DNA of 64,000 nucleotides. It comes from Somniosus microcephalus (taxonomy: Eukaryota). The position numbers were made by a program, and so were the translations under genes. Shown one piece after another: positions 1 to 64,000 of this stretch (its first letter is position 1; each line of letters begins with the position of its first letter). The DNA lies in the NCBI GenBank assembly GCA_052327205.1, contig CM126221.1, forward strand, positions 43,090,001 through 43,154,000, read 5' to 3'. The notes beneath the pieces were generated by a model that had not been told where the DNA came from, searched no databases, and saw only the letters and a program-made list of their open reading frames with translations.

Positions 1-120
1 TGAACACTGTGCAGTCATCAGCAAACATCCCCATTTCTGACCTTACGTTGGAGGGAAGGTCATTGATGAAGCAGCTGAATATGGTTGGGCCTAGGACACT
101 GCTCTGAGGAACTCCTGCAT
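1..120 (-). mobile_element. CR1-group LINE RT fragment (family with the GVPQGSVLGPTIF..MFADD motif)
   Basis: Same sequence as the copies at 14360-14470 and 18420-18540. Confidence 0.75.
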
Positions 121-1009
121 ATAATGAATGCTATTGTACCACACATGGATTGAATATTTGTGAAACCAGCACTTCTTTGGACTCCTGAAACCACATGATA
201 TGACTTGCATGATGCAAGATTTATAAACAGCTCTCCATTGACCACTATTTGAATCAGTTGCAATTACCCTTTCCTATATGTCCATTTCTCAAAAATTAAT
301 TTTATTGTAATAACCTTCCACAGCCTGCATATCAAAGCTCCATAGAAGTTCACCAAATGGTGTATATGTCCACAACAATACAGCAAATGTGTGTTTCAGA
401 TCATGCAACACTTTACCTACAACGTTTTTCCTCTGATTGAAATCATTAGCCTCCTTTAACCTTCAAAATATGTCAAATTTTGTTAAATCAATCAACATGT
501 GGTAGAAACAAGGTTACATAATAGCACTTGGCTTCTGGAAGAATAAACTGCTTATTAAGTAAAGCATGTATAGCTCTGCTTTCAGGCTTGTAAATTATTT
601 GACTTTTTTATTTTTATCTGTGTAGACTGTTAATGTAAAGTTAGAATTAAATTAACTTTACATTTGTTCACATTTTATTACAAACAGAATTGCAAAAAAG
701 CTAACACAAAGAACATTCCCCTACCTCCCCTGAAGAATAGGTTGAAAAGCATTTTTTAGTATTTTTATAACTTTCCTTCACTGAAATATAACCTAAAATA
801 GTGTTGCGTTTTAATACCCTTTTGGGCTGTAAAACTCACTTATTTTTTGATCCCCAGCCTGTTGATTTCCTTTTCTTGACTTTTAATGCTTCCCTGTATT
901 TTGGTTTTCTTTTGCCTCACTGCTAAGTTGCCTTTCTTCCTTCATTTTGTTATTATTTGACTTCAGTGACCTGGCTCTGTCATTTCCTCTTTTTACCTCA
1001 TGCCACTTA

Positions 1010-4000
1010 CATAGAAACATAGAAGATAGGAGCAGGAGTAGGCCATTCGGCCCCTCAAGCCTGCTGCGCCATTCAAGGAGATCATGGCTGATCATCCAAA
1101 TTCAGTACCCTGTCCCTACCTTCTCTCCATATCCCTTGATTCCTTTAGCCTTAAGAAATATATCCAACTCCTTCTTGAATATATTTAATGAATTGGCCTC
1201 CACTGCCATCTGTGGTAGAGAATTCCACAGGTTCACCACTCTCTGGGTGAAGAAATTCCTCCTAGCTCTGTCCTAAATGGCTTAGCCCTTATCCTTAGAC
1301 TGTGACCCCTGGTTCTGGACTCCCTGGCCATCGGGAACATCCTTCCTGCATCTAGTCTGTCTAGTCCTGTTAGAATTTTTTAAGTTTCAATGAGATGCCC
1401 TCTCATTCTTCTAAACTCCAGCGAGTATAAGCCCAATCGACCCAATCTCTCCTTATACGCCATTCCTGCCACCCCAGGTATCAGCCTGGTGAATCTTCGC
1501 TGCAGTCCCTCCATGGCAAGAACATTCTTCCTCAGATAAGGCGACCAAAACTGCACGCAATACTCGAGATGTTGTCTCACCAAGGCCCTGTACAACTGCA
1601 GCAAGACATCCTTGTTCCTGTACTCGAACCCTCTTGCTACAAAGGCCAACATACCATTTGCCTTCTTAACCGCCTGCTGCACCTGCATGCTTACCTTCAG
1701 CAACTGGTGCACAAGGACACCCAGGTCTCGTTGCACTTCCCCTTCTCCCAATCTATTGCCATTTGGATAATCTGCTTTCCTGTTTTTGACACCAAAGTGG
1801 ATAGCCTCGCATTTATCCACGTTATATTGCATCTGCCATGCTTCTGCCCAATCACCCAACCTGTTCAAATCATACTGAAGTTTCTCGGCATCCTCCTCAC
1901 AGCACACATGCCCACCCAGCTTTGTGTCGTCTGCCAACTTGGAGATATTACATCTAGTTCTCTCGTCTAGATCATTAATATATATTGTGAATAGCTGGGG
2001 TTCTAGGACCGATCCCTGCGGTACCCCACTAGTCCCTGCCTGCCACTCGGGGGGGGGGAAGCCGTTTATTCCAACTCTTTGCTTTCTGTCTGCCAACCAG
2101 TTCTCTATCCAAGTCAATACCTTGCCCCCAATCCCATGTGCCTTAACTTTACATGCTAATCTCTTATGCGGGACCTTATCGAAAGCCTTTTGAAAGTCCA
2201 AATACACCACATCCACTGGTTCTCCCTTATCTATTTTACCAGTTACATCTTCAAAATTCCAGTAGATTAGTGAAGCACGATTTACCTTTTGTAAACCCAT
2301 GTTGACTTTGTCCGATCTGGTCACTGTTTTCCAAGTGCTCTGCTATTACATCTTTTATAATGGACTCTAGCATTTTCCCCACTATCGATGTCAGGTTTAC
2401 CGGTCTATAATTCCCCGTTTTCTCTCTACCACCTTTTTTGAATAGTGGGGTAACATTAGCTACCCTCCAATCCATGGGTACTGTTCGAGTCTATCAAATT
2501 TTGGAAGATGACCAGCAATGCATCTACTATTTCTAGGGCCACTTCCTTAAGTACCCTAGGATGTAGATTATCAGGCCCTGGGGATTTATCGGCCTTCAAT
2601 CCCATCAATTTCCCTAACACCATTTCCCTACAAATACTGATTTCATTCAGTTCCTCCCTCTCATTAGACCCTATGTTCCCCGACATCTCTGGGAGTTTAT
2701 TTGTGCCCTCCTTTGTGAAGACAGAACCAAAATATGTATTTAATTGGTCTGCCATTTCTTTTTTCCCCATTTATAAATTCCCCTGATTCTGACTGCAAGT
2801 GACCTATGCTTGACTTCACCAATCTTTTTCTCTTCACATATCTATAAAAGCTTTTACAGTCAGTTTTTATGTTCCCTGCAAGCTTACTCTCATACTCTAT
2901 TGCCCCCACTTAATTAATCCCTTTGTCCTCCTTTGCTGAATCTTACACTGCTCCCAGTCCTCAGGTTTGCTACCTTATCTGGCCAATTTATATGTCGTCT
3001 CCTTGGATCTTATGCTATCCCTAATTTCCCTTAGCCACGGTTGAGTCACCTTTTTTGTTTTATTTTTATGCCAAACTGGGATAAACAAATTCTGTAGCTC
3101 ATCCATGCGATCTTTGAATGTTTGCCATTGCCTATCCACCGTCAACCCTTTGAGTGCCATTCCCCAATCAATCCTACCCAACTCGCGCCTCACACCATCG
3201 TAGTTTCCTTTATTTAAATTCAGGACCCTAGTCTCTGAGTCAACTATTTCACTCTCCATCTTAATGAAGTATTCTATCATATTATGATCGCTCCGACCCA
3301 AGGGACCTCATACAACAAGATTGCTAATTAATCCTTTCTCATTACATAATACCCAGTCTAAGATGGCCTGATCTCTGGTTGGTTCCTCGACATATTGGTC
3401 CAGGAAACCATCCCGTATACACTCCAGGAATTCCTCTTCCACAGTATTGTTACTAATTTGGTTAGCCCAATCTATATGTAGATTAAAGTCACCCATGATA
3501 ACTGCTGTGCCCTTATTGCACGCTTCTCTAATTTCCCTTTTAATGCCATCCCCAACCTCCGCATTACTGTTTGGGGGCCTATATACCACTCCCACTAATG
3601 TTTTCTGCCCCTTGGTATTTCTCAGTTCTACCCATACAGATTCCACATCATCAGAGCTAATATCCTTCCTTACAGTTGTGTTAACCCCCTCTTTAACCAA
3701 CAATGCTACCCCACCTCCTTTTCCTTTTTGCCTATCTTTCCTGAATATTGAATACCCCTGGATGTTGAGTTCCCAGCCTTGGTCACCTTGGAGCCATGTT
3801 TCTGTAATCCCAATCATATCATATTCGTTTACCTCTATTTGCGCAGCTAATTCATCCACCTTATTACGAATGCTCCTAGCATTAAGACACAAAGCCTTCA
3901 GGCTTGTTTTTTTTAACACTCTTAGACCTTTTAGAATTATTATTTACTGTGGCCGTGTTTGATTTAAACCCTTGATTTCTCTGACTGCCACCTTTGTTTT

Positions 4001-5636
4001 TCTCCTTCCTGTCTTTTGCTTCTATCCTTGTTTCCCTTTCTTCTGTCTCCCTGCTCAGGTTCCCAACCCCCCTGCCATTTTAGTTTAAACCCTCCCCCTA
4101 GGACATCAGTCCCGGTCCTGCCCAGGTGCAAACCGTCCGGTATGTACTGGTCCCACCTCCCCCAGAACCGGTTCTAGTGTCCCAGGAATTTGAATCCCTC
4201 CCCCTTGTACCATTCCTCTAGCCACATATTCATCTGAAATATCCTTCTATTTCTACTCTGACTAGCACGTGGCACTGGTAGCAATCCTGAGATTACTACC
4301 TTTGAGGTCCTAACTCCCTATATTCAGCTTTTAGGACCTCATCCCATTTTTTACCTATATCATTGGTACCTATATGCACTACGACAACTGCCTGTTCACC
4401 CTCCCCTTCCAAAATGTTCTGCAGCCGCTCTGAGACATCCTTGACTCTTGCACCAGGGAGGCAACACACCATCCTGGAGTCTCGTTTGCGGCCGCAGAAA
4501 TGCCTATCTATTCCCCTTACAATAGAATCCCCTATTACTGTAGCTCTACCCCTCTTTTTCCTCCTGTCCTGTGCAGCAGAACCACCCCTGGTGCCAGGAA
4601 GTTGGCTGCTGCTGCCTTCCTCTGATAAGCCACCCCCTCAACAATATCCAAAGTGGTATATCTGTTTGAGAGGGGGGTGACCACAGGGGACTCCTGCACT
4701 ACCTGCCTGCACCTACTAATCTGCCTGGTGGTCACCCATTCCCTTTCTGCCTGTGCAACCTTAACCTGCAGTGTGACCAACTGATTAAACATGCTATCCA
4801 CGACGTCCTCAGCATCGCAAATGCTCCAGTATGTATCCATTCGCAGCTCCAGCGCCGCAATGCGGTTTGCCCGTAGCTGCAGCTGGATACACTTCCTGCA
4901 CACATGGTCGTCAGGGGCACAGGAAGTATCCCTGATTTCCCACATAGTGCAGGAGGAGCACACTACAGGGCCGAGCTGTCCTGCCATGACTTACCCTTTA
5001 ATTAATTTAAATTAAATCAAATCAATATCACCAATTAAATGATTTACTCGAGGGCTCTTGGTTACCAAATGTCCCCGCTACACCACAAAGAGCTTAGAAA
5101 CTATAAACCACAGAGTTTAAGTTTGGAAAAAAGGAGAAATACTTTCTGGTGACGTCACACTTCGATTACTTTTTACTTCTCTCTCCCGCTCTGAGATTGG
5201 TAAGCCTGCCTGGCCTGCCGCCGCTGTGGAGCCTGCCTGGTCTGCCGCCGCTTTTGTAGTCGCTCTGCCGCCGCAGCTTTTCCCAGGTCCGCCGCCGCTG
5301 TGGGGCCTACCTGGTCTGCCGCGCTTTTGCAGTCGCTCCACCGCCGCCGCTTCTCACAGGTCTGCTGCCGCTGTGGGGCCTGCCTGGTCTGCCGCCACTT
5401 TTGTAGCCGCTCCGCCGCCGCTTCTCCCAGGTCTGGCGCCGCTGTGGGGCCTGCCTGGTCTGCCGCCGCTTTTGTAGTCGCTCCGCTGCCGCTGCTTCTC
5501 CCAAGTCCGCCGCCGCTGTGGGGCCTACCTGGTCTGCCGCCGCTTTTGTAGTCGCTCCGCCGCGTCTCCCAGGTCCGCCGCCGCTGTGGGGCCTACCTGT
5601 TCTGCCACCGCTTTTGTGGTCGCTCCGCCACCGCTA
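1010..5636 (-). mobile_element. Near full-length, frameshifted CR1 LINE (ORF1 zinc finger + esterase; ORF2 APE endonuclease + RT)
   Basis: ORF1 has CSSC..CRKC (4535-4987) and GDS..HIGTND esterase motifs. The APE has LNARSI, GITETW and MGDFN (3308-3919). RT fragments include KSPGPD, YLDFQKAFDKVPH, GVPQGSVL and LADD (1380-2909). CR1 3' tail catagaaacatagaa at ~1010. Confidence 0.92.
5205..5636. repeat. GC-rich tandem repeat, ~74-bp unit, ~6 copies, forming the CR1 5' end
   Basis: Recurrent unit gccgccgctgtggggcct(a/g)cctggtctgccgccgcttttgtagtcgctccgccgccgcttctcccaggtc. Confidence 0.9.
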
Positions 5637-8600
5637 CTTGAGAAGTCAAGGAGACAACTGTACCCAAATCTCTGCCAATTCACTTTGAACCATCCGCTTG
5701 TAAGTGTGTGAAAATCCCATGAATCTTCCCTCTGGTGTTTCCTTCACTGTCTTAAGGAAACCACTTCATTTCTGCTCGACACTTCTATAGTTGGCTCCAA
5801 CTAATGCCGGGAATGGATTTTCTGTGGATTTGCTAGCAGAGAGAGAGTCCTTTTCCTATGACAATGTGGTACCATGTGCTGGAGCACTGTCGATCACCAT
5901 CGGGACTGGAGGCTCTACCATTTTCTATTCTTACGTTTTTGGACTGATGTCTTACACCCGTCTTTTTGATTGTGGAGATTGCATGTATTTATTATTTAAA
6001 AAAAATAATTTCTGTGTCCACCATTTGTTTCTAGAGTTCCTCCATATGGTATTGGTCACATGGCCATCGAGACACTATCAATTCCACAGAAATGTAGACA
6101 GTAGACATGTTTTAGATCAGAAATTATCTCTCCTTAGTTCTGTATACATTTTTTTTCTTTTAGCATTTCCCTCTCCTCAATCGCCTATTCATTTTTATCT
6201 CCACAGGAATATGTTTAAAAAAAAAAAAAAAATTAAAAAAAATTGACAACACAAAGACGAGAGTACTACAAAAAACAAAATAAACTGCAGTAGCAAAACT
6301 AGAGTCAAATAAAGACCTGAGACAAATCAGCCAAAAGATAGGAAACAAGATAGCAAAATTAGAGTCAAATGTTTTTGATGATAAAGCCAATTTTGATCGT
6401 CCTAAAATAGTAACACATAATAGAATCCAGAATAGAATAGGATTGATTGCTTAAATAAAGTAAAAGTTTAGACTCAAAAGTAATTAGACAATGTTGTGCA
6501 TTGCCTTCATAAAGCCTTTTATTAAGGACCAGATCTCAAACATGATGAAAAACCACACTGTCCTGTCTCATGTTTTATTTAGTTCATACAAACACGAACA
6601 AAAACTCTGGATAAGAGAATAGAATTAACTGCAAAAATGAAAATTTACTGCTAACAGAGGCCACGGAATATTTTTTGCTACAGATATTAAGAATTACATT
6701 GCAGCCGTATAATTTGTGATGCCTTTCATTTCCATTCTGTATAGTCATGGTTAAAGTCATAGGAAAATGGCTCAGTTGTAAATATTAATTTATACTGTAA
6801 TGCGGTAGATTATACTATTAAATAGAATTGCTCATGTGAATTAATGAGCTTTGCCTTGCCAGAAAAGTATGTCTTAAACTGGTCCACTAAACTCACTCAA
6901 TACAAATAGATCTGTAATTTTTAAAACATGCAGATCTTTTCTTTCATAGAATATTTGTACCCAAAGTAATTCTCTACAAATGTTTTTATATTGAAAATAT
7001 GCTGTTGGCAACAAGCACACAGTAGTACTGCCACGAATGGCACATTTTCAACAAAAAGAAAGGAAAACATTTCCTCCAAAGGCACCCAGGACCCGACTTC
7101 TCGTGGGCCCGGAGAAATTGTCTGGAAAGCAGCAGAAAATGTGGAACACCAGTGAAGTGGTACAATCTAAGCTTTTTTAAAAAATCAGATAAAGGGAATT
7201 ACTGAAGCTGGTGTAAAACGGTACTTTGTATAAAACCAGAATAGTAGAAGCAGAGGGAATAATTGTAAACTGAAGAAACGGAGTTAAACGTAAGGTCTTA
7301 CTCCAATGTGATGAACTTCTGGACTAGAGTGCCACCTAGTGCAGTCATTGAGTTGATACGTGATTCACCAGGGCATGAAGAGATACAGATTTGAGGCAGG
7401 TTAAGAGATAAAAGTGGTCAGATTAGGTTCTGAAACCAGGCCTAAACGATAAGTTAAAAGTCTCTTTCTCATCCACGTATTCTTGTGTACCAGCTTGGCT
7501 GTAGGGATGTCAAACTGTGGTCTTCAAATTTTTTAATAAAAATTCAAATTCCACTAATAACTAAGAAATTGATGTGCATCGGCAACATCTAATTAGGAGG
7601 GAACACCAGGAACACTGTTCCTTTAATGGTATTTTTCCATTTCACAGCTCCATACTTAATATCCTGACGGGCAGCATCCTCAGTTCATGTTCTCCTTTCA
7701 TCAACAGTTGTGTGACATTGTCTGTGTAGAATATAGTTGATTTGTACCAATGGTATCTTCTATTTTTAATTGCAGTCCTTTGCTTTAAAGTGCTGTAAAG
7801 TTTAGATGTATCTATATAATTAAAAATCTTGCCTCACCTTTAAATGTTTGTGCCACACCTTCTGTCTTGGTGTGAAAAATCATCCATCATGCTTTTTTGA
7901 TTGGTTCAAATACAACTATCTTAAGTTTAAAAACTTTGATTCATTAAATGTAGATAGGTATGAAAGTGAGCAATCCAGGATGAGGAACTTGCCCAAAAGC
8001 AACCAAATTGCACATTTCCCCCTCCTACCGCCGCCCCCCCCCGCTACCACATACCAACCTGGAGCCAGCAATTACCCCAATCTAACCAACTGCATTGCTC
8101 AATTAATTTTTTCCCAAGTAGTTCCAGCAGCCATGTTGCTTTCTGACCCACTGTGCTATACACAACAATTACATTTCTACTATACATGTATGAAAGACTT
8201 TTTAAAAAAAATGAATAAACATATACATTGTACATGAGAAATCCCCGAATTTATTTCCTCCTGCATATGTCTGCATGGGGCCTGAGGTGCAGGTCTTCAG
8301 TTCTAGTTTTCACATGTGTAAGCTCAGTGCTTCTCAGTTGCCTCTCTATACCGTCCTCTTGTGTGTCTGCAGGCTCTTGCTGGTCCCCACTACCACTTGT
8401 CATCCCAACCTTTCCCATCATTTTCTGTAATTCACATGTGAGTCATCCCCGAGCCTCAGTTGTCCAAGCTGTCACTGCTCCTTTGTCCTGTTCCAATTCT
8501 TGACTCTGCTTTTTCCCACATTCACTGTGAAACAGCCAGTTCCCCATCCAATCAAACCCTGTGTATAGCAGCCAGCTTTCTGCCTGGCTTGACTCAATCT

Positions 8601-8646
8601 TGAAGACTGAATTTTAAAAGGAAATAGTTTCCTTTTGAAACATTTT

Positions 8647-9009
8647 CACAGATCACAGAAATCACAGAAACCCCACAGTGCAAGATAGAGGCCATTTCGG
8701 CCCATCGAGCCTGCACCGACACATATCCCACCCGATCCCTGTAACCCCTACACCAACACATATCCCACCCTATCCCCGTAACCCCACGTATTTAATCCCC
8801 CTAACACTAAGGGTCAATTTATCATAGCCAATCAACCTAACCCACACATCTTTGGACTGTGGGAGGAAACCGGAGCACCCGGAGGAAACCCACGCAAACA
8901 CGGGGAGAATGTGCAAACTCCACACAGACAGTCACCCGAGGCCGGATTTGAACCCGGGTCCCTGGCGCTGTGAGGCAACAGTGCTAACCACTATGCCACC
9001 GTGCTGCCC
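8647..9009 (-). mobile_element. HE1-like V-SINE (tRNA-derived, elasmobranch type)
   Basis: The minus strand begins gggcagcacggtggcatagtggttagcac (A box), has gggttcaaatcc (B box), the V domain gtgggtttcctccgggtgctccggtttcctccca and a LINE-derived tail. Confidence 0.88.
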
Positions 9010-9663
9010 TTTTGATGCAAGTAAACCACTCAAGCTGTTACGTATATTCTCTGAATCGGCAGATGGATGTCGCAATGCTTAACTCAATGAGGGAGGAGGT
9101 TTGGCAGCATTCAGCAGGATGGGTGAGGTTGCTGGGGTTTGGAAGTATTTAGGAGGATGGGGCCTGAGAGCTCTTGAGGGAAGGAGGAACTTTGACAGCA
9201 TTTAGAGTTTTGAGCAGTACCTGTGGGGATGGGAACAAGGGGGGTTTAGGGTCTGGAAGCAATAGGAAGGGAAAGAGTCTGGCAGCACTGAATGGGGTAG
9301 GGCCATACTCTGGGAATGTGAGATCTGGCAACAGTCTGGAGGGGAAGGGTTGTGTTCTGCTTTCTGATTTGAAATCTGATGTGGAAAGATATCTCTCAGC
9401 AGCTGCCATGAAGTAAACAAGTAAGTCTCTTTCGAAGTTCAGTCCACTGATTTAATTTCAAAATTCTATACTCTGCTCCCTGGCCCTCCCACTCCCCCTC
9501 AATTGTACATCATTCTGTCACAAATCACCTGCTATGCTTCTGAGCTCAGAATAACACTATCTAAATATCACAAATGTACTCCAGATGCCAGTTCCTCGTG
9601 AGCAACTCCATCGGAAATTACCTAGTTTTAATAAAGATAATTTAGTTTTGTTTTTGCAACATT

Positions 9664-9960
9664 TCTTTCGGATGAGACGTTAAACCGAGGCCCCGTCTGT
9701 GCTCTCAGGTGGACGTAAAAGATCCCTTGACACTATTTTGAAGAGCCGGGGAGCTATCCCTGGTGTCCTGGTCAATATTTATTCCTCAATCAACATCACT
9801 AAAAAAAAACATTATCTGGTCATTATCACATTGCTGTTTGTGAGAGCTTGCTGTGTGCAAATTTGCTGCCTTGTTTTCTACATTACAACAGTGACTACAC
9901 TTCACAAGTACCTCACTGGCTGTAAAGCGCTTTGGGATGTCCTGAGGTCGTGAAAGGCGC
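9664..9960 (+). mobile_element. Deu-domain SINE (SacSINE1/AmnSINE-like), 5'-truncated, runs into the gap
   Basis: tttcggatgagacgttaaaccgaggccccgtctg..ctcaggtggacgtaaaagatccc core and tail gtaaagcgctttgggatgtcctgagg. Confidence 0.8.
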
Positions 9961-10090
9961 NNNNNNNNNNNNNNNNNNNNNNNNNNNNNNNNNNNNNNNN
10001 NNNNNNNNNNNNNNNNNNNNNNNNNNNNNNNNNNNNNNNNNNNNNNNNNNNNNNNNNNNNNNNNNNNNNNNNNNNNNNNNNNNNNNNNNN
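9961..10090. other. Assembly gap (130 N)
   Basis: Run of n characters. Confidence 1.
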
Positions 10091-13000
10091 TCTCTGACCG
10101 CACCTTTGATGAATATTAGTCATGTTTCCCCAGTACTGACTTGCCTTGGACAGCTCTTCTGAAATGGATCCTACTTGCTGTTGGTTATTTCCAGCCACCT
10201 CCACCCACGGCCGGTGAGTTTGTGTGAGTCAGTATTGCACAAATTCCTGTACTGCCGAGCTTGCGCAAAATTCAGCAGAAAAGAATCCTCACGATTATCT
10301 TATCTGTTGAAAAGCCATTTTGTTGGCAAAAAGGTCCAAATTATATATATCTAAACACAGAGGGGCCTCAAGTGCCTGTTCCTCAAAAACGTGCAAACCC
10401 AAACCCAGATTAAGAATCTGATTCAGGTAAAGATTCCTCTTCAGAGCAATCTGAATTGGATGCACATATCAACAGGATGTTAGCAGATCTACGTATATAG
10501 AATAATAATATTAGCTCACTGTTCCGATCAGAACAAAAGCTTTGTCAATCCCGAACTGGGCAGTGGGATGTATGTGTTTGAGACACATTGACTACTAAAG
10601 GAAAGTTAGAGATTTTCTTTGTGTTTTGGCATGACAAGCAAGCTAATATTTTATATTAAAATTAATGCTGCTTTTTCCAGGAGGCTATTATTCCAACGAA
10701 TAAACCTGAAATAGAAAATTGTGTTTCTGCAGCTGAGTATTAATGCTGTATTAGTATGATGACTGTCCATTGAATGATTCTTGGTACCAGGGATTATCAC
10801 AAAACATTTTGAGAATTGCCACACTGTCAAAAGATTTATACTTTCAATAGTTTAGCACATTTTTTACAGATTATATATTTCTTGACTGCATTGTAATATG
10901 TAATTTCAATCTCACTTTGCTGAAAATGACCTTTTTCATGTAGTAATGACAGCAGAAATTACTCTAGATCTTTTACACATTTCATTACTTTGCACATTTC
11001 TGAGGGTCAATGTCCTGGAAGTTCGCTCAATTTTTGCGTCACAAAGTTTAATTCATTTTCGCATGCAAAAAATGTCAAAAGAAACGTTCACATTGTTTAT
11101 CTGATTCTTAGTTTAGTGTAATTTATGCTATTTGTCCATGGTGTTTTGTGCTACTCTGTGTAGTTGCTGTATTAGTGTAATGTAGACCACTGTAAAACAG
11201 TTCAAGCAGATAGTAACTGAAGGAGAATGTTTCAGTTAGGATCTCCGGGTTATAGTTTTGCCTATTTAGGGCTTTGCGGGGCATAGAAGGTTATGTAATC
11301 AATATAACAGTAATTTCTGAAATAGTTTCAGGGCAAGTGAATGTGAATATAGTATGTGTACCAAAGTTAAAGTGTGGGATTGATGAAAGATTAGAAATGT
11401 CTGAGAAGAGAAACATTCATTAGGAAGACTGGGATAATCAATGAGTGAACTCATTCATTCACAGCATTTGTAAACTAACTTATAAGAAAACACTTTTCAA
11501 AGTCTGAGGTTTTTATGTGATAGATGAATAGGAAACTACCAATGAGCCCTACTGCATTCAATCTTCTATTACCTCTTGGCAAACATAACATTCTCAAAGG
11601 CAGAGCTGCTTAGCATTTTTTTGTGTATCTTTCTGTTACAACAGTCACTTACTTTGAACAGAGTGTAAATCGCAAGCGGAAATGAAAACTGAATTATCCT
11701 GCATTCAGTCGAGAATAGAGCTCGTACTCAGTGCACATTCCTAAACAGTTAATGGAAGAGAAAAGGTATTGCTGCTTTCTCAACTTGTATAAAACCGATA
11801 ATTGCTTATTTTGTACTGTATCATTAGTAACATTATACATAGGCTGTAGAAGAACAATAGTGCCCCCACACTGTCAGTGGAGCTCTGGAATTTGAAAAGA
11901 ATACAAAGTTAAAGTTGTGTTCCATGTGTACTGCTAGCTTAATATCTGCAAAGCTTCATCACCTTTCAGTTTTACATTTTAGTCGTGAGAGCTGGGTTCT
12001 CACAGTGTTACATAAAGGCCAGTTGAATGGCTCAGCTAATAGCTAAAGCAGAGTTTAGCTTGCGATCAGATGCTTGGATCCCCTAATGCGAACATCATGA
12101 AGCTTTCCCTGTCTGCATCTGAACCATTTTCACTAAACTGGGTGTATTCGTAACAACTCAATCATTAGCTCTGTCCTACAAAATCATTCATAGAAACTAT
12201 AGTAGGACAAACCCAGACTTGTTTACCAGATCGTATTGCGTTCAAATTCCAAAGTGTTGCCCTAAACGGGTTCGGTGAGACAATTCGTAAACCGCGACAC
12301 TACAGGTGTCAAGTGATTGGCGACTGTAGATCCAGCAAATGGGTGGGTGGATAGATAGATCAGGAACACAATAGACAATGCAAATGAACTACATTGGCCT
12401 GTGTCTACCTGTGCTTTATACAGAGTTAAGATCTTTAATCATGAATAATCTTGGACAGTTACAGTCCACATGAAACTGATATGCACATTTTGATTCTGTA
12501 TGATCTTGTACAGAACAAGATCTTTGCTCGTTTGTTAAGCTCTCACTATGAAATTTTACCTGACTGAATTCATCCCAGGATTCTAGGCTACAGTAGAAAT
12601 AGAGAACCTTGTGCTTTAGTGTGACCCTTGGAATAAATCTCCTTTGTATTTATAGGACATATTTTCAAGGACCTTTGAAATAACCCAAGAGACTGGTAGA
12701 AGGATGACTGTTCTGTACAGTTATCATATTACTGTCATCTTTGGAGTTGTCATTTGAGAACAAACCTGTTTATTCAGTGAAATCTCCATGTTAATGATAT
12801 TTGACAGTTTCTATTCAGGACTTTGTCTTCTTTCAGTCTCTGCTGAATAGCCAGTCTCAGAAGAATATATAGCACTTTAGGAAAGATTTTCTTTTTTAGT
12901 AATAAAGATATGAATTTCTCCAGTAAATACTGTACCATCAAAAAAATTTAAAGGTATAAAGTAAACAATTCTCATAATTTTATTTGGATCTGTATTCGGG

Positions 13001-13644
13001 CACGAGGTATATTTGATTAACTTATTATGACAGTACCTGGATAGCACTGCAATCATTATAAAAGGGCAATATTATTTTGAGTTAGTGGTAAGATCTCTGT
13101 TAAAGATTTAAACATTTTTATAATGGGTTAACCATGTGTGAAATTAGATTAAATGTTAAACTGCTACATGCATTTTCCGTTATTTATATGTTTACTACAT
13201 TTTTAATGCTGAGATGAACCCAAAAGAAATAGCTGTTCATTTCAAAAATACTGTTGACATTGTAGATTAACCTTTTTTCCCCAGATAGATTGTTGATGCA
13301 CTAGTTAACAATGCAACAATTACACCTTTAAAACCAGTGTAAGTCAAGAAGGTAAGAAGAGAAGTACTGCCACTGTACTTCAATAGAGTTTACTACCGGC
13401 TCCAGGCCCTGATTTTGCATAAGGAAAATGCTTTAGATTGGACCACTTTATACTAGTTTTGTGCATTGTTACTAAAATTTTGGGCATGTATTCATGATAT
13501 ATGTCCTATTGTGTTGCTGCACCAGTGCCCAAGTCTAAATCAATTCTTGTTTCTCCGACCCATTTCTAAATTCAATTAGTTATGTAGCAACAACCATTTG
13601 GACAAAAGGTTCTCCACTGATTTAGCTGATCTTAATTGGGGTCT

Positions 13645-15150
13645 GTATGGTGAAGGTACTCCCACAATGCTGTTCGGAAGAGTGTTTCAGAATTTTGAAC
13701 CAGCGACAATGAAAGAATGATGTGTGTCCAATTCAGGATGGTTTGTGACTTGGAGGGCAACTTGGAGGTAATGGTGTCCCCATGCATCTGCTGTCCTTGT
13801 TCTTCTAGGTGGTGGGGGTTGCAGGTTTGGGAGTTGCTGCCGAAGAAGCTTTGGCGAGTTGTTGCAGTGAATCCTGTAGATATTACACACTGCAGCCACG
13901 GTACACCAATGGTGGATGGAGTGGAATTTTAAGCCAGTGGATAGGGTGCTGAACAAGCGGACTGATTTGCCTTGAATAGCGTCGAGCTTCTTGAGTGTTG
14001 TTGGAGCTACACCCATCCAGGCAGATGCAGTGTGTTCCATTACACTCCTTACTTGTGTCTTGTAGGTGGTAGAGAGGCTTTGGCTAGTCTGGTGGTGTGC
14101 CTCTTGTGGCAAAGTATGCAACCTCTGACCTGATCTAGTAACTACTACATTTATGTGGCTGGTCCAGTTCAGTATCTGGTCACTGGTGACTCCCAGGATG
14201 TTGATAGTGTGGGACTTGGTGATGGTAATACCATTGAATGTCAAGAGGAGGTGTTATGCTCTCTCTTGTTGTCACTTATTAGCCTAAGCCTGAATGTTGT
14301 CCATGTCTTGTTGCATGCAAGCATAGACTGTTTCATTATCTGAGGAATTGCGAATGGAGCTGAACACTGTGCAATCATCAGCGAACAGCCCCACTTCTGA
14401 TGGAGGGAAGGTCATGGATAAAGCAGCTGAATATAGTTATGCCTAGGAGGTTGCCCTGAGGAACTCATGCAGAGATTTCCTGAGGCTGAGATGATTAGCC
14501 TCCAACATAACCATCTTCCTTTGTGCCAGTTGTGACTCCAGCCATGGGAGATTTTCCCCTTGTTCCCATTGACTTCAGTTTTGCTAGGGCTCCTTGATGC
14601 CACATTCAGTGGAATGCTGCATTGATATCAAGGGAAGTAACTCTTACCTCACGTCTGGAATTCAGTTCTTGTAACCATGTTTGGACCGTGGTTCTGGTGG
14701 AACCAAAATAAGTATCAGTGAACAGGTTATTGGTGACAAAGTATTACTTGATAGCACTTTTGATGACTCCTTCCATTGCTTTGATGATTGGGAGTAGGCT
14801 GATGGGGTGGTAATTGGCCGGGTTGGATTTGGCCTGCTTTTGTGGACAAGGCATATACCTGGGAAATTTTCCACATTGTCTGATAGATACCAGTGTTGTA
14901 GCTGCACTGGAACAGCTCAGCCAAGGGTGCAGCTAGTTTTGGAGCACAGGTCTGGAATGTTGTCGGGACCCGTAGCCATTGCTGTATCCAGTGCGCTCAG
15001 CCGATTCTTGATGTCGCATGGAATGTATCGAATTTGCTGAAGGCTGGCATCTATGATAGTGGGGACCGCAGGAAGAGGCCGAGAAGAGTCATCCGCTTGA
15101 CGCTTCTGGCTGAAGATGATTGCAAACACTTCAGCCTTGTCTTTTGCCGT
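13645..15150 (-). mobile_element. Degenerate CR1-group LINE ORF2 3' half
   Basis: ORF 13687-14244 (INILGVT..LNWTSHIN..YKTQVRSVME) and 14917-15240 (ALDTAMATGPDNIP). Confidence 0.85.
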
Positions 15151-17577
15151 TTGCTTTGTGCATTTCTTTGCAAGTAATGCTTGTTGGAAACTTCCCTCCG
15201 GAAAATAAGTGAAACCAGTCTTGACTGATGGTTCGATCATTCTTTATCTCTATTTTCCTTGAACTTATTAGCGACACACAACGTACTCTTTTAAATAATC
15301 TTGAAAGAGGTTTGATCTGTTTTATTTTTAACTTCATTGTCGTTTTTATCTTTGAATTGTAATTTCCTCTAACTGCTCTCTCACTGTTTGATGCTAGGAG
15401 ACTATTTTAGAATTAAAGTTAACGCCTTCATACTCCCCTCTTGGTCCTCGTTGCACTTCTAATGACCTTTTTAAACCTGTTTTGGAAAACTCCTGTACTC
15501 CAAGTGCTCGCCACATTTTCCCTGTAGACGTTGTGTAGGTTGTATTTTTTAATGCCTATTTTGGAGAATGCTTATTTAGCTTGCACTTATTTTTATTGTG
15601 ATATGTACTCCTCTTGCATACTCATCAATACTTTCAAAATGGCTCTGTTGAGATATATTTCAAAATTTCCCAGTTCATTTTTGTTTGTTCTTTACTCATT
15701 CCTGGTGTAAGAAGTACTGATTGGTGTCCACTGATTAGAGTATGTTCACCATGGTCAAAAAAGCTGCTAACATGCCCCATTCTTCTCCCAAAGAATCTGG
15801 TAGATATATTGCTCTATAGCTCTTAGCCACCCTTCAATACCTTCTGAGAATCAGCAAGCTATTTGTTCATGGTAAGTATCTCACTTGATCCCAGTCACTG
15901 GACAGTCATCAGGATTAGGAACCTGGTTGGTTTTTTTGTCCCTATTTCTTTATGGGTATGCTGAGACAACTACTTCAATTGGTGATGAACTATAAGTGAA
16001 ATTGGCTGGCAGGAATTACTGTGTCTGACAGTGAGGGAGATGAATTAAGAGATGAAATTATGAAAGCACTAAAGCACCTCGGGTGAATGTCACTGCATCT
16101 GCTGATACTTAATTTCTCTCCTGCTATTTCTCTAAATAGCTGGGAAGAATCAATTTCATTTGAATTCCCACTCATGGTCTGAAAATGAAAGCAAAAAAGT
16201 TTTCATTCAAAATAGAATATTTTAAGATAAAAACCACTTTGTGAAAAGCACAGCACCTCTGCTGCACAAGTTTTCTTTAGTGGCCAAGTTGGCCCATCAG
16301 TGCAGTGGTTTCAGTAAAGTCATAGTTGCGATTCCATGTGGAAATACTTTAATCCAGTTCAGTGTTTGCTGCACTTGCCCACTGGAAAGGGAGGGCCCTC
16401 TTCAAAGAAGAGGCTTGAACAGTTCTCATCACTGTTGTCGAAGCAAAAAGATGCATCCCCATTCTTGCGTGGTGTGCAGCTCCCTCACAACAAACGTGGC
16501 TGAAACATATGGCAATCAATCAGTCATGTTCTTACTCTGCTTGGAACTCAGGCAATACCAAGCTGCTTGAGCTTGTGCTTGGAGACTCACTCAACAAACT
16601 GTACCTTTCCTCCGCCGCCTGCCCCCCCCCACCCCCAGCACAATAGCCCATCCACTGGCTCTGAGGGCACTGACGCCAACTGACGTGCCAACCATTATGC
16701 AGCAGCATCTTACCCAATCTCCAGGCCTAACCTCAAAACCCAAGACAAAACAAGCTCCTCGTGTAAACCCAGCCACGCCAAGAAACCAGCAAATACCTAA
16801 TAGGAGGATTCTAGCTAGGAATCTTTGCAAAATGAGTGGTGTGCACTAATAATGCAAGTTAATGAATGTTAAACTGGATATTGAATGTCATCAGGGCTGT
16901 AAAGTTTGTAAATGAAGGATTAGAGGAAGAGAAGAGGGTGTCATTACATTCAAACTAAATAAGAGCACTTAATTTGAGTGACACGGGGAGAATCCTCGAA
17001 AGATTTGTAGCAGTGTCGAACCGTATTTTGGTTTACAGTGACTTTTCATTTTGACGGTGTAATGTTAAGTTCTTGTAGCTGACCATGCAGAACATGTATA
17101 ATTGATTCCTTTTAATGAGCGCAGGTGGAGAATCAGTTTAGTGAAATATATGTAAATGTCAAGTGTCTGAACTTATTGCCACTTGAAGAGCTTTCCTACA
17201 ATAGCATTATCTTTAGTAAAGACGTTAAATCATGATGTAAAATTCTATGCGCGCTGTGCAGTTCTGTTACTGAAAACAAGCCACTAACCAACTGATAACA
17301 GCTTCTTATTTATTGCAGCCATAGTCAGATCATTTGATTAATCTCCATTTGCCAAGCACTATTGGATGGGTGCAAGGATGTCAGCCTGGACCTTGTATTC
17401 AAGTTAAAGCAAGAAATTAGTTACAGAAATGTTGTTGGTTGCTGGTTCTGATGATTTTTGTTTAAGATGGGACAAAATTATTACTTTCAGTGCTATTAAA
17501 TTTTTGTATTTATGCAAGGCCATTTTGGGGTGTGCTAATGCAAAAGTGGTGGTGTAACTCAGGATTTAAGTTATTTT

Positions 17578-18760
17578 TTAAAATTCATTCACGGGATGTG
17601 GGTGTCACTGGCAAGGCCAGCATTTAATGCCCATCCCTAATTGCCCTTGAGAAGATGGTGGTGAGCTGCCGCCTTGAACCGCTGCAGTCCATATGGTGTA
17701 GGTACACCCACAATGCTGTTTGGAAGGGAGTTCCAGGATTTTGGCCCAGCGACAGTGAAGGAACGGTGATACAGGTCCAAGTCAGGATGGTGTGTGGCTT
17801 GGAGGGGAACTTGTAGGTGGTGATGTTCCCATGCGTCTGCTGCCCTTGTCCTTCTAAGTGGTAGAGGTCGCGGGTTTGGATGGTGCTGTTGAAGGAGCTT
17901 TGGCGAGTTACTGCAGTGCATCTTGTAGATGGGACACACTGCAGCCACAGTGCGCCGGTGGTGGGGGGAGTGCTGATCAAGCGGGCTGCTTTATCCTGAA
18001 TGGTGTCGAGCTTCTTGAGTGTTGTTGGAGCTGCACTCATCCAGGCAAGTGGAGAGTATTCCATCACACTCCTGACTTGTGCCTTGTAGATGGTGGAAAG
18101 GCTTCGGGGAGTCAGGAGGTGAGACACTTGCTGCAGAATTCCCAGCCTCTGGCCTGCTCTTGTAGCCACAGTATTTATATGGCTGGTCCAGTTCAGTTTC
18201 TGATCAATGGTAACCCCCAGGATGTTGATAGTGGGGGATTCAGTGATGGTAATGCCATTGAAAGTCAAGGGGAGATGGTTAGAGTCTCGCTTGTTGGAGA
18301 TGGTCATTGCCTGGCACTTGTGTGGTGCGAATGTTACTTGTCAGCCCAAGTCTGAATGTTGTCCAGGTCTTGCTGCATATGGACACGGACTGTGTCAGTA
18401 TCTGACGAGTCTCGAATGGTGCTGAACAGTGTGCAATCATCAGCGAACATCCCCACTTCTGACCTTATGATGGAGGGAAGATCATTGATGAAACAGCTGA
18501 AGATGGTTGGGCCTAGGACACTGCCCTGAGGAACTCCTGCAGTGATGTCATGCGATTGAGATGAATGACCTCCAACAACCACAGCCAACTTCCTTTGAGC
18601 TAGGTATGATTCCAACCAATGGAGAGTTTTCCCATTGACTTCAGTTTTGCTAGGGCTCCTTGATGCCACACTCGATCAAATGCTGCCTTGATGTCAAGGG
18701 CAGTCACTCTCCCCTCACCTCTTGAGTTCAGCTCTTTTGTCCATGTTTGGACCAAGGCTG
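17578..18760 (-). mobile_element. CR1-group LINE 3' portion (same family as 13645 and 20182)
   Basis: ORFs 18334-18669 (GVPQGSVLGPTIFSCFINDL..MFADD) and 17624-18307; 3' UTR with aataaa-like end near 17580-17630. Confidence 0.88.
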
Positions 18761-19170
18761 TTGCCCATCCCTAATAGCCCTTGAGAAGGTGGTGGTGAGC
18801 CGCCTTCTTGAACCGCTGCAGTCCGTGTGGTGAAGGTGCTCTCACAGTGCTGACTTTGTCATAGCAGTTTGGTACAACTGAGTGGCTTGCTAGGCCATTT
18901 CAGAGGAATGTTCAGAGTCAACCACATTACTGTGGGTCTGGAGTCACATATTGGGTAAGGACGGCAGATTTCCTTCCATAAAGGACATTAGTGAACCAGT
19001 TGGGTTTTTCCAACAATCCGGTAGTTTCATGGTCACCATTAATGATACTAGCTTTTTAATTCCAAATTTATTTAATTAGCTGAATTTAAATTTCCCAGCT
19101 GCCGTGGTGGGATTTGAACTCATGTCTCTGGATCATTAGTCCAGTAACATAACCACTATGCTATCGTACC
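18760..19170 (-). mobile_element. tRNA-headed SINE sharing its 3' tail with the adjacent LINE family
   Basis: The minus strand has tagcatagtggtta (A box) and gagttcaaatccc (B box) near 19110-19165. Its tail at 18760-18850 duplicates the LINE tail at 17630-17720. Confidence 0.6.
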
Positions 19171-19289
19171 TCCTAATCTGGTTTTGTACCACTTGAGCTT
19201 CATGCGGAGAGTAGCACAACAGCGTCTGCTGCAAAACCATATTTTTTAAAATGCCCAGTAGTCCATTGGAATTCCTTGGGGCTTTTATA

Positions 19290-19925
19290 ATGTTAGAATA
19301 TAGTGAACGCCTCTGGGGTGGTAAAGGGGAATGTGGGTCCATTAAAGACAGATGCATGCAAAACTATAATGGATAATAAGGAAATGGTAGACTTGTTAAA
19401 TGCGTATTATCCGTTTTCACAGTGGAGGAAGAGGACAAAATACCAGTGGAACAAGGGAATGTAAAATAATTCAAGGGGAGGATCTTACTGGATTTAATGT
19501 GTTAAAAATTGGTAATGGAGAAAGTAATGGGACTTAAGATAGAAAAATCTCTAGTACCTGATGGTTTCCATCCCAGAGTATTGAAAGAAATAGGTGAAGA
19601 AATTGTAGATGCACGAGTCATAATTTTCTAAAGCTCTCTAGATTCAGGAATTGTGCCTTTGGATTGGAAAATACAGACCCATAATTTTTAACATCAGTTC
19701 TGTGAAAGTTAATGGAATATATCATTAGACACAGAGTGACTGAGATCTTGGACAAGTATGAGCTGATCAAAAGACTCAGCTTGGATTTGTGAAGGGTAGG
19801 TCATATCTGATTAATCTAGTTGGATTTTTTTGAGAAGGTCATTGGCATGGCAGATAGGTGTTGTTTATATGGAGGGCATTTGATAAGGTTACACACTAGA
19901 GAATATTAGCAAAAATGAAAGCGCT
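19290..19925 (+). mobile_element. Old CR1 ORF2 fragment
   Basis: Degenerate KSPGPDGFHPRVLKE-like and GFVKGRS-like segments collinear with the CR1 at 60055-62255. Confidence 0.7.
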
Positions 19926-20182
19926 TTCTGTCACTTAGCCAATTTCGTATCTATGCTGGCACTGTCCCTTTTATTCCATGGGCTTCAACTTTGCTGGCAA
20001 GCCTATTATGTGGCACTTCATGGCCTTTTGGAAGTCCATGTACACCACATCAACTGCATTGCCCTCATCAACTCTCTGTAACCTCATCAAAAAATTCAAT
20101 CAAGGTAACTAAACACAATTTGCTGGCTTTTCTTAATGAATCCACACTTGTCCAACTGACTTAATTTTGTCCCGGATTATCA
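19925..20182 (-). mobile_element. CR1 RT fragment in opposite orientation
   Basis: ccttttggaagtccatgtacaccacatcaactg is the reverse of the VDVVYMDFQKA motif. Confidence 0.7.
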
Positions 20183-22020
20183 TTTGAACACCACTTGGAA
20201 GAAGCACTGAGGGTAGCAAGGGCACAGAATGTACTCTGGGTGGGGGGCTTCAGTGTCCCTCACCAACAGTGGCCCGGTAGCACCACTACTGACCGAGTTG
20301 GCCGAGTCCTGAAGGACCTAGCTGCCAGGCTGAAGCATTTGCAACCATCTTCAAGCAGAAGTGCTGAGTGGATGGTCCATTTCAGCCTCCTCCTGAGGTC
20401 CCCACCATCACAAAAGCCTGTCTTCAGCCAATTCAGTTCACTCCACGTGATATAAAGAAACGGCTGAGCGTACCGGACACAGCAAAGGCCATGGGCCCCA
20501 ACAACATCCCGGCTGTCGCGCTGAAGCCTTGTGCTCCAGAACTAGCCGCGCCGCTAGCCAAGCTGTTCCAGTACAGCTACAACACTGGTATCTAACCGAC
20601 ATTGTGGAAAACTGGCCAGGTATGTCCTGTCCACAAAAAGTAGGACCAATTCAATCTGGCCAATTACCGCCCCATCAGTCTACTCTCAATCATCAGCAAA
20701 GTGATGGAAGGTGTTGTGGACAGTGCTATCAAGTGGCACTTACTCACCAATAACCTGCGCAATGATGCTCAGTTTGGGTTCCGCCAGGACCACTCGGCTC
20801 CAGACCACATTACAGCCTTGGTCCAAACATGGACAAAAGAGCTGAATTCCAGAGGTGAGGTGAGAGTGACTGCCCTTGACATCAAGGCAGCATTTGACCG
20901 AGTGTGGCATCAGGGAGCCCTAGTAAAATTGAAGTCAATCGGAATCGGAGGAAAACTCTCCACTGGCTGGAGTCATACCTAGAACGAAGGAAGATGGTTG
21001 TGGTTGCTGGCGGTCAATCGTATCAGCCCCAAGACATTGCTGCATGAGTTCCTCAGGGCAGTGTCCTAGGCCCAACCATCTTCAGCTGCTTCATCAGTGA
21101 CCTTCCCTCCATCATAAGGTCAGAAGTGGGGATGTTCGCTGATGATTGCACAGTGTTCAGTTCCATTCGCAACTCCTCAGTTAATGAAGCAGTCCATGCC
21201 TGCATGACATTCAGTCTTGGGCTGATGAGTGGCAAGTAACATTTGCGCCACACAAATGCCAGGCAATGACCATCTCCAACAAGCGAAAGTCTAACAACCA
21301 CCTCTTGACATTCAACAGCATTACCATTGCTGAATCCCCCACCATCAACATCCTGGTGGTCATCATTGACCAGAAACTTAACTGGACCAGCCACATAAAT
21401 ACTGTGGCAACAAGAGCAGGTCAGAGGCTGGGTATTCTGTGGTAAGTCTCTCTCACCACCTGGCTCCCCAAAGCCTTTCCACCATCTACAAGGCTCAAGT
21501 CAGGAGTGTGATGGATTACTCTCCACTTGCCTGGATGAGTGCAGCTCCAACAACACTCGAAGCTCGACACCATCCAGGACAAAGCAGCCTGCTTGATTGG
21601 CACTGGATCCATCATCTTAAACATTCACTCCCTCCACCACCGGTGTACTGTGGCTGCAGTGTGTACCATCTACAAGATGCACTGCAGCAACTCGCCGAGG
21701 CTTCTTTGTAGCACCTTCCAAACCCACAACCTCTACCACCTAGAAGGACAAGGACAGCAGGCGCATGGGAATACCATCACCTGCAAGTTCCCCTCCAAGT
21801 TACACACCATCTTGACTTGGAAATATATCGCCGTTCCTTCATCGTCGCTGTGTCAAAATCCTGGAACTCCCTCCCTAACAGCACTGTGGGTGTACCTTCA
21901 CCACATGGACTACAGCAGTTCAAGAAGGTGGCTCACCGCCACTTTCTTGAGGACAGTTAAGGATGGTCAATAAATGCTGGCCTTGCCAGTGATCTCCACA
22001 TCCCAGGAACTAATTTTAAA
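20183..22020 (+). mobile_element. CR1-group LINE, 5'-truncated and internally deleted ORF2 with 3' UTR
   Basis: KAMGPNNIP, QFGFRQDHSAPD, ALDIKAAFDRVWH and MFADD motifs; aataaa and short A tail near 21969-22023. Confidence 0.88.
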
Positions 22021-22029
22021 AAACTACTT

Positions 22030-22750
22030 TGAATCCAAGAAAGACAAATCAGAATATTTTCTTAATGGTGAGAGACTAGGAATTGTGGTCAAGCAAAAGG
22101 ATTTGTGTCCATGTGCACAGATCACTAAATGCAAGTATATAACATAATCAAAAAGCTAATGGGATGTTCATCTTTATTGCAAGGGCATTGGAATACAAAT
22201 CTAAGGAAGTGATGCTTCAGTTGCACATAGCCGTGGTATGTTTTGTGCACTGAACCTCAGGAAAGATGTATTGGCCTTGGCGGGGGTACAGTGCGGATTT
22301 ACCAGAATGATGCCAGGGCTTAAAAGGGTAAATTATGAGGACAGGTTGCATAAACTTTGTTTGTATTCCTTTGAATTTAGAAGGTTGAGGGGTGATTTAA
22401 TTGAGGTCTTTAAAATGATAAAAGGATTTGATAGGCTGGATACAGAGGAACTCTTTCCTCTGGTGGGGGAATCTGAACAAGGGGCATAATCTTAAAATTA
22501 GAGCCAGGCCATTTAGGAGTGAAATAAGGAAGCCGTTTTTCTCACACAGGGCAGTTGAAATTTGGAACTCCCTCCTCCAAAAGGCTGTGGGTGCTGGATT
22601 AATTAAAATTTTGAGAGATTGAGATTGATCGATTTTCTTGGGGGATATGGCGCAGCGGTGAGTAAATGGAGTTGAGGTTCTGATCACCCATGATCTAATA
22701 GTGGTTTGATGGGCTGAATGGCCGACTCCTGTTACGATGTTATGTTCCTG
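22030..22750 (+). mobile_element. CR1 LINE 3' end
   Basis: FTRMMPGL..RRLRGDLIEVFK ORF (22238-22489) and tail gggctgaatggccgactcctgtt. Confidence 0.8.
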
Positions 22751-24791
22751 AGGATAGGCACCATGCAATCTGCACGTGTGTGTGCCCAAACTTTACCATT
22801 TACAAAAATACTCTTTAAAAACAACTCGAGCAGTTGTTGCTTTCTGTTTATTACCCTTGGTTCAGTTTTGCTGTTTGGTTGGCAGCTTTGCACTGCAGCC
22901 TTCCCCTGTACTTGTGTTGGATACACGTCATCTACAATCAGGTTCTGTGTACACTTTTAGAAGAACTGAAGACCTGTACAATATGTGAAATATCAGCTTG
23001 TATTTTTAAGCAGTTTTATACTGTTTTAGTCAATGAAGGTTGAGAAATATAAACTACACAGCAGAATTCTGTTGGAAGTAGGGTGGCAGTGATGAGCAAA
23101 GTGAGAAATATCAGTGCTACAGAATGGGCAATGTTTTGAACACTTACATCATACACTTGTAGGTCAGATGTAGCTTGGGTTAATTCATTGTCTACTGTAC
23201 CAAGAATGTAACAAAAAGATCAATTCACACCAGTACCTCCCACTGCGTCAATCTGACTTCCATTTCCCACACTACCTGTCCTTGTGGCCTCTAGAAGTAA
23301 TATTGCCAATTTATTGTAATTTAAACAAAATCAAAAACATCTATGTTGCAGTGGTTTGTAAGAGACTGATATTTCCCTGAACTGGTGGATTCAAAAGACA
23401 ATATGGTGATTTAGTAAATATTTTCTAAAGTAACAAATATCTGTGCATGAAAGCTGTACAGTAATTGAATCTTGGGGTTCAGGAAACACAGGTGCTGTTG
23501 TCTCAATTTTGATGTACTTACATTCTGTAACTTTAATCTATCATTTATTTTTAATCATATTCAAAGTTAATCTTCTCAAAACTGCTTTCTATGTAGAATT
23601 GCAAGCTCCAGATATAATGCAGCTGATAGAATTTTTTTGCATAAACTGTTGCAGGCTTTGGCTTAGGGTCAGTTAGGTGTTGTATTTCTACTTTACCACA
23701 TGGAGTATCCCTATCAGAGGATGGCCAGGAGCAACCAAACTGCTTCATACATAGTGTGTCTAACGTATACGTATTTGTTATGGCTAAATCATTGCCAAAA
23801 ATTAACTTTTCAGACAAAAAAGGAAGACGCATAGAAAATCAAATCAAATGAAGTATTTTTTTATATTTATAGTGACAGTAGTTATCAATCCATTGAAATG
23901 AAGAGCTGAGAGACATTGAGACACTTTTTTTCCTCCCAAAAGGTACAAAATTATTGAGTCTCACCCGGGAGATTGCTCAACACATCACATCATTCATGAT
24001 AAACTCAGTGTTCTCTCTTTTTACACCACCTCACCCCCCCGTACAAGAACCACATGCTTGTTAATTATTCACATCCATTGCAACCGTTTATTCGAATGGT
24101 ATCTGTTGACAGATGCAGATTTAAAAAGGTTTATGATGCAGGAAAGCTGTGAGATGTGCGAGTGTTGCGTGACTGACTGACTAGGTGTGGATTGCCACAG
24201 CCCTGCTCGCGCTTGTAATTTCAGTGGGTGTAAAATCACGAAAGTTAACATGTCTGCTGGTTACTGTGATTTTAAACAAATTACCCAGACCTCCTTTGAA
24301 AGAAAGCTCTTTGAATCGCCTTTGCGTTTTCTTTTAGAAATAATAATATCCACACATGCTCATTATTTACTGCTGTGGAGGAGTAGAGAATTATCCCAGG
24401 GACACTGTCGTCCTCCTTATCACATAAGTAGCATTGCAGCCCATGGAGGTTGGGACTCGCTCATCCTCTTGGCCTTCAGGTGGTTCATATTCCAGGGATA
24501 CAGGGGACACCAAGGAGAAAATGGAGCGAGTCATAGTTTTTCAAACATTCAAAATCCATTCAAATAGTGTGGCACTACTTTTTTCATGTACTTCAGTGCA
24601 GTATGTTTTCTATAATCTATTTTATCCTTAGAATGCATAATGTAAAGCATGCTTTTCAAACTACAGGAAACTTTGTGATATCTGGCACCGACGGGACCGA
24701 GCTGTTGCCGTCCCATCAAAAGTGCCGGACATACCAGCGTTAATGTTGAAGCATACGGAGGTTTTCATCTCCGTATCTGACAACAAACACA

Positions 24792-24855
24792 GTTGCTTAG
24801 CAACAGCTTCAAACAGTCGGCCCGTACCTTGGAAGCGTCTCTGTAGCTTAGCAAC
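24792..24855. promoter_or_regulatory. Tandem RFX X-box motifs (GTTGCTTAGCAAC 24792-24804; GTAGCTTAGCAAC 24843-24855)
   Basis: Two near-palindromic X-box-like sites 51 bp apart, within a direct repeat gcttagcaacagcttca, in a locally CpG-enriched non-repeat region. Confidence 0.55.
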
Positions 24856-25009
24856 AGCTTCAGAGAGACTTTCCAGAGCCTGACTGTTGAGGAAAAAAAA
24901 GCCACGAGAAGAAAAAAAACCTAACAAAACAGCTCCTGATTTCTGCCGGTAGATCGAGGTTTCCGGACATACAACCTCCGGATAAACCAAAGTCTCCTGT
25001 ATAGTAGAA

Positions 25010-25024
25010 ATGTGGTTCACTTCG
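25010..25024 (+). CDS. Candidate coding end of an alternative first exon (MWFTS)
   Basis: gaaATG TGG TTC ACT TCG|gtaagg: purine at -3, strong donor, phase 0 compatible with the exon at 25879, in-frame upstream stop at 24983. No homology evidence. Confidence 0.35.
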
Positions 25025-25494
25025 GTAAGGATTAATTTTCAGATTAAACTGCTACTGTGCAATGATATTGAGAGCCCTTTGAATACAAATGAGGCCTAGT
25101 CAAATAATTTATAGCTGCCATGGAGGGGAACTTGATTTACCGAATCATTTTTTCTTTTACGTTTACAAAAACTATTCATCAGCCAATCTGCCAATGTTTG
25201 TTTCACTGACTGAGCAGGTCAGAAGGCAACATAACAGCTCTTCTTTGTGAAACCTGTGGTTTTTTTTAAAGAAAGGAAATGTAGGAATGTTGAACCTTTC
25301 TTCCTGCCCCAAAATCCCACTTCCTTTCTGAAGCGTTTTAGTCCAATTTCTGACCTGCCTTTTTGTGTGTCTATGATTACATCAGTTTTCTCAAAAAACT
25401 TGTTTGCAACCCTTAATTTTGTGACCCCTTTAGGCAGGCTTGCTCATCAGAATGTAACAAACGCTTATTATAAATGTAAGCACATGGCCACCTG

Positions 25495-25780
25495 CACCGT
25501 CAGCTGATCTCAGCAAGGGTGGTGGCAGAACAATTGGTTTCAGTGACCCTGGGCTAGGGAGCGGAAAATTGCTCAGACTTCTTGCTTGTGATCACTACCT
25601 ATTGACCCTGCTACTACTGCCAATGTGTGGACACAAGATGAGGTTAGGAATATCATGGTAGAATAGCCGGCCAGCACTCATTGCCCCAGCTCCCAAGTGA
25701 AAAATGGTCACTTCGGTGTGCTCCTGGAGAGCTGCCAACTGCAGAACTGTACCCCAGGAGGAATTGCTGATTTCAAAAAA
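25495..25780 (+). mobile_element. Ancient interspersed SINE-like repeat (family not named)
   Basis: agctgatctcagc..caattggtttcagtg..ctgggctaggg core recurs, diverged, at ~36280-36620 (+) and ~15870-15975 (-). Confidence 0.45.
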
Positions 25781-25878
25781 GGAGAAAGGGAAGAAATCTG
25801 AGTAATTGAAATACGTGCTAAAAACTTTAGTTGCTATACTGCAGAGGAAAAGTTGATTTAAAATGATTTTTTTTTTAG

Positions 25879-25968
25879 GTACGGAAACACATAAATGATC
25901 TCTATGAAGATCTACGCGATGGACATAACTTGATCTCCCTCTTAGAAGTCCTCTCTGGGGTGACTCTG
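25879..25968 (+). CDS. MACF1: Spectraplakin CH1 exon, [30 protein letters not shown] (90 nt, phase 0/0)
   Basis: Poly-T tract plus AG acceptor (ttttttag|GTA CGG) and CTG|gtaagt donor. The translation matches the plectin/dystonin/MACF1 CH1 motif [21 protein letters not shown]; 'VRKHIND' is the MACF1-type reading as I recall it. Confidence 0.95.
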
Positions 25969-26707
25969 GTAAGTGCTATTTTTATAATTTTAAGTGAGTA
26001 CATTGCAGAATGCTTAATATGAACTCTGATTAGATGAAATACTGCTTAAGAATTTTTACAATACATCAGTCTATCTAGATTATTTTAAAAAATGAAAATT
26101 TATGCCCTCTTCGAGCCATCTGATTGGCCCTTTCAATCGCCTTGTGGGGATCATGCAATCCCTGAAGATTATTTCTATCTTTCATTTTTAAAAATGTATT
26201 TATTAACAATGCTATAGGATATCTACTGTACATTGTAGTGAAAAGAAGTTGTGTTTGTCAACAGAGATCGATTATCTAAAATGTCATTAGTGTAAAAGCA
26301 TTTTTGTTTTACTTGTCAATTTTTTTTTTTAACTCCCATGGATTTTAGCTATCATGTTTACAGCTGATTGTAGGCGCTGAACTACAATTGAGATAGGGCC
26401 CTTGTTAGTGTGTTTCATATTTTCTCACCTAAATCAGCTTGCATCAATTTTGTCCATGTAACAACATGGCAGAGAGTGGAAATTTACCATCTGGATGTTC
26501 CCAGTATAATTTCAGAGGATTGCAGTGCTTTCTCAACACTATACAGGATTTAATTTGTAACACACACTGATGACATCTAGTGGGTGAGAATCAGTACGGC
26601 AACATTTTTTCATTAAAGCAGTCTGATATATGTATTGCTGACCACAGGCAGCAATAGATGAAGTAACTGCTTTGTGTGATCATGGATAATGTGCGTCACT
26701 TGTTTAC

Positions 26708-27175
26708 TTAGGAACAGGAGTTAACCATTTGGCCCCTCGAGCATGTTCCACCATTCAATTAGTTCATCTGTACCTCAACTCCATTTACCCGCCTTTTCTC
26801 CATTTCCCTTGATACCCTTACCCAACAAAAATCTGTCGATCTCGGTCTTGAAAATTTCAATTGACCTGGCATCCATAGCCTTTTGGAGGAGAAAATTCCA
26901 GATTTCCACCACCATTTGTGTGGAAAAAGTGCTTCCTGATTTCACTCCTGAATGACCTAGCTCTAATTTTAAGATTATGCCCCCTTGTTCATGATTTCCC
27001 CAGCAGACAAAATAGTTTCTCTGTATCTACCCCATCAAATCCCTTTTTATCATTTTAAGGATCGCGATCAGATCACACTTCGACCTTTTAAAATCCGGGG
27101 AATACAAGCCAAGTTTATGCAACCTGTTCTCATAATTTAACCCTCCAAGCCTAAGTACCTTTCTGGTGAATCTGC
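26708..27175 (-). mobile_element. CR1 LINE 3' end
   Basis: ggaacaggagt..ccatttggcccctcgagc tail and reverse RARSFRSE/VVEIWN-like coding remnant. Confidence 0.8.
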
Positions 27176-27787
27176 TCATTCAATTTGGGTGAGACCAACA
27201 GATTTGCCAATTGGAGGAAACTCGAGTATGGTAGCATTTGAAATTGCATGGCTGACCCCCCAAATCCTAAGTTCAATTTTAAAGTTGTTTATATTGTGCT
27301 TTATTAATACCCCTGGCCGTCCTCTACCCACCCTCTGGTGAAGTAGTTCTGTAGCGTTACTGAATGGATGTACTGTAATACATTTTCCAAGTGCTAGTAT
27401 CTCATACAACTAGCTAGAGATTCAGTGTATTGTTTAAATTTAAACTATTGACCACAAACTCAATTTTCAGTTTGTGACATCAGAGGCCAATAGATAAATC
27501 TTATTTGTGCTTCTAGTACTGACATAGCATTGTTCCCTCCTTACATTTCATTGAAGACAACTTCAGTGGACTATCTACTGCAATGCAGTTTTTCCAGAGA
27601 CTACAATGACATCATTAACAAGCAGCTTCTCCAGGAGTTATTTCTATATGGGGGAAAAAAGCTCACCCAACCCGATGACAGTGCTCCTTGCAAACAGACC
27701 AGATATGACAATGGTGTTCAGTAACACCCTAAATGTTCAGCTTCACATATTATGTTGTAACACACAATACATTACTCTACAGCTTTG

Positions 27788-28100
27788 AGAAAGAAAAAAC
27801 TTGCATCTATACAACGCCTTTCATAACCTCAGGATATCCCAAAGTGCTTCACAGCCAATCAAGAGCTTTTGAAGTGTAGTCAGTGGTGTAATTTAGACAA
27901 ATGCAGCAGCCAATTTGTACACAGAGAGCTCCTACTAACAACAATGAGATAAATGACCAGATAATCTGTTTGTGCTGTTGGTAGAGGCATAAATGTTTAC
28001 CAGGACATGGGAAAATTGCCTCCTTGCTCCTCTTTAAATTGTGCCATGGGATTTTTTACGTCCACCTGAGAAGTCAGCCTCAATTTAATGCCTCATCTGA
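27788..28100 (-). mobile_element. Deu-domain SINE
   Basis: Reverse complement of the 9664-9960 element (acctcaggatatcccaaagtgc..tttttacgtccacctgag..catctgaaaga). Confidence 0.75.
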
Positions 28101-28272
28101 AAGAACTACATATTGCAGTGCTATCGCACTCGGTAGTAAATTTAATACATTGTGATATCTCTGTGTATGAATGTAAAATTAATATGCGTCTACTAGCAAA
28201 TTTATTGTGTTTCATTAGCTGTGAAGTGCTTTGGGACATCCTGAAGTAGTGAAAGGCTCTGTATAAACGTAA

Positions 28273-28393
28273 TTTCCTTTCCTTTCTTTCCTTTTCTCCT
28301 TCTCCTTTTCTCTTTTTCTCTTTTTCTCTTTCTCTTTTTCTCTTTTTCTCTTTCTCTTTCTCCTTCTCCTTCTCTTTCTTTCTCTTTCTTTCC
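28273..28393. repeat. Pure polypyrimidine (T/C) simple repeat following a SINE tail
   Basis: ~120 bp of tttctc/ttctcc units. Confidence 0.9.
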
Positions 28394-28774
28394 ATTTGCA
28401 TTGTGTTCTGGTAGTGAAATCTGTAATCATTTTGCCTTTGCCATGTTATGAGGGAGCTCATAATAGTTAGAAGGATCTTCAAACTATTAGTGCAGTTTAG
28501 CAAACATGATGTATGACAATTGAGAATGGGACCTTAAAATAGTAGTGCATCATATTGGTGCATGGATACATTGAAGCATGTACCGAGAGAGACTATTTCT
28601 CTCCCACATTACCCAAGTGCTGAGTTTTGATGGTAGAAGTTCTGAGTAAAGGGAAAGTCCTTCCTCAGAAAAAGGAAAATTGTATTCCCAGGGGACCTGT
28701 GCCAGCCTAAAGCTGTTCAAGAGCAGCTATAGCAGAGGCTTGCCTGCTCTCAGAATGAGGCATTGTCCTGGCTC

Positions 28775-30690
28775 ATAGTCATAACAGCAGAGAAGGAGGC
28801 CATTCTACCCATCGAGTCTGTGCTGGCTCTCTGTAGGGCAATCCAGTCGGTCCCATTCCCTCGCTCTATCCCCGTAGCCCTCCATGTTTATTTCCCTCAA
28901 GCGCCTATCCAGTCTCCCCTTGAAAACATTGAGTATCTCCGCTTCCACCACTTTCGTCGGCAGCGAGTTCCAGGCCCTTACCACTCGCTGCGTAAAAAAA
29001 AAGCTTTTCCTCACATCCCCCCTGTATCTCTTGCCCAAAACCTTAAATCTGTGTCCCCTAGTCCTTGTACCATCAACTAGTGGGAACAGCCTTTTCCCGT
29101 CTAGCCTATCAAAACCCGTCATAATCTTGTACACCTCTATCAAATCACCCCTCAACTGCCTTTGCTTTAATGAAAACAAATCCATCTTCTCCAACCTGTT
29201 CTTGTAGCTAAGATCCCCCATCCCCAGAACCATTCTGGCAAATCTCCGCTGCACCCTCTCAAGGGCCTCTCATCCTTCCTAAAGTGTGGTGACCAGAACT
29301 GGACACAATACTCCAGTTGTGGCCTAAGCAGCACTTTATGAAGCTTCAGCATAACTTCTCTACTTTTGTACTCAATACCTCTATTTATGAAACCCAAGAT
29401 CCCATATGCTTTGCTAACCACTCTCTCAATATGTCCTGTCACCTTCAGGGACCTATGCACATTAACTCCCAGGTCCCTCTGTCCCTGCACATTCTTTAAA
29501 ACTGTGCCATTAAGTGTATATTGCCTCTCCCTGTTCCTTCTGCCAAAATGCATCACCTCACACTTCTCTGTATTAAATTCCATCTGCCACTTGTCTGCCC
29601 ATTCTGCTAGCCTTTCTATGTCCTGTTGCAGTCGATTGGTATCATCCTCACTTTGCCACACCCCCCAAGTTTGGTGTCATCGGCAAATTTAGAAATTCTA
29701 CTTTGTATTCCAATATCCAGGTCATTTATTTATATATATATCAAAAAAGCAGTGGCCCCAACACTGACCCTTGGGGAACACCACTGTCTTCCATCCTCCA
29801 GTCTGAAAAACAGCCATTTACCACAACTTGCTGTTTTCTGTCCTTATCCAAGCTGCCACTGACCCACCTATTCCATGAGCCTCAATTTTGTTAACCAGCC
29901 TTCCATGTGGTACTTTGTCTAATGGCTTCCTAAAATCCATGTAGACAACATCCATTGCATTCCCTTCATCGATTTTCCCTGTTACTTCATCAAAAAATTC
30001 AATTAGATTAGTCAAACATGATCTGCCTTTTACAAATCTCTGTTGGCTCTCCTTAATTAGCTTAAACCTCTCCAAGTGCCCGTTAATTTTTTCCTTGATT
30101 ATTGTTTCTAAAACTACCTACCACTGATGTTAAACTGACTGGCCTGTAGTTACTAGGATTGTCCTTACACCCTTTCTTGAACAATGTTGTCACATTTGCC
30201 TCTTTCCAATCCTCGGGCACCTCCCTCGCACCTAGGGAATTTTGGAAAATTATGGCAAACCCTTCTGCTATCTCCTCCCCCAATTCCCTTAACAATCTGG
30301 GATGCAAGCCATCTGGACCAGGCGATTTATCCACTGTCAGCATACCCAGCCTTTCTAGTACATCCTATCTATCAATTTTCACCCTTTTCATTGCTTCTAC
30401 CTTTTCCACTGCTACCTATATTTCGTCAGCATCCACCAACTTAGTAAACACCGATACAAAGTACTCATTGAGTATTCTAGCCTTGCCCTTCGCCTCTAAG
30501 CATATATCACCACCTTTGTTGCTAATAGCCCCCCCCCCCCCGCCTCTTACTACCCGCTTACTGTTTACATGCTGGTAGAAGATTTTTGGTTTCCCTTTTA
30601 TGTTAACCGCCATTCTACGGTCATATTCTCTCTTTGCCAATCTTATTTTCATCATCTCTTCTCTTCTCAACTTATTGTCTTTGGTCTGGT
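28775..30690 (-). mobile_element. 5'-truncated CR1 LINE ORF2 (RT) with 3' tail
   Basis: ORFs with DKSPGPDGLHPR, NYRPVSLTSVVG, VVYMDFRK, LEYCVQFWSP and RGDLIEVYK. Confidence 0.9.
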
Positions 30691-30980
30691 TCTCCCTTGA
30701 AGGATTCACCTGACATGCATCATATACCCTCAGGACCCAACAAGGATCATAAGCTGGTATCCATAGTAAGGAAATCCATACATTATAGATTAACAAAGTA
30801 TAATGCAAATGTCTGTTGAGAATAAAATTTGCTGGTAGATTTTATTTACACACTAGCAATCTCTGCTAGGACAAGTTAATTTCAAGCCTTTATTTGTGTG
30901 CAATTTTTGTGCTTTTCTTTTCCTTATTTGCTCTTGCTTTGGTTCTGCCATTCTCTGTCTTTTTGTCCCGTGCTTGATAG

Positions 30981-31016
30981 CAAAAGGAACAGTCTGTGCT
31001 GAAGAACTTGCGCTTG
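30981..31016 (+). CDS. MACF1: Alternative 36-nt cassette microexon in CH1, QKEQSVLKNLRL (equivalent of plectin exon 3alpha); extendable in frame to 31076
   Basis: About 80-nt pyrimidine-rich tract ending tgcttgatag|, donor TTG|gtgagg, frame-preserving phase 0/0. Position and length match the 12-aa insert recalled from plectin (PRERDVIRSVRL) and dystonin (PRERDFLKTLRL). Confidence 0.8.
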
Positions 31017-34000
31017 GTGAGGCTGCCACCCTGTGTTTCTGAACACAGTCAGGAAGAGGGGGATGATATTGAGGGGGTAGGTGCCACTTCCCCCAATGGC
31101 GGTGCAATAATTACTGTATCACTACTAGATAATCCACTCTGTTATTAAATGAGAGAGTACCTCAACTATATGGGGTTTAAAAAAAAGATTGGTATAGTGT
31201 TGAAATAGACCTTTTTTGTTGTGCACAATATATTTACATGCTTTGTTTTATGTTTTATTGTGAATGTTTTACCTCTGTTTTGCCCCATTTTTCCTGGCTT
31301 CCATTCACCAGTGCCTCCTTCAGCAGCTGGAAAAACTGGATCATTTGCGCTGTAGGTAAAAAGTATACTTTGTGGGGAAAGATTGGCATATGCCAGTTTT
31401 TTCCAGTGAGATGGCAATCTCTGCCCCTGCAGACATGTCACCAGTCGTCTAAATAAGACAGACAGACAGAACTCCATTCTGGAGCGTAGCCATGTTGGAA
31501 TTGGTGTTAAGGGATTTGAATCCAGACTGTCTTAAACTGTCCCTCTAATAACAGAGCTGCAGGGACTTATTACACTTTTATTAATATTTTATATTTGGAA
31601 TTTGATATGGGAGTGCCATGTACAGTATAATGTCTTGGCTATATTATTGCATATTGTACTGGCATAGTGCCATGTTGTGCTGTCCAGCCAATTGCAAAGA
31701 CCATTAAGATGGCCATTGATGATTAATTTTTTTAAATAGCAGTAAACTTGGAACGATCCCAAAGCAGATGATTTGTGCTGCTGGGCCTGGAGGAAAAGAC
31801 ATGATACACAATGTCGCAAAGCTTTCATATATTGTATTTGGTATTGAAAAGAGCTTGAAATTGATATTGAGTCAGCTGTATAAATATGTGATACTCAGTG
31901 GATTATCTCTTTTGATACAGTATCTTGCTTGTGGCATTAATATGAACAAAAACAACATAACTAATTATAATCTTTCCTTCATTTTGTTCCTTCATTTATT
32001 ATAGTTTGGGGCATTTTGGGTTAATTTACCCAGTTTTTCATTAATACATATATAGTTTATAATTTTAAATACTGTCTGGGCTAAACAACATGGGCTCTGT
32101 CTAGACATCAGATGGAGTCGATTTTGGTACCTTGTCTAGAGATTCTATCTGAGTTTGGGTGGGAGGAGTCGGGCACAAAACTGAATGATATAGTAATGCA
32201 CTCACTGGATAAAATAATTGCCTGCAATGAAAAGCCCAAATAAGGCTGCACTGTGACTATGTAGTACTTCCTTTAAAAAAAAATACAGTTCCTGATCACA
32301 TTCTTTCCATCATATTTACTGTAACCCAGACAGCTCTAATCAGTGGAAGACCTGCTGAGATGTGTACAGTATATTTCACTAACAATGAAAGGAACAACAA
32401 TAACAGGAAAAGTTTTTTTTTGTGTGTTTGCCTGCTGCCTGAGATTGTGGCAGTCGTTTCCTTTACCCTAATAGATTAACCCAGATGATTTTTCAAGTGT
32501 TTGCTGTGAGACCTGGACTAATGCTGCACATCTTGAAAATTGTTCACCTCTTGGATACTTGCTTGCTAATAAAAGTAAAGTCTTTTTGCAAGAGTAAAAT
32601 GGTGGGGGAGCATGCAAGAAATGTTTCTAGTGTGTGATATAAAATATAATTTCTTTTGCTGTTCCATGACTTCTTTTGCAGCATATGTTTTACATGTAAA
32701 ATGGCAAAGACGGTGAATATAGGCCACTCATAATTCTATTGAAAAAAATTCTTAGCCTTACTATTCCTGATATATCATGGAGTTTGCAACGAATGGATTG
32801 GTAGTCTGTATACTTTTTCATAACAATGGAAAGGTAACTCTTGGCTCTACCTGGTAGTGCAATTTTTGGCCTACCAGACTCCTGGTGTCCAGTGCAACCT
32901 AATTACACTGGAATTATTTTACAACTTTTGCTGTCCATAGAGATTCTTTGATCAGACTGAAACCTGTAAACTTTGTCCTCTCAGCACTGAACTAGCCCCG
33001 AAGACCTATAAGTGGTCAGGCTTGCAGTGGTTGAATTTGCCTTGGTCAGAACGGGCTTGATGCCAGAACTTGCCGGCCGGTAGCCCTCTTTTTTTTCCTT
33101 TGTAACTACTTAAACCAGCTGATTCAAATTTATCACGTTGCATGGAGCTGTCCCATCATTCAGCATGGCTCCCTGGAGTATGGAATTAGAATCATCTAAC
33201 TGGCTGCAATGGAGAAGTGGGCCAGTGCCAGTAAGTTCTGGGACGTGAAACAGAAATGCTCATGCTGACTTCATTGTATGGGATGTTTCAACAACTGTGA
33301 ATGTGGTGAGTCCTATCATTGGGTATCGAGCAGGTAGGGGGAGGCTGGCTGAGCATCAGTAATCCAGGGGAAAGAGGTAGACATAGCACCAGGAATCAAA
33401 CAGACAGGAGAGACAACATTGCTACAATGATATTTCACTCTAGTTAAAGTGTATACTCAGTGTGGCTGTGGGAGTCTTTCTAAATCCTTGGTATGCTCCT
33501 GGTGTGTACAGTTTTTACCCTTTTCTCAAATATAGCTTTGATATACCTTGCCCAGTTCTGGATTGACCAAGCATTTATGTCTGGTCAAAGAAACAGCGGC
33601 AGTTATGAAGCTCTGTTAGCTCTTTTGTTTCCTCTTTCCTTTCCTCTTTCATGTCAAACACTACAGTTCCTTTCAACAGCGTTAAATTCTTTATAAAGCC
33701 CAACTCCATTAAGATTCAGTCAGTCCACAGAGTTTAAATAACTTAATGTATTTCTTATCATCTGCCAGACTTTTGGATGACACAGGCCAAGAGTGAAACC
33801 TTGGCAAGGACTTTGCAGCCTGCTGTCCCTGGCTGTATGATTGCTGCCTAGGTAGACCAATTTCTAGACAGATGAACTTAAGTAAATCTCTGCCCCCTCA
33901 TTGAGCAGGCAAAAAGCATGAGCTTACTTATCATGACCGAGGTATGGTTTTGATCTGCAATTGTGGCACATCAGGCACCCCTGATGTGTTGCTAATAAGT

Positions 34001-35670
34001 TCATAGGATAATGCAACTCGTGGAGCTTAGATTGAGCTGCAAGGTCAGGATGCTGAAACTCTGGCAGTTCTGCTCAACTCGCACCATCCGGGCTCCTTTG
34101 GATAGCCATTTGTGGGTGACTTGTTGCTGCTCCTCACATCTCGAGCTTGGAGTGACTGCAGCATATCCCTGGGCTGGACTTGTTCAGTTGGTGAAGCCTC
34201 TGCGAGCAGGAGAGAGAAGAAAGTGGCCTTGCAGATGGATTACCATGGCTACTCCTAGCCCACCTGGTCACACAGCTTTCATGAGAGAAACCACAAGATG
34301 GGTAATAAGGAAAGGAGGAGGTAGAACAAAAACCGTCAAGTGCAATTGTTTTGCATCTTTCATTTTGCAATTTTCACAATTCCTTTTTGTTTTTATTTTG
34401 AAAATTATTTTCTCCTCTTTCTTTTAAGCATTTCCCACTCTTGTTAAATGACACTACACTTCCACAAGAGTGACCAAGTGACCTGTTCCTAGGCCTGCAT
34501 AGATATGTATCTGACTGAGATCACAAACTCTCCAAGTGGGGAATTACAGCACAAACTTGCATTCGACCCACTCCTCTGCAGTAACATAGCAAAGTGCTGC
34601 ACTGTGGTACTGGGATGACCCACTGAGCATGTTTAACTAAAGAGTATTTTATCTTTTCTAAAATCTGAGAGTTCTCCATATCTGCTCATTGTATGTGTAA
34701 GGAGGAAATAAAAGGTTGAGTATCATATGACAGTGTGTCTGATTCAGCATTGTTGACGGGCAGAAAGTGAAGCCGTGTCAGTTACTAGTGTCATCCATTC
34801 TGGCAATGAGAGATTTATACTTAAGAGAATCGATAAGCCGTGTCATTATTAACTGTTTCCCAGTCGGCTTTATATTACTGTCATGTAGCAGTACGGATTG
34901 TATTTGAGATTTGAACTCTAAATGCACTTTGAAGATATTTAATTTCCTCCTTACACTGCCTAAGTACTTAATAGGCTGAAAAATGACATGTACTTCTCAG
35001 CTTTAATGACTTAAGAAACCATAAACAGTTTTATTTGTAAATTCATTGACACGGAACTTCCAGCATCCTAAACTTATTGTTTGGCAGGGCTTGAGATTAG
35101 TTGGTCGGGAGTGCGGCTGAAGGCTTTGGCCTGGAAAAGCAGCAGGGCCTTGGGATGAGAGGAAGCCATGAGTGAATTGGAAGGTAGTCTGGGAATGAGG
35201 AGGGAGGCAACAGTGACTCAGCTGGGCTCTAGGTAGAACAGGCTTTCCACAGTGTTGATGACTAGATGTGAGGCAGAATTAGAGTAGGATGTGGAGAGAA
35301 GTGAAGATTTCCTTTGCATCGTATTATAGTCAAAATAACACTACTGCAGTGTGTGCAGCATAAAGGAATTGAATTGTTCCCACCCCCATCCTTTTTAAAA
35401 AATACTTTAGGTTAAATTTGTTGAGATATTTTGGGTGAGCAAAAGACTTAAACATTGTGACCTATTTTGTAATGCTGCCTTCTGTACATAATGACAGATG
35501 TCACAAAACAGTTTCTCTCACTGTTCTGAAACATGAGCGGAGAAGTCCATAAATCTGACAAAAAGGAGGGGAATATTCTACTTTGTATCAATCAGATCTG
35601 CAGTAAATCTGCAGTTTATATTAAAGATTAGAGCAACACTAACTAATCTCCTTTCTTGTGTTTTTTTTAG

Positions 35671-35748
35671 CCTCGTGAGAAAGGCCGCATGCGCTTCCAC
35701 AGGTTACAGAATGTACAGATTGCACTTGATTACTTAAAGCAACGACAG
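35671..35748 (+). CDS. MACF1: Spectraplakin CH1 exon, [26 protein letters not shown] (78 nt, phase 0/0)
   Basis: Branch-point-like actaat, pyrimidine tract, ttttttttag| acceptor and CAG|gtaggt donor. Canonical plakin actin-binding-domain sequence; KQRQ is MACF1-like. Confidence 0.95.
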
Positions 35749-37432
35749 GTAGGTAAATCGGTACAATAGCCTAGTGGCTATGGTATTAGACTATTGACCT
35801 AGAGGTTGTGCATTCAAATCCCACTGTAGCGAGCCGTGAAATTGAATTTATAAATTTATGAGCTAAGATTTTTCCCCCCCCTTCCCCTGCAACCTCTATC
35901 AGAGTAGGACAAGACCAGCAATGTCTTGAATGCCACCACCTCCAAGTTTCCCTTTGTCACATACCATCCTGACTTACATATTGCTGTTCCTTCATTGTCA
36001 CTGGGCCATATCCTGCAATTCCTTATCTAGCACCACTGTGGGAGCACTGTCACTCGAAGGATTCAAGGAGAAGGCTCACCACCACCATCTAGGAATGGGC
36101 AGTAAATGCAGCTTTGTCCACATCTCGAGAAGAAATAAAAAGAAATGGACAAACTTCATTTTCTGTATTACACATTGCTTTCACCTTACCCACTTTAGCT
36201 GTTCGATTTTAAAGTGGATTAGACACAACTTGAACTGTGCAGGGTTGGTTAATTAGATAAATTGTTTCGTGCAGGGTTCCCACGGTGGCTTGATGGGCTG
36301 TTGCATCACCCAGTTTGGTACTAAGCCATGCAAACCCAGGGAGGTGCTAAGATCAACCGTTAGTCTACATTCTACATTTACACCTCAGCGAAGGCAATGG
36401 TTGGAGCACGAGAATTGGTTTCAGTGTCTCTGCGTTCGGGAAGAAAAATATCAGTGAATGCTGCTGGAAAATCTGTGCGTGTGGCCATCACTTCACTTCA
36501 GGCTTGGGTCTGATGCCACCCAAGCTAAACAACTCGCTGACACTCAACAAGTCGCATTATATTGACATGCCACAGGGATGCAGCTGCCTGTAAAATCATA
36601 CCTCGCCTTTGAAGAGGAGGAAAGAAAATTGGACGTGCTATTTTAATAGACTTTCAGCTCAAATAGTAAATACAAAAAGATCATTTAATATACACTAAAT
36701 TTCCAACAGTTGGATATAAACAGTAAGTTAATCATTTACTGTAGTAATCAGATGGGAGGAAGTCCACCCCTATCCTTTGAAATAACTCAGCTGTACAGTT
36801 GTGCCACAATATATATTTGCAGACTTTCAACTGAATTAACATCTATTAATACATTCAATTGTATGCACATGCCTAGGAGTTATTAAGTTATATAAAAGTA
36901 CAATGTAGACAATCATTTGACTGGCTAACAACCTACTGCAGTGATTTTATGTCAACGAAAATTCAAGAATAATGCCATATAAAAGTGTCCATTATGGCTT
37001 GAGTGGAACTGTCATTATCACTTTACTCGGTCACAATTCAAATTTGTGCAGTTGGAAGAATCAAATACCAAACTTGTTGATTGCCAAGACAATTTTTTTT
37101 AAAGTCCCAAAACCACCTAAATGATCAGTAAAGCTCTGGCTGTGGAAGTTCTGGTTTCTGTATTTACTTGAACTTGTGCATATTTGACACACGTAATTTG
37201 TCACATATTTATTCCTAATGCACCAATTACAGGGGTTCTTGCTTATTTAGCAGAGAAAGGATTTGAGTTTTAAGCATTTGGCAATAAAATCTTCTTTCTC
37301 CAGAACACTTCATCTGTGGGATTTATTATATTAAATTGTGTATTAAGTGGAGTATAATTCCTCAAATATCCAGTAAAGAAAGGTGAATCTGTGTGATACA
37401 CTGAAGTACTGATTGTAGTTTTACTCTTTCAG

Positions 37433-37525
37433 GTGAAATTAGTCAATATTAGAAATGACGACATTACTGATGGGAATCCTAAACTAACACTTGGGTTAAT
37501 TTGGACCATAATTCTACATTTCCAG
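37433..37525 (+). CDS. MACF1: Last CH1 exon, [31 protein letters not shown] (93 nt, phase 0/0)
   Basis: ttactctttcag| acceptor and CAG|gtaagg donor. Matches the conserved CH1 C-terminal helix of MACF1/DST. Confidence 0.95.
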
Positions 37526-37939
37526 GTAAGGGTGTACCATTGATTTGTTTGGCTTGTGGATTGTTTAGTTTTATATATTGTAAACCTCTGTGTATTTTAA
37601 CAACAAATGATGTAATGCAATGGCAGTAAATATGATATTGAACTATAAAATGTATTGAAGCAACCCAGTCTACAAATTCAATCATTTGTAGACTCAAAAA
37701 AAAAAAAAGTGAAATATTTGTCAAAACTTAATTTCTTCGTACTTGCCATTTTCTGTAAAATGTAGTGGAAGCTCTGGCCAACCCATAGATGTGTGTGTGT
37801 TCACCCAGCTGGAGCAATCAATTACCCAACTTGTTGAACTACCAGACAATGTTGACCTGTGGGATTTATTATATATGTGTGTGCAAATAAGAAGAAACTA
37901 GATGCTGTGCCAAAGAAGCATAGGTTAGCAGAAGTGACC

Positions 37940-38809
37940 AAACACTTGGTTGAGCAAACATGTTCTCCAATTAAATACTGGGAAGACTGAAGCCATTGTT
38001 TTCGGTCCCTGCCACAAACTCTGTTCCCTAGCCACTGACTCCATCCCTCTCCCTAACATCTGTTTGAGGCTGAACCACATTGTTCGCAACCTTGGTGTCA
38101 TATTTGACCCTGAAATGAGCTTCTGACCACATATCCACAGCATAACAAAGACCGCCTGCTTCCACCTCTAACATCGCCCGTCTCCTTCCTTCCTTCAGCT
38201 CATCCGCTGCTGAAACCCTCATCTATGCCTTTGTTACCTCTAGATTTGACACTTCCAACGCACTCCTGGCTGGCCTCCACATTCCACTCTGTAAACTTGA
38301 GGTCATCCAAAACTCAGCTGCCCGTGTCCTAACTCGCACCAAGTCCCATTCGCCCATCACCCCTGTGCTCGCTCACCTACATTGGCTCCTGGTTAGACAA
38401 CACCTCGATTTCAAAATTCTCATCCTTGTTTTCAAATCGGTCCATGGCCTCGGCCCTTCTCTGTAATCTCCTTCAGCCCTACAACCTCCCGAGATCTCTG
38501 CGCTCCTCTAATTCTGCCCTCTTGAGCATCCCTGATTATAATCGCTCAACCTTTGCTGGCCGTGCCTTCTGTTGCCTAGGCCCTAAGCTCTGGAATTCCC
38601 TGCCTAAACCTGTCCGTCTCGCTACCTCTCTTTCCTCCTTTAAGACGCTCCATAAAACCTACCTCTTTGACCAAGCTTTTGGTCATCTGCCCTAGTTTAT
38701 CCTTCTGTGGATTGATGTCAATTTTTTTTGTCTTAAAATACTCCTGTGCAGTGCCTTGGGACGTTTTACTACATTAAAAGACGCTATATAAATACAAGTT
38801 GTTGTTGTT
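37940..38809 (+). mobile_element. L2 LINE 3' end
   Basis: LNTGKTEAI, HITPVLAHLHWL, GRAF..GPKLWNSLP and SFKT..KTYLF motifs; tail acgctatataaatacaagttgttgttgtt. Confidence 0.85.
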
Positions 38810-38814
38810 AAAGA

Positions 38815-40000
38815 GCTGGACTTTAAGGAGGAAGAGTGTAGAGAGGGAATTCTGGAACGATGTCAAGACGACAAAGTATGGCCACCAATGGTATGGGAAA
38901 GGGAGGGGGAGCTGCACAAGAGGCTGGAGTCAGAGGAAGAGAATATTTAATAAGAACATGGGAATTAGGAGCAGGAGTCGGCCATCCGGCCCCTCGAACC
39001 TTGGGGGAATTGTACAGCTGGGAAAGGTTACTGAGCAAGAGAGGAGTGAGGCGATGGAGGGATTTACACACAAGGACAAAAATGTTTAATTTGAGGCATT
39101 GGCATACTTGGAACAATTGTAGGTCAGCAAGAACAGAGGCGATGGGAAGTGGGACTTGGTGTGGAACAGGATACAGTCAACAGAGTCCTGGATGGCCTTC
39201 AGTTTACAGAGGGTGGAGGATGGGAGGCCGGCCAGGAAGACATTGGAGTAATTGTATCTGGAGGTGACGAAAGCGTGAAGCGAGGGTTTCAGTGACAGAC
39301 TGAGGTAGAGATGGAAGTGGGTGATATGCAGAAGTAGGCAGTCTTTGTGATGGAGACGATATGGAGTGGGAAATTCAGCTTGTGGTCAATTAGGATGGCA
39401 AGATTGTGAACAGTTTGGTTCAGCCTGAGATAGTGGCCGGGGAGGGGGATGGAGTTGGTGGCAAGGGCATGGACTTCGTATTGGGTGCTAGAGATGATGG
39501 CTTTGGTCTTCCCAATGTTTAGATGTAGGTAATTACATCTCATCCAAGACTGGTTGTCAGGCTAGCAGTCTGGTAGCACAGAGCAGTGGAGGGATTGAGC
39601 GAGGTGGTGGAGAGGTAAAACTGGGTGTCATCACCGTACATGTGGAATTCCATGTATGCGGATGATGTCGCCGAGAGGCAGCATGCAGATGTGGAGGTTG
39701 TGGGTGGATCCTGGGGAACTTCAAAAGTAACTGGTGTGACGGGTGCGTAGAAAAGCCATTGCTAGAGATACTCTGACTATAACCAGCTAGTCCAAGAGCG
39801 GAACCAAGCGAGGGCAGTCCCATTGAGCTGGACAGCGGAGGAGAGGTGTTGGAGGAAGGTGGAGTGATCTACTGTTTTAAAGGCTATTGGGAAGGATAAT
39901 GCATCACAGTCATAGAGAATGTTATTCATGACTTTGGTTCGGACTGTTTGAGGGGTGGGGTGGGGTGGTCAGGAACCTGATTGGAGGGAGTTGCAGGAGC
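38815..40000 (-). mobile_element. Degenerate L2 LINE fragment, tail-to-tail with the preceding L2; a short CR1-tail piece is inserted at ~38950-39000
   Basis: ORF 39289-39543 (LNIGKTKAI..LRLNQTVHNL..SITKTAYF) is homologous to 37960-38160 on the opposite strand. Confidence 0.75.
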
Positions 40001-41733
40001 GATGGGGATGGATCGAATACTATTGCAATAATGAATTATCTATCCTCAGTTAAAATTGAGGATATTCTTCAGCGATCCTATTTTATTTTAAATGAAAATG
40101 TTGTTTATCAGTAAATATTCTAAACTATTGGGTCTGTTATCTGAAAGTTCTGCCTATGATGAAAACTTATTTGTGCCTCTTGCAGTATTTTTGTCGAACC
40201 TGTTCTAGTTTTCTCATTCGTTTATTCTTTGCCAATTTGTTGGAACATGTTCAGCATTTTTATGGTGACAGAAGCCTATTTATGTGGCCTTTTTAGGCAT
40301 CATTTAAAATTAGGATTTAAGGTTCTTTTATCACTAGAACTTACTACTTGTAAATTTTAGTACCTACTTGAGGGTGAAACTTTTCTCCTTTGAGAGTGCT
40401 GCTGATCATTGTAGCAGAGGTAGAAAATAGTTTGTAGATTAAAAACCATATCCATAGATGACATTCATTCATTTAAATTTATTTTAAAGTTGATGGAAAT
40501 ATTCTTATTCATAGTTCTGGTGTTTGGTAGTACTTGAAAATGAAATTATTTAAACTCAGCTTCAATTACTTATAATAGTGTTTGGGAGGTCCTATAGTGT
40601 AATTTACTTCAACACTTTATCTTGTAAAATGGGTCTGTTGTCAGTTGTTTTTCTGGGACTGCAGTAGGAGGGTGTCATGATAGTTTGCACAGAGTTCAAG
40701 TGTCGTTGAATTGTATTTCGTACTGAAATGAATGCCAGCTTTATTTTATGGGCTTCTGTATGTGTGTGTTCTGATAGCAGTCAATATGACGGATGTACTT
40801 TAGCTTCCGAGTTGCATTCTTCAGGGCCGAAATCTTCATGCTGTTGACAACCATTGTGCGTGTTGGTGGCAAGCTGGAAGTGCATAATGTGGTAGATTAT
40901 CTGCCTCCATAGTTGAAATCTTTTCAAGTTGCTTGGGGGAGGGGGCCTGGTTAAACTTTTACAAAGACACGGGTCTCAGTGTTTCCCAGACAAGCTGGTG
41001 CTTGAGGGATGATCAGAGTTTATTTCCAAAGCTATAACCTGGTACTTTAAAAGAAATTCAAGATTTAATTTTCCTTATATTTATCTGGGACTATACTTGG
41101 ACTTGTTTCTGTGTAAACCAGTAAATAATGAACTCAAGGCTGTGTCATTATCTACAAATGTTGGCATGGAAAGGCTCCTTTCAAAAAGTGGAACTATGGG
41201 AAAAATTGGCTTGATACATTCCTGAATAAATTAGATAGTCATATGTTTACCTTTTAAATTAAACACTAATTATATGAAATACAACATTATATAAATAATA
41301 AGTGGTATCTTAAATACAGTGAAACACAAAATTCTTGTCTGTTGAATGTTCCACTTCAAGTAATTGCACATCTGCCATAGCAGTTTGTTATTATATATTT
41401 CTCTCACTTTTGTCATGGCTTCCTATGTTGTGAAAAGTAGTACTGAAATTTGGAAAAGATTAAAAAAAAATTGTGGTTTGGTTTTCATATTAAAGATAGA
41501 AATGAAATGTTTTCTTAAGTAATACAATTACTGTATGTCATTCAGTGTTTGTGTGAGTTCTCACTTGTTGCGACATAGTGATGAGTGCACAAAATGTTGA
41601 TTTGGCCAATGAATTTGAAAGTTCTATTCAAATGGCTGTACTCATCTGTGAAGGTATTGCAGTTTTTTGTAAATGCCATCCTGTTTTGACTCATCTTTGT
41701 ATTTTAATCAGTTGTATGATATCATATCGTGAC

Positions 41734-42052
41734 TGTGGTAAACCACGTTCACTATCGTATCACTGTTAGTAGTTAGCACTGTTCACCACTGTTCGTTATA
41801 ACTGTATCACTGACCACTATTGTATCACGGTACGAGGTTGCCTCTTGCCACACTGCTATACCTGGGATGACCACTGCCGACTCCGCCTTGGCTCCACCCA
41901 CCAGGCCAGGTATAAAGGTGAGCGACTGGCTGGTATTCCTCCTGCTTGGATCGGATCACCCACGAGAGTGGGCTCTGTTATTTAGTCAATAAAAACCTTT
42001 AGTCACCTTCGTAACTCTTCGCCTTTTATTGGAGGAATTGATAGGTATATCA
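41734..42052 (+). repeat. 5' LTR (TATAAA at 41911, AATAAA at 41988)
   Basis: Direct repeat of 46048-46366. Confidence 0.97.
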
Positions 42053-42071
42053 ATTTTATTGACTAAATTTA

Positions 42072-43082
42072 ATGATGTCCGACAACGAGTCACAACCGGC
42101 GGAGGAGCCACCAGCGCAGCTCCCAGGAGCACAGCCACACCAGCCAGCTTGGCTGCGAGCCCTCAGACCGCCGTACCTGGACCTGAACCCACGAGCAGCA
42201 AACTCAGCCGCAGACTTTAAACACTGGCTGGTCTGCTTCGAATCATACCTGAGAGAATCCAGCGTCCCTCAGGCATCCAAACTAAGTGTCCTGCAGGCAC
42301 AACTGAGCCCGAGAGTATACACTCTCATCGAGGACATGACTACCTACGAGACCGCCATCAACCTGCTGAAACAGAAGTACCGGACCCCGGTAAACTACAT
42401 GTACGCTAGGCACCTCCTAAGATCACGGCCGCAACAGCCAGGAGAATCAGTAGCCGAATTCTCACAGGCGCTATATGCACTCGCCAGGAACTGTGACTTT
42501 AAATCGGTGTCGGCAGCCGAAAATACTGAAGATAATATCCGCGACGCATTCCTGAAAGGCCTACGGTCCGAGTACTCACGGCAAAGACTGCTGGAAGCTA
42601 AAGACCTCAGCATGGAAAAAGCTGAAGCCCTCGCTATCTCCCTGGAAGTGGCCCACCAAGATCAGGAAGCATTCACCAGGTACTGCTCGCGACCCTGGGA
42701 CTCGGGCCCGACTCCTACCACAGCACCCTTCCCAGCGCCGCCCCCGGGACCTACCTCTGCGTCGGCGTCCCGGACCCGACCGGCCCCGGCACCGGCCCCG
42801 ACATCGGGCATCCGCGATCGGGCCGCCGGCTGTTTTTTTTGTGGCCAGGAGAAGCACCCGAGGTCGCGCTGCCCAGCCAAGAACTCCATATGCAAAACCT
42901 GCCTGAAGAAAGGCCACTTCTCCAAGGCCTGCAGGAGCGGATCCTCAGAGGCCAGCAGTGCCGCATGCGAACTATGGGGGCGGCCATCTTTGTTTAGGGC
43001 AACTGAGGCCAGCATCCCCACACATGAGTCATGGGGGCGGCCATCTTTGATTAAGGCAACCGACCCCAACAGTGCCTCGTGA
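42072..43082 (+). CDS. gag: Gypsy Gag (336 aa)
   Basis: QQPGESVAEF major-homology-like motif, IRDAFLKGL, and two Cys/His knuckles CFFCGQEKHPRSRC and CKTCLKKGHFSKAC. Confidence 0.9.
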   Translation: MMSDNESQPAEEPPAQLPGAQPHQPAWLRALRPPYLDLNPRAANSAADFKHWLVCFESYLRESSVPQASKLSVLQAQLSPRVYTLIEDMTTYETAINLLKQKYRTPVNYMYARHLLRSRPQQPGESVAEFSQALYALARNCDFKSVSAAENTEDNIRDAFLKGLRSEYSRQRLLEAKDLSMEKAEALAISLEVAHQDQEAFTRYCSRPWDSGPTPTTAPFPAPPPGPTSASASRTRPAPAPAPTSGIRDRAAGCFFCGQEKHPRSRCPAKNSICKTCLKKGHFSKACRSGSSEASSAACELWGRPSLFRATEASIPTHESWGRPSLIKATDPNSAS

Positions 43083-46005
43083 GCTACGGGGGCAGCCATC
43101 TTCTCCGTCATTTTGCCCTACCTCGTGGGAGACGCCATTTTACTCACCACGCCCGACCGCCTCGCCCGCAGATGACAACGACTCGCTCAGCTACACACTA
43201 GCTTCCGTCACCCTGGACCAAGCCCGCCCGCACCATCTGTCCAAGTCAATGATGGACATCAAAGTGAACGGCCACGCCACGACCTGCCTGTTCGACAGCG
43301 GAAGCACGGAGAGCTTCATCCACCCAGACACGGTGAGCCACTACTCCCTCTCTGTCCTACCAACGCGCAGCCGAATCTCGATGGCATCGAGGTCCCACGC
43401 CACGGACATCAGCGGCTACTGTGTCGTGACCCTGTCGGTTAAGGGCACGGAGTATAAAAACTTTAAACTCCTCGTCCTCCCCCATCTCTGCGCTGCCGTC
43501 CTACTAGGGCTGGACTTCCAATCCCACCTCCAAAGCGTAACCCTAGCATACGGTGGACCCCTCCCCCCACTCACAGTCAACAACCAGCAAACGTTAAACC
43601 GCCCACCGCGTAACACCTGCAGCCTCTCCACCCTCAAGGTCCCGCCACCCTCTCTGTTTGCTAACCTTACCCCTGACTGCAAACCCGTCGCTACCAAGAG
43701 CAGGCAGTATAGCGCCGGGGACAGAGCCTTCATTAGCTCTGAGGTGCGGCGCCTCCTGAAAGAGGGCATTATCGAGGGGAGCAGCAGCCCCTGGCGTGCC
43801 CAGGTCGTAGTCGTAAAGACCGGCGATAAAAACCGCCTGGTCATCGACTACAGCCAGACCATAAACAGATATACCCAGCTGGACGCATACCCCCTCCCCC
43901 GCATATCTGACATGGTCAATCAGATTGCACAGTATAAAGTATTCTCGACCATCGACCTGAAGTCGGCCTACCACCAACTCCCTATCCACCCTGAGGACCG
44001 CCAGTATACCGCCTTCGAGGCGAATGGGCGCCTATACCACTTCCTTAGGGTCCCCTTCGGTGTCACTAATGGGGTCTCGGTCTTCCAAAGGGAGATGGAC
44101 CAGATGGTTGACCAGAACGAACTGCAGGCTACATTCCCCTACCTAGATAACGTCACTATCTGCGGCCGCGACCGGCAGGAACATGACGCGAATCTGGAGA
44201 AATTCCTCCGTACGGCCCAACGGCTGAACCTCACCTACAATAAGGAGAAATGCGTGTTTAACACCACGCGCCTTGCCATCCTCGGCTGCGTAGTGGAGAA
44301 CGGAATCATCGGCCCCGACCCAGGAAGAATGCGCCCCCTCATGGAGCTACCCCTCCCCCACTGCCCTAAAGCACTTAGGAGAACCCTGGGGCTTTTCGCC
44401 TACTATGCCCAATGGGTACCCAATTACGCGGACAAAGCCAGACCCCTCCTGAAAGCCACTTCCTTCCCCCTCACGGAGGAGGCGTGCGCGGCCTTCTCCC
44501 TCATTAAGGGAGACATAGCCAAGGCCACGATGCACGCAGTGGACGAGTCCATCCCCTTCCAGGTGGAGAGCGACGCATCCGACTTCGCCTTAGCCGCCAC
44601 CCTAAACCAGGAGGGGAGGCCAGTGGCCTTCTTCTCAAGGACCCTACAGGGCCCCGAGATCCGACATTCGTCGGTCGAGAAAGAGGCCCAGGCGATCGTG
44701 GAGGCAGTACGGCGCTGGAGGCACTACCTGGCAGGCAAACGATTTACCTTCCTCACCGACCAGCGTTCGGTGGCTTTCATGTTTAATAACAAGCTGAAGG
44801 GCAAAATCAAGAATGACAAGATTTTGAGATGGAGAATCGAGCTCTCCACCTACGATTATGAGATCTTGTACCGGCCAGGCAAGCTGAACGAATCCCCTGA
44901 TGCCCTTTCACGAATGACATGCGCCAGCGCGCATATCGATAGGCTTCAGACCCTCCACGACCAGCTCTGCCACCCCGGAGTCACCAGACTCTACCATTTC
45001 ATTAAGGCCCGCAACCTGACCTACTCCATCGAGGAGGTCAGGACCATGACCAGGAACTGCCAGACCTGTGCGGAGTGCAAACTGCACTTCTATAGGCCGG
45101 ACCGAGCAAGCCTGATCAAGGCCACCCGCCCCTTCGAGCGCCTGAGCATCGACTTTAAGGGGCCCCTCCCGTCCTCTGACCGTAATGTGTACTTCCTCAA
45201 CATCGTTGATGAGTACTCCCGTTTCCCCTTTGCCTTCCCCTGCCCCGACATGACCAGTAGCACGGTCATTAAGTGCCTGAATGCCCTCTTCGCCTTGTTC
45301 GGGTTCCCGAACTATATACACAGCGACCGGGGCTCCTCCTTCATGAGCGAGGAACTCCGGCAATTCCTCCTAGAGAGAGGTATTGCAGCAAGCAGGACCA
45401 CCAGCTACAACCCCAGAGGTAACGGTCAGGTGGAAAGAGAGAACGCGACGGTATGGAAGGCCGTCCTCTTAGCCTTAAAGTCTAAGGGCCTCCCAACCTC
45501 CCGCTGGCAAGAAGTCCTCCCGACAGCGCTGCACTCCATCCGGTCATTACTTTGCACGGCCACTAACACCACCCCCCATGAACGAATGTTCGTTTTCCCC
45601 AGGAAGTCGACTACGGGAACCACTCTACCAACCTGGCTGACCGCCCCGGGGCCGGTCTGGCTGCGGAAACACGTGAGGGCCCATAAAACGGACCCCCTGG
45701 TCAAGAGGGTGAACCTCCTGCACGCCAACCCCCAGTACGCCTACGTGGCGTACCCAGACGGGCGGGAGGACACTGTCTCCCTACGAGACCTCGCACCCTC
45801 AGCCGATCCGGAAACACCGCCACCACCCCCCCCAACCCCAGCCCAGGTAGACGGCATGCCGGAACCCCACGAGCCCTCGCCGACCACGCAAACACCAGCA
45901 TCAACACCGGATAAGGCACCAGCACCGGATAAGGCAACACCACCGCTGCGGCGATCGGAGAGGCTTACGAAGCCTCCGGACAGACTGACCTACCAGAATT
46001 GGTAG
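43072..46005 (+). CDS. pol: Gypsy Pol (protease, RT, RNase H, integrase), 977-aa open frame
   Basis: LFDSGS protease; IDLKSAYHQ, VPFGV and YLDN RT; SDASD..EKEA RNase H; H..H..CQTC and DFKG/SDRG/VERE integrase. Confidence 0.95.
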   Translation: MPRELRGQPSSPSFCPTSWETPFYSPRPTASPADDNDSLSYTLASVTLDQARPHHLSKSMMDIKVNGHATTCLFDSGSTESFIHPDTVSHYSLSVLPTRSRISMASRSHATDISGYCVVTLSVKGTEYKNFKLLVLPHLCAAVLLGLDFQSHLQSVTLAYGGPLPPLTVNNQQTLNRPPRNTCSLSTLKVPPPSLFANLTPDCKPVATKSRQYSAGDRAFISSEVRRLLKEGIIEGSSSPWRAQVVVVKTGDKNRLVIDYSQTINRYTQLDAYPLPRISDMVNQIAQYKVFSTIDLKSAYHQLPIHPEDRQYTAFEANGRLYHFLRVPFGVTNGVSVFQREMDQMVDQNELQATFPYLDNVTICGRDRQEHDANLEKFLRTAQRLNLTYNKEKCVFNTTRLAILGCVVENGIIGPDPGRMRPLMELPLPHCPKALRRTLGLFAYYAQWVPNYADKARPLLKATSFPLTEEACAAFSLIKGDIAKATMHAVDESIPFQVESDASDFALAATLNQEGRPVAFFSRTLQGPEIRHSSVEKEAQAIVEAVRRWRHYLAGKRFTFLTDQRSVAFMFNNKLKGKIKNDKILRWRIELSTYDYEILYRPGKLNESPDALSRMTCASAHIDRLQTLHDQLCHPGVTRLYHFIKARNLTYSIEEVRTMTRNCQTCAECKLHFYRPDRASLIKATRPFERLSIDFKGPLPSSDRNVYFLNIVDEYSRFPFAFPCPDMTSSTVIKCLNALFALFGFPNYIHSDRGSSFMSEELRQFLLERGIAASRTTSYNPRGNGQVERENATVWKAVLLALKSKGLPTSRWQEVLPTALHSIRSLLCTATNTTPHERMFVFPRKSTTGTTLPTWLTAPGPVWLRKHVRAHKTDPLVKRVNLLHANPQYAYVAYPDGREDTVSLRDLAPSADPETPPPPPPTPAQVDGMPEPHEPSPTTQTPASTPDKAPAPDKATPPLRRSERLTKPPDRLTYQNW

Positions 46006-46047
46006 TACACTTCACCTCGCCGGACTTAATTCTAAACAAGGGGTGAA

Positions 46048-46366
46048 TGTGGTAAACCACGTTCACTATCGTATCACTGTTAGTAGTTAGCACTGTTCAC
46101 CACTGTTCGTTATAACTGTATCACTGACCACTATTGTATCACGGTACGAGGTTGCCTCTTGCCACACTGCTATACCTGGGATGACCACTGCCGACTCCGC
46201 CTTGGCTCCACCCACCAGGCCAGGTATAAAGGTGAGCGACTGGCTGGTATTCCTCCTGCTTGGATCGGATCACCCACGAGAGTGGGCTCTGTTATTTAGT
46301 CAATAAAAACCTTTAGTCACCTTCGTAACTCTTCGCCTTTTATTGGAGGAATTGATAGGTATATCA
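46048..46366 (+). repeat. 3' LTR
   Basis: Direct repeat of 41734-42052. Confidence 0.97.
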
Positions 46367-46656
46367 GTGACGAGGTACAAATAATTTTTTCAAAACATTT
46401 CATGACTGTGATCCGTAGCTGAAAACATCCACTGTGAAACCTGAATTTGCTCTGCAGGTACAATACTTAAAATGATTCAGTGATGGGAGTTGAATATTGG
46501 AAGAATGTTTTATCATTAAGCATTGACAGCGGCAGTGCCGATTGTCATCCACTTCAGGTTTTGTAATGGACTCTGGAGCGTAGTCAGCCTCTTGTGTATT
46601 TTGTAAATTCATTGTCTATTTTTATGTTGTAGAGGTTGAATTTGTATGGTTATAAT

Positions 46657-47365
46657 GGCCTGGATTTTGGGGTCAGTGGTGAAGTTATGGTGTTCGTCGC
46701 TGACCTCCGAAAGCTGCCCACAAAGATCTAACAATCTCTGTGGTGTGGATTTCACCTTTCCTGATGTTAATCTCATTCTGGCGCCATCTATAGGGGATCT
46801 CTGGAGTCCAGCAACAGTGATGTCATCAAGCAGGCTAAGCAGCCAATCACATTGAAGAATTCTTAGACAGCAAACCAGGAAGTAAAAAGCACTGATTATT
46901 CTTCACTTTTTAATCATTTTACAGAGATCAAAATAAAGATTGGGACACACACATGGGGTTAAGGTCGAAGCTGAAATAACATAAACAAACATTAAAAATG
47001 TTGTTATTTTAAAAATCTCTCTTTTATCATCATGAAATTTGACATTCCACAAATATAAAATTAGTTTTTCAAGGCCAGAGAGGTTGTTCAGTAGTAATTA
47101 TGACAGTATGCTGTTAAAAGCCCAGTTACACCTCATTCAATAGACTTAACGTTTTTTTTTAGGCAAGGTTAGAGTGTAAAAAGTGGAAGTTCACGTCAAT
47201 CCAAAGGATTTGTAGGGTTTCCATCTGCGGGGACATCAACAGCGCACCCTGTAGAGGAGCGGGGAATTACTGACAACAACGTCTGGCAGAAGTTGCTGTT
47301 AGTTTTAGAGTAATGACGACAAATGCCGACAGTTTCACTGTCATTACAACTGCAAATTCTGGGCC
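46657..47365. mobile_element. Non-autonomous DNA transposon (PIF/Harbinger-like MITE)
   Basis: Imperfect terminal inverted repeats ggcctggattttg / caaattctgggcc, flanked on both sides by AAT. Confidence 0.5.
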
Positions 47366-47431
47366 AATGTTTAAAATATTTGGTAAATTGTGGGACAGTC
47401 TCACTTTGGATCCTGTTCTATACGTGTCAAC

Positions 47432-47578
47432 CATGGCTCAGTTGGTAGCACCCTCGCCTCTGAGTCAGTAGGTTGTGGGGTCCTACTCGAGATTTGAGCG
47501 CAAAAATCTAGGCTGACACTCCAGTGTAATACCGAGGGAGTGCTGCGCTGTCGGCACGTCTTTCGGATGAGACGTTAT
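47432..47578 (+). mobile_element. tRNA head and start of a Deu-domain SINE (3'-truncated)
   Basis: tggctcagttggtagc A box, then ..gagggagtgctgc..tctttcggatgagacgtt. Confidence 0.7.
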
Positions 47579-49114
47579 AAATAAATTAGTTGTTCCAAAT
47601 TAGGAATTAATATTAATTACTAGAAGGCAATAGACAAAGACTAGAGTAGGTGTAATCTTGTGGTGCTCCAAATTTAGCCTTCACAACATAAAGTTGGCCA
47701 AAGCTCAATCTATACCCAGCACCTCATATTTAGGACCGATCTACACAGATCAGCCTGTACAATTACTACTTTATTTTACAATTATATTTTTGAAACAAAA
47801 AGAAAAGTTAGGAATGCTGGCAATCAAAATTAAAATAGAAAATACTGGAAAAACACAGGTCAGTTAGCATCTGAAATAGAAAAGTAGATTAACTCCAAGT
47901 GTGTGACCTTTCATCAGCTGTCTGTTATATTATTGCCCTTCTTGAGGCTTTTGTGCACTATTTCCTAGCTGAGGACAGGCAGACACCCATACCCAGGCCT
48001 GTACCAAGTGCCAGAAAGCATACAATAGCAGCCCTTCAATATTTCCCTATTTCTTGTGGAAATTGCATGTCTGACATAAAAGACTGGTAAACCATCTCTG
48101 CATAATAATTACAATTTTATAAACACTGATGACTGGCAGGATAATGCGATATTGCATCAGTGTTTCAAACTGTTCTGGGTGCAACCACAGTTTCCCATGT
48201 GCGGAGTGCTCAATATGAGCAGTGCTGTTAGGGAGGTGCCAAAAGAAGGAACTAAAATATTGAATTTATTTTGGACTGCTATCGTGCACTAGAAAAAGAA
48301 TGGTTTTGCCAAAGATGCCTGCCCTTTCAGTGGTTGGGTGGGGGTGGGGCTGGGGGATATTATGTGGGGAGACAAAAGCAGCAGAAATACATAGAAAATG
48401 TTAGATTCGTATATGTATAGGGACGGTCAGCTGAAGTTCGCAGATCTAATTCCAGATGTCACTGACATTACCTTTTGTGGCGTTAAACCCAAGGACGTTC
48501 TCTCTGGAATAGTTGCCGATAAAATTCCATGTCAATTTGTGAAGTAAATTGAATTATTTCACTTCTCTCATTTCGGCGCAGACACGATGGTAGTATTGTT
48601 GCTATAGAAATATCTCCTCTCTTAGTTGTCCCAGTGTAGTATTTTTAACCATTAAACAATAAACGCTTAAACATGCAGAATCTAGTTTGGCATAACAACA
48701 AATCCTTATAATCTTGTTCACAGGATAATTTGACAGTAGTAGAAAATGTGATTGTGTATTTTAAACTTCAATATTTATTTGAATCAAATATCCATCGGAT
48801 TGAATATTTCAAAGCTAAACAGAAGGTTCTTCATTGCACAATTCATTAACAATTCAATATGGCAATGTTGATTCTGATTAAAAGAACAGAGCCTTTGTGC
48901 AAAAGTATTTGCCAAGATTTTTCCTTTGCAAACCATACATCCATTGATGTATATCACATCAGAAAGGTGATATTGCAGCATAATTGTGTCACTTACACAT
49001 GATGTCATTGCATCTAAATGCTGTGCATCTGTTCTGACTCTGAAGGCAGTCTCTATTTAAATTAGGAGCTCTATTATATTGTGTTAATGAATGGAAAGTA
49101 CGTTGGGGAGAAAG

Positions 49115-49280
49115 AGAGAAAGCAATTATATAGCCCCTTTCATATCCTCAGGATGCCACAAAGTGCTCCACAACCAATGAATTACTTTTCAAGTACAGTC
49201 ATTGTTGTTTTGTAAGCAAACACTTCAACCAATTTGCACATAGCAAAGTCCCACGAACAGCAAATGAGACAAATAACCAA
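49115..49280 (-). mobile_element. Deu-domain SINE 3' fragment
   Basis: ctcaggatgccacaaagtgc..ccaatgaatt..caatttgcaca, as at 27800-27960. Confidence 0.6.
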
Positions 49281-50899
49281 ATTCTATGACTGGATCAGAA
49301 TTGGTTTTGTATCAAGTATGCACTCATCTGGAGTTCATTGTGCTGTTTACCAATAAGTCATGTTCATGTTTTTCATTGACCTCCCCAGTATGTTTTTTCC
49401 GATTGCTTAACGTGTGGTTTCTAAATTGCTATGCACTTCAGTTGTAGGGTGGTAGATTTACCGTATTTGCATGAGGTTGAAGACTAAAAAGCTTTGTGTT
49501 GAGACAAATCTGTCACGTGACCGAGCCATGAACCTGGGTGTAGTCCAGCAGAGGGAGCACTTGGGTGAAGTACAGTATAAGTCACAGCCTTCATGAGAAA
49601 AATGAAGGGGAAAAACTGGGCAGTGATGCGCTGCAAAAAAAAGGGTAATTTGTGAGATTGAATATATTACCATTCACTTGGCTTGTGATTAATGTCTTCT
49701 GACTTCACCTGATAGTTTTTTTGTTGTAATCTGCTGCTCACTGTATATCTTGTATTCCTGTTCTGAGCCTGAATAACTGGATTTAGGTTCCGTCGATTCT
49801 GGGTGGTTGTTGGGTTTGGCAGGTGCAGTTTCAAACCAGAAACTTCTGAATGTAAACTAAGTACTTTGCATTGCTCAACATGAAATATAATTTTCCTGCT
49901 ATTTGTAACCACAACGCCAAGGTAAACAGACCTCTTGGGCAGTTTTTCTTTACCTTCTGCAGTCTTGAAAACCTCCAAATACAACATGTAGAATTCTTTG
50001 GACAGATGATTGAATCTTTAAGTTCATGCTCTAGTGCCAGTGCGGCATAATTGCTGACTTTCCCATTGTTGGATTTTCAGTTCATATTGGGGCCATAAAT
50101 GTTCTGTGATCCTTTAATATTTTTGAAGATTGTGGTCTTCAACTAGAAGGTTCTCTGTAAAGAACCTATTAATAAGCTTTAAAAATAAAATTGCTATTAA
50201 TAAATGGCAACCGAGCAGCTGAGATTACCATGTTGGGCGATAGCATTTTACTAACAATTTAGGGTGTTCTAAAAGGTTTCCCTGATTGCTTGACTGCTCC
50301 TCCTGGCACCACATTAAAGCCACGGGCCGCTAACGGCCATTGCTCACCGCCCCCCCCCCCCCCCCCCAACCCGGATTGCCCGCCATTGACAAATTTGCTC
50401 CCATCCCCAACTGGCACCTGCAGCTCGCTGGCAGTATCGCAATGAGGTCGACGAGATCTTTTGCCGTTGTCCTCCCACCAGCTTCACTAGGCACAAGCGG
50501 CGTACGTTACACAGGGTCGGGCGTGATCCAATTTGTAGGCCCACATCTCCATCTGTTGAATATTCAGGTGAAGATTAAAGTCCTTCTACTACCATTTAGA
50601 TAGCAATAAAGATGAACAATTTAAGTATTTGGTCCCCAGAACACTACCGACTTTGTTGGTAGAGATATTTGGAGGCCAGTGTAGTCCATCTCCAGAAATT
50701 AGTGTGCAAGAACAAGCAACACTATCTTCAAAACCAAGGATGGTAGCCATGGCCATTAACTCCCTATGAACCACATGGTTTAAAGACCCATACTATAAAT
50801 GGAGTGTAAGATCAAAGCATAGCCACCTTCCCATACCACAATAATTTGCATTGTGAGTTGTGTCTTTACAAATCACGTCTTTAACACTAATTGTCAGAG

Positions 50900-51335
50900 T
50901 GCCTAGGTTTGGAGCACCCTCCTCTGAGTTCGGAGGTTGTTGGGTCAAGCTCCACTAAGTCTTTGAACATTTAATCTAGACTGACGCTTAAGTGCAATAC
51001 TGAGGAAATGCTGTTTTGTAGGAAGTGCCATCTATTGGGCATAACATTAAGCTAAGATTCTGCCTGCCTGCTGGGTAGATTTCTTACATGGCACAGTTCG
51101 AAGACCAGAGTTCTTGCAGTGTCCTGGCCAACATCCCTCCCTTAATCATAGCTACCAAAAATCAGATTTCCTGGCCTTTCATTTATTTGTTTGTGGGAAG
51201 TTAGTGTGTAGATTAGCTGCTGTATTTGCCTACATAACAACAGTGACTGCACTTCCAAAAAAAAAAAAAGTATTTCACTGGCTGTGACCCTCTTTGGGGC
51301 TTCCTGAACATGAAGTGCTATATAAATGCAAGTTA
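50900..51335 (+). mobile_element. Diverged full-length Deu-domain SINE
   Basis: Collinear with 47432-47578 and 9664-9960; ends in gctatataaatgcaag. Confidence 0.65.
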
Positions 51336-51808
51336 ATCACTGAATGCTTACTAAATGATCCAAAAAATTGGTTATTGCTTTACTAGTTAGCTGGGTGCAT
51401 GTTTGGACATGATGATTTTCAAACTTTTTATTTTAGTGCAAATGCAACAGCAGCCCAAATATTGTCATTAATATTAATTGATTTAAAAATTGGAATGTAA
51501 TATTTTCCTAGCCTTTGTAACCCAGAGGTTGTTTTAGACAAGTGTCCATAGGCATATTGTTCTACCGTTCTGCCACAAGGGAAGAAACCTGAACAAGCTT
51601 TCAATTACGAGACCCAGAAATGGTGTTAGAAATTCATAGTTCAGATTCCCTCCACTGGTTCGCGCCTAAATCGGATAAATAAATGATTTCCAGTAATTTG
51701 TTAACCTGTTACCGTAGCAACTTGTTATTCCTCTCCTGATTGGCCAATTAGGATGACACTGGGTTTTCCCAGTGTCATCAATCAAAATATAATTAATCTA
51801 ATGAAAGT

Positions 51809-54800
51809 TGTTACGTCCGTGTAATAATAAGAAAAGGACTGCAGAGAACAGTACAACAGGTGTTTACTCAACGTGGTTCAAACTGCAACTGAACTGTACA
51901 GATTACTACTCAACGTTACATAAAGGTGTGGTCACTGCCGGTACTAGAGTATATATGAGCTGTACAAAGTAGTTCCCCCCCCCTTAAAGGTACATACATT
52001 ACAATTCCTCCCCTTTTAGATTAACAGTACCATAACACTCATTTAACAATTAAGTATCAAACTAATTACAATTAACACTTTTAACATGCAACATTAGCTG
52101 AAAATAGTCTATTTATAAATTCAGTCTTTGGGGAGGCTTCCTGATCCTTTCTGGATAACGCCTTTCCCGAGTGTCTTGCTCTTGGTGCAGAGGCGATTCT
52201 GGCCCCCTGTCGTCGGTTGGTTCATCAGCTTCCGATGCTACTGTTTCTGGGGTAGATGCTACCCGTACGTCGGGTTCATCACCAGGTACGTATGGGTGAG
52301 GCATGGGGTTGACTTGTTCCTGTGACCCTAGGATCTGTCAGCATGGTGTCTCACGATGCTCTCCCCAACGTCCACTGTGTACATTAGTGGGCCCTGCCGT
52401 GTGCATATCGTTCCTGGCTGCCATTTTTCTGTTCAGTAGTCACGGGCCAAGACTGGTTGCCCTACATTGAAGCTCCTTGTTGGCTTCTCATGGATGTGCT
52501 GGAATTGCTTACTCTCAACATCTCTTCGTACGTTTGGTCTGAGCAAATCCAGGCGAGATCTTAACCTTCGGTTAAAGAACATCATGGCTGGGGCCTGGTT
52601 GGTGACTGCATGTGTCGCATGCCGGTAGGCGAACAGGAAATTGTCCACCTTGTGCTGCAGCGGAATGTTGTCATTGTACATAGCCTTTATTGCCTTGTTA
52701 AAGGTTTGTACGAACCTCTCAGCCAATCCATTTGTGGCTAGATGATACGGGGCGGATGTGTAATGCCATACCCCATTCTTTTTCAAGAACCTCCGGAACT
52801 CTTCGGACACAAACTATGGTCCGTTGTCGGAGCAAATCTGTTCTGGCAAGCCATTCCTGGCAAAAATGGTCCGTAGGACTGCAATAGTTTTCTCCGTGGT
52901 GGTGGAGGACATTTTGATGACCTCAGGCCATTTCGAGTGCGCATCCACGGCTATTAAAAACATTGAGTCCATGAATGGACCAGCAAAATCAATATGCACC
53001 CGTTGCCATGGAGATGAGGGCCACTCCCATGGGTGTAGAGGGGCCTGTGGTGGTGCATTTTGGGCTTTCTGGCATCCTGAGCAGCTCTTGGTCAGGCCCT
53101 CGATTTGTTTATCGATTCCCGGCCACCACACATAAGCCCTGGCTAGGCTTTTCATTTTTACCCCTCCCAGATGACCCTCATGAAGCTCATTGAGCACTCT
53201 CTCCCTTAACTTGGGTGGAATTACCACTCGGGATCCACACATCAAGGTCCCCCCGGCACACTGACAGCTGTTCTCTCCTTGTCGAGAATGCTGGCAACAG
53301 TGAGTCGCCATGTGCTGGCCATCCCTTCACCGTCAAATCATATACCCGAGACCGTGTCGGGTCATTTCGGGTTTCCTTTTCGATACAAGCATTAGTTACC
53401 GGTAGGTATTCAACTATAGTCGAATGGAATATTTCGACAGGATCCACTGCTGGTGCTTCCTCCGCAGTAGGCAGTGGCAGGCGTGATAGCCCATCAGCAT
53501 TTCCATGCTGTTTCGTGCCCTTATATTCAATCTCATAGTGGTGCGCCCCTAGAAAAAGTGACCATCTTTGTAGTCGTTGCGCAGTCATCACCGGAACACC
53601 CTTCTCTGGATTAAAAATGGAGACAAGAGGCTGGTGATCAGTCAGCAAGGTGAATTTCTGCCCGTGCAGATAGTGATTGAACTTTTTCACTCCCCACACT
53701 AGGCTGAGGGCCTCCCTGTCAATCTGGGTGTAGTTAGCTCGGCTGAGGTTAGTGATCGTGACGCAAAGGCTATTGGCCTCTCTGAGCCATCCGAGAATTT
53801 GTGTGACAGCACCGCTCCAATGCCTTTTAGTGTTCCGAGTCCTTGCTGGAACACTTCTTTCGCGTCAGTTAGGATCTTTGACAGTCGCCCAGGTGTGATG
53901 TCGTCATCCTTTTTGTCAGCCACAGTCAGTGCCTGTATGGAATGCCAATCCAGTTGTATTTTCCGGATCCATTCACGTCCCAGTAATGGTGGTCCTCCAT
54001 CTTGCAATACATACAGGTCTAGTTTTGGTGTTTCCTTACCATTATATATAACGGTCACCCTTATTTTTCCTTTGGGGTAGACTTTTTGCCCCGTGTACGT
54101 CTTCAAAATAATTTTTGTGTCTCTCAAGGGTATGTGTGAGAATAGCCGCTCGTAGTCCCGTCGGTTTATGACTGTTAGGGCTGATCCTGTGTCCAATTCC
54201 ATCTTTACCTGGACTCCTGCTATCTTGAGAGTGACCCAAATGGTTCGGTGATCCTCTGTTGTGATCACATTATGTAGTTTCAGACAACTCAGTTCCCTGC
54301 TTTCGGAGTCGTTATCACTCTTTTGTTCGTCTGAAGTATTCTCCGTTATCTTATGTACCACCTTGTACTTTCCTTTGGTCGGTTTCTTATTGCTGGTTTT
54401 CTTTCCCGACCTGCAGACTCGTGCTCTGTGTCCTACTTTTCCACACTGTCTGCACACTTTGTCTTTGAACCAGCAATCATTCTGGTCGTGTGTTGTTCTG
54501 CCGCAGCGATAGCACTTCTCTGTTCCATATGACATTTCGTTTGTGCCATATTCTTGTGGTCTCTGTTGTATCTCTGCAGCGCCCCGTGCTGCTGCTTCAT
54601 ATGATACCGCCATGCTGAAAGCCTTTTCCAGCGTAAGGTCCTTTTCAGATAAAAGCCGTTTCTGGGTTCATTCACTTTGAAGCCCACACACAAACTTGGC
54701 CCTTAAAGTATCTGCTAGTCCCGTTCCAAACTGGCAGTGTTTCGATAGCTTGCGCACTTCCGTTAAATACTCAGCATTACTTTCATCTTTATGCTGGTTC

Positions 54801-55984
54801 CTTTTGTGAAACTTAAATCTTTCTGCTATCAGCAGCGGTGCGGGGTTTAAGTGGTCCTGTAGGATTGACACTATGTTTTCAAAATCCTTTTCTACTGGCT
54901 TCTCTGGGGTTACTAGGTTTCGTAGTAAGCCATACGTTTTTGCATCCATTGAATTCAACAATACCAGCGCTTTCTTGTCATCTGGCACTTCATTCGCCTT
55001 GCAGTATACTTCTATGCGTTCAACATATGTCGTCCAATCTTCGACTTCATTGTTGAACGCTGTGATACTGCCACTCTTCGGCATTTTTGGGTGTGGTTAG
55101 ACTGGCTTAAAATGGCGTCTCCCGCGCTTTCCTTTCTTCCCCGCTGCGGCTTAAAATGGCGTCTCCCGCGCTGCTGCCAACGCCGCTCTCGGCGGTCCTC
55201 GTGGCAAATGGCGACGCCCTGTGGGTTTCGCGCACTGCTCCTGCGCTGCTGCCAACGCTGCTCTCTGTGGTCCTTGTGGCAATGGCAGCGCCTCGCGTTT
55301 TCCTGCGCGCCTCTCTTCCCCCGTTGACGCTGCTCGGCCCTTGAACACCGGCTGCTCTCTGCTCTCTCTCGTCTCTCTTCCCCCGTTGACTCCGCTCGGT
55401 CCTGAACACCGGCTGCGCTCTGCTCTCTCTCGTCTCTCTCCCCCATTGACGCCGCTCGGTCCTGAACACCGGCTGCGCTCTGCCCTCTCCCCCGTCGACG
55501 CTGCTCGGCCTTTTTCTGTGCCGCTCGGTCGGGCTCTAGCCCGCCGTTGTCCGGGAAGGGTCTGCGCAGTACCTGTTGCCAGCCCGTTTCGCTGGACCAC
55601 CGTGGCTGGAATCCAAGCCTGGCTCTCGACAGCCTCCCCTGCGATGCTCAAATCTCCGCTGGATGACTGGGCGGTTGCCCCTGGTCGACGCCCGTGCTTC
55701 TGGACTCGACCTTCTTCCACTGTTCTCCAGGAGCGAATCCCTGGGAGGTGATGCAGAGTTGCAGGTAGGTTCGAACTTGCTCGTCGCCACTGTTACGTCC
55801 GTGTAATAATAAGAAAAGGACTGCAGAGAATGGTACAACAGGTCTTTACTCAACGCGGTTCAAACTGCAACTGAACTGTACAGATTACTACTCAACGTTA
55901 TGTACAGGTGTGGTCACTGCCGGTACTACAGTATACATGAGCTGTACAAAGTAGTTCCCCCCCCTTAAAGGTACATACATTACA
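51809..55984 (-). mobile_element. Defective Ty3/Gypsy (Mag-like) LTR retrotransposon lacking RT
   Basis: LTRs at 51809-52003 and 55791-55984 (about 9 substitutions plus 1 indel), target-site duplication AAAGT, primer site TGGCGACGAG and polypurine tract aaaaggggaggaat. Gag (54668-55084), two knuckles, LDTGS protease, RNase H (IAFASRSL, TDHQPL) and integrase (LHEGH..CSGC, HIDFAGP, SDNGP, NGLAERFV), with several frameshifts. Confidence 0.93.
55100..55530. repeat. GC-rich tandem repeats in the Gypsy leader
   Basis: ~60-bp units ccccgttgacgccgctcggtcctgaacaccggctgcgctctgctctctc (3-4 copies) and a duplicated ggcttaaaatggcgtctcccgcgct. Confidence 0.8.
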
Positions 55985-57699
55985 AAAGTGCCCCCTTTTT
56001 AAAGGGCACAAACATTAACACCCAAATCATAAATAAAACAAAAGGAACTTATCAAATGAAAAAATAATATTATTTACACTATCGACTACACACTCCAGTC
56101 CCTGTGGTGGCCTCCGGCCGCGGAAGACCTCAAGCGTACCGGACAACGCATGCTCCTTCTCCAGGGTCACCCGGGTGTGGACATAGCCACGGAAGGGAGG
56201 CATAGCAACTTGTTACTGACCGTTCCGCTTCTAAAGCATTCTGATGTCTGTAGCTCATCTTTTTGATTTGACTTAAGTTTATAAAGTTGATTAATAGTTA
56301 ACAAAGTTACTTCAACTTGCAGCATTTATAATGGCTGGTGCTACCATTTCAAAAGACCGTTGCAAACTTGTTTTTGTAATGGCTTTTTTCTGAAAATATA
56401 ATACTGCAGCAGGTATTTTACCTTAATATTTGTAGTAGAATTGCTACGGCAATATTCCTTGTAATAAAAAGAAATTCAGTAGTGGAGGGAGGAGGAATAG
56501 AGAGAGGTTCACAGTCAGAACTTCTCCAGGCTAGTTACTTTCAATATGCAGCATCTTTGAAGGAGTTACTGTATTCCGACTTTGAGAAGCCTGACCCAGT
56601 TTCCTTCGGAGAATGTAGCATGAGGATAGACGCAATGGACCCATAGTCACATTTCCCTTTATCCAACCCTTTACAACTGCAGTAGTAGCTAATAAAGCCG
56701 TTCAACCTGAGGGTACGCTACACCAAAAATAAAGATATTCTGTAGAAAGTTTAAAATATGTACGTTAAATATATCTATCTATGCAAAGTAACTCCCATTA
56801 AATATAGGTGCAATTTCGATCCATATTGGGCGTATCTTGTATCCGGTCTTAGCTGTGCCCTACTGAAGCTGAAAATTTTTGATCTGCTTTTCAGTTTTTG
56901 GTGGTGCGGAGGCCATTTTCTGAAATCAGATATTTAATAGCTTGATTCGGGAGCTGTCAAAACTTGCCCAGTGAGGTCAGGGAAATAACACAAATTTTTA
57001 ATTGCGCGCAATATTAAACGTCTCATTTTTATATCATGATAGAAGCAGAAGCACATTTCTTTAAAGTAAAAAGGCAGTCTATAATCCATTAAGATATACC
57101 ATACACCAATTTATTTTTTACTGATTTTCTTTGTTTAAATTTAACTATAAAGGTTAATGTCACAGAATATAGTTATTTTATAATATTCAGAACTAGAAAT
57201 TTATACAAAATAATTTTTGAAAACATACAGTAGGCATTGTATTCTATTTAAGAAACTATGAAGGAAAAATCAATGTTCAATCAATACAGTATAACTGTCA
57301 TGTATTGTTTGAACAGCAGAGCAAAAAAGCCACTAATATGGGAATGTAACTGAATTGAAATAATTTTGTTTGTAACTTTCTAATCATACATTTTATTGAT
57401 ATAACTATACATTTCTTAAGTTAAATATTATAAAATTTGAATTGGTTAAATAGAATTTGTAATTTTTTTATTACTATCATCTCCAAATAAACACTACAGC
57501 CATATCTGCTACTTATTTTAAATCAAAAACTACGTTGGAAAAATTTGAGGTAATTGGAGTGGAAAAGCTGTCGGAGGTATTTGACTCCAGCTTGTATTGA
57601 ATATTAATGCTGGACAATGTACATCGAGCAATGCAGAGATTATTAATTTTTAAAAATTCAGTATTTGCAATTCTGGTTATGACCACAGAGTTGAGCAAA

Positions 57700-58508
57700 T
57701 ATTTATTGCTTGGCACCCCGTGAGGTTGATGTAGTTTCAGTTATTCTGCAGCATGCCAATGACCCTTTTTTTTGACATGACGCAGCCGTCTGCCTTTGCT
57801 GCTGAGACTGCGGTATCATTGAGTTAGCATATGAATACGGAGCAAATGTGGTGCACAGACTTAACCCATTGCCTGGGAGTGGTTCGTCACAGCTTGAAAG
57901 AATTTTATTTTTTTAGATATTAGAGTAATTCTGTGAGATTTGCTTTAGCAGCATCAAGCATATGTGTATGGAACTGGCAATAATACACACATGTTTGTGT
58001 GGTGCATGGAGGAAAAGACTATTTAGTACTCAAAAGGTTAATGCACCAGTTTAAAATCTTGCCGTGGAAATTTGACAGCGTATGTGATTAATGGTTAAGG
58101 AATGCTGTTATAAGATTGTTGCAGTTCCTTTTAACCAAATGTGCTAATGCTCTTCCGAGTCACTTTCTGGAGGTGTTTGAATTGTACGTAGGGGTATAGT
58201 AAGGAGAGGGTGATCATTATGACCTGGCAACTGGAGAAAACGTAAGCCAATCGAAGATCAGCTTGTTTTCGGTCAAGTGGTTCGAACTGCTATGACATGC
58301 ATTGGATTACTGTACGTTACTGAGACAGTACCTTAAGATGGCTGGCTGTGCAATATGCTGCGAGTGACTTGCAGCTGGTTAGAATTTTTAATTGCCGTTT
58401 GGATTCTCCTGGGGCGAGGCAGAACTTTTCTGATCGGTTGAGCTCAGATGTAGCTGTGAGGGATGATACCAGAGCATTAGATGCTGCCTGTATTTTAATT
58501 CTGACATA
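57700..58508 (+). promoter_or_regulatory. Probable internal promoter / 5' UTR of the isoform-3 first exon
   Basis: Repeat-free stretch with more CpG than the flanking AT-rich intron, CCAAT elements (agccaatc ~58245, attgg ~58301) and a GC-box-like ggggcgagg (~58411), directly upstream of the ATG. The start site cannot be determined. Confidence 0.45.
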
Positions 58509-59720
58509 ATGGGAAACTCTTTAGGATGCGTTCGAGAGCAACAAGAGACTGCAGAAACAGATCAGAGAAAATCTCCCCTCACGCCACAAAAAAAAATCAG
58601 ATTTAAACGCATAAGGAGAAACAAGAAAGCTGCTTTACATTCTAGAGATGCTGCAGAAGGACCTGAAAAAAACCTGCCTGAAAAATCATTCCGGTTGGCG
58701 ACACTGCAGAAAAAAGGTGACACTGGTTTGGATGCGATACATTTCCCTTTGGATGTAACGGTGGGAAAATTGTTAACGGAGACCAACACTGATCCTAAAA
58801 ACTGGAACACGGAACATGTTGAAGACCTTTCAGATGTGTTACAAGAGCCGGTGCATCTCAGTAATGCATCACATTTTATTGCTAAGACTGTGATCACGCC
58901 AGAGAAATCAATAGATGTAAATGTTGACGCTAGTGTAGAAAGTGCACAGCAGGTGCTTTCTATTGAAGCTGAAATCAAACCAATCGGTGAACATGTGGAG
59001 AAATTTGGGAAAGAATTACATATAGCAGATCAAATTTCAGCAGGGAAAGAGCTCTGTGACCTAGGTGTAAAGCTTTCAGAAGCTGAAGTGAAAGGAGATT
59101 TGAGAGCTGTGCCCTTCCCAGTGTCTGGAGAAGAGAACCAAATTCAGCATGTAAAAGGAAATACAGCAGTAAGCAGTGGAAGAATTGAGAATATCACTGA
59201 GGCTGCTGCCTTCAACAGCAATAAAATAAAAGGTGATGTTGAAAGTCCCATATCATCCAGAGAGACGGCAGTGGAGAAACGACAGCTTGAGTGGGAGGGA
59301 AACAGCGCAATGAGATTCAGTGCACTTGATAAGCTGTTTAAACCTCTACATACTGAACACATATATGGGGAGAACAGCCAGTCATCACCGTACAGGGGAA
59401 CTGAGGCTCTTGAAGAGGAAATAAAGTTATTAAGAATGGAGGCTAATGTGTCACCTTTGCAGAGTGACTTCACTTTAAATACAGAGCTCCAGACTAATAA
59501 TACTCTGTACTCCTCTGGTTACTGCAGTAATTTTCCATCTACAGATATAAATGATAGTGAATCTGGCAGAACAACGAGCAGAGATTTTGAGCTGCTCTGC
59601 TCTATGCCCGATAGAAGCAACTTGTCCATTTCGGAAAATGAGTTTGGATTATCAATGAATAGTGAAGGCGAAGATGACAATTTAGAGCAGATCTCGCTTC
59701 TTGGCCAGGAAATGGTTAAT
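58509..59720 (+). CDS. MACF1: Alternative first coding exon of the CH1-less isoform-3 type (404 codons, MGNSLGCVREQQ...EMVN)
   Basis: 408-aa non-transposon ORF with strong Kozak context (ataATGG). The N-terminus MGNSLGCV..SP..KKIRFKR resembles the recalled mammalian MACF1 isoform-3 start (MGNSLGCVKEP..SPKKRVRFKRR), not the dystonin one (MGNVCGCV). It lies after the last CH1 exon and has a phase-0 donor AAT|gtaagg at 59721; a weaker phase-0 ATG|gttaat is at 59715. Confidence 0.88.
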
Positions 59721-60054
59721 GTAAGGTTACTTTAATAATGTGGAGAAGCATATCTTGTCATTCTTTAAAAAACAGTCTCCAAAAATGTTTCTAATTATGC
59801 ATGTTGGTGTGCACAACATTGTACTTTAAAATGTTCAACAGTCTTGATAGGCCTGTGCTTTACTGCAAGCAGCTTGTAAACCGCACCCCCAAATTTCATT
59901 CCTGAAAGCAACAAACATTATTGGGACTGCATTCATTTACTTGAAAGGAAGACAAATAAGAACTATGACTAATTAGTACCTGCCTATAGTGTATCCCCAT
60001 GCTCTTATTTTAAAATTAATTGGTTTTAAAATTCCCATTTAAGGTCTCCTCTGT

Positions 60055-62255
60055 GAGGCCTTGAATCTAACTACAAGGGTATGAGGGACAAGTTGGCCAT
60101 GGTAGATTGGGAGACTACACTAAAAGGTATGAAGGTGGACATACAATGGCTAACATTCAAGGAAATAATGCATAATTTGCAACAAACATATATTCCTCTG
60201 GGGCATAAAAACCCAAAAGGAAAAGTGATCCAACCATGGCTAACAAAAGAAATTAAAGCTAATATTAAGTCAAAGGAGGAAGCTTATAAAGTTGCCAGAA
60301 AAAGCGGTCAGCCTGAGGATTGGGATCTTTTTAGAAATCAGTAAAGGGGGACCAAGAAATTGATGAAGGGAAAATGGAATATGAGCACAAACTAGCGAAA
60401 AATAAAAAATCGGATTGTAAAAGCTTCTATAGGTATGTGAAAAGGAAAAGACTGGCGAAGGTAAATGTAGGTCCTTTACAGTCAGAGATGGGAGAATTTA
60501 TAATGGGGAATGAGGAAATGGCAGAGAAATTAAATAAATAATTTGTTTTTGTCTTCACGGAGGAAGACACAAAATACCTCGCAGAAATACGAGAAAGCCA
60601 AGGGTGTGACGAGAATGAGGAACTTAAAGAAATTGTTATTAGCAAAAAAAACAGTACTAGCAAAATTAATGGGACTAAAAGTCAATAAATCTCAAGGACC
60701 GGATAACCTACATCCTAGGGTTTTGAAAGCGGTGGCCATTGGAATAGTGGACGCATTGGTTGTCATCTTCCAGAATCTATAGAATTTTGGAACGGTTCCT
60801 GCAGATTGGAGGATAGCAAATGTAACCCTGCTATTTAAGAAAGGAGGGAGAGAGAAAATGGGGAACTACAGACCTGATGGCCTCACATCAGTAGTTGGGA
60901 AAATGCTGGAATCCATTATAAAGGATGCAGTAACTGGGCACTTAGAAACTAATAGTAAGATTGGGCAGAGTCAGCATGGATTTATGAAAGGGAAATCCTG
61001 TTTGACAAACCTATTGGAGTTCTTTGAGGATGTAACCAGTGGAGTAGACAAAGGGGAACCGGTAGATGTGGTGTATCTGGATTTTCAGAAGGCCTTCGAT
61101 AAGGTCCCACACAAGAGGTTGGTGAACAAAATTAGGGCACATGGAATTGGGGGTAATATACTAGCATGGATTGAGAATTGGTTAACAGACAGAAAACAAA
61201 GTAGGGATAAACGGGTCTTTTTCAGGATGGCAGGCTGTGACTAGTGGGGTACCGCAAGGATCAGTGCTTGGGCCCCAGCTATTCACAATCTAGATCAATG
61301 ATTTGGATGAGGGGACTAAATGTAACATTTCCAAATTTGCTGATGATACAAAGCTAGGTGGCAGTGTAGGATGTGAAGAGGCTTTAAGGGGATCTCAACA
61401 GGCTCAGTGAGTGGGTGAGAACATGGCAGATGGAATATAATGTGGATAAATGTGAAGTTATCCACTTTGGTAGAAAAAACAGAAAGGCAGAGTTATTCCT
61501 AAATGGTGAAAGATTGGGGAATGCAGATGCTCAAAGGGACCTGGATGTCCTTGTGCATGAGTCCCTGAAAGTGAATGTGCAGGTGCAGCAAGCCATTAGG
61601 AAGGCAAATGGTATGCTGGCCTTCATTACAAGAGGATTTGAGTACAGGAGTAAAGAAATCTTACTCCAATTATATAGGGCCTTGGTGAGACCACGCCTGG
61701 AGTACTGTGTACAATTATGGTCTCCTTCCCTAAGGAAGGATATACTTGCCAATAGAGGGAGTGCAACGAAGGTTCACGAGATTGATTCCTGGGATGGTGG
61801 GACTGTCGTATGAGAAGAGATTGAGTAAACTAGGCCTGTATTCTCTTGAATTCAGAAGAATGAGAGGGGACCTCATTGAAGCATACAAAATTATTATAGG
61901 GCTTGATGGTGTGGATGCTGGAATGCTTCCCTTGGCTGGGGAGTCTAGAACCAGGGGCCACAGCCTCAGGATAAAGGGTAGGCCGTTCAGGACTGAGATG
62001 AGAAGAAATTTCTTCACACACAGGGTGGTGAATCTTTGGAATTCTCTACCCCAGAGGACTGTGGAGGCTCAGTTATTGGGCATATTCAAAACAGAAGTCA
62101 ATAGATTTCTGACTAGTAAGGGCATCAAGGGATATGGCGATAGGGCTGGTGAATGGAGTTGAGGCAGAAGATCGGCCATGACCTCACTGAATGGCAGAGC
62201 AGGCTCGAAGGGCCGACTGGCCTACTCCTGCTCCTAATTCTTATGTTCTTATGTT
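60055..62255 (+). mobile_element. 5'-truncated CR1 LINE ORF2 with 3' tail
   Basis: ORFs 60081-62162 (QPWLTKE, KSQGPDNLHPRVLK, YLDFQKAFDKVPH, FADD, RGDLIEAYK); tail ttcttatgttcttatg. Confidence 0.92.
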
Positions 62256-62328
62256 TGCTGAAGTGCCAAGTGGAGCAGATGCAATGAAAAGACAGGGTAA
62301 CTAACCACTCCATAGCAATAGACCCAGT

Positions 62329-62913
62329 GGAGTCAGTTGTAGCTTTTAGGCAACCGACTGGTGGAGCGTGCTGGCTGTTCCCCCATACCCGTACCGAAGA
62401 GGCTGCTGTGATTTTTGAGGCCCCGGCTTCATTTACATCTAGGTGGCCAGCAGTGGTGCGCAAACAGATGTCCCAGTGCAGTCCACCAGATCGAGGCTGA
62501 CCAATATTGGGCTTCCCCCAGCCGACAGCTAACTGCGGGAGGGTCGCAGTTGCTGGGGGGGCGCAAGAGCTCCCTGGGCGGCAGCTCCACTGGGCCCCAC
62601 AAACATAATTTGGAAGTTACCTTTGCGGGTCGTCTTCAGTTCCATCACACGTGGAACTGGTCGGAGCCTGCATGGCACACGCTCCCACCGGTTTAGACCC
62701 AAAATGACAATTGAGGTCCTAGGACCCCAATTTGCATATTGAAAGGGGCCTACCACCTGAAATAGGGGGTTGCTTTGGGCGCCCAGCGGTAGGCCCTTTT
62801 CAAAATGGTGCTGACTGCATCGTCGGTGTTAACGGGGCGATAAGGCTGCCAATCTCATTTTGAAGTAGTTACTGCCCTGTTAACACCAGGCATAGCAAGT
62901 GATAATTGACTCC
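62329..62913. mobile_element. GC-rich non-autonomous DNA transposon (PIF/Harbinger-like MITE)
   Basis: Imperfect inverted termini ggagtcagttgtagctt / aagtgataattgactcc, flanked on both sides by AGT. Confidence 0.5.
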
Positions 62914-63114
62914 AGTGTTTATTGCATCCCTACTAACCAAGTTTTATTGCATACTTTTTTGGTTTGGCCAAATTTTTTCAAACTCCTTTGCTGGACCTCA
63001 CTCCAGTGCGTCCTCTCCACTTTGTGCTTCAGCAAGTGGCCCGTTACAGATGTCCACAGATGAATGTGGTAAACAGAAATCATTTTATGCAGAACAGTTG
63101 AAAACTAAACTTTT

Positions 63115-63270
63115 TAGACACCCCTTAAAACCTAGCTCTTTGACCAAGCTTTGGTCACCTGTCCTAATGTCTCTTTTAGCTCGGTGTCAATTGTTGTTTG
63201 ATTACGCTCGTGTGAAGTGCTTTGGGATGTTTTATTATGTTAAAGATGCTATATAAACCCAAGTTGTTTT
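63115..63270 (+). mobile_element. L2 3' tail
   Basis: ctctttgaccaagctttggtcacctg..ttaaagatgctatataaa, as at 38660-38800. Confidence 0.7.
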
Positions 63271-63394
63271 GTAAAATTTTTGAAGTTCACCTGTTAATGT
63301 TTCTAATTTTGACCATACTGTTAATCAGCACAGTTCTACATAGCCTGCTCCTTGGTCCCACTATAATAGCACAATGCAAAATACAATATAGGTT

Positions 63395-63665
63395 AAATCT
63401 TTCAAGGTAATTGGCAAAAGAACCAGAGGGGACAGATGAGGATTTTTTTTTTATGTAGCGAGTTGTTGTGATCTGGAATGCACTGCCTGAAAGGGCAGTG
63501 GAAGCGGATTCAGTAGTAACTTTCAAAAGGGAATTGGATAAATACTGGAAGGGGGAAAATTCACAGGCCTATGGGGAAAGAGCAGGGGAGTGGAACTAAC
63601 TGGATAGCTCTTTCACAGAGCTGGCATAGACATGATGGGCTGAATGGTCTCTTGTGATCTATGGT
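63395..63665 (+). mobile_element. CR1 3' end fragment
   Basis: VIGKRTRG..IWNALPE remnant and gatgggctgaatgg tail. Confidence 0.7.
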
Positions 63666-64000
63666 TTTATGAAATTAGTTTTCCAGGGTGTGAGGGAAAA
63701 CTGCAATGCTGACAAAGTAATTCGGTACCCTATGGGATAAGTACAGATCTTCACAGATGCAATTTTTTAAAACTCCAGTAGTAGAAATGAAGACTCCTTT
63801 GTCCTCGAGGCAAACTAATCAAATCATGCACCATAATGATTTTGGACTGAATACCTATTTTTAGCATTTGCTTATAAATTTAGCAGCAGAAACTCTTGTA
63901 TCTGACCTTTTTAAATAAAACTGTTACGTCTGATCAGGAATACTGAACATCATCTTGTAGATGAATTTATTGTTGCAGTGATTGCTAAATCACCTCCTTG

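Follow-up and report, generated by a model that had tools for sequence, protein, structure and literature searches.

A conserved cassette exon with two in-frame donors in the CH1 domain of shark MACF1, with paralogs in dystonin and plectin

The window, by which we mean the whole 64,000-nucleotide stretch of Somniosus microcephalus DNA analyzed here (contig CM126221.1, positions 43,090,001 to 43,154,000), carries CH1 exons of a MACF1 gene and, in the intron between the CH1 exons ending LSGVTL and beginning PREKGR, a cassette exon with one acceptor and two in-frame donors (Table 1). The MACF1 assignment made by an earlier sequence-only reading of this DNA held: in a tree of 125 columns and 21 rows, 18 of them references, the locus grouped with human, monitor lizard and teleost MACF1, with modest support for the clade (UFBoot 80). 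The same tree placed one shark paralog (C9) among dystonin (DST) rows and another (C5) with shark plectin (PLEC) (UFBoot 99). Human MACF1 was the top PDB match of the downstream exon, and a MACF1-type first exon (MAGYVPGQ...), resembling human MACF1 (P0156), lies about 200 kb upstream on the same contig and strand.

Two further features lie after the last CH1 exon. The first, in the intron that follows it, is an LTR retrotransposon with an open gag-like ORF and an open pol ORF encoding protease, RT, RNase H and integrase domains in a gypsy-like order; because its two 319-bp LTR stretches are identical, a recent insertion is suggested. The second, ahead of the first CH2 exon, is a 404-codon open stretch from MGNSLGC with phase-0 donors at 59715 and 59721 and no Pfam match. 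It fits an alternative first exon of a CH2-only MACF1 isoform, which we take to be the one named MACF1a3. A CH2-only MACF1 isoform is described in the available text of PMC8012552.

Table 1. Positions of exons, splice sites and other features in the window
Feature	Position	Strand	Remarks
Upstream constitutive MACF1 exon (VRKHINDL...LSGVTL)	25879..25968	+	Equivalent of plectin exon 3; donor GTAAGT, phase 0
U/C tract and acceptor	30887..30980	+	AG-free for 92 nt, with TGC motifs (nearest at -10); acceptor AG at 30979-30980
Cassette core	30981..31016	+	36 nt; QKEQSVLKNLRL; paralog of plectin exon 3alpha
Inner donor	31017..31022	+	TTG/GTGAGG; short form; doubles as the first two codons of the extension
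In-frame extension	31017..31076	+	60 nt, 20 codons; VRLPPCVSEHSQEEGDDIEG (6 D/E, 1 R); long form only
Outer donor	31077..31082	+	GGG/GTAGGT; 9-mer identical in shark dystonin
Downstream constitutive exon (PREKGR...KQRQ)	35671..35748	+	Phase 0; first 12 codons the likely source of the cassette, ABS2'-equivalent
Next constitutive exon (VKLVNIRN...ILHFQ)	37433..37525	+	End of CH1
LTR retrotransposon	41734..46366
LTRs of the retrotransposon	41734..42052 and 46048..46366
gag-like ORF	42063..43079
pol ORF	43051..46002
MGNSLGC open stretch	58509..59720

The acceptor (...gtgcttgatag) has its last base at 30980, and when re-read in the window the coordinates given earlier for the acceptor, both donors, the phases and the flanking junctions were all exact. 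Both donors are in phase 0, so that inclusion of the 36-nt core or of core plus extension (96 nt, 30981-31076) would add 12 or 32 residues; over the 96 nt, the other two reading frames contain stops. The core is basic (3 K/R, 1 E) and the extension acidic. The cassette in the CH1 of shark MACF1, a single acceptor with two in-frame donors, is real and more than a chance match. Splicing in shark with 0, 12 or 32 added residues is predicted, the case for inclusion there coming from conservation.

Scored against nine insert peptides taken from non-shark database proteins, the cassette acceptor ranked first of 564 AGs in the intron (21.1, next best 7.3; Z 5.8), and the exons in the paralogous introns likewise ranked first against non-shark inserts (1 of 303 and 1 of 1081 AGs). 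By U1-pairing energy the inner and outer donors (-8.6 and -11.1 kcal/mol) stand in the top 1.3% and 0.4% of 521 intron GTs; the inner donor, with G at +6, is nevertheless the weakest scored, constitutive donors ranging from -10.2 to -13.4. Of the 106 donor-like GTs in the window, 2 are followed by a frame that stays open as far as a strong second donor, the cassette's among them, and the 92-nt AG-free zone before the acceptor ranks 7th of 570. That no shark transcript supports the exon would suit a dead pseudo-exon or a chance match within the intron, a reading made very improbable by the first rank in all three paralogous introns, the intact frame and splice sites, and the orthologous inserts carried by annotated proteins.

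Each shark paralog has one clear phase-0 exon of 12 codons in the same intron, between LSGxxL and PREKG. The dystonin exon (PRERDILKTLRL) has donors at +36 and +96, the outer one reading GGG/GTAGGT as in MACF1, and the plectin exon (3alpha; QKERDVMKHLRL) has a donor at +36 only. The MACF1 core is identical to that of shark DST at 22 and to that of shark PLEC at 27 of 36 nt (p<=0.001, shuffles), and the MACF1 and DST extensions are similar (p=0.002) and equal in length. Downstream of the plectin core there is no second donor, and a TGA occupies extension codon 6, where MACF1 and DST encode a conserved Cys. In fixed register the plectin sequence after the core matches the extension at 24 of 54 nt, and 0.27% of 17,504 intron windows match at least as well; in gapped shuffles it gave p values of 0.055 and 0.026, and a downstream control did as well (0.026). 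This stretch, stopped and lacking a donor, may be a relic of the extension, although the evidence is mixed. Comparison of the window with the paralog loci by tblastx gave only repeats among the matches listed.

At the shark plectin locus, exons 2alpha to 5 are inverted between two 500-N scaffold gaps (G000:C5:2359293-2420996), and the exon after exon 5 carries a one-base frameshift; both are probably assembly errors. A TAGCAG tandem at the 3alpha acceptor would permit a form of 33 nt, and exon 2alpha (G000:C5:2413250, minus strand) encodes HWRAE, identical to the human peptide. The scan that finds this plectin HWRAE found no 2alpha-like exon in intron 2 of shark DST (59.2 kb) or MACF1 (54.8 kb, blind at window positions 9961-10090, which are 130 N). 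Hemichordate and priapulid spectraplakin models (P0198, P0206) carry six additional residues (HW...) where 2alpha would lie, and so 2alpha looks bilaterian-old; a 3alpha-type insert was seen in no invertebrate row.

We gathered 349 proteins, of which 204 span the junction and were assigned to paralogs by diagnostic residues; the remaining 145, made up of read-through ORFs, invertebrate proteins and truncated models, were excluded. Among MACF1-type proteins 72 lack an insert, 5 have one of 10 residues (all pig), 20 have one of 31-35 residues (rodent, birds, teleosts) and 3 are odd predictions, the five pig and five eel entries being one gene each and many mammal and bird long-form entries being gene predictions. 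DST-type proteins comprise 46 without an insert, 2 with 12 residues (beaver RefSeq) and 8 with 33-35, and PLEC-type proteins 26 without, 17 with 12 and 2 odd; a further 3 proteins were unclassed. Eel RefSeq isoforms occur both with and without the insert, and a lamprey model has one of 13 residues. The dystonin forms named in the sequence-only reading are present in database models as 12- and 33-residue inserts. That reading knew of no such exon in mammalian MACF1, a point corrected by the models of pig, Neotoma (long), camel, pangolin and titi-monkey (a primate; long). Retention of the exon as a shark-specific relic is excluded by the MACF1 inserts of mammal, bird and teleost models.

No shark or other chondrichthyan protein among the 349 has the insert, and two shark-like spliced Logan proteins (P0075, P0100) skip the cassette. 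In an insert-only search covering proteins of up to 2,000 residues, a range that excludes full-length shark MACF1 models, none of 4 candidates carries it. An ESM Atlas search gave no lead (top score 0.81), and Pfam has no family on the insert. Reads X1, X6 and X7 behave as low-cover DNA, uninformative on expression, with repeat-dominated cover and no exon joints; their assembly over the cassette is one unspliced contig, 31001-31327.

DNA of another species (X2) differs from the window at 1 of 96 exon nt and at 26 listed (34 counted) of 492 flank nt (Fisher p 0.047, or 0.013), and the X1 DNA at 0 of 76 exon nt and 11 of 251 flank nt (p 0.052). In both comparisons the exon is free of indels and the splice sites and frame are unchanged; the one exon change in X2 alters the protein (D to N). 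X3 and X4 reads, near-identical to the window and perhaps its source, were left out of these counts. Across protein models the DST and PLEC cores are nearly invariant, as is the DST tail from fish to mammals, and the MACF1 insert diverges strongly among shark, teleost, bird and mammal (25-35% identity; pairwise E 0.056).

Teleost MACF1 inserts lack the valine at position 13 expected from a GT inner donor, suggesting that teleost MACF1 is long-only with the inner donor lost; three states are therefore not universal. Of the earlier claim that a three-state cassette predates the split of plectin, DST and MACF1, the supported part is the 12-residue core, found in three shark genes and a lamprey model, and an origin of this core exon before the split is supported by the sequence comparisons; the long form may also predate plectin, the evidence from the possible plectin relic being mixed. 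The shark MACF1 exon might itself be real but two-state, with one donor used and the other kept for encoding L-V or as a leftover; the weak inner donor would fit, as would teleost MACF1 being apparently long only and plectin short only. We think this unlikely, because both donors are retained in shark DST and in the DNA of another species, mammalian MACF1 and DST each have short as well as long models, and the valine at the inner-donor position persists in the long forms of birds, lizard and mammals.

The sequence-only reading had also seen the features of a neural microexon. Six TGC motifs lie within 100 nt of the MACF1 cassette acceptor, one of them at -10, but 68 of 251 pyrimidine-rich AGs of the window also have a TGC at -20 to -5, so the motif alone says little. 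The nearest TGC is at -10 in MACF1 and PLEC and at -44 in DST, and the AG-free zones of the three cassette acceptors measure 92, 161 and 161 nt against 35, 33 and 23 nt at constitutive acceptors. The RBFOX motif TGCATG is absent from 500 nt around the MACF1 exon. Microexon length limits are usually set at 3-27 or <=30 nt in the source text available; at 36 or 96 nt the cassette is above them, and of all forms just the mammalian one of 30 nt falls within the wider limit.

In the solved MACF1 chain 4z6g the insertion junction is flanked by residues 51 and 52. In filamin A the actin-contacting ABS2' is Arg91-Leu104 according to the available text of PMC9132340, and its role is also treated in the accessible part of 10.1101/2020.02.21.959791. 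Filamin chain 2wfn_A 98-150 aligns to query 149-201, which puts the junction at the N-terminal edge of ABS2', about 2 residues inside, if 2wfn_A is numbered natively. The insert is apparently absent from the MACF1, plectin and dystonin PDB sequences matched here. In a model of the rodent long form (52 sequences) the pLDDT was 93-96 over CH1 and 45-58 over the insert, the downstream helix was kept, and the best structural matches were MACF1 and plectin ABD structures; a single-sequence fold had a pLDDT of 37.6. The long form is predicted from the model to add an acidic, flexible loop.

We consider it probable that this is a conserved optional exon which is predicted to place 0, 12 or 32 residues in the loop preceding the CH1 actin-contacting stretch and so tunes the grip of the actin-binding domain. 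The strong divergence of the MACF1 insert and the CH1 fold left unaffected in the model would also suit a tolerated, rarely included loop of little effect, or one acting on non-actin partners (tubulin, calmodulin, integrin, rapsyn). A non-actin effect is a live rival because of what plectin reviews report: in the available text of PMC8391331 the nerve-specific 2alpha/3alpha variant is the best microtubule binder, and that of PMC8464768 credits the gain in actin binding to 2alpha, not 3alpha. We nevertheless judge a loop of this kind the less likely account, with perhaps a minor share of the probability, in view of the conservation, in three paralogs and throughout gnathostomes, of the frame, the position, the basic core and the acidic tail, of nearly invariant DST and PLEC cores, and of an exon with fewer substitutions than its flanks.

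In DST, PLEC and lamprey the core has the pattern PRERDxxK/RxxRL, which lines up with the 12 constitutive residues that follow, and this adjacent 12-residue stretch is PRERGR.RFH.L in several invertebrates. The idea of a duplication was noticed first and tested afterwards, by a scan of all 7,145 12-mers of full-length platypus MACF1, in which the mean DST/PLEC/lamprey core score ranked the adjacent 12-mer first of 7,145 (Z 4.8). Single non-MACF1 cores ranked the adjacent stretch 1, 1, 1, 1, 2, 2 and 7, and MACF1 cores ranked it 25-1464, the shark MACF1 core at 73 of 7,145. A nucleotide trace of duplication was not found between cassette and downstream exon, which are identical at 9-15 of 36 nt, near random. 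On these peptide matches the simplest reading is a probable origin of the exon by tandem copying of the start of the downstream exon, the copy having since degenerated. What is new here is the reading of the cassette as a duplicate of an actin-binding-site stretch.

The mechanism we propose would begin with duplication of the acceptor and first 36 nt of the downstream exon, in an early vertebrate whose spectraplakin gene had not yet been duplicated into MACF1, DST and PLEC. Skipping would be the default, and inclusion would be tissue-biased, probably neural, through the long AG-free pyrimidine tract. The short form would add a basic copy without the GRMRFH residues and re-tune binding modestly. 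The flexible loop of the long form, acidic like actin itself, would make F-actin binding weaker or differently selective; alternatively it would turn the domain to other partners, in the way that plectin 2alpha/3alpha favors microtubules. MACF1 and dystonin are neuronal disease genes. A bolder version, which we find somewhat doubtful and put forward tentatively, is that vertebrate spectraplakins carry a splice-controlled decoy of their own actin site. Duplication of part of an exon, earlier than the split of MACF1, DST and PLEC, would have produced it as a degenerate tandem copy of the ABS2'-equivalent, with an optional acidic tail; the decoy would switch F-actin binding by neuronal MACF1 and dystonin among three states, strong, altered and weak, while plectin would have kept the short state only and teleost MACF1 the long only. 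If true, a conserved insert with zero, short and long states at the actin-contact edge would be a further control of actin binding. The orthologous exon in mammalian gene models makes the finding less of a surprise but opens the question to work in mouse and human cells.

The available text of PMC8012552 attributes the control of actin binding by MACF1 and dystonin to first-exon choice and CH2 phosphorylation, and the splicing described there and in that of PMC4171495 concerns the first exon and C-tail only. Our search of openly readable literature, which included the insert peptides, found no description of the MACF1 or dystonin exon, although VastDB-type tables may well list it, and the exon is unmentioned in the accessible portions of PMC11219738, PMC5630039, PMC12626420, PMC12868881, PMC12871342 and 10.1101/2023.01.18.524359. 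The Macf1 microexon of PMC13067610 is a different, C-terminal one: of 7156 residues, the primers in its available text match at 6764 and 6791 rather than at 67. The CH1 exon is an ancient cassette, a two-donor relative of plectin 3alpha, present in many vertebrate gene models and apparently unstudied.

Among its closest counterparts, plectin exon 3alpha (36 nt, 12 residues, between ABD exons 3 and 4) is described in the available text of PMC8391331, PMC8464768 and PMC3695321. The sequence-only reading had drawn this parallel, and rightly: junction, phase and 36-nt length are the same and the cores are homologous, the human plectin form being PRERDVSRSSRL (P0165). The shark MACF1 exon differs in its second donor, which adds 20 acidic residues that shark plectin cannot add, and plectin has a partner exon, 2alpha, of which none was found in shark MACF1 or DST. 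SRRM3/4-dependent neural microexons, as treated in the accessible text of PMC12871342, resemble the cassette in preserving the frame and perhaps in having a long AG-free pyrimidine tract with UGC near the acceptor, but the shark cassette exceeds their size definition. The dystonin CH1 cassette (12 or 33 residues in RefSeq/GenBank models) has the same two-donor design, with 36 and 96 nt and the same outer donor in shark; unlike the quickly diverging MACF1 insert, the dystonin core keeps PRERD and its tail is near-invariant. The mammalian, avian and teleost MACF1 inserts come from the orthologous exon at the same junction (EPAGLKTLRL plus an acidic tail) and reach 33-35 residues in birds and 31-35 in teleosts. 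Unlike the shark exon, that of teleosts has seemingly lost the inner donor, and whereas the mammalian short form has 10 residues (30 nt), the shark retains the 12-residue core.

Follow-up and report, generated by a model that had tools for sequence, protein, structure and literature searches.

Evidence that a young, chromodomain-less Gypsy retrotransposon of Somniosus microcephalus is probably primed by the 5' end of its own transcript

How does an LTR retrotransposon start reverse transcription when its 5' LTR is not followed by a tRNA-type primer site? The question is raised by an element in a window of 64,000 nucleotides of the Somniosus microcephalus genome (assembly GCA_052327205.1, contig CM126221.1, positions 43,090,001 to 43,154,000), to which all coordinates below refer. 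The element spans 41734 to 46366, with all its features on the plus strand, and had been described in an initial annotation as a young Gypsy with a 5' LTR ending at 42052. Our analysis confirmed this description: the 5' LTR (41734 to 42052) and the 3' LTR (46048 to 46366) are identical over 319 bp, begin with TG and end with CA, and are flanked on both sides by the 5-bp target-site duplication (TSD) GTGAC (41729 to 41733 and 46367 to 46371). Together with a polypurine tract (PPT) at 46034 to 46047, these ends place the element structurally in Ty3/Gypsy. The gag gene (42072 to 43082, 336 aa) encodes two CCHC knuckles (42831 to 42872 and 42891 to 42932), and the pol open reading frame (43249 to 46005) has the order PR-RT-RNase H-IN, with Ty3 as its nearest solved relative. 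No chromodomain was detected, as the last 201 aa of pol, which have a proline-rich tail, gave no Pfam match at an E value of ≤1. At the RT active site the motif reads YLDN (44140 to 44151); YxDN, not YXDD, was likewise found in 94 of the 120 closest Pol homologues; the element's family has young copies numbering in the thousands. In the literature searched, "YLDN" was not found in connection with a retrotransposon; a YVDN motif is reportedly mentioned for BEL/Pao elements in two papers.

In the window copy gag and pol lie in different frames (43045 to 43249), and 11 of 13 copies sampled from its subfamily are open over 1.5 kb; the frame break is private to the window copy, despite its identical LTRs. 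The 3' end of gag contains a 57-nt tandem duplication (42948 to 43061, 77% alike). Elsewhere in the window, long imperfect inverted repeats (38014 to 39479; 149 nt, 70%) are perhaps an old DNA transposon or an inverted pair of retroposons.

No TGG-type primer site follows the 5' LTR, as had been stated in the initial annotation. A single spacer base (42053; also one base in most related loci) separates the LTR from a 15-nt segment (42054 to 42068) that is complementary to the LTR itself rather than to a tRNA 3' end. It is the exact reverse complement of 41980 to 41994, with pairing ending at 15 bp on both sides, and a 15-mer match in the LTR is expected by chance at about 1e-6. This perfect complementarity had been noticed before, along with the AATAAA inside the LTR arm (41988 to 41993, a putative poly(A) signal by sequence) and a gag ATG about 20 nt beyond the LTR, and both of these were recovered, the ATG at 42072. 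Because the 3' end of the arm faces the LTR edge, the geometry is primer-like, and we refer to 42054 to 42068 as the primer-binding site (PBS). As an internal control, a neighboring Gypsy on the minus strand (51809 to 55984) has an ordinary tRNA-type PBS starting with TGG at 55789. This neighbor is older, with 196-bp LTRs that are 95% alike, the TSD ACTTT, and decayed gag and pol genes.

Folding of the leader, suggested earlier as a check, was carried out on 41935 to 42090 and yielded a z score of -3.04; an equally good fold was obtained in 1 of 200 shuffles, and the predicted pair probabilities of the 15-bp helix were 0.49 to 1.0. The hairpin proposed to straddle the LTR boundary (42036 to 42055) is present there. 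This U5-IR-like structure retains its ATTGAT...ATCAAT stem in 30 of 30 sampled copies, while its loop is variable, and it overlaps the 15-bp helix at 42054 to 42055. The U5 segment TTTTATTG, named as a competing partner, does lie at 42024 to 42031; its conservation did not hold up (7 of 30 sampled copies), so that it is a possible alternative partner but was ruled out as a conserved switch partner. Compared with the "pretzel" of Tf1, a central duplex and a U5-end hairpin are predicted in the leader, and a third duplex is not conserved. An Rfam search of 41700 to 42300 gave no match up to an E value of 5.

Sequence variation at 41986 and 42062, two positions that pair with each other in the helix, was first noticed in RNA reads. 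Host copies were then counted by sequence-pattern search of the genome: the junction of LTR end and PBS occurs 3858 times in 6.4 Gb, and a degenerate version of the pattern occurs 8422 times. Four classes at the pair 41986/42062 accounted for 7604 of these 8422 matches, namely C-G (3833), T-A (3351), C.A (408), and T.G (12). In 2 of 30 sampled copies, a second, neighboring pair was altered on both sides (CT/AG). Since covariation within the genome represents few evolutionary events, the wider test across relatives matters. Rays and sharks supply the closest Pol proteins (77 to 84%), followed, at about 60%, by cnidarians, an insect, a nematode, and many marine contigs; Gag relatives include those of sea cucumber, hagfish, crabs, and Hydra, and no relatives were found in viral contigs.

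Distant relatives (46 to 64% RT identity) were examined at 67 metagenome loci. Thirty-two were testable, having a gag start and enough upstream DNA; in four the gag gene was too near the contig end, and the others had no gag start. The helix was found in 25 of the 32 testable loci and in 12 of 15 families, compared with 1 of 480 shuffles by the same criterion, and was absent from 3 of the 15 families and from one locus without RT. It comprises 11 to 18 bp, begins 1 to 3 nt after a CA, and has a different sequence in each family. In 8 of the 12 helix families, AATAAA or ATTAAA forms the end of the arm; in the other 4, the arm contains neither. In 11 of the 12 it is followed by (A/G)CC, which in the window element is an ACC directly 3' of the arm (41995 to 41997), a candidate mark of a cut site. 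Several relatives also have a 5-bp TSD; in an LTR-pair scan, ends were wrongly set on circular-looking contigs. Helix-bearing loci were scattered over the whole sample in an RT tree, and because this tree contained no named reference or outgroup, we leave the clade unnamed. The compensatory changes that had been proposed as a check are thus present both in host copies and across 12 of the 15 distant families. This covariation demonstrates pairing, not priming. The helix is real and conserved, and on the whole evidence, including that given below, its role is very probably in priming.

Several further features of the host copies were observed. One LTR type is combined with either of two gag haplotypes, whose sequences part about 150 nt downstream of the PBS; this is a recombinant subfamily. 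Some pattern matches are paired about 4.4 kb apart, which may suggest tandem elements sharing an LTR, by analogy with integrase-independent insertion of Tf1. One copy has a 5' LTR without the TATA region that has retained both arm and PBS.

A primer that is retained and copied predicts two kinds of trace: primer sequence following the PBS as a result of overcopying and, where primer and PBS are mismatched, progeny in a 50:50 ratio. Traces of the first kind were found in 348 host copies, whose PBS is prolonged, at the PBS position, as the reverse complement of the LTR. We examined 90 of these extended copies, drawn from the first 100 listed (the seven last and three near-duplicate places being omitted). 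After 22 rearranged or truncated copies had been set aside, 68 with a long 5' LTR and an intact arm were left, two of which share one duplicated junction. The copied length was at most 54 nt in 56 of the 68 copies, 50 to 54 nt in 18, and 53 to 54 nt in 12. Copies of 53 to 54 nt end 30 to 31 nt after the first T of the TATAAA box (41911 to 41916; spacing constant across sampled subfamilies), and this distance, TATA+30/31, is the usual spacing of a transcription start site. Half of the copies still running at 53 nt (12/24) stop by 57 nt; elsewhere, the stop rate per five-base bin was 0.04 to 0.20 before 53 nt and 0 to 0.09 after 57 nt.

The edge was also seen in a variant with a 2-nt deletion, the R region of which is 2 nt shorter. 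All 16 of its extended copies were retrieved, four of them overlapping the earlier set, and 12 had an intact arm. The variant's own LTR deletion was copied in all 12; five stopped at 51 to 53 nt, four earlier (33 to 49 nt), and three later (93 to 244 nt), so that the limit moves by 2 nt with the deletion. The base following the copied sequence was C in 14 of the 18 copies of 50 to 54 nt versus 11 of 38 shorter ones (p = 0.001), a comparison that is supporting only, as G or A is excluded by construction at some lengths. RT can copy an RNA cap, and an excess of C is as expected from such copying. In the CT/AG subfamily, the search for extended copies returned one rearranged locus.

Most extended copies, after the copied stretch, jump to internal element sequence or to the flank. 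Twelve of the 68 pass the inferred start, five ending at 61 to 152 nt and seven at 222 to 265 nt. Seven of the 68 span the whole LTR to its 5' end, and four of these seven go on into the reverse-complemented PPT and internal 3' end. Because 12 copies overrun the inferred start, a minor second route is called for, which may be DNA snap-back or the use of the arm's 3' copy as primer; the four inverted copies comprising all of U3, the PPT, and the internal 3' end may record the latter. In addition, we observed eight mini-insertions consisting of the 5' LTR, PBS, and copied primer, followed by a jump to the last 8 to 15 nt of U5 and by genomic flank. These look like integration-competent dead ends of the second strand transfer.

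The second trace was sought in the C.A copies, nearly all of which belong to one subfamily (96 of 100 among the matches listed, hand count). This subfamily has 803 copies and C in the arm; among the 100 copies listed, the PBS letter was A in 52 and G in 48 (hand count). Both gag haplotypes were split among 30 copies aligned over 1.7 kb (2 A:4 G and 10 A:14 G), and no site in this alignment was linked to the PBS letter. The 52:48 split is a heteroduplex signature; 50:50 inheritance of primer and template PBS has been described for tRNA primers (PMC4549124). Since extended copies are necessarily derived from the primer strand, they are informative on the primer's letter: those of the mismatch subfamily had G, the arm's letter, in 12 of 12 cases (p = 1.5e-4 at 0.48). 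Overall, 13 of the 90 extended copies had no arm, and each of the other 77 matched its own arm.

On the strength of the 348 extended copies, the 2-nt shift of their limit, and the 52:48 split with arm-matching extensions, we regard the LTR arm as the probable primer. Our main reading, to which we assign a probability of roughly 84%, is that 42054 to 42068 is a PBS pairing with the element's own LTR arm and that the initial ~53 nt of the transcript (41942 to 41994) most likely serve as primer, which a cut just after AAUAAAA would release; the start at 41941/41942 is deduced from the copied-primer lengths. The data show pairing, covariation, 1:1 segregation, and LTR-derived sequence that has been copied into the place of the PBS and has its edge at TATA+30/31, while start site, cap, cut, and enzyme are inferred. 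The initial annotation had suggested priming without tRNA after the manner of Tf1-type elements. Its tRNA-free self-priming is strongly supported by the covariation, the copied-primer fossils, and the 1:1 segregation, but a primer of the Tf1 type is not, since the arm lies about 39 nt inside the inferred transcript and the primer measures about 53 nt.

Three other explanations were weighed. The helix might serve, as in HIV, to hide the AAUAAA of the 5' LTR, with a host RNA acting as primer and the extended copies arising as snap-backs of plus strong-stop DNA. Folding is in line with such a function, as the AAUAAA is predicted to be paired with a probability of 0.72 to 1.0 in the 5' context versus 0.02 to 0.54, mostly under 0.4, in 3' contexts, and snap-back predicts copies covering the entire LTR, such as 7 of the 68. 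However, it leaves unexplained both the edge at TATA+30/31 and a 1:1 split in which all extended copies match the arm. Moreover, the PBS sequence varies by family beyond what any fixed host RNA could pair with, Rfam gave no match up to an E value of 5, and 4 of 12 families have neither AATAAA nor ATTAAA in the arm. We consider this explanation improbable. Marginally less probable still is self-priming in which the main primer is the arm's 3' copy, located in the 3' LTR of the same or a co-packaged RNA and cut after AAUAAAA, in which case the genome RNA would loop closed. Covariation and 1:1 segregation are equally compatible with this route, and the 4 of 68 extended copies that traverse all of U3 into reverse-complemented PPT and internal sequence speak for it. 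Yet a primer from the 3' end would have no reason to end by TATA+30/31, as 56 of 68 copies do, with a sharp edge that moves with the 2-nt deletion, and cleavage of the 3' copy would presumably also delete the R required for strand transfer. Very unlikely, finally, is priming by a tRNA fragment or a mitochondrial tRNA with LTR complementarity as a by-product: although priming by half-tRNAs has been reported for certain lineages of Copia in the available part of PMC6317226, there is no TGG here, the site and the LTR arm vary together, both inside a family and from one family to another, and the sequence copied past the PBS is LTR, not tRNA.

If the first ~53 nt of the transcript are the primer, replication may proceed as follows. 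Transcription would begin about 30 nt past the TATA box, at 41941/41942. The arm (41980 to 41994) then pairs with the PBS, as covariation shows, and is predicted to close a loop together with the U5 hairpin. By analogy with Tf1, the element's RNase H would cleave at or near 41994/41995, before the (A/G)CC, and thereby generate a 3' OH. RT would copy from 42053 back to the cut, so that the working R for the first strand transfer would lie 3' of the poly(A) signal. The primer is kept on the minus strand and copied by plus-strand synthesis, often to its 5' end, as the fossils record; the second transfer normally anneals only the first 15 nt with loss of the rest, and in a few percent of cases the overhang has become fixed in the genome. 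Finally, the same helix is predicted to hide the AAUAAA of the 5' LTR while leaving that of the 3' LTR exposed. The 5' poly(A) hairpin of HIV-1 reportedly pairs its AAUAAA; the window element shares with it the predicted pairing in the 5' context only and differs in the predicted partner, which is the PBS, located beyond the LTR end. A role of the helix in suppressing 5' polyadenylation, raised in the initial annotation, is predicted from folding only, and 4 of the 12 helix families have neither AATAAA nor ATTAAA in the arm. Two RNA-seq runs of the same species were dominated by both-strand read-through into the flanks and were uninformative: read starts did not accumulate at 41942, and neither ends at 41994 nor a poly(A) tail were seen.

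Self-priming has been assigned to Tf1/sushi, Tcn1, and TAR/Houba Copia elements in the available text of PMC10085805 and PMC6317226. Tf1 and Tf2 of Schizosaccharomyces pombe, Tj1, and Tf1/sushi chromoviruses are likewise Ty3/Gypsy elements with a PBS after the 5' LTR that is complementary to their own LTR-derived RNA, as far as the accessible portions of PMC10085805, PMC7175516, and PMC11042837 describe them. According to the same partial sources, the Tf1 group also resembles the window element in having a U5-end hairpin beside the central duplex and a primer that is retained and copied into plus-strand DNA, and the Tf1 primer is freed by an RNase H cut (PMC7175516). The primers themselves differ. 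That of Tf1 is described in these texts as the first 11 nt, paired over the whole length, whereas here about 38 unpaired nt would precede a 15-nt arm ending in a poly(A) signal. A short, fully paired 5'-terminal primer, the feature of Tf1/sushi, was thus not found; the copied primer runs about 38 nt past the arm, counted to the inferred start. Tf1/sushi elements, furthermore, carry a chromodomain at the integrase C terminus, while none was detected here and the RT motif is YLDN; chromoviruses usually have one CCHC knuckle, per the available text of PMC2577118, compared with two here. Independence from Tf1/sushi would rest on these domain features.

Among other groups, self-priming has similarly been predicted from LTR-PBS complementarity for Ty1/Copia elements of the TAR/Houba/Osr-1 type and for Tcn1 of plants, as stated in the accessible text of PMC6317226; these differ in belonging to another superfamily or to the chromovirus branch and in having plant hosts, and the sources seen in part give prediction only. 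The Mag lineage is similar in being non-chromoviral, in its two CCHC arrays in Gag, its short LTRs, and its wide animal host range, although two arrays, usual in Mag, also occur in Micropia/Mdg3 (available part of PMC2577118). No description of self-priming for Mag was found in the portions of the literature accessible to the search. The available text of PMC3601003, PMC4600332, PMC6934838, and PMC8220671 contained nothing further on the lineage of the window element. Identity with Saci2/lennie was ruled out on the excerpts seen, as the TSD is 5 bp here versus 4 bp there (PMC12471100, PMC4558846) and their PBS, unlike the present one, is reported to be complementary to a tRNA, that for Leu in lennie (PMC4558846). 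In retroviral PBS inheritance (tRNA Lys3/Lys5 in HIV/SIV), a primer/PBS mismatch also leads to 50:50 progeny (PMC4549124), with the difference that the inherited letter here comes from the element's own LTR and not from a tRNA. A search that was thin on subscription papers and Repbase reports brought up no report of a self-priming animal Gypsy outside the chromoviruses.

A broader scenario can be drawn, which we put forward tentatively and consider somewhat less probable than an even chance. An animal-wide lineage of chromodomain-less Gypsy elements may have evolved tRNA-free priming independently of Tf1, giving up the initial ~53 nt of its transcript, cap included, as primer. The same helix might silence the 5' poly(A) signal, a single structure thereby setting read-through, primer formation, and the extent of R. 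The RT of this lineage would work with Asn replacing the final aspartate of YXDD; the 5' end of the primer, including the cap, would be recorded in hundreds of fossils.

The mechanism of self-priming as such is already known; on the best reading, its version with a ~53-nt primer in a chromodomain-less Gypsy is a new variant, for which the genome gives unusually direct evidence of what the primer is and how long. The mistransferred copies and the 1:1 segregation of the PBS make primer and start site readable from an assembly, without an active element, and for such families PBS finders based on tRNA matching would come back empty or with spurious tRNAs. Self-priming has been shown for Tf1 of fission yeast and assigned to its chromovirus relatives and to certain Copia elements of plants. 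If a very abundant animal Gypsy, numbering thousands of young copies in one vertebrate genome, has a second version of different structure, the escape from tRNA priming would have arisen again and succeeded. Such an escape would also be expected to evade silencing by PBS-directed tRNA fragments.
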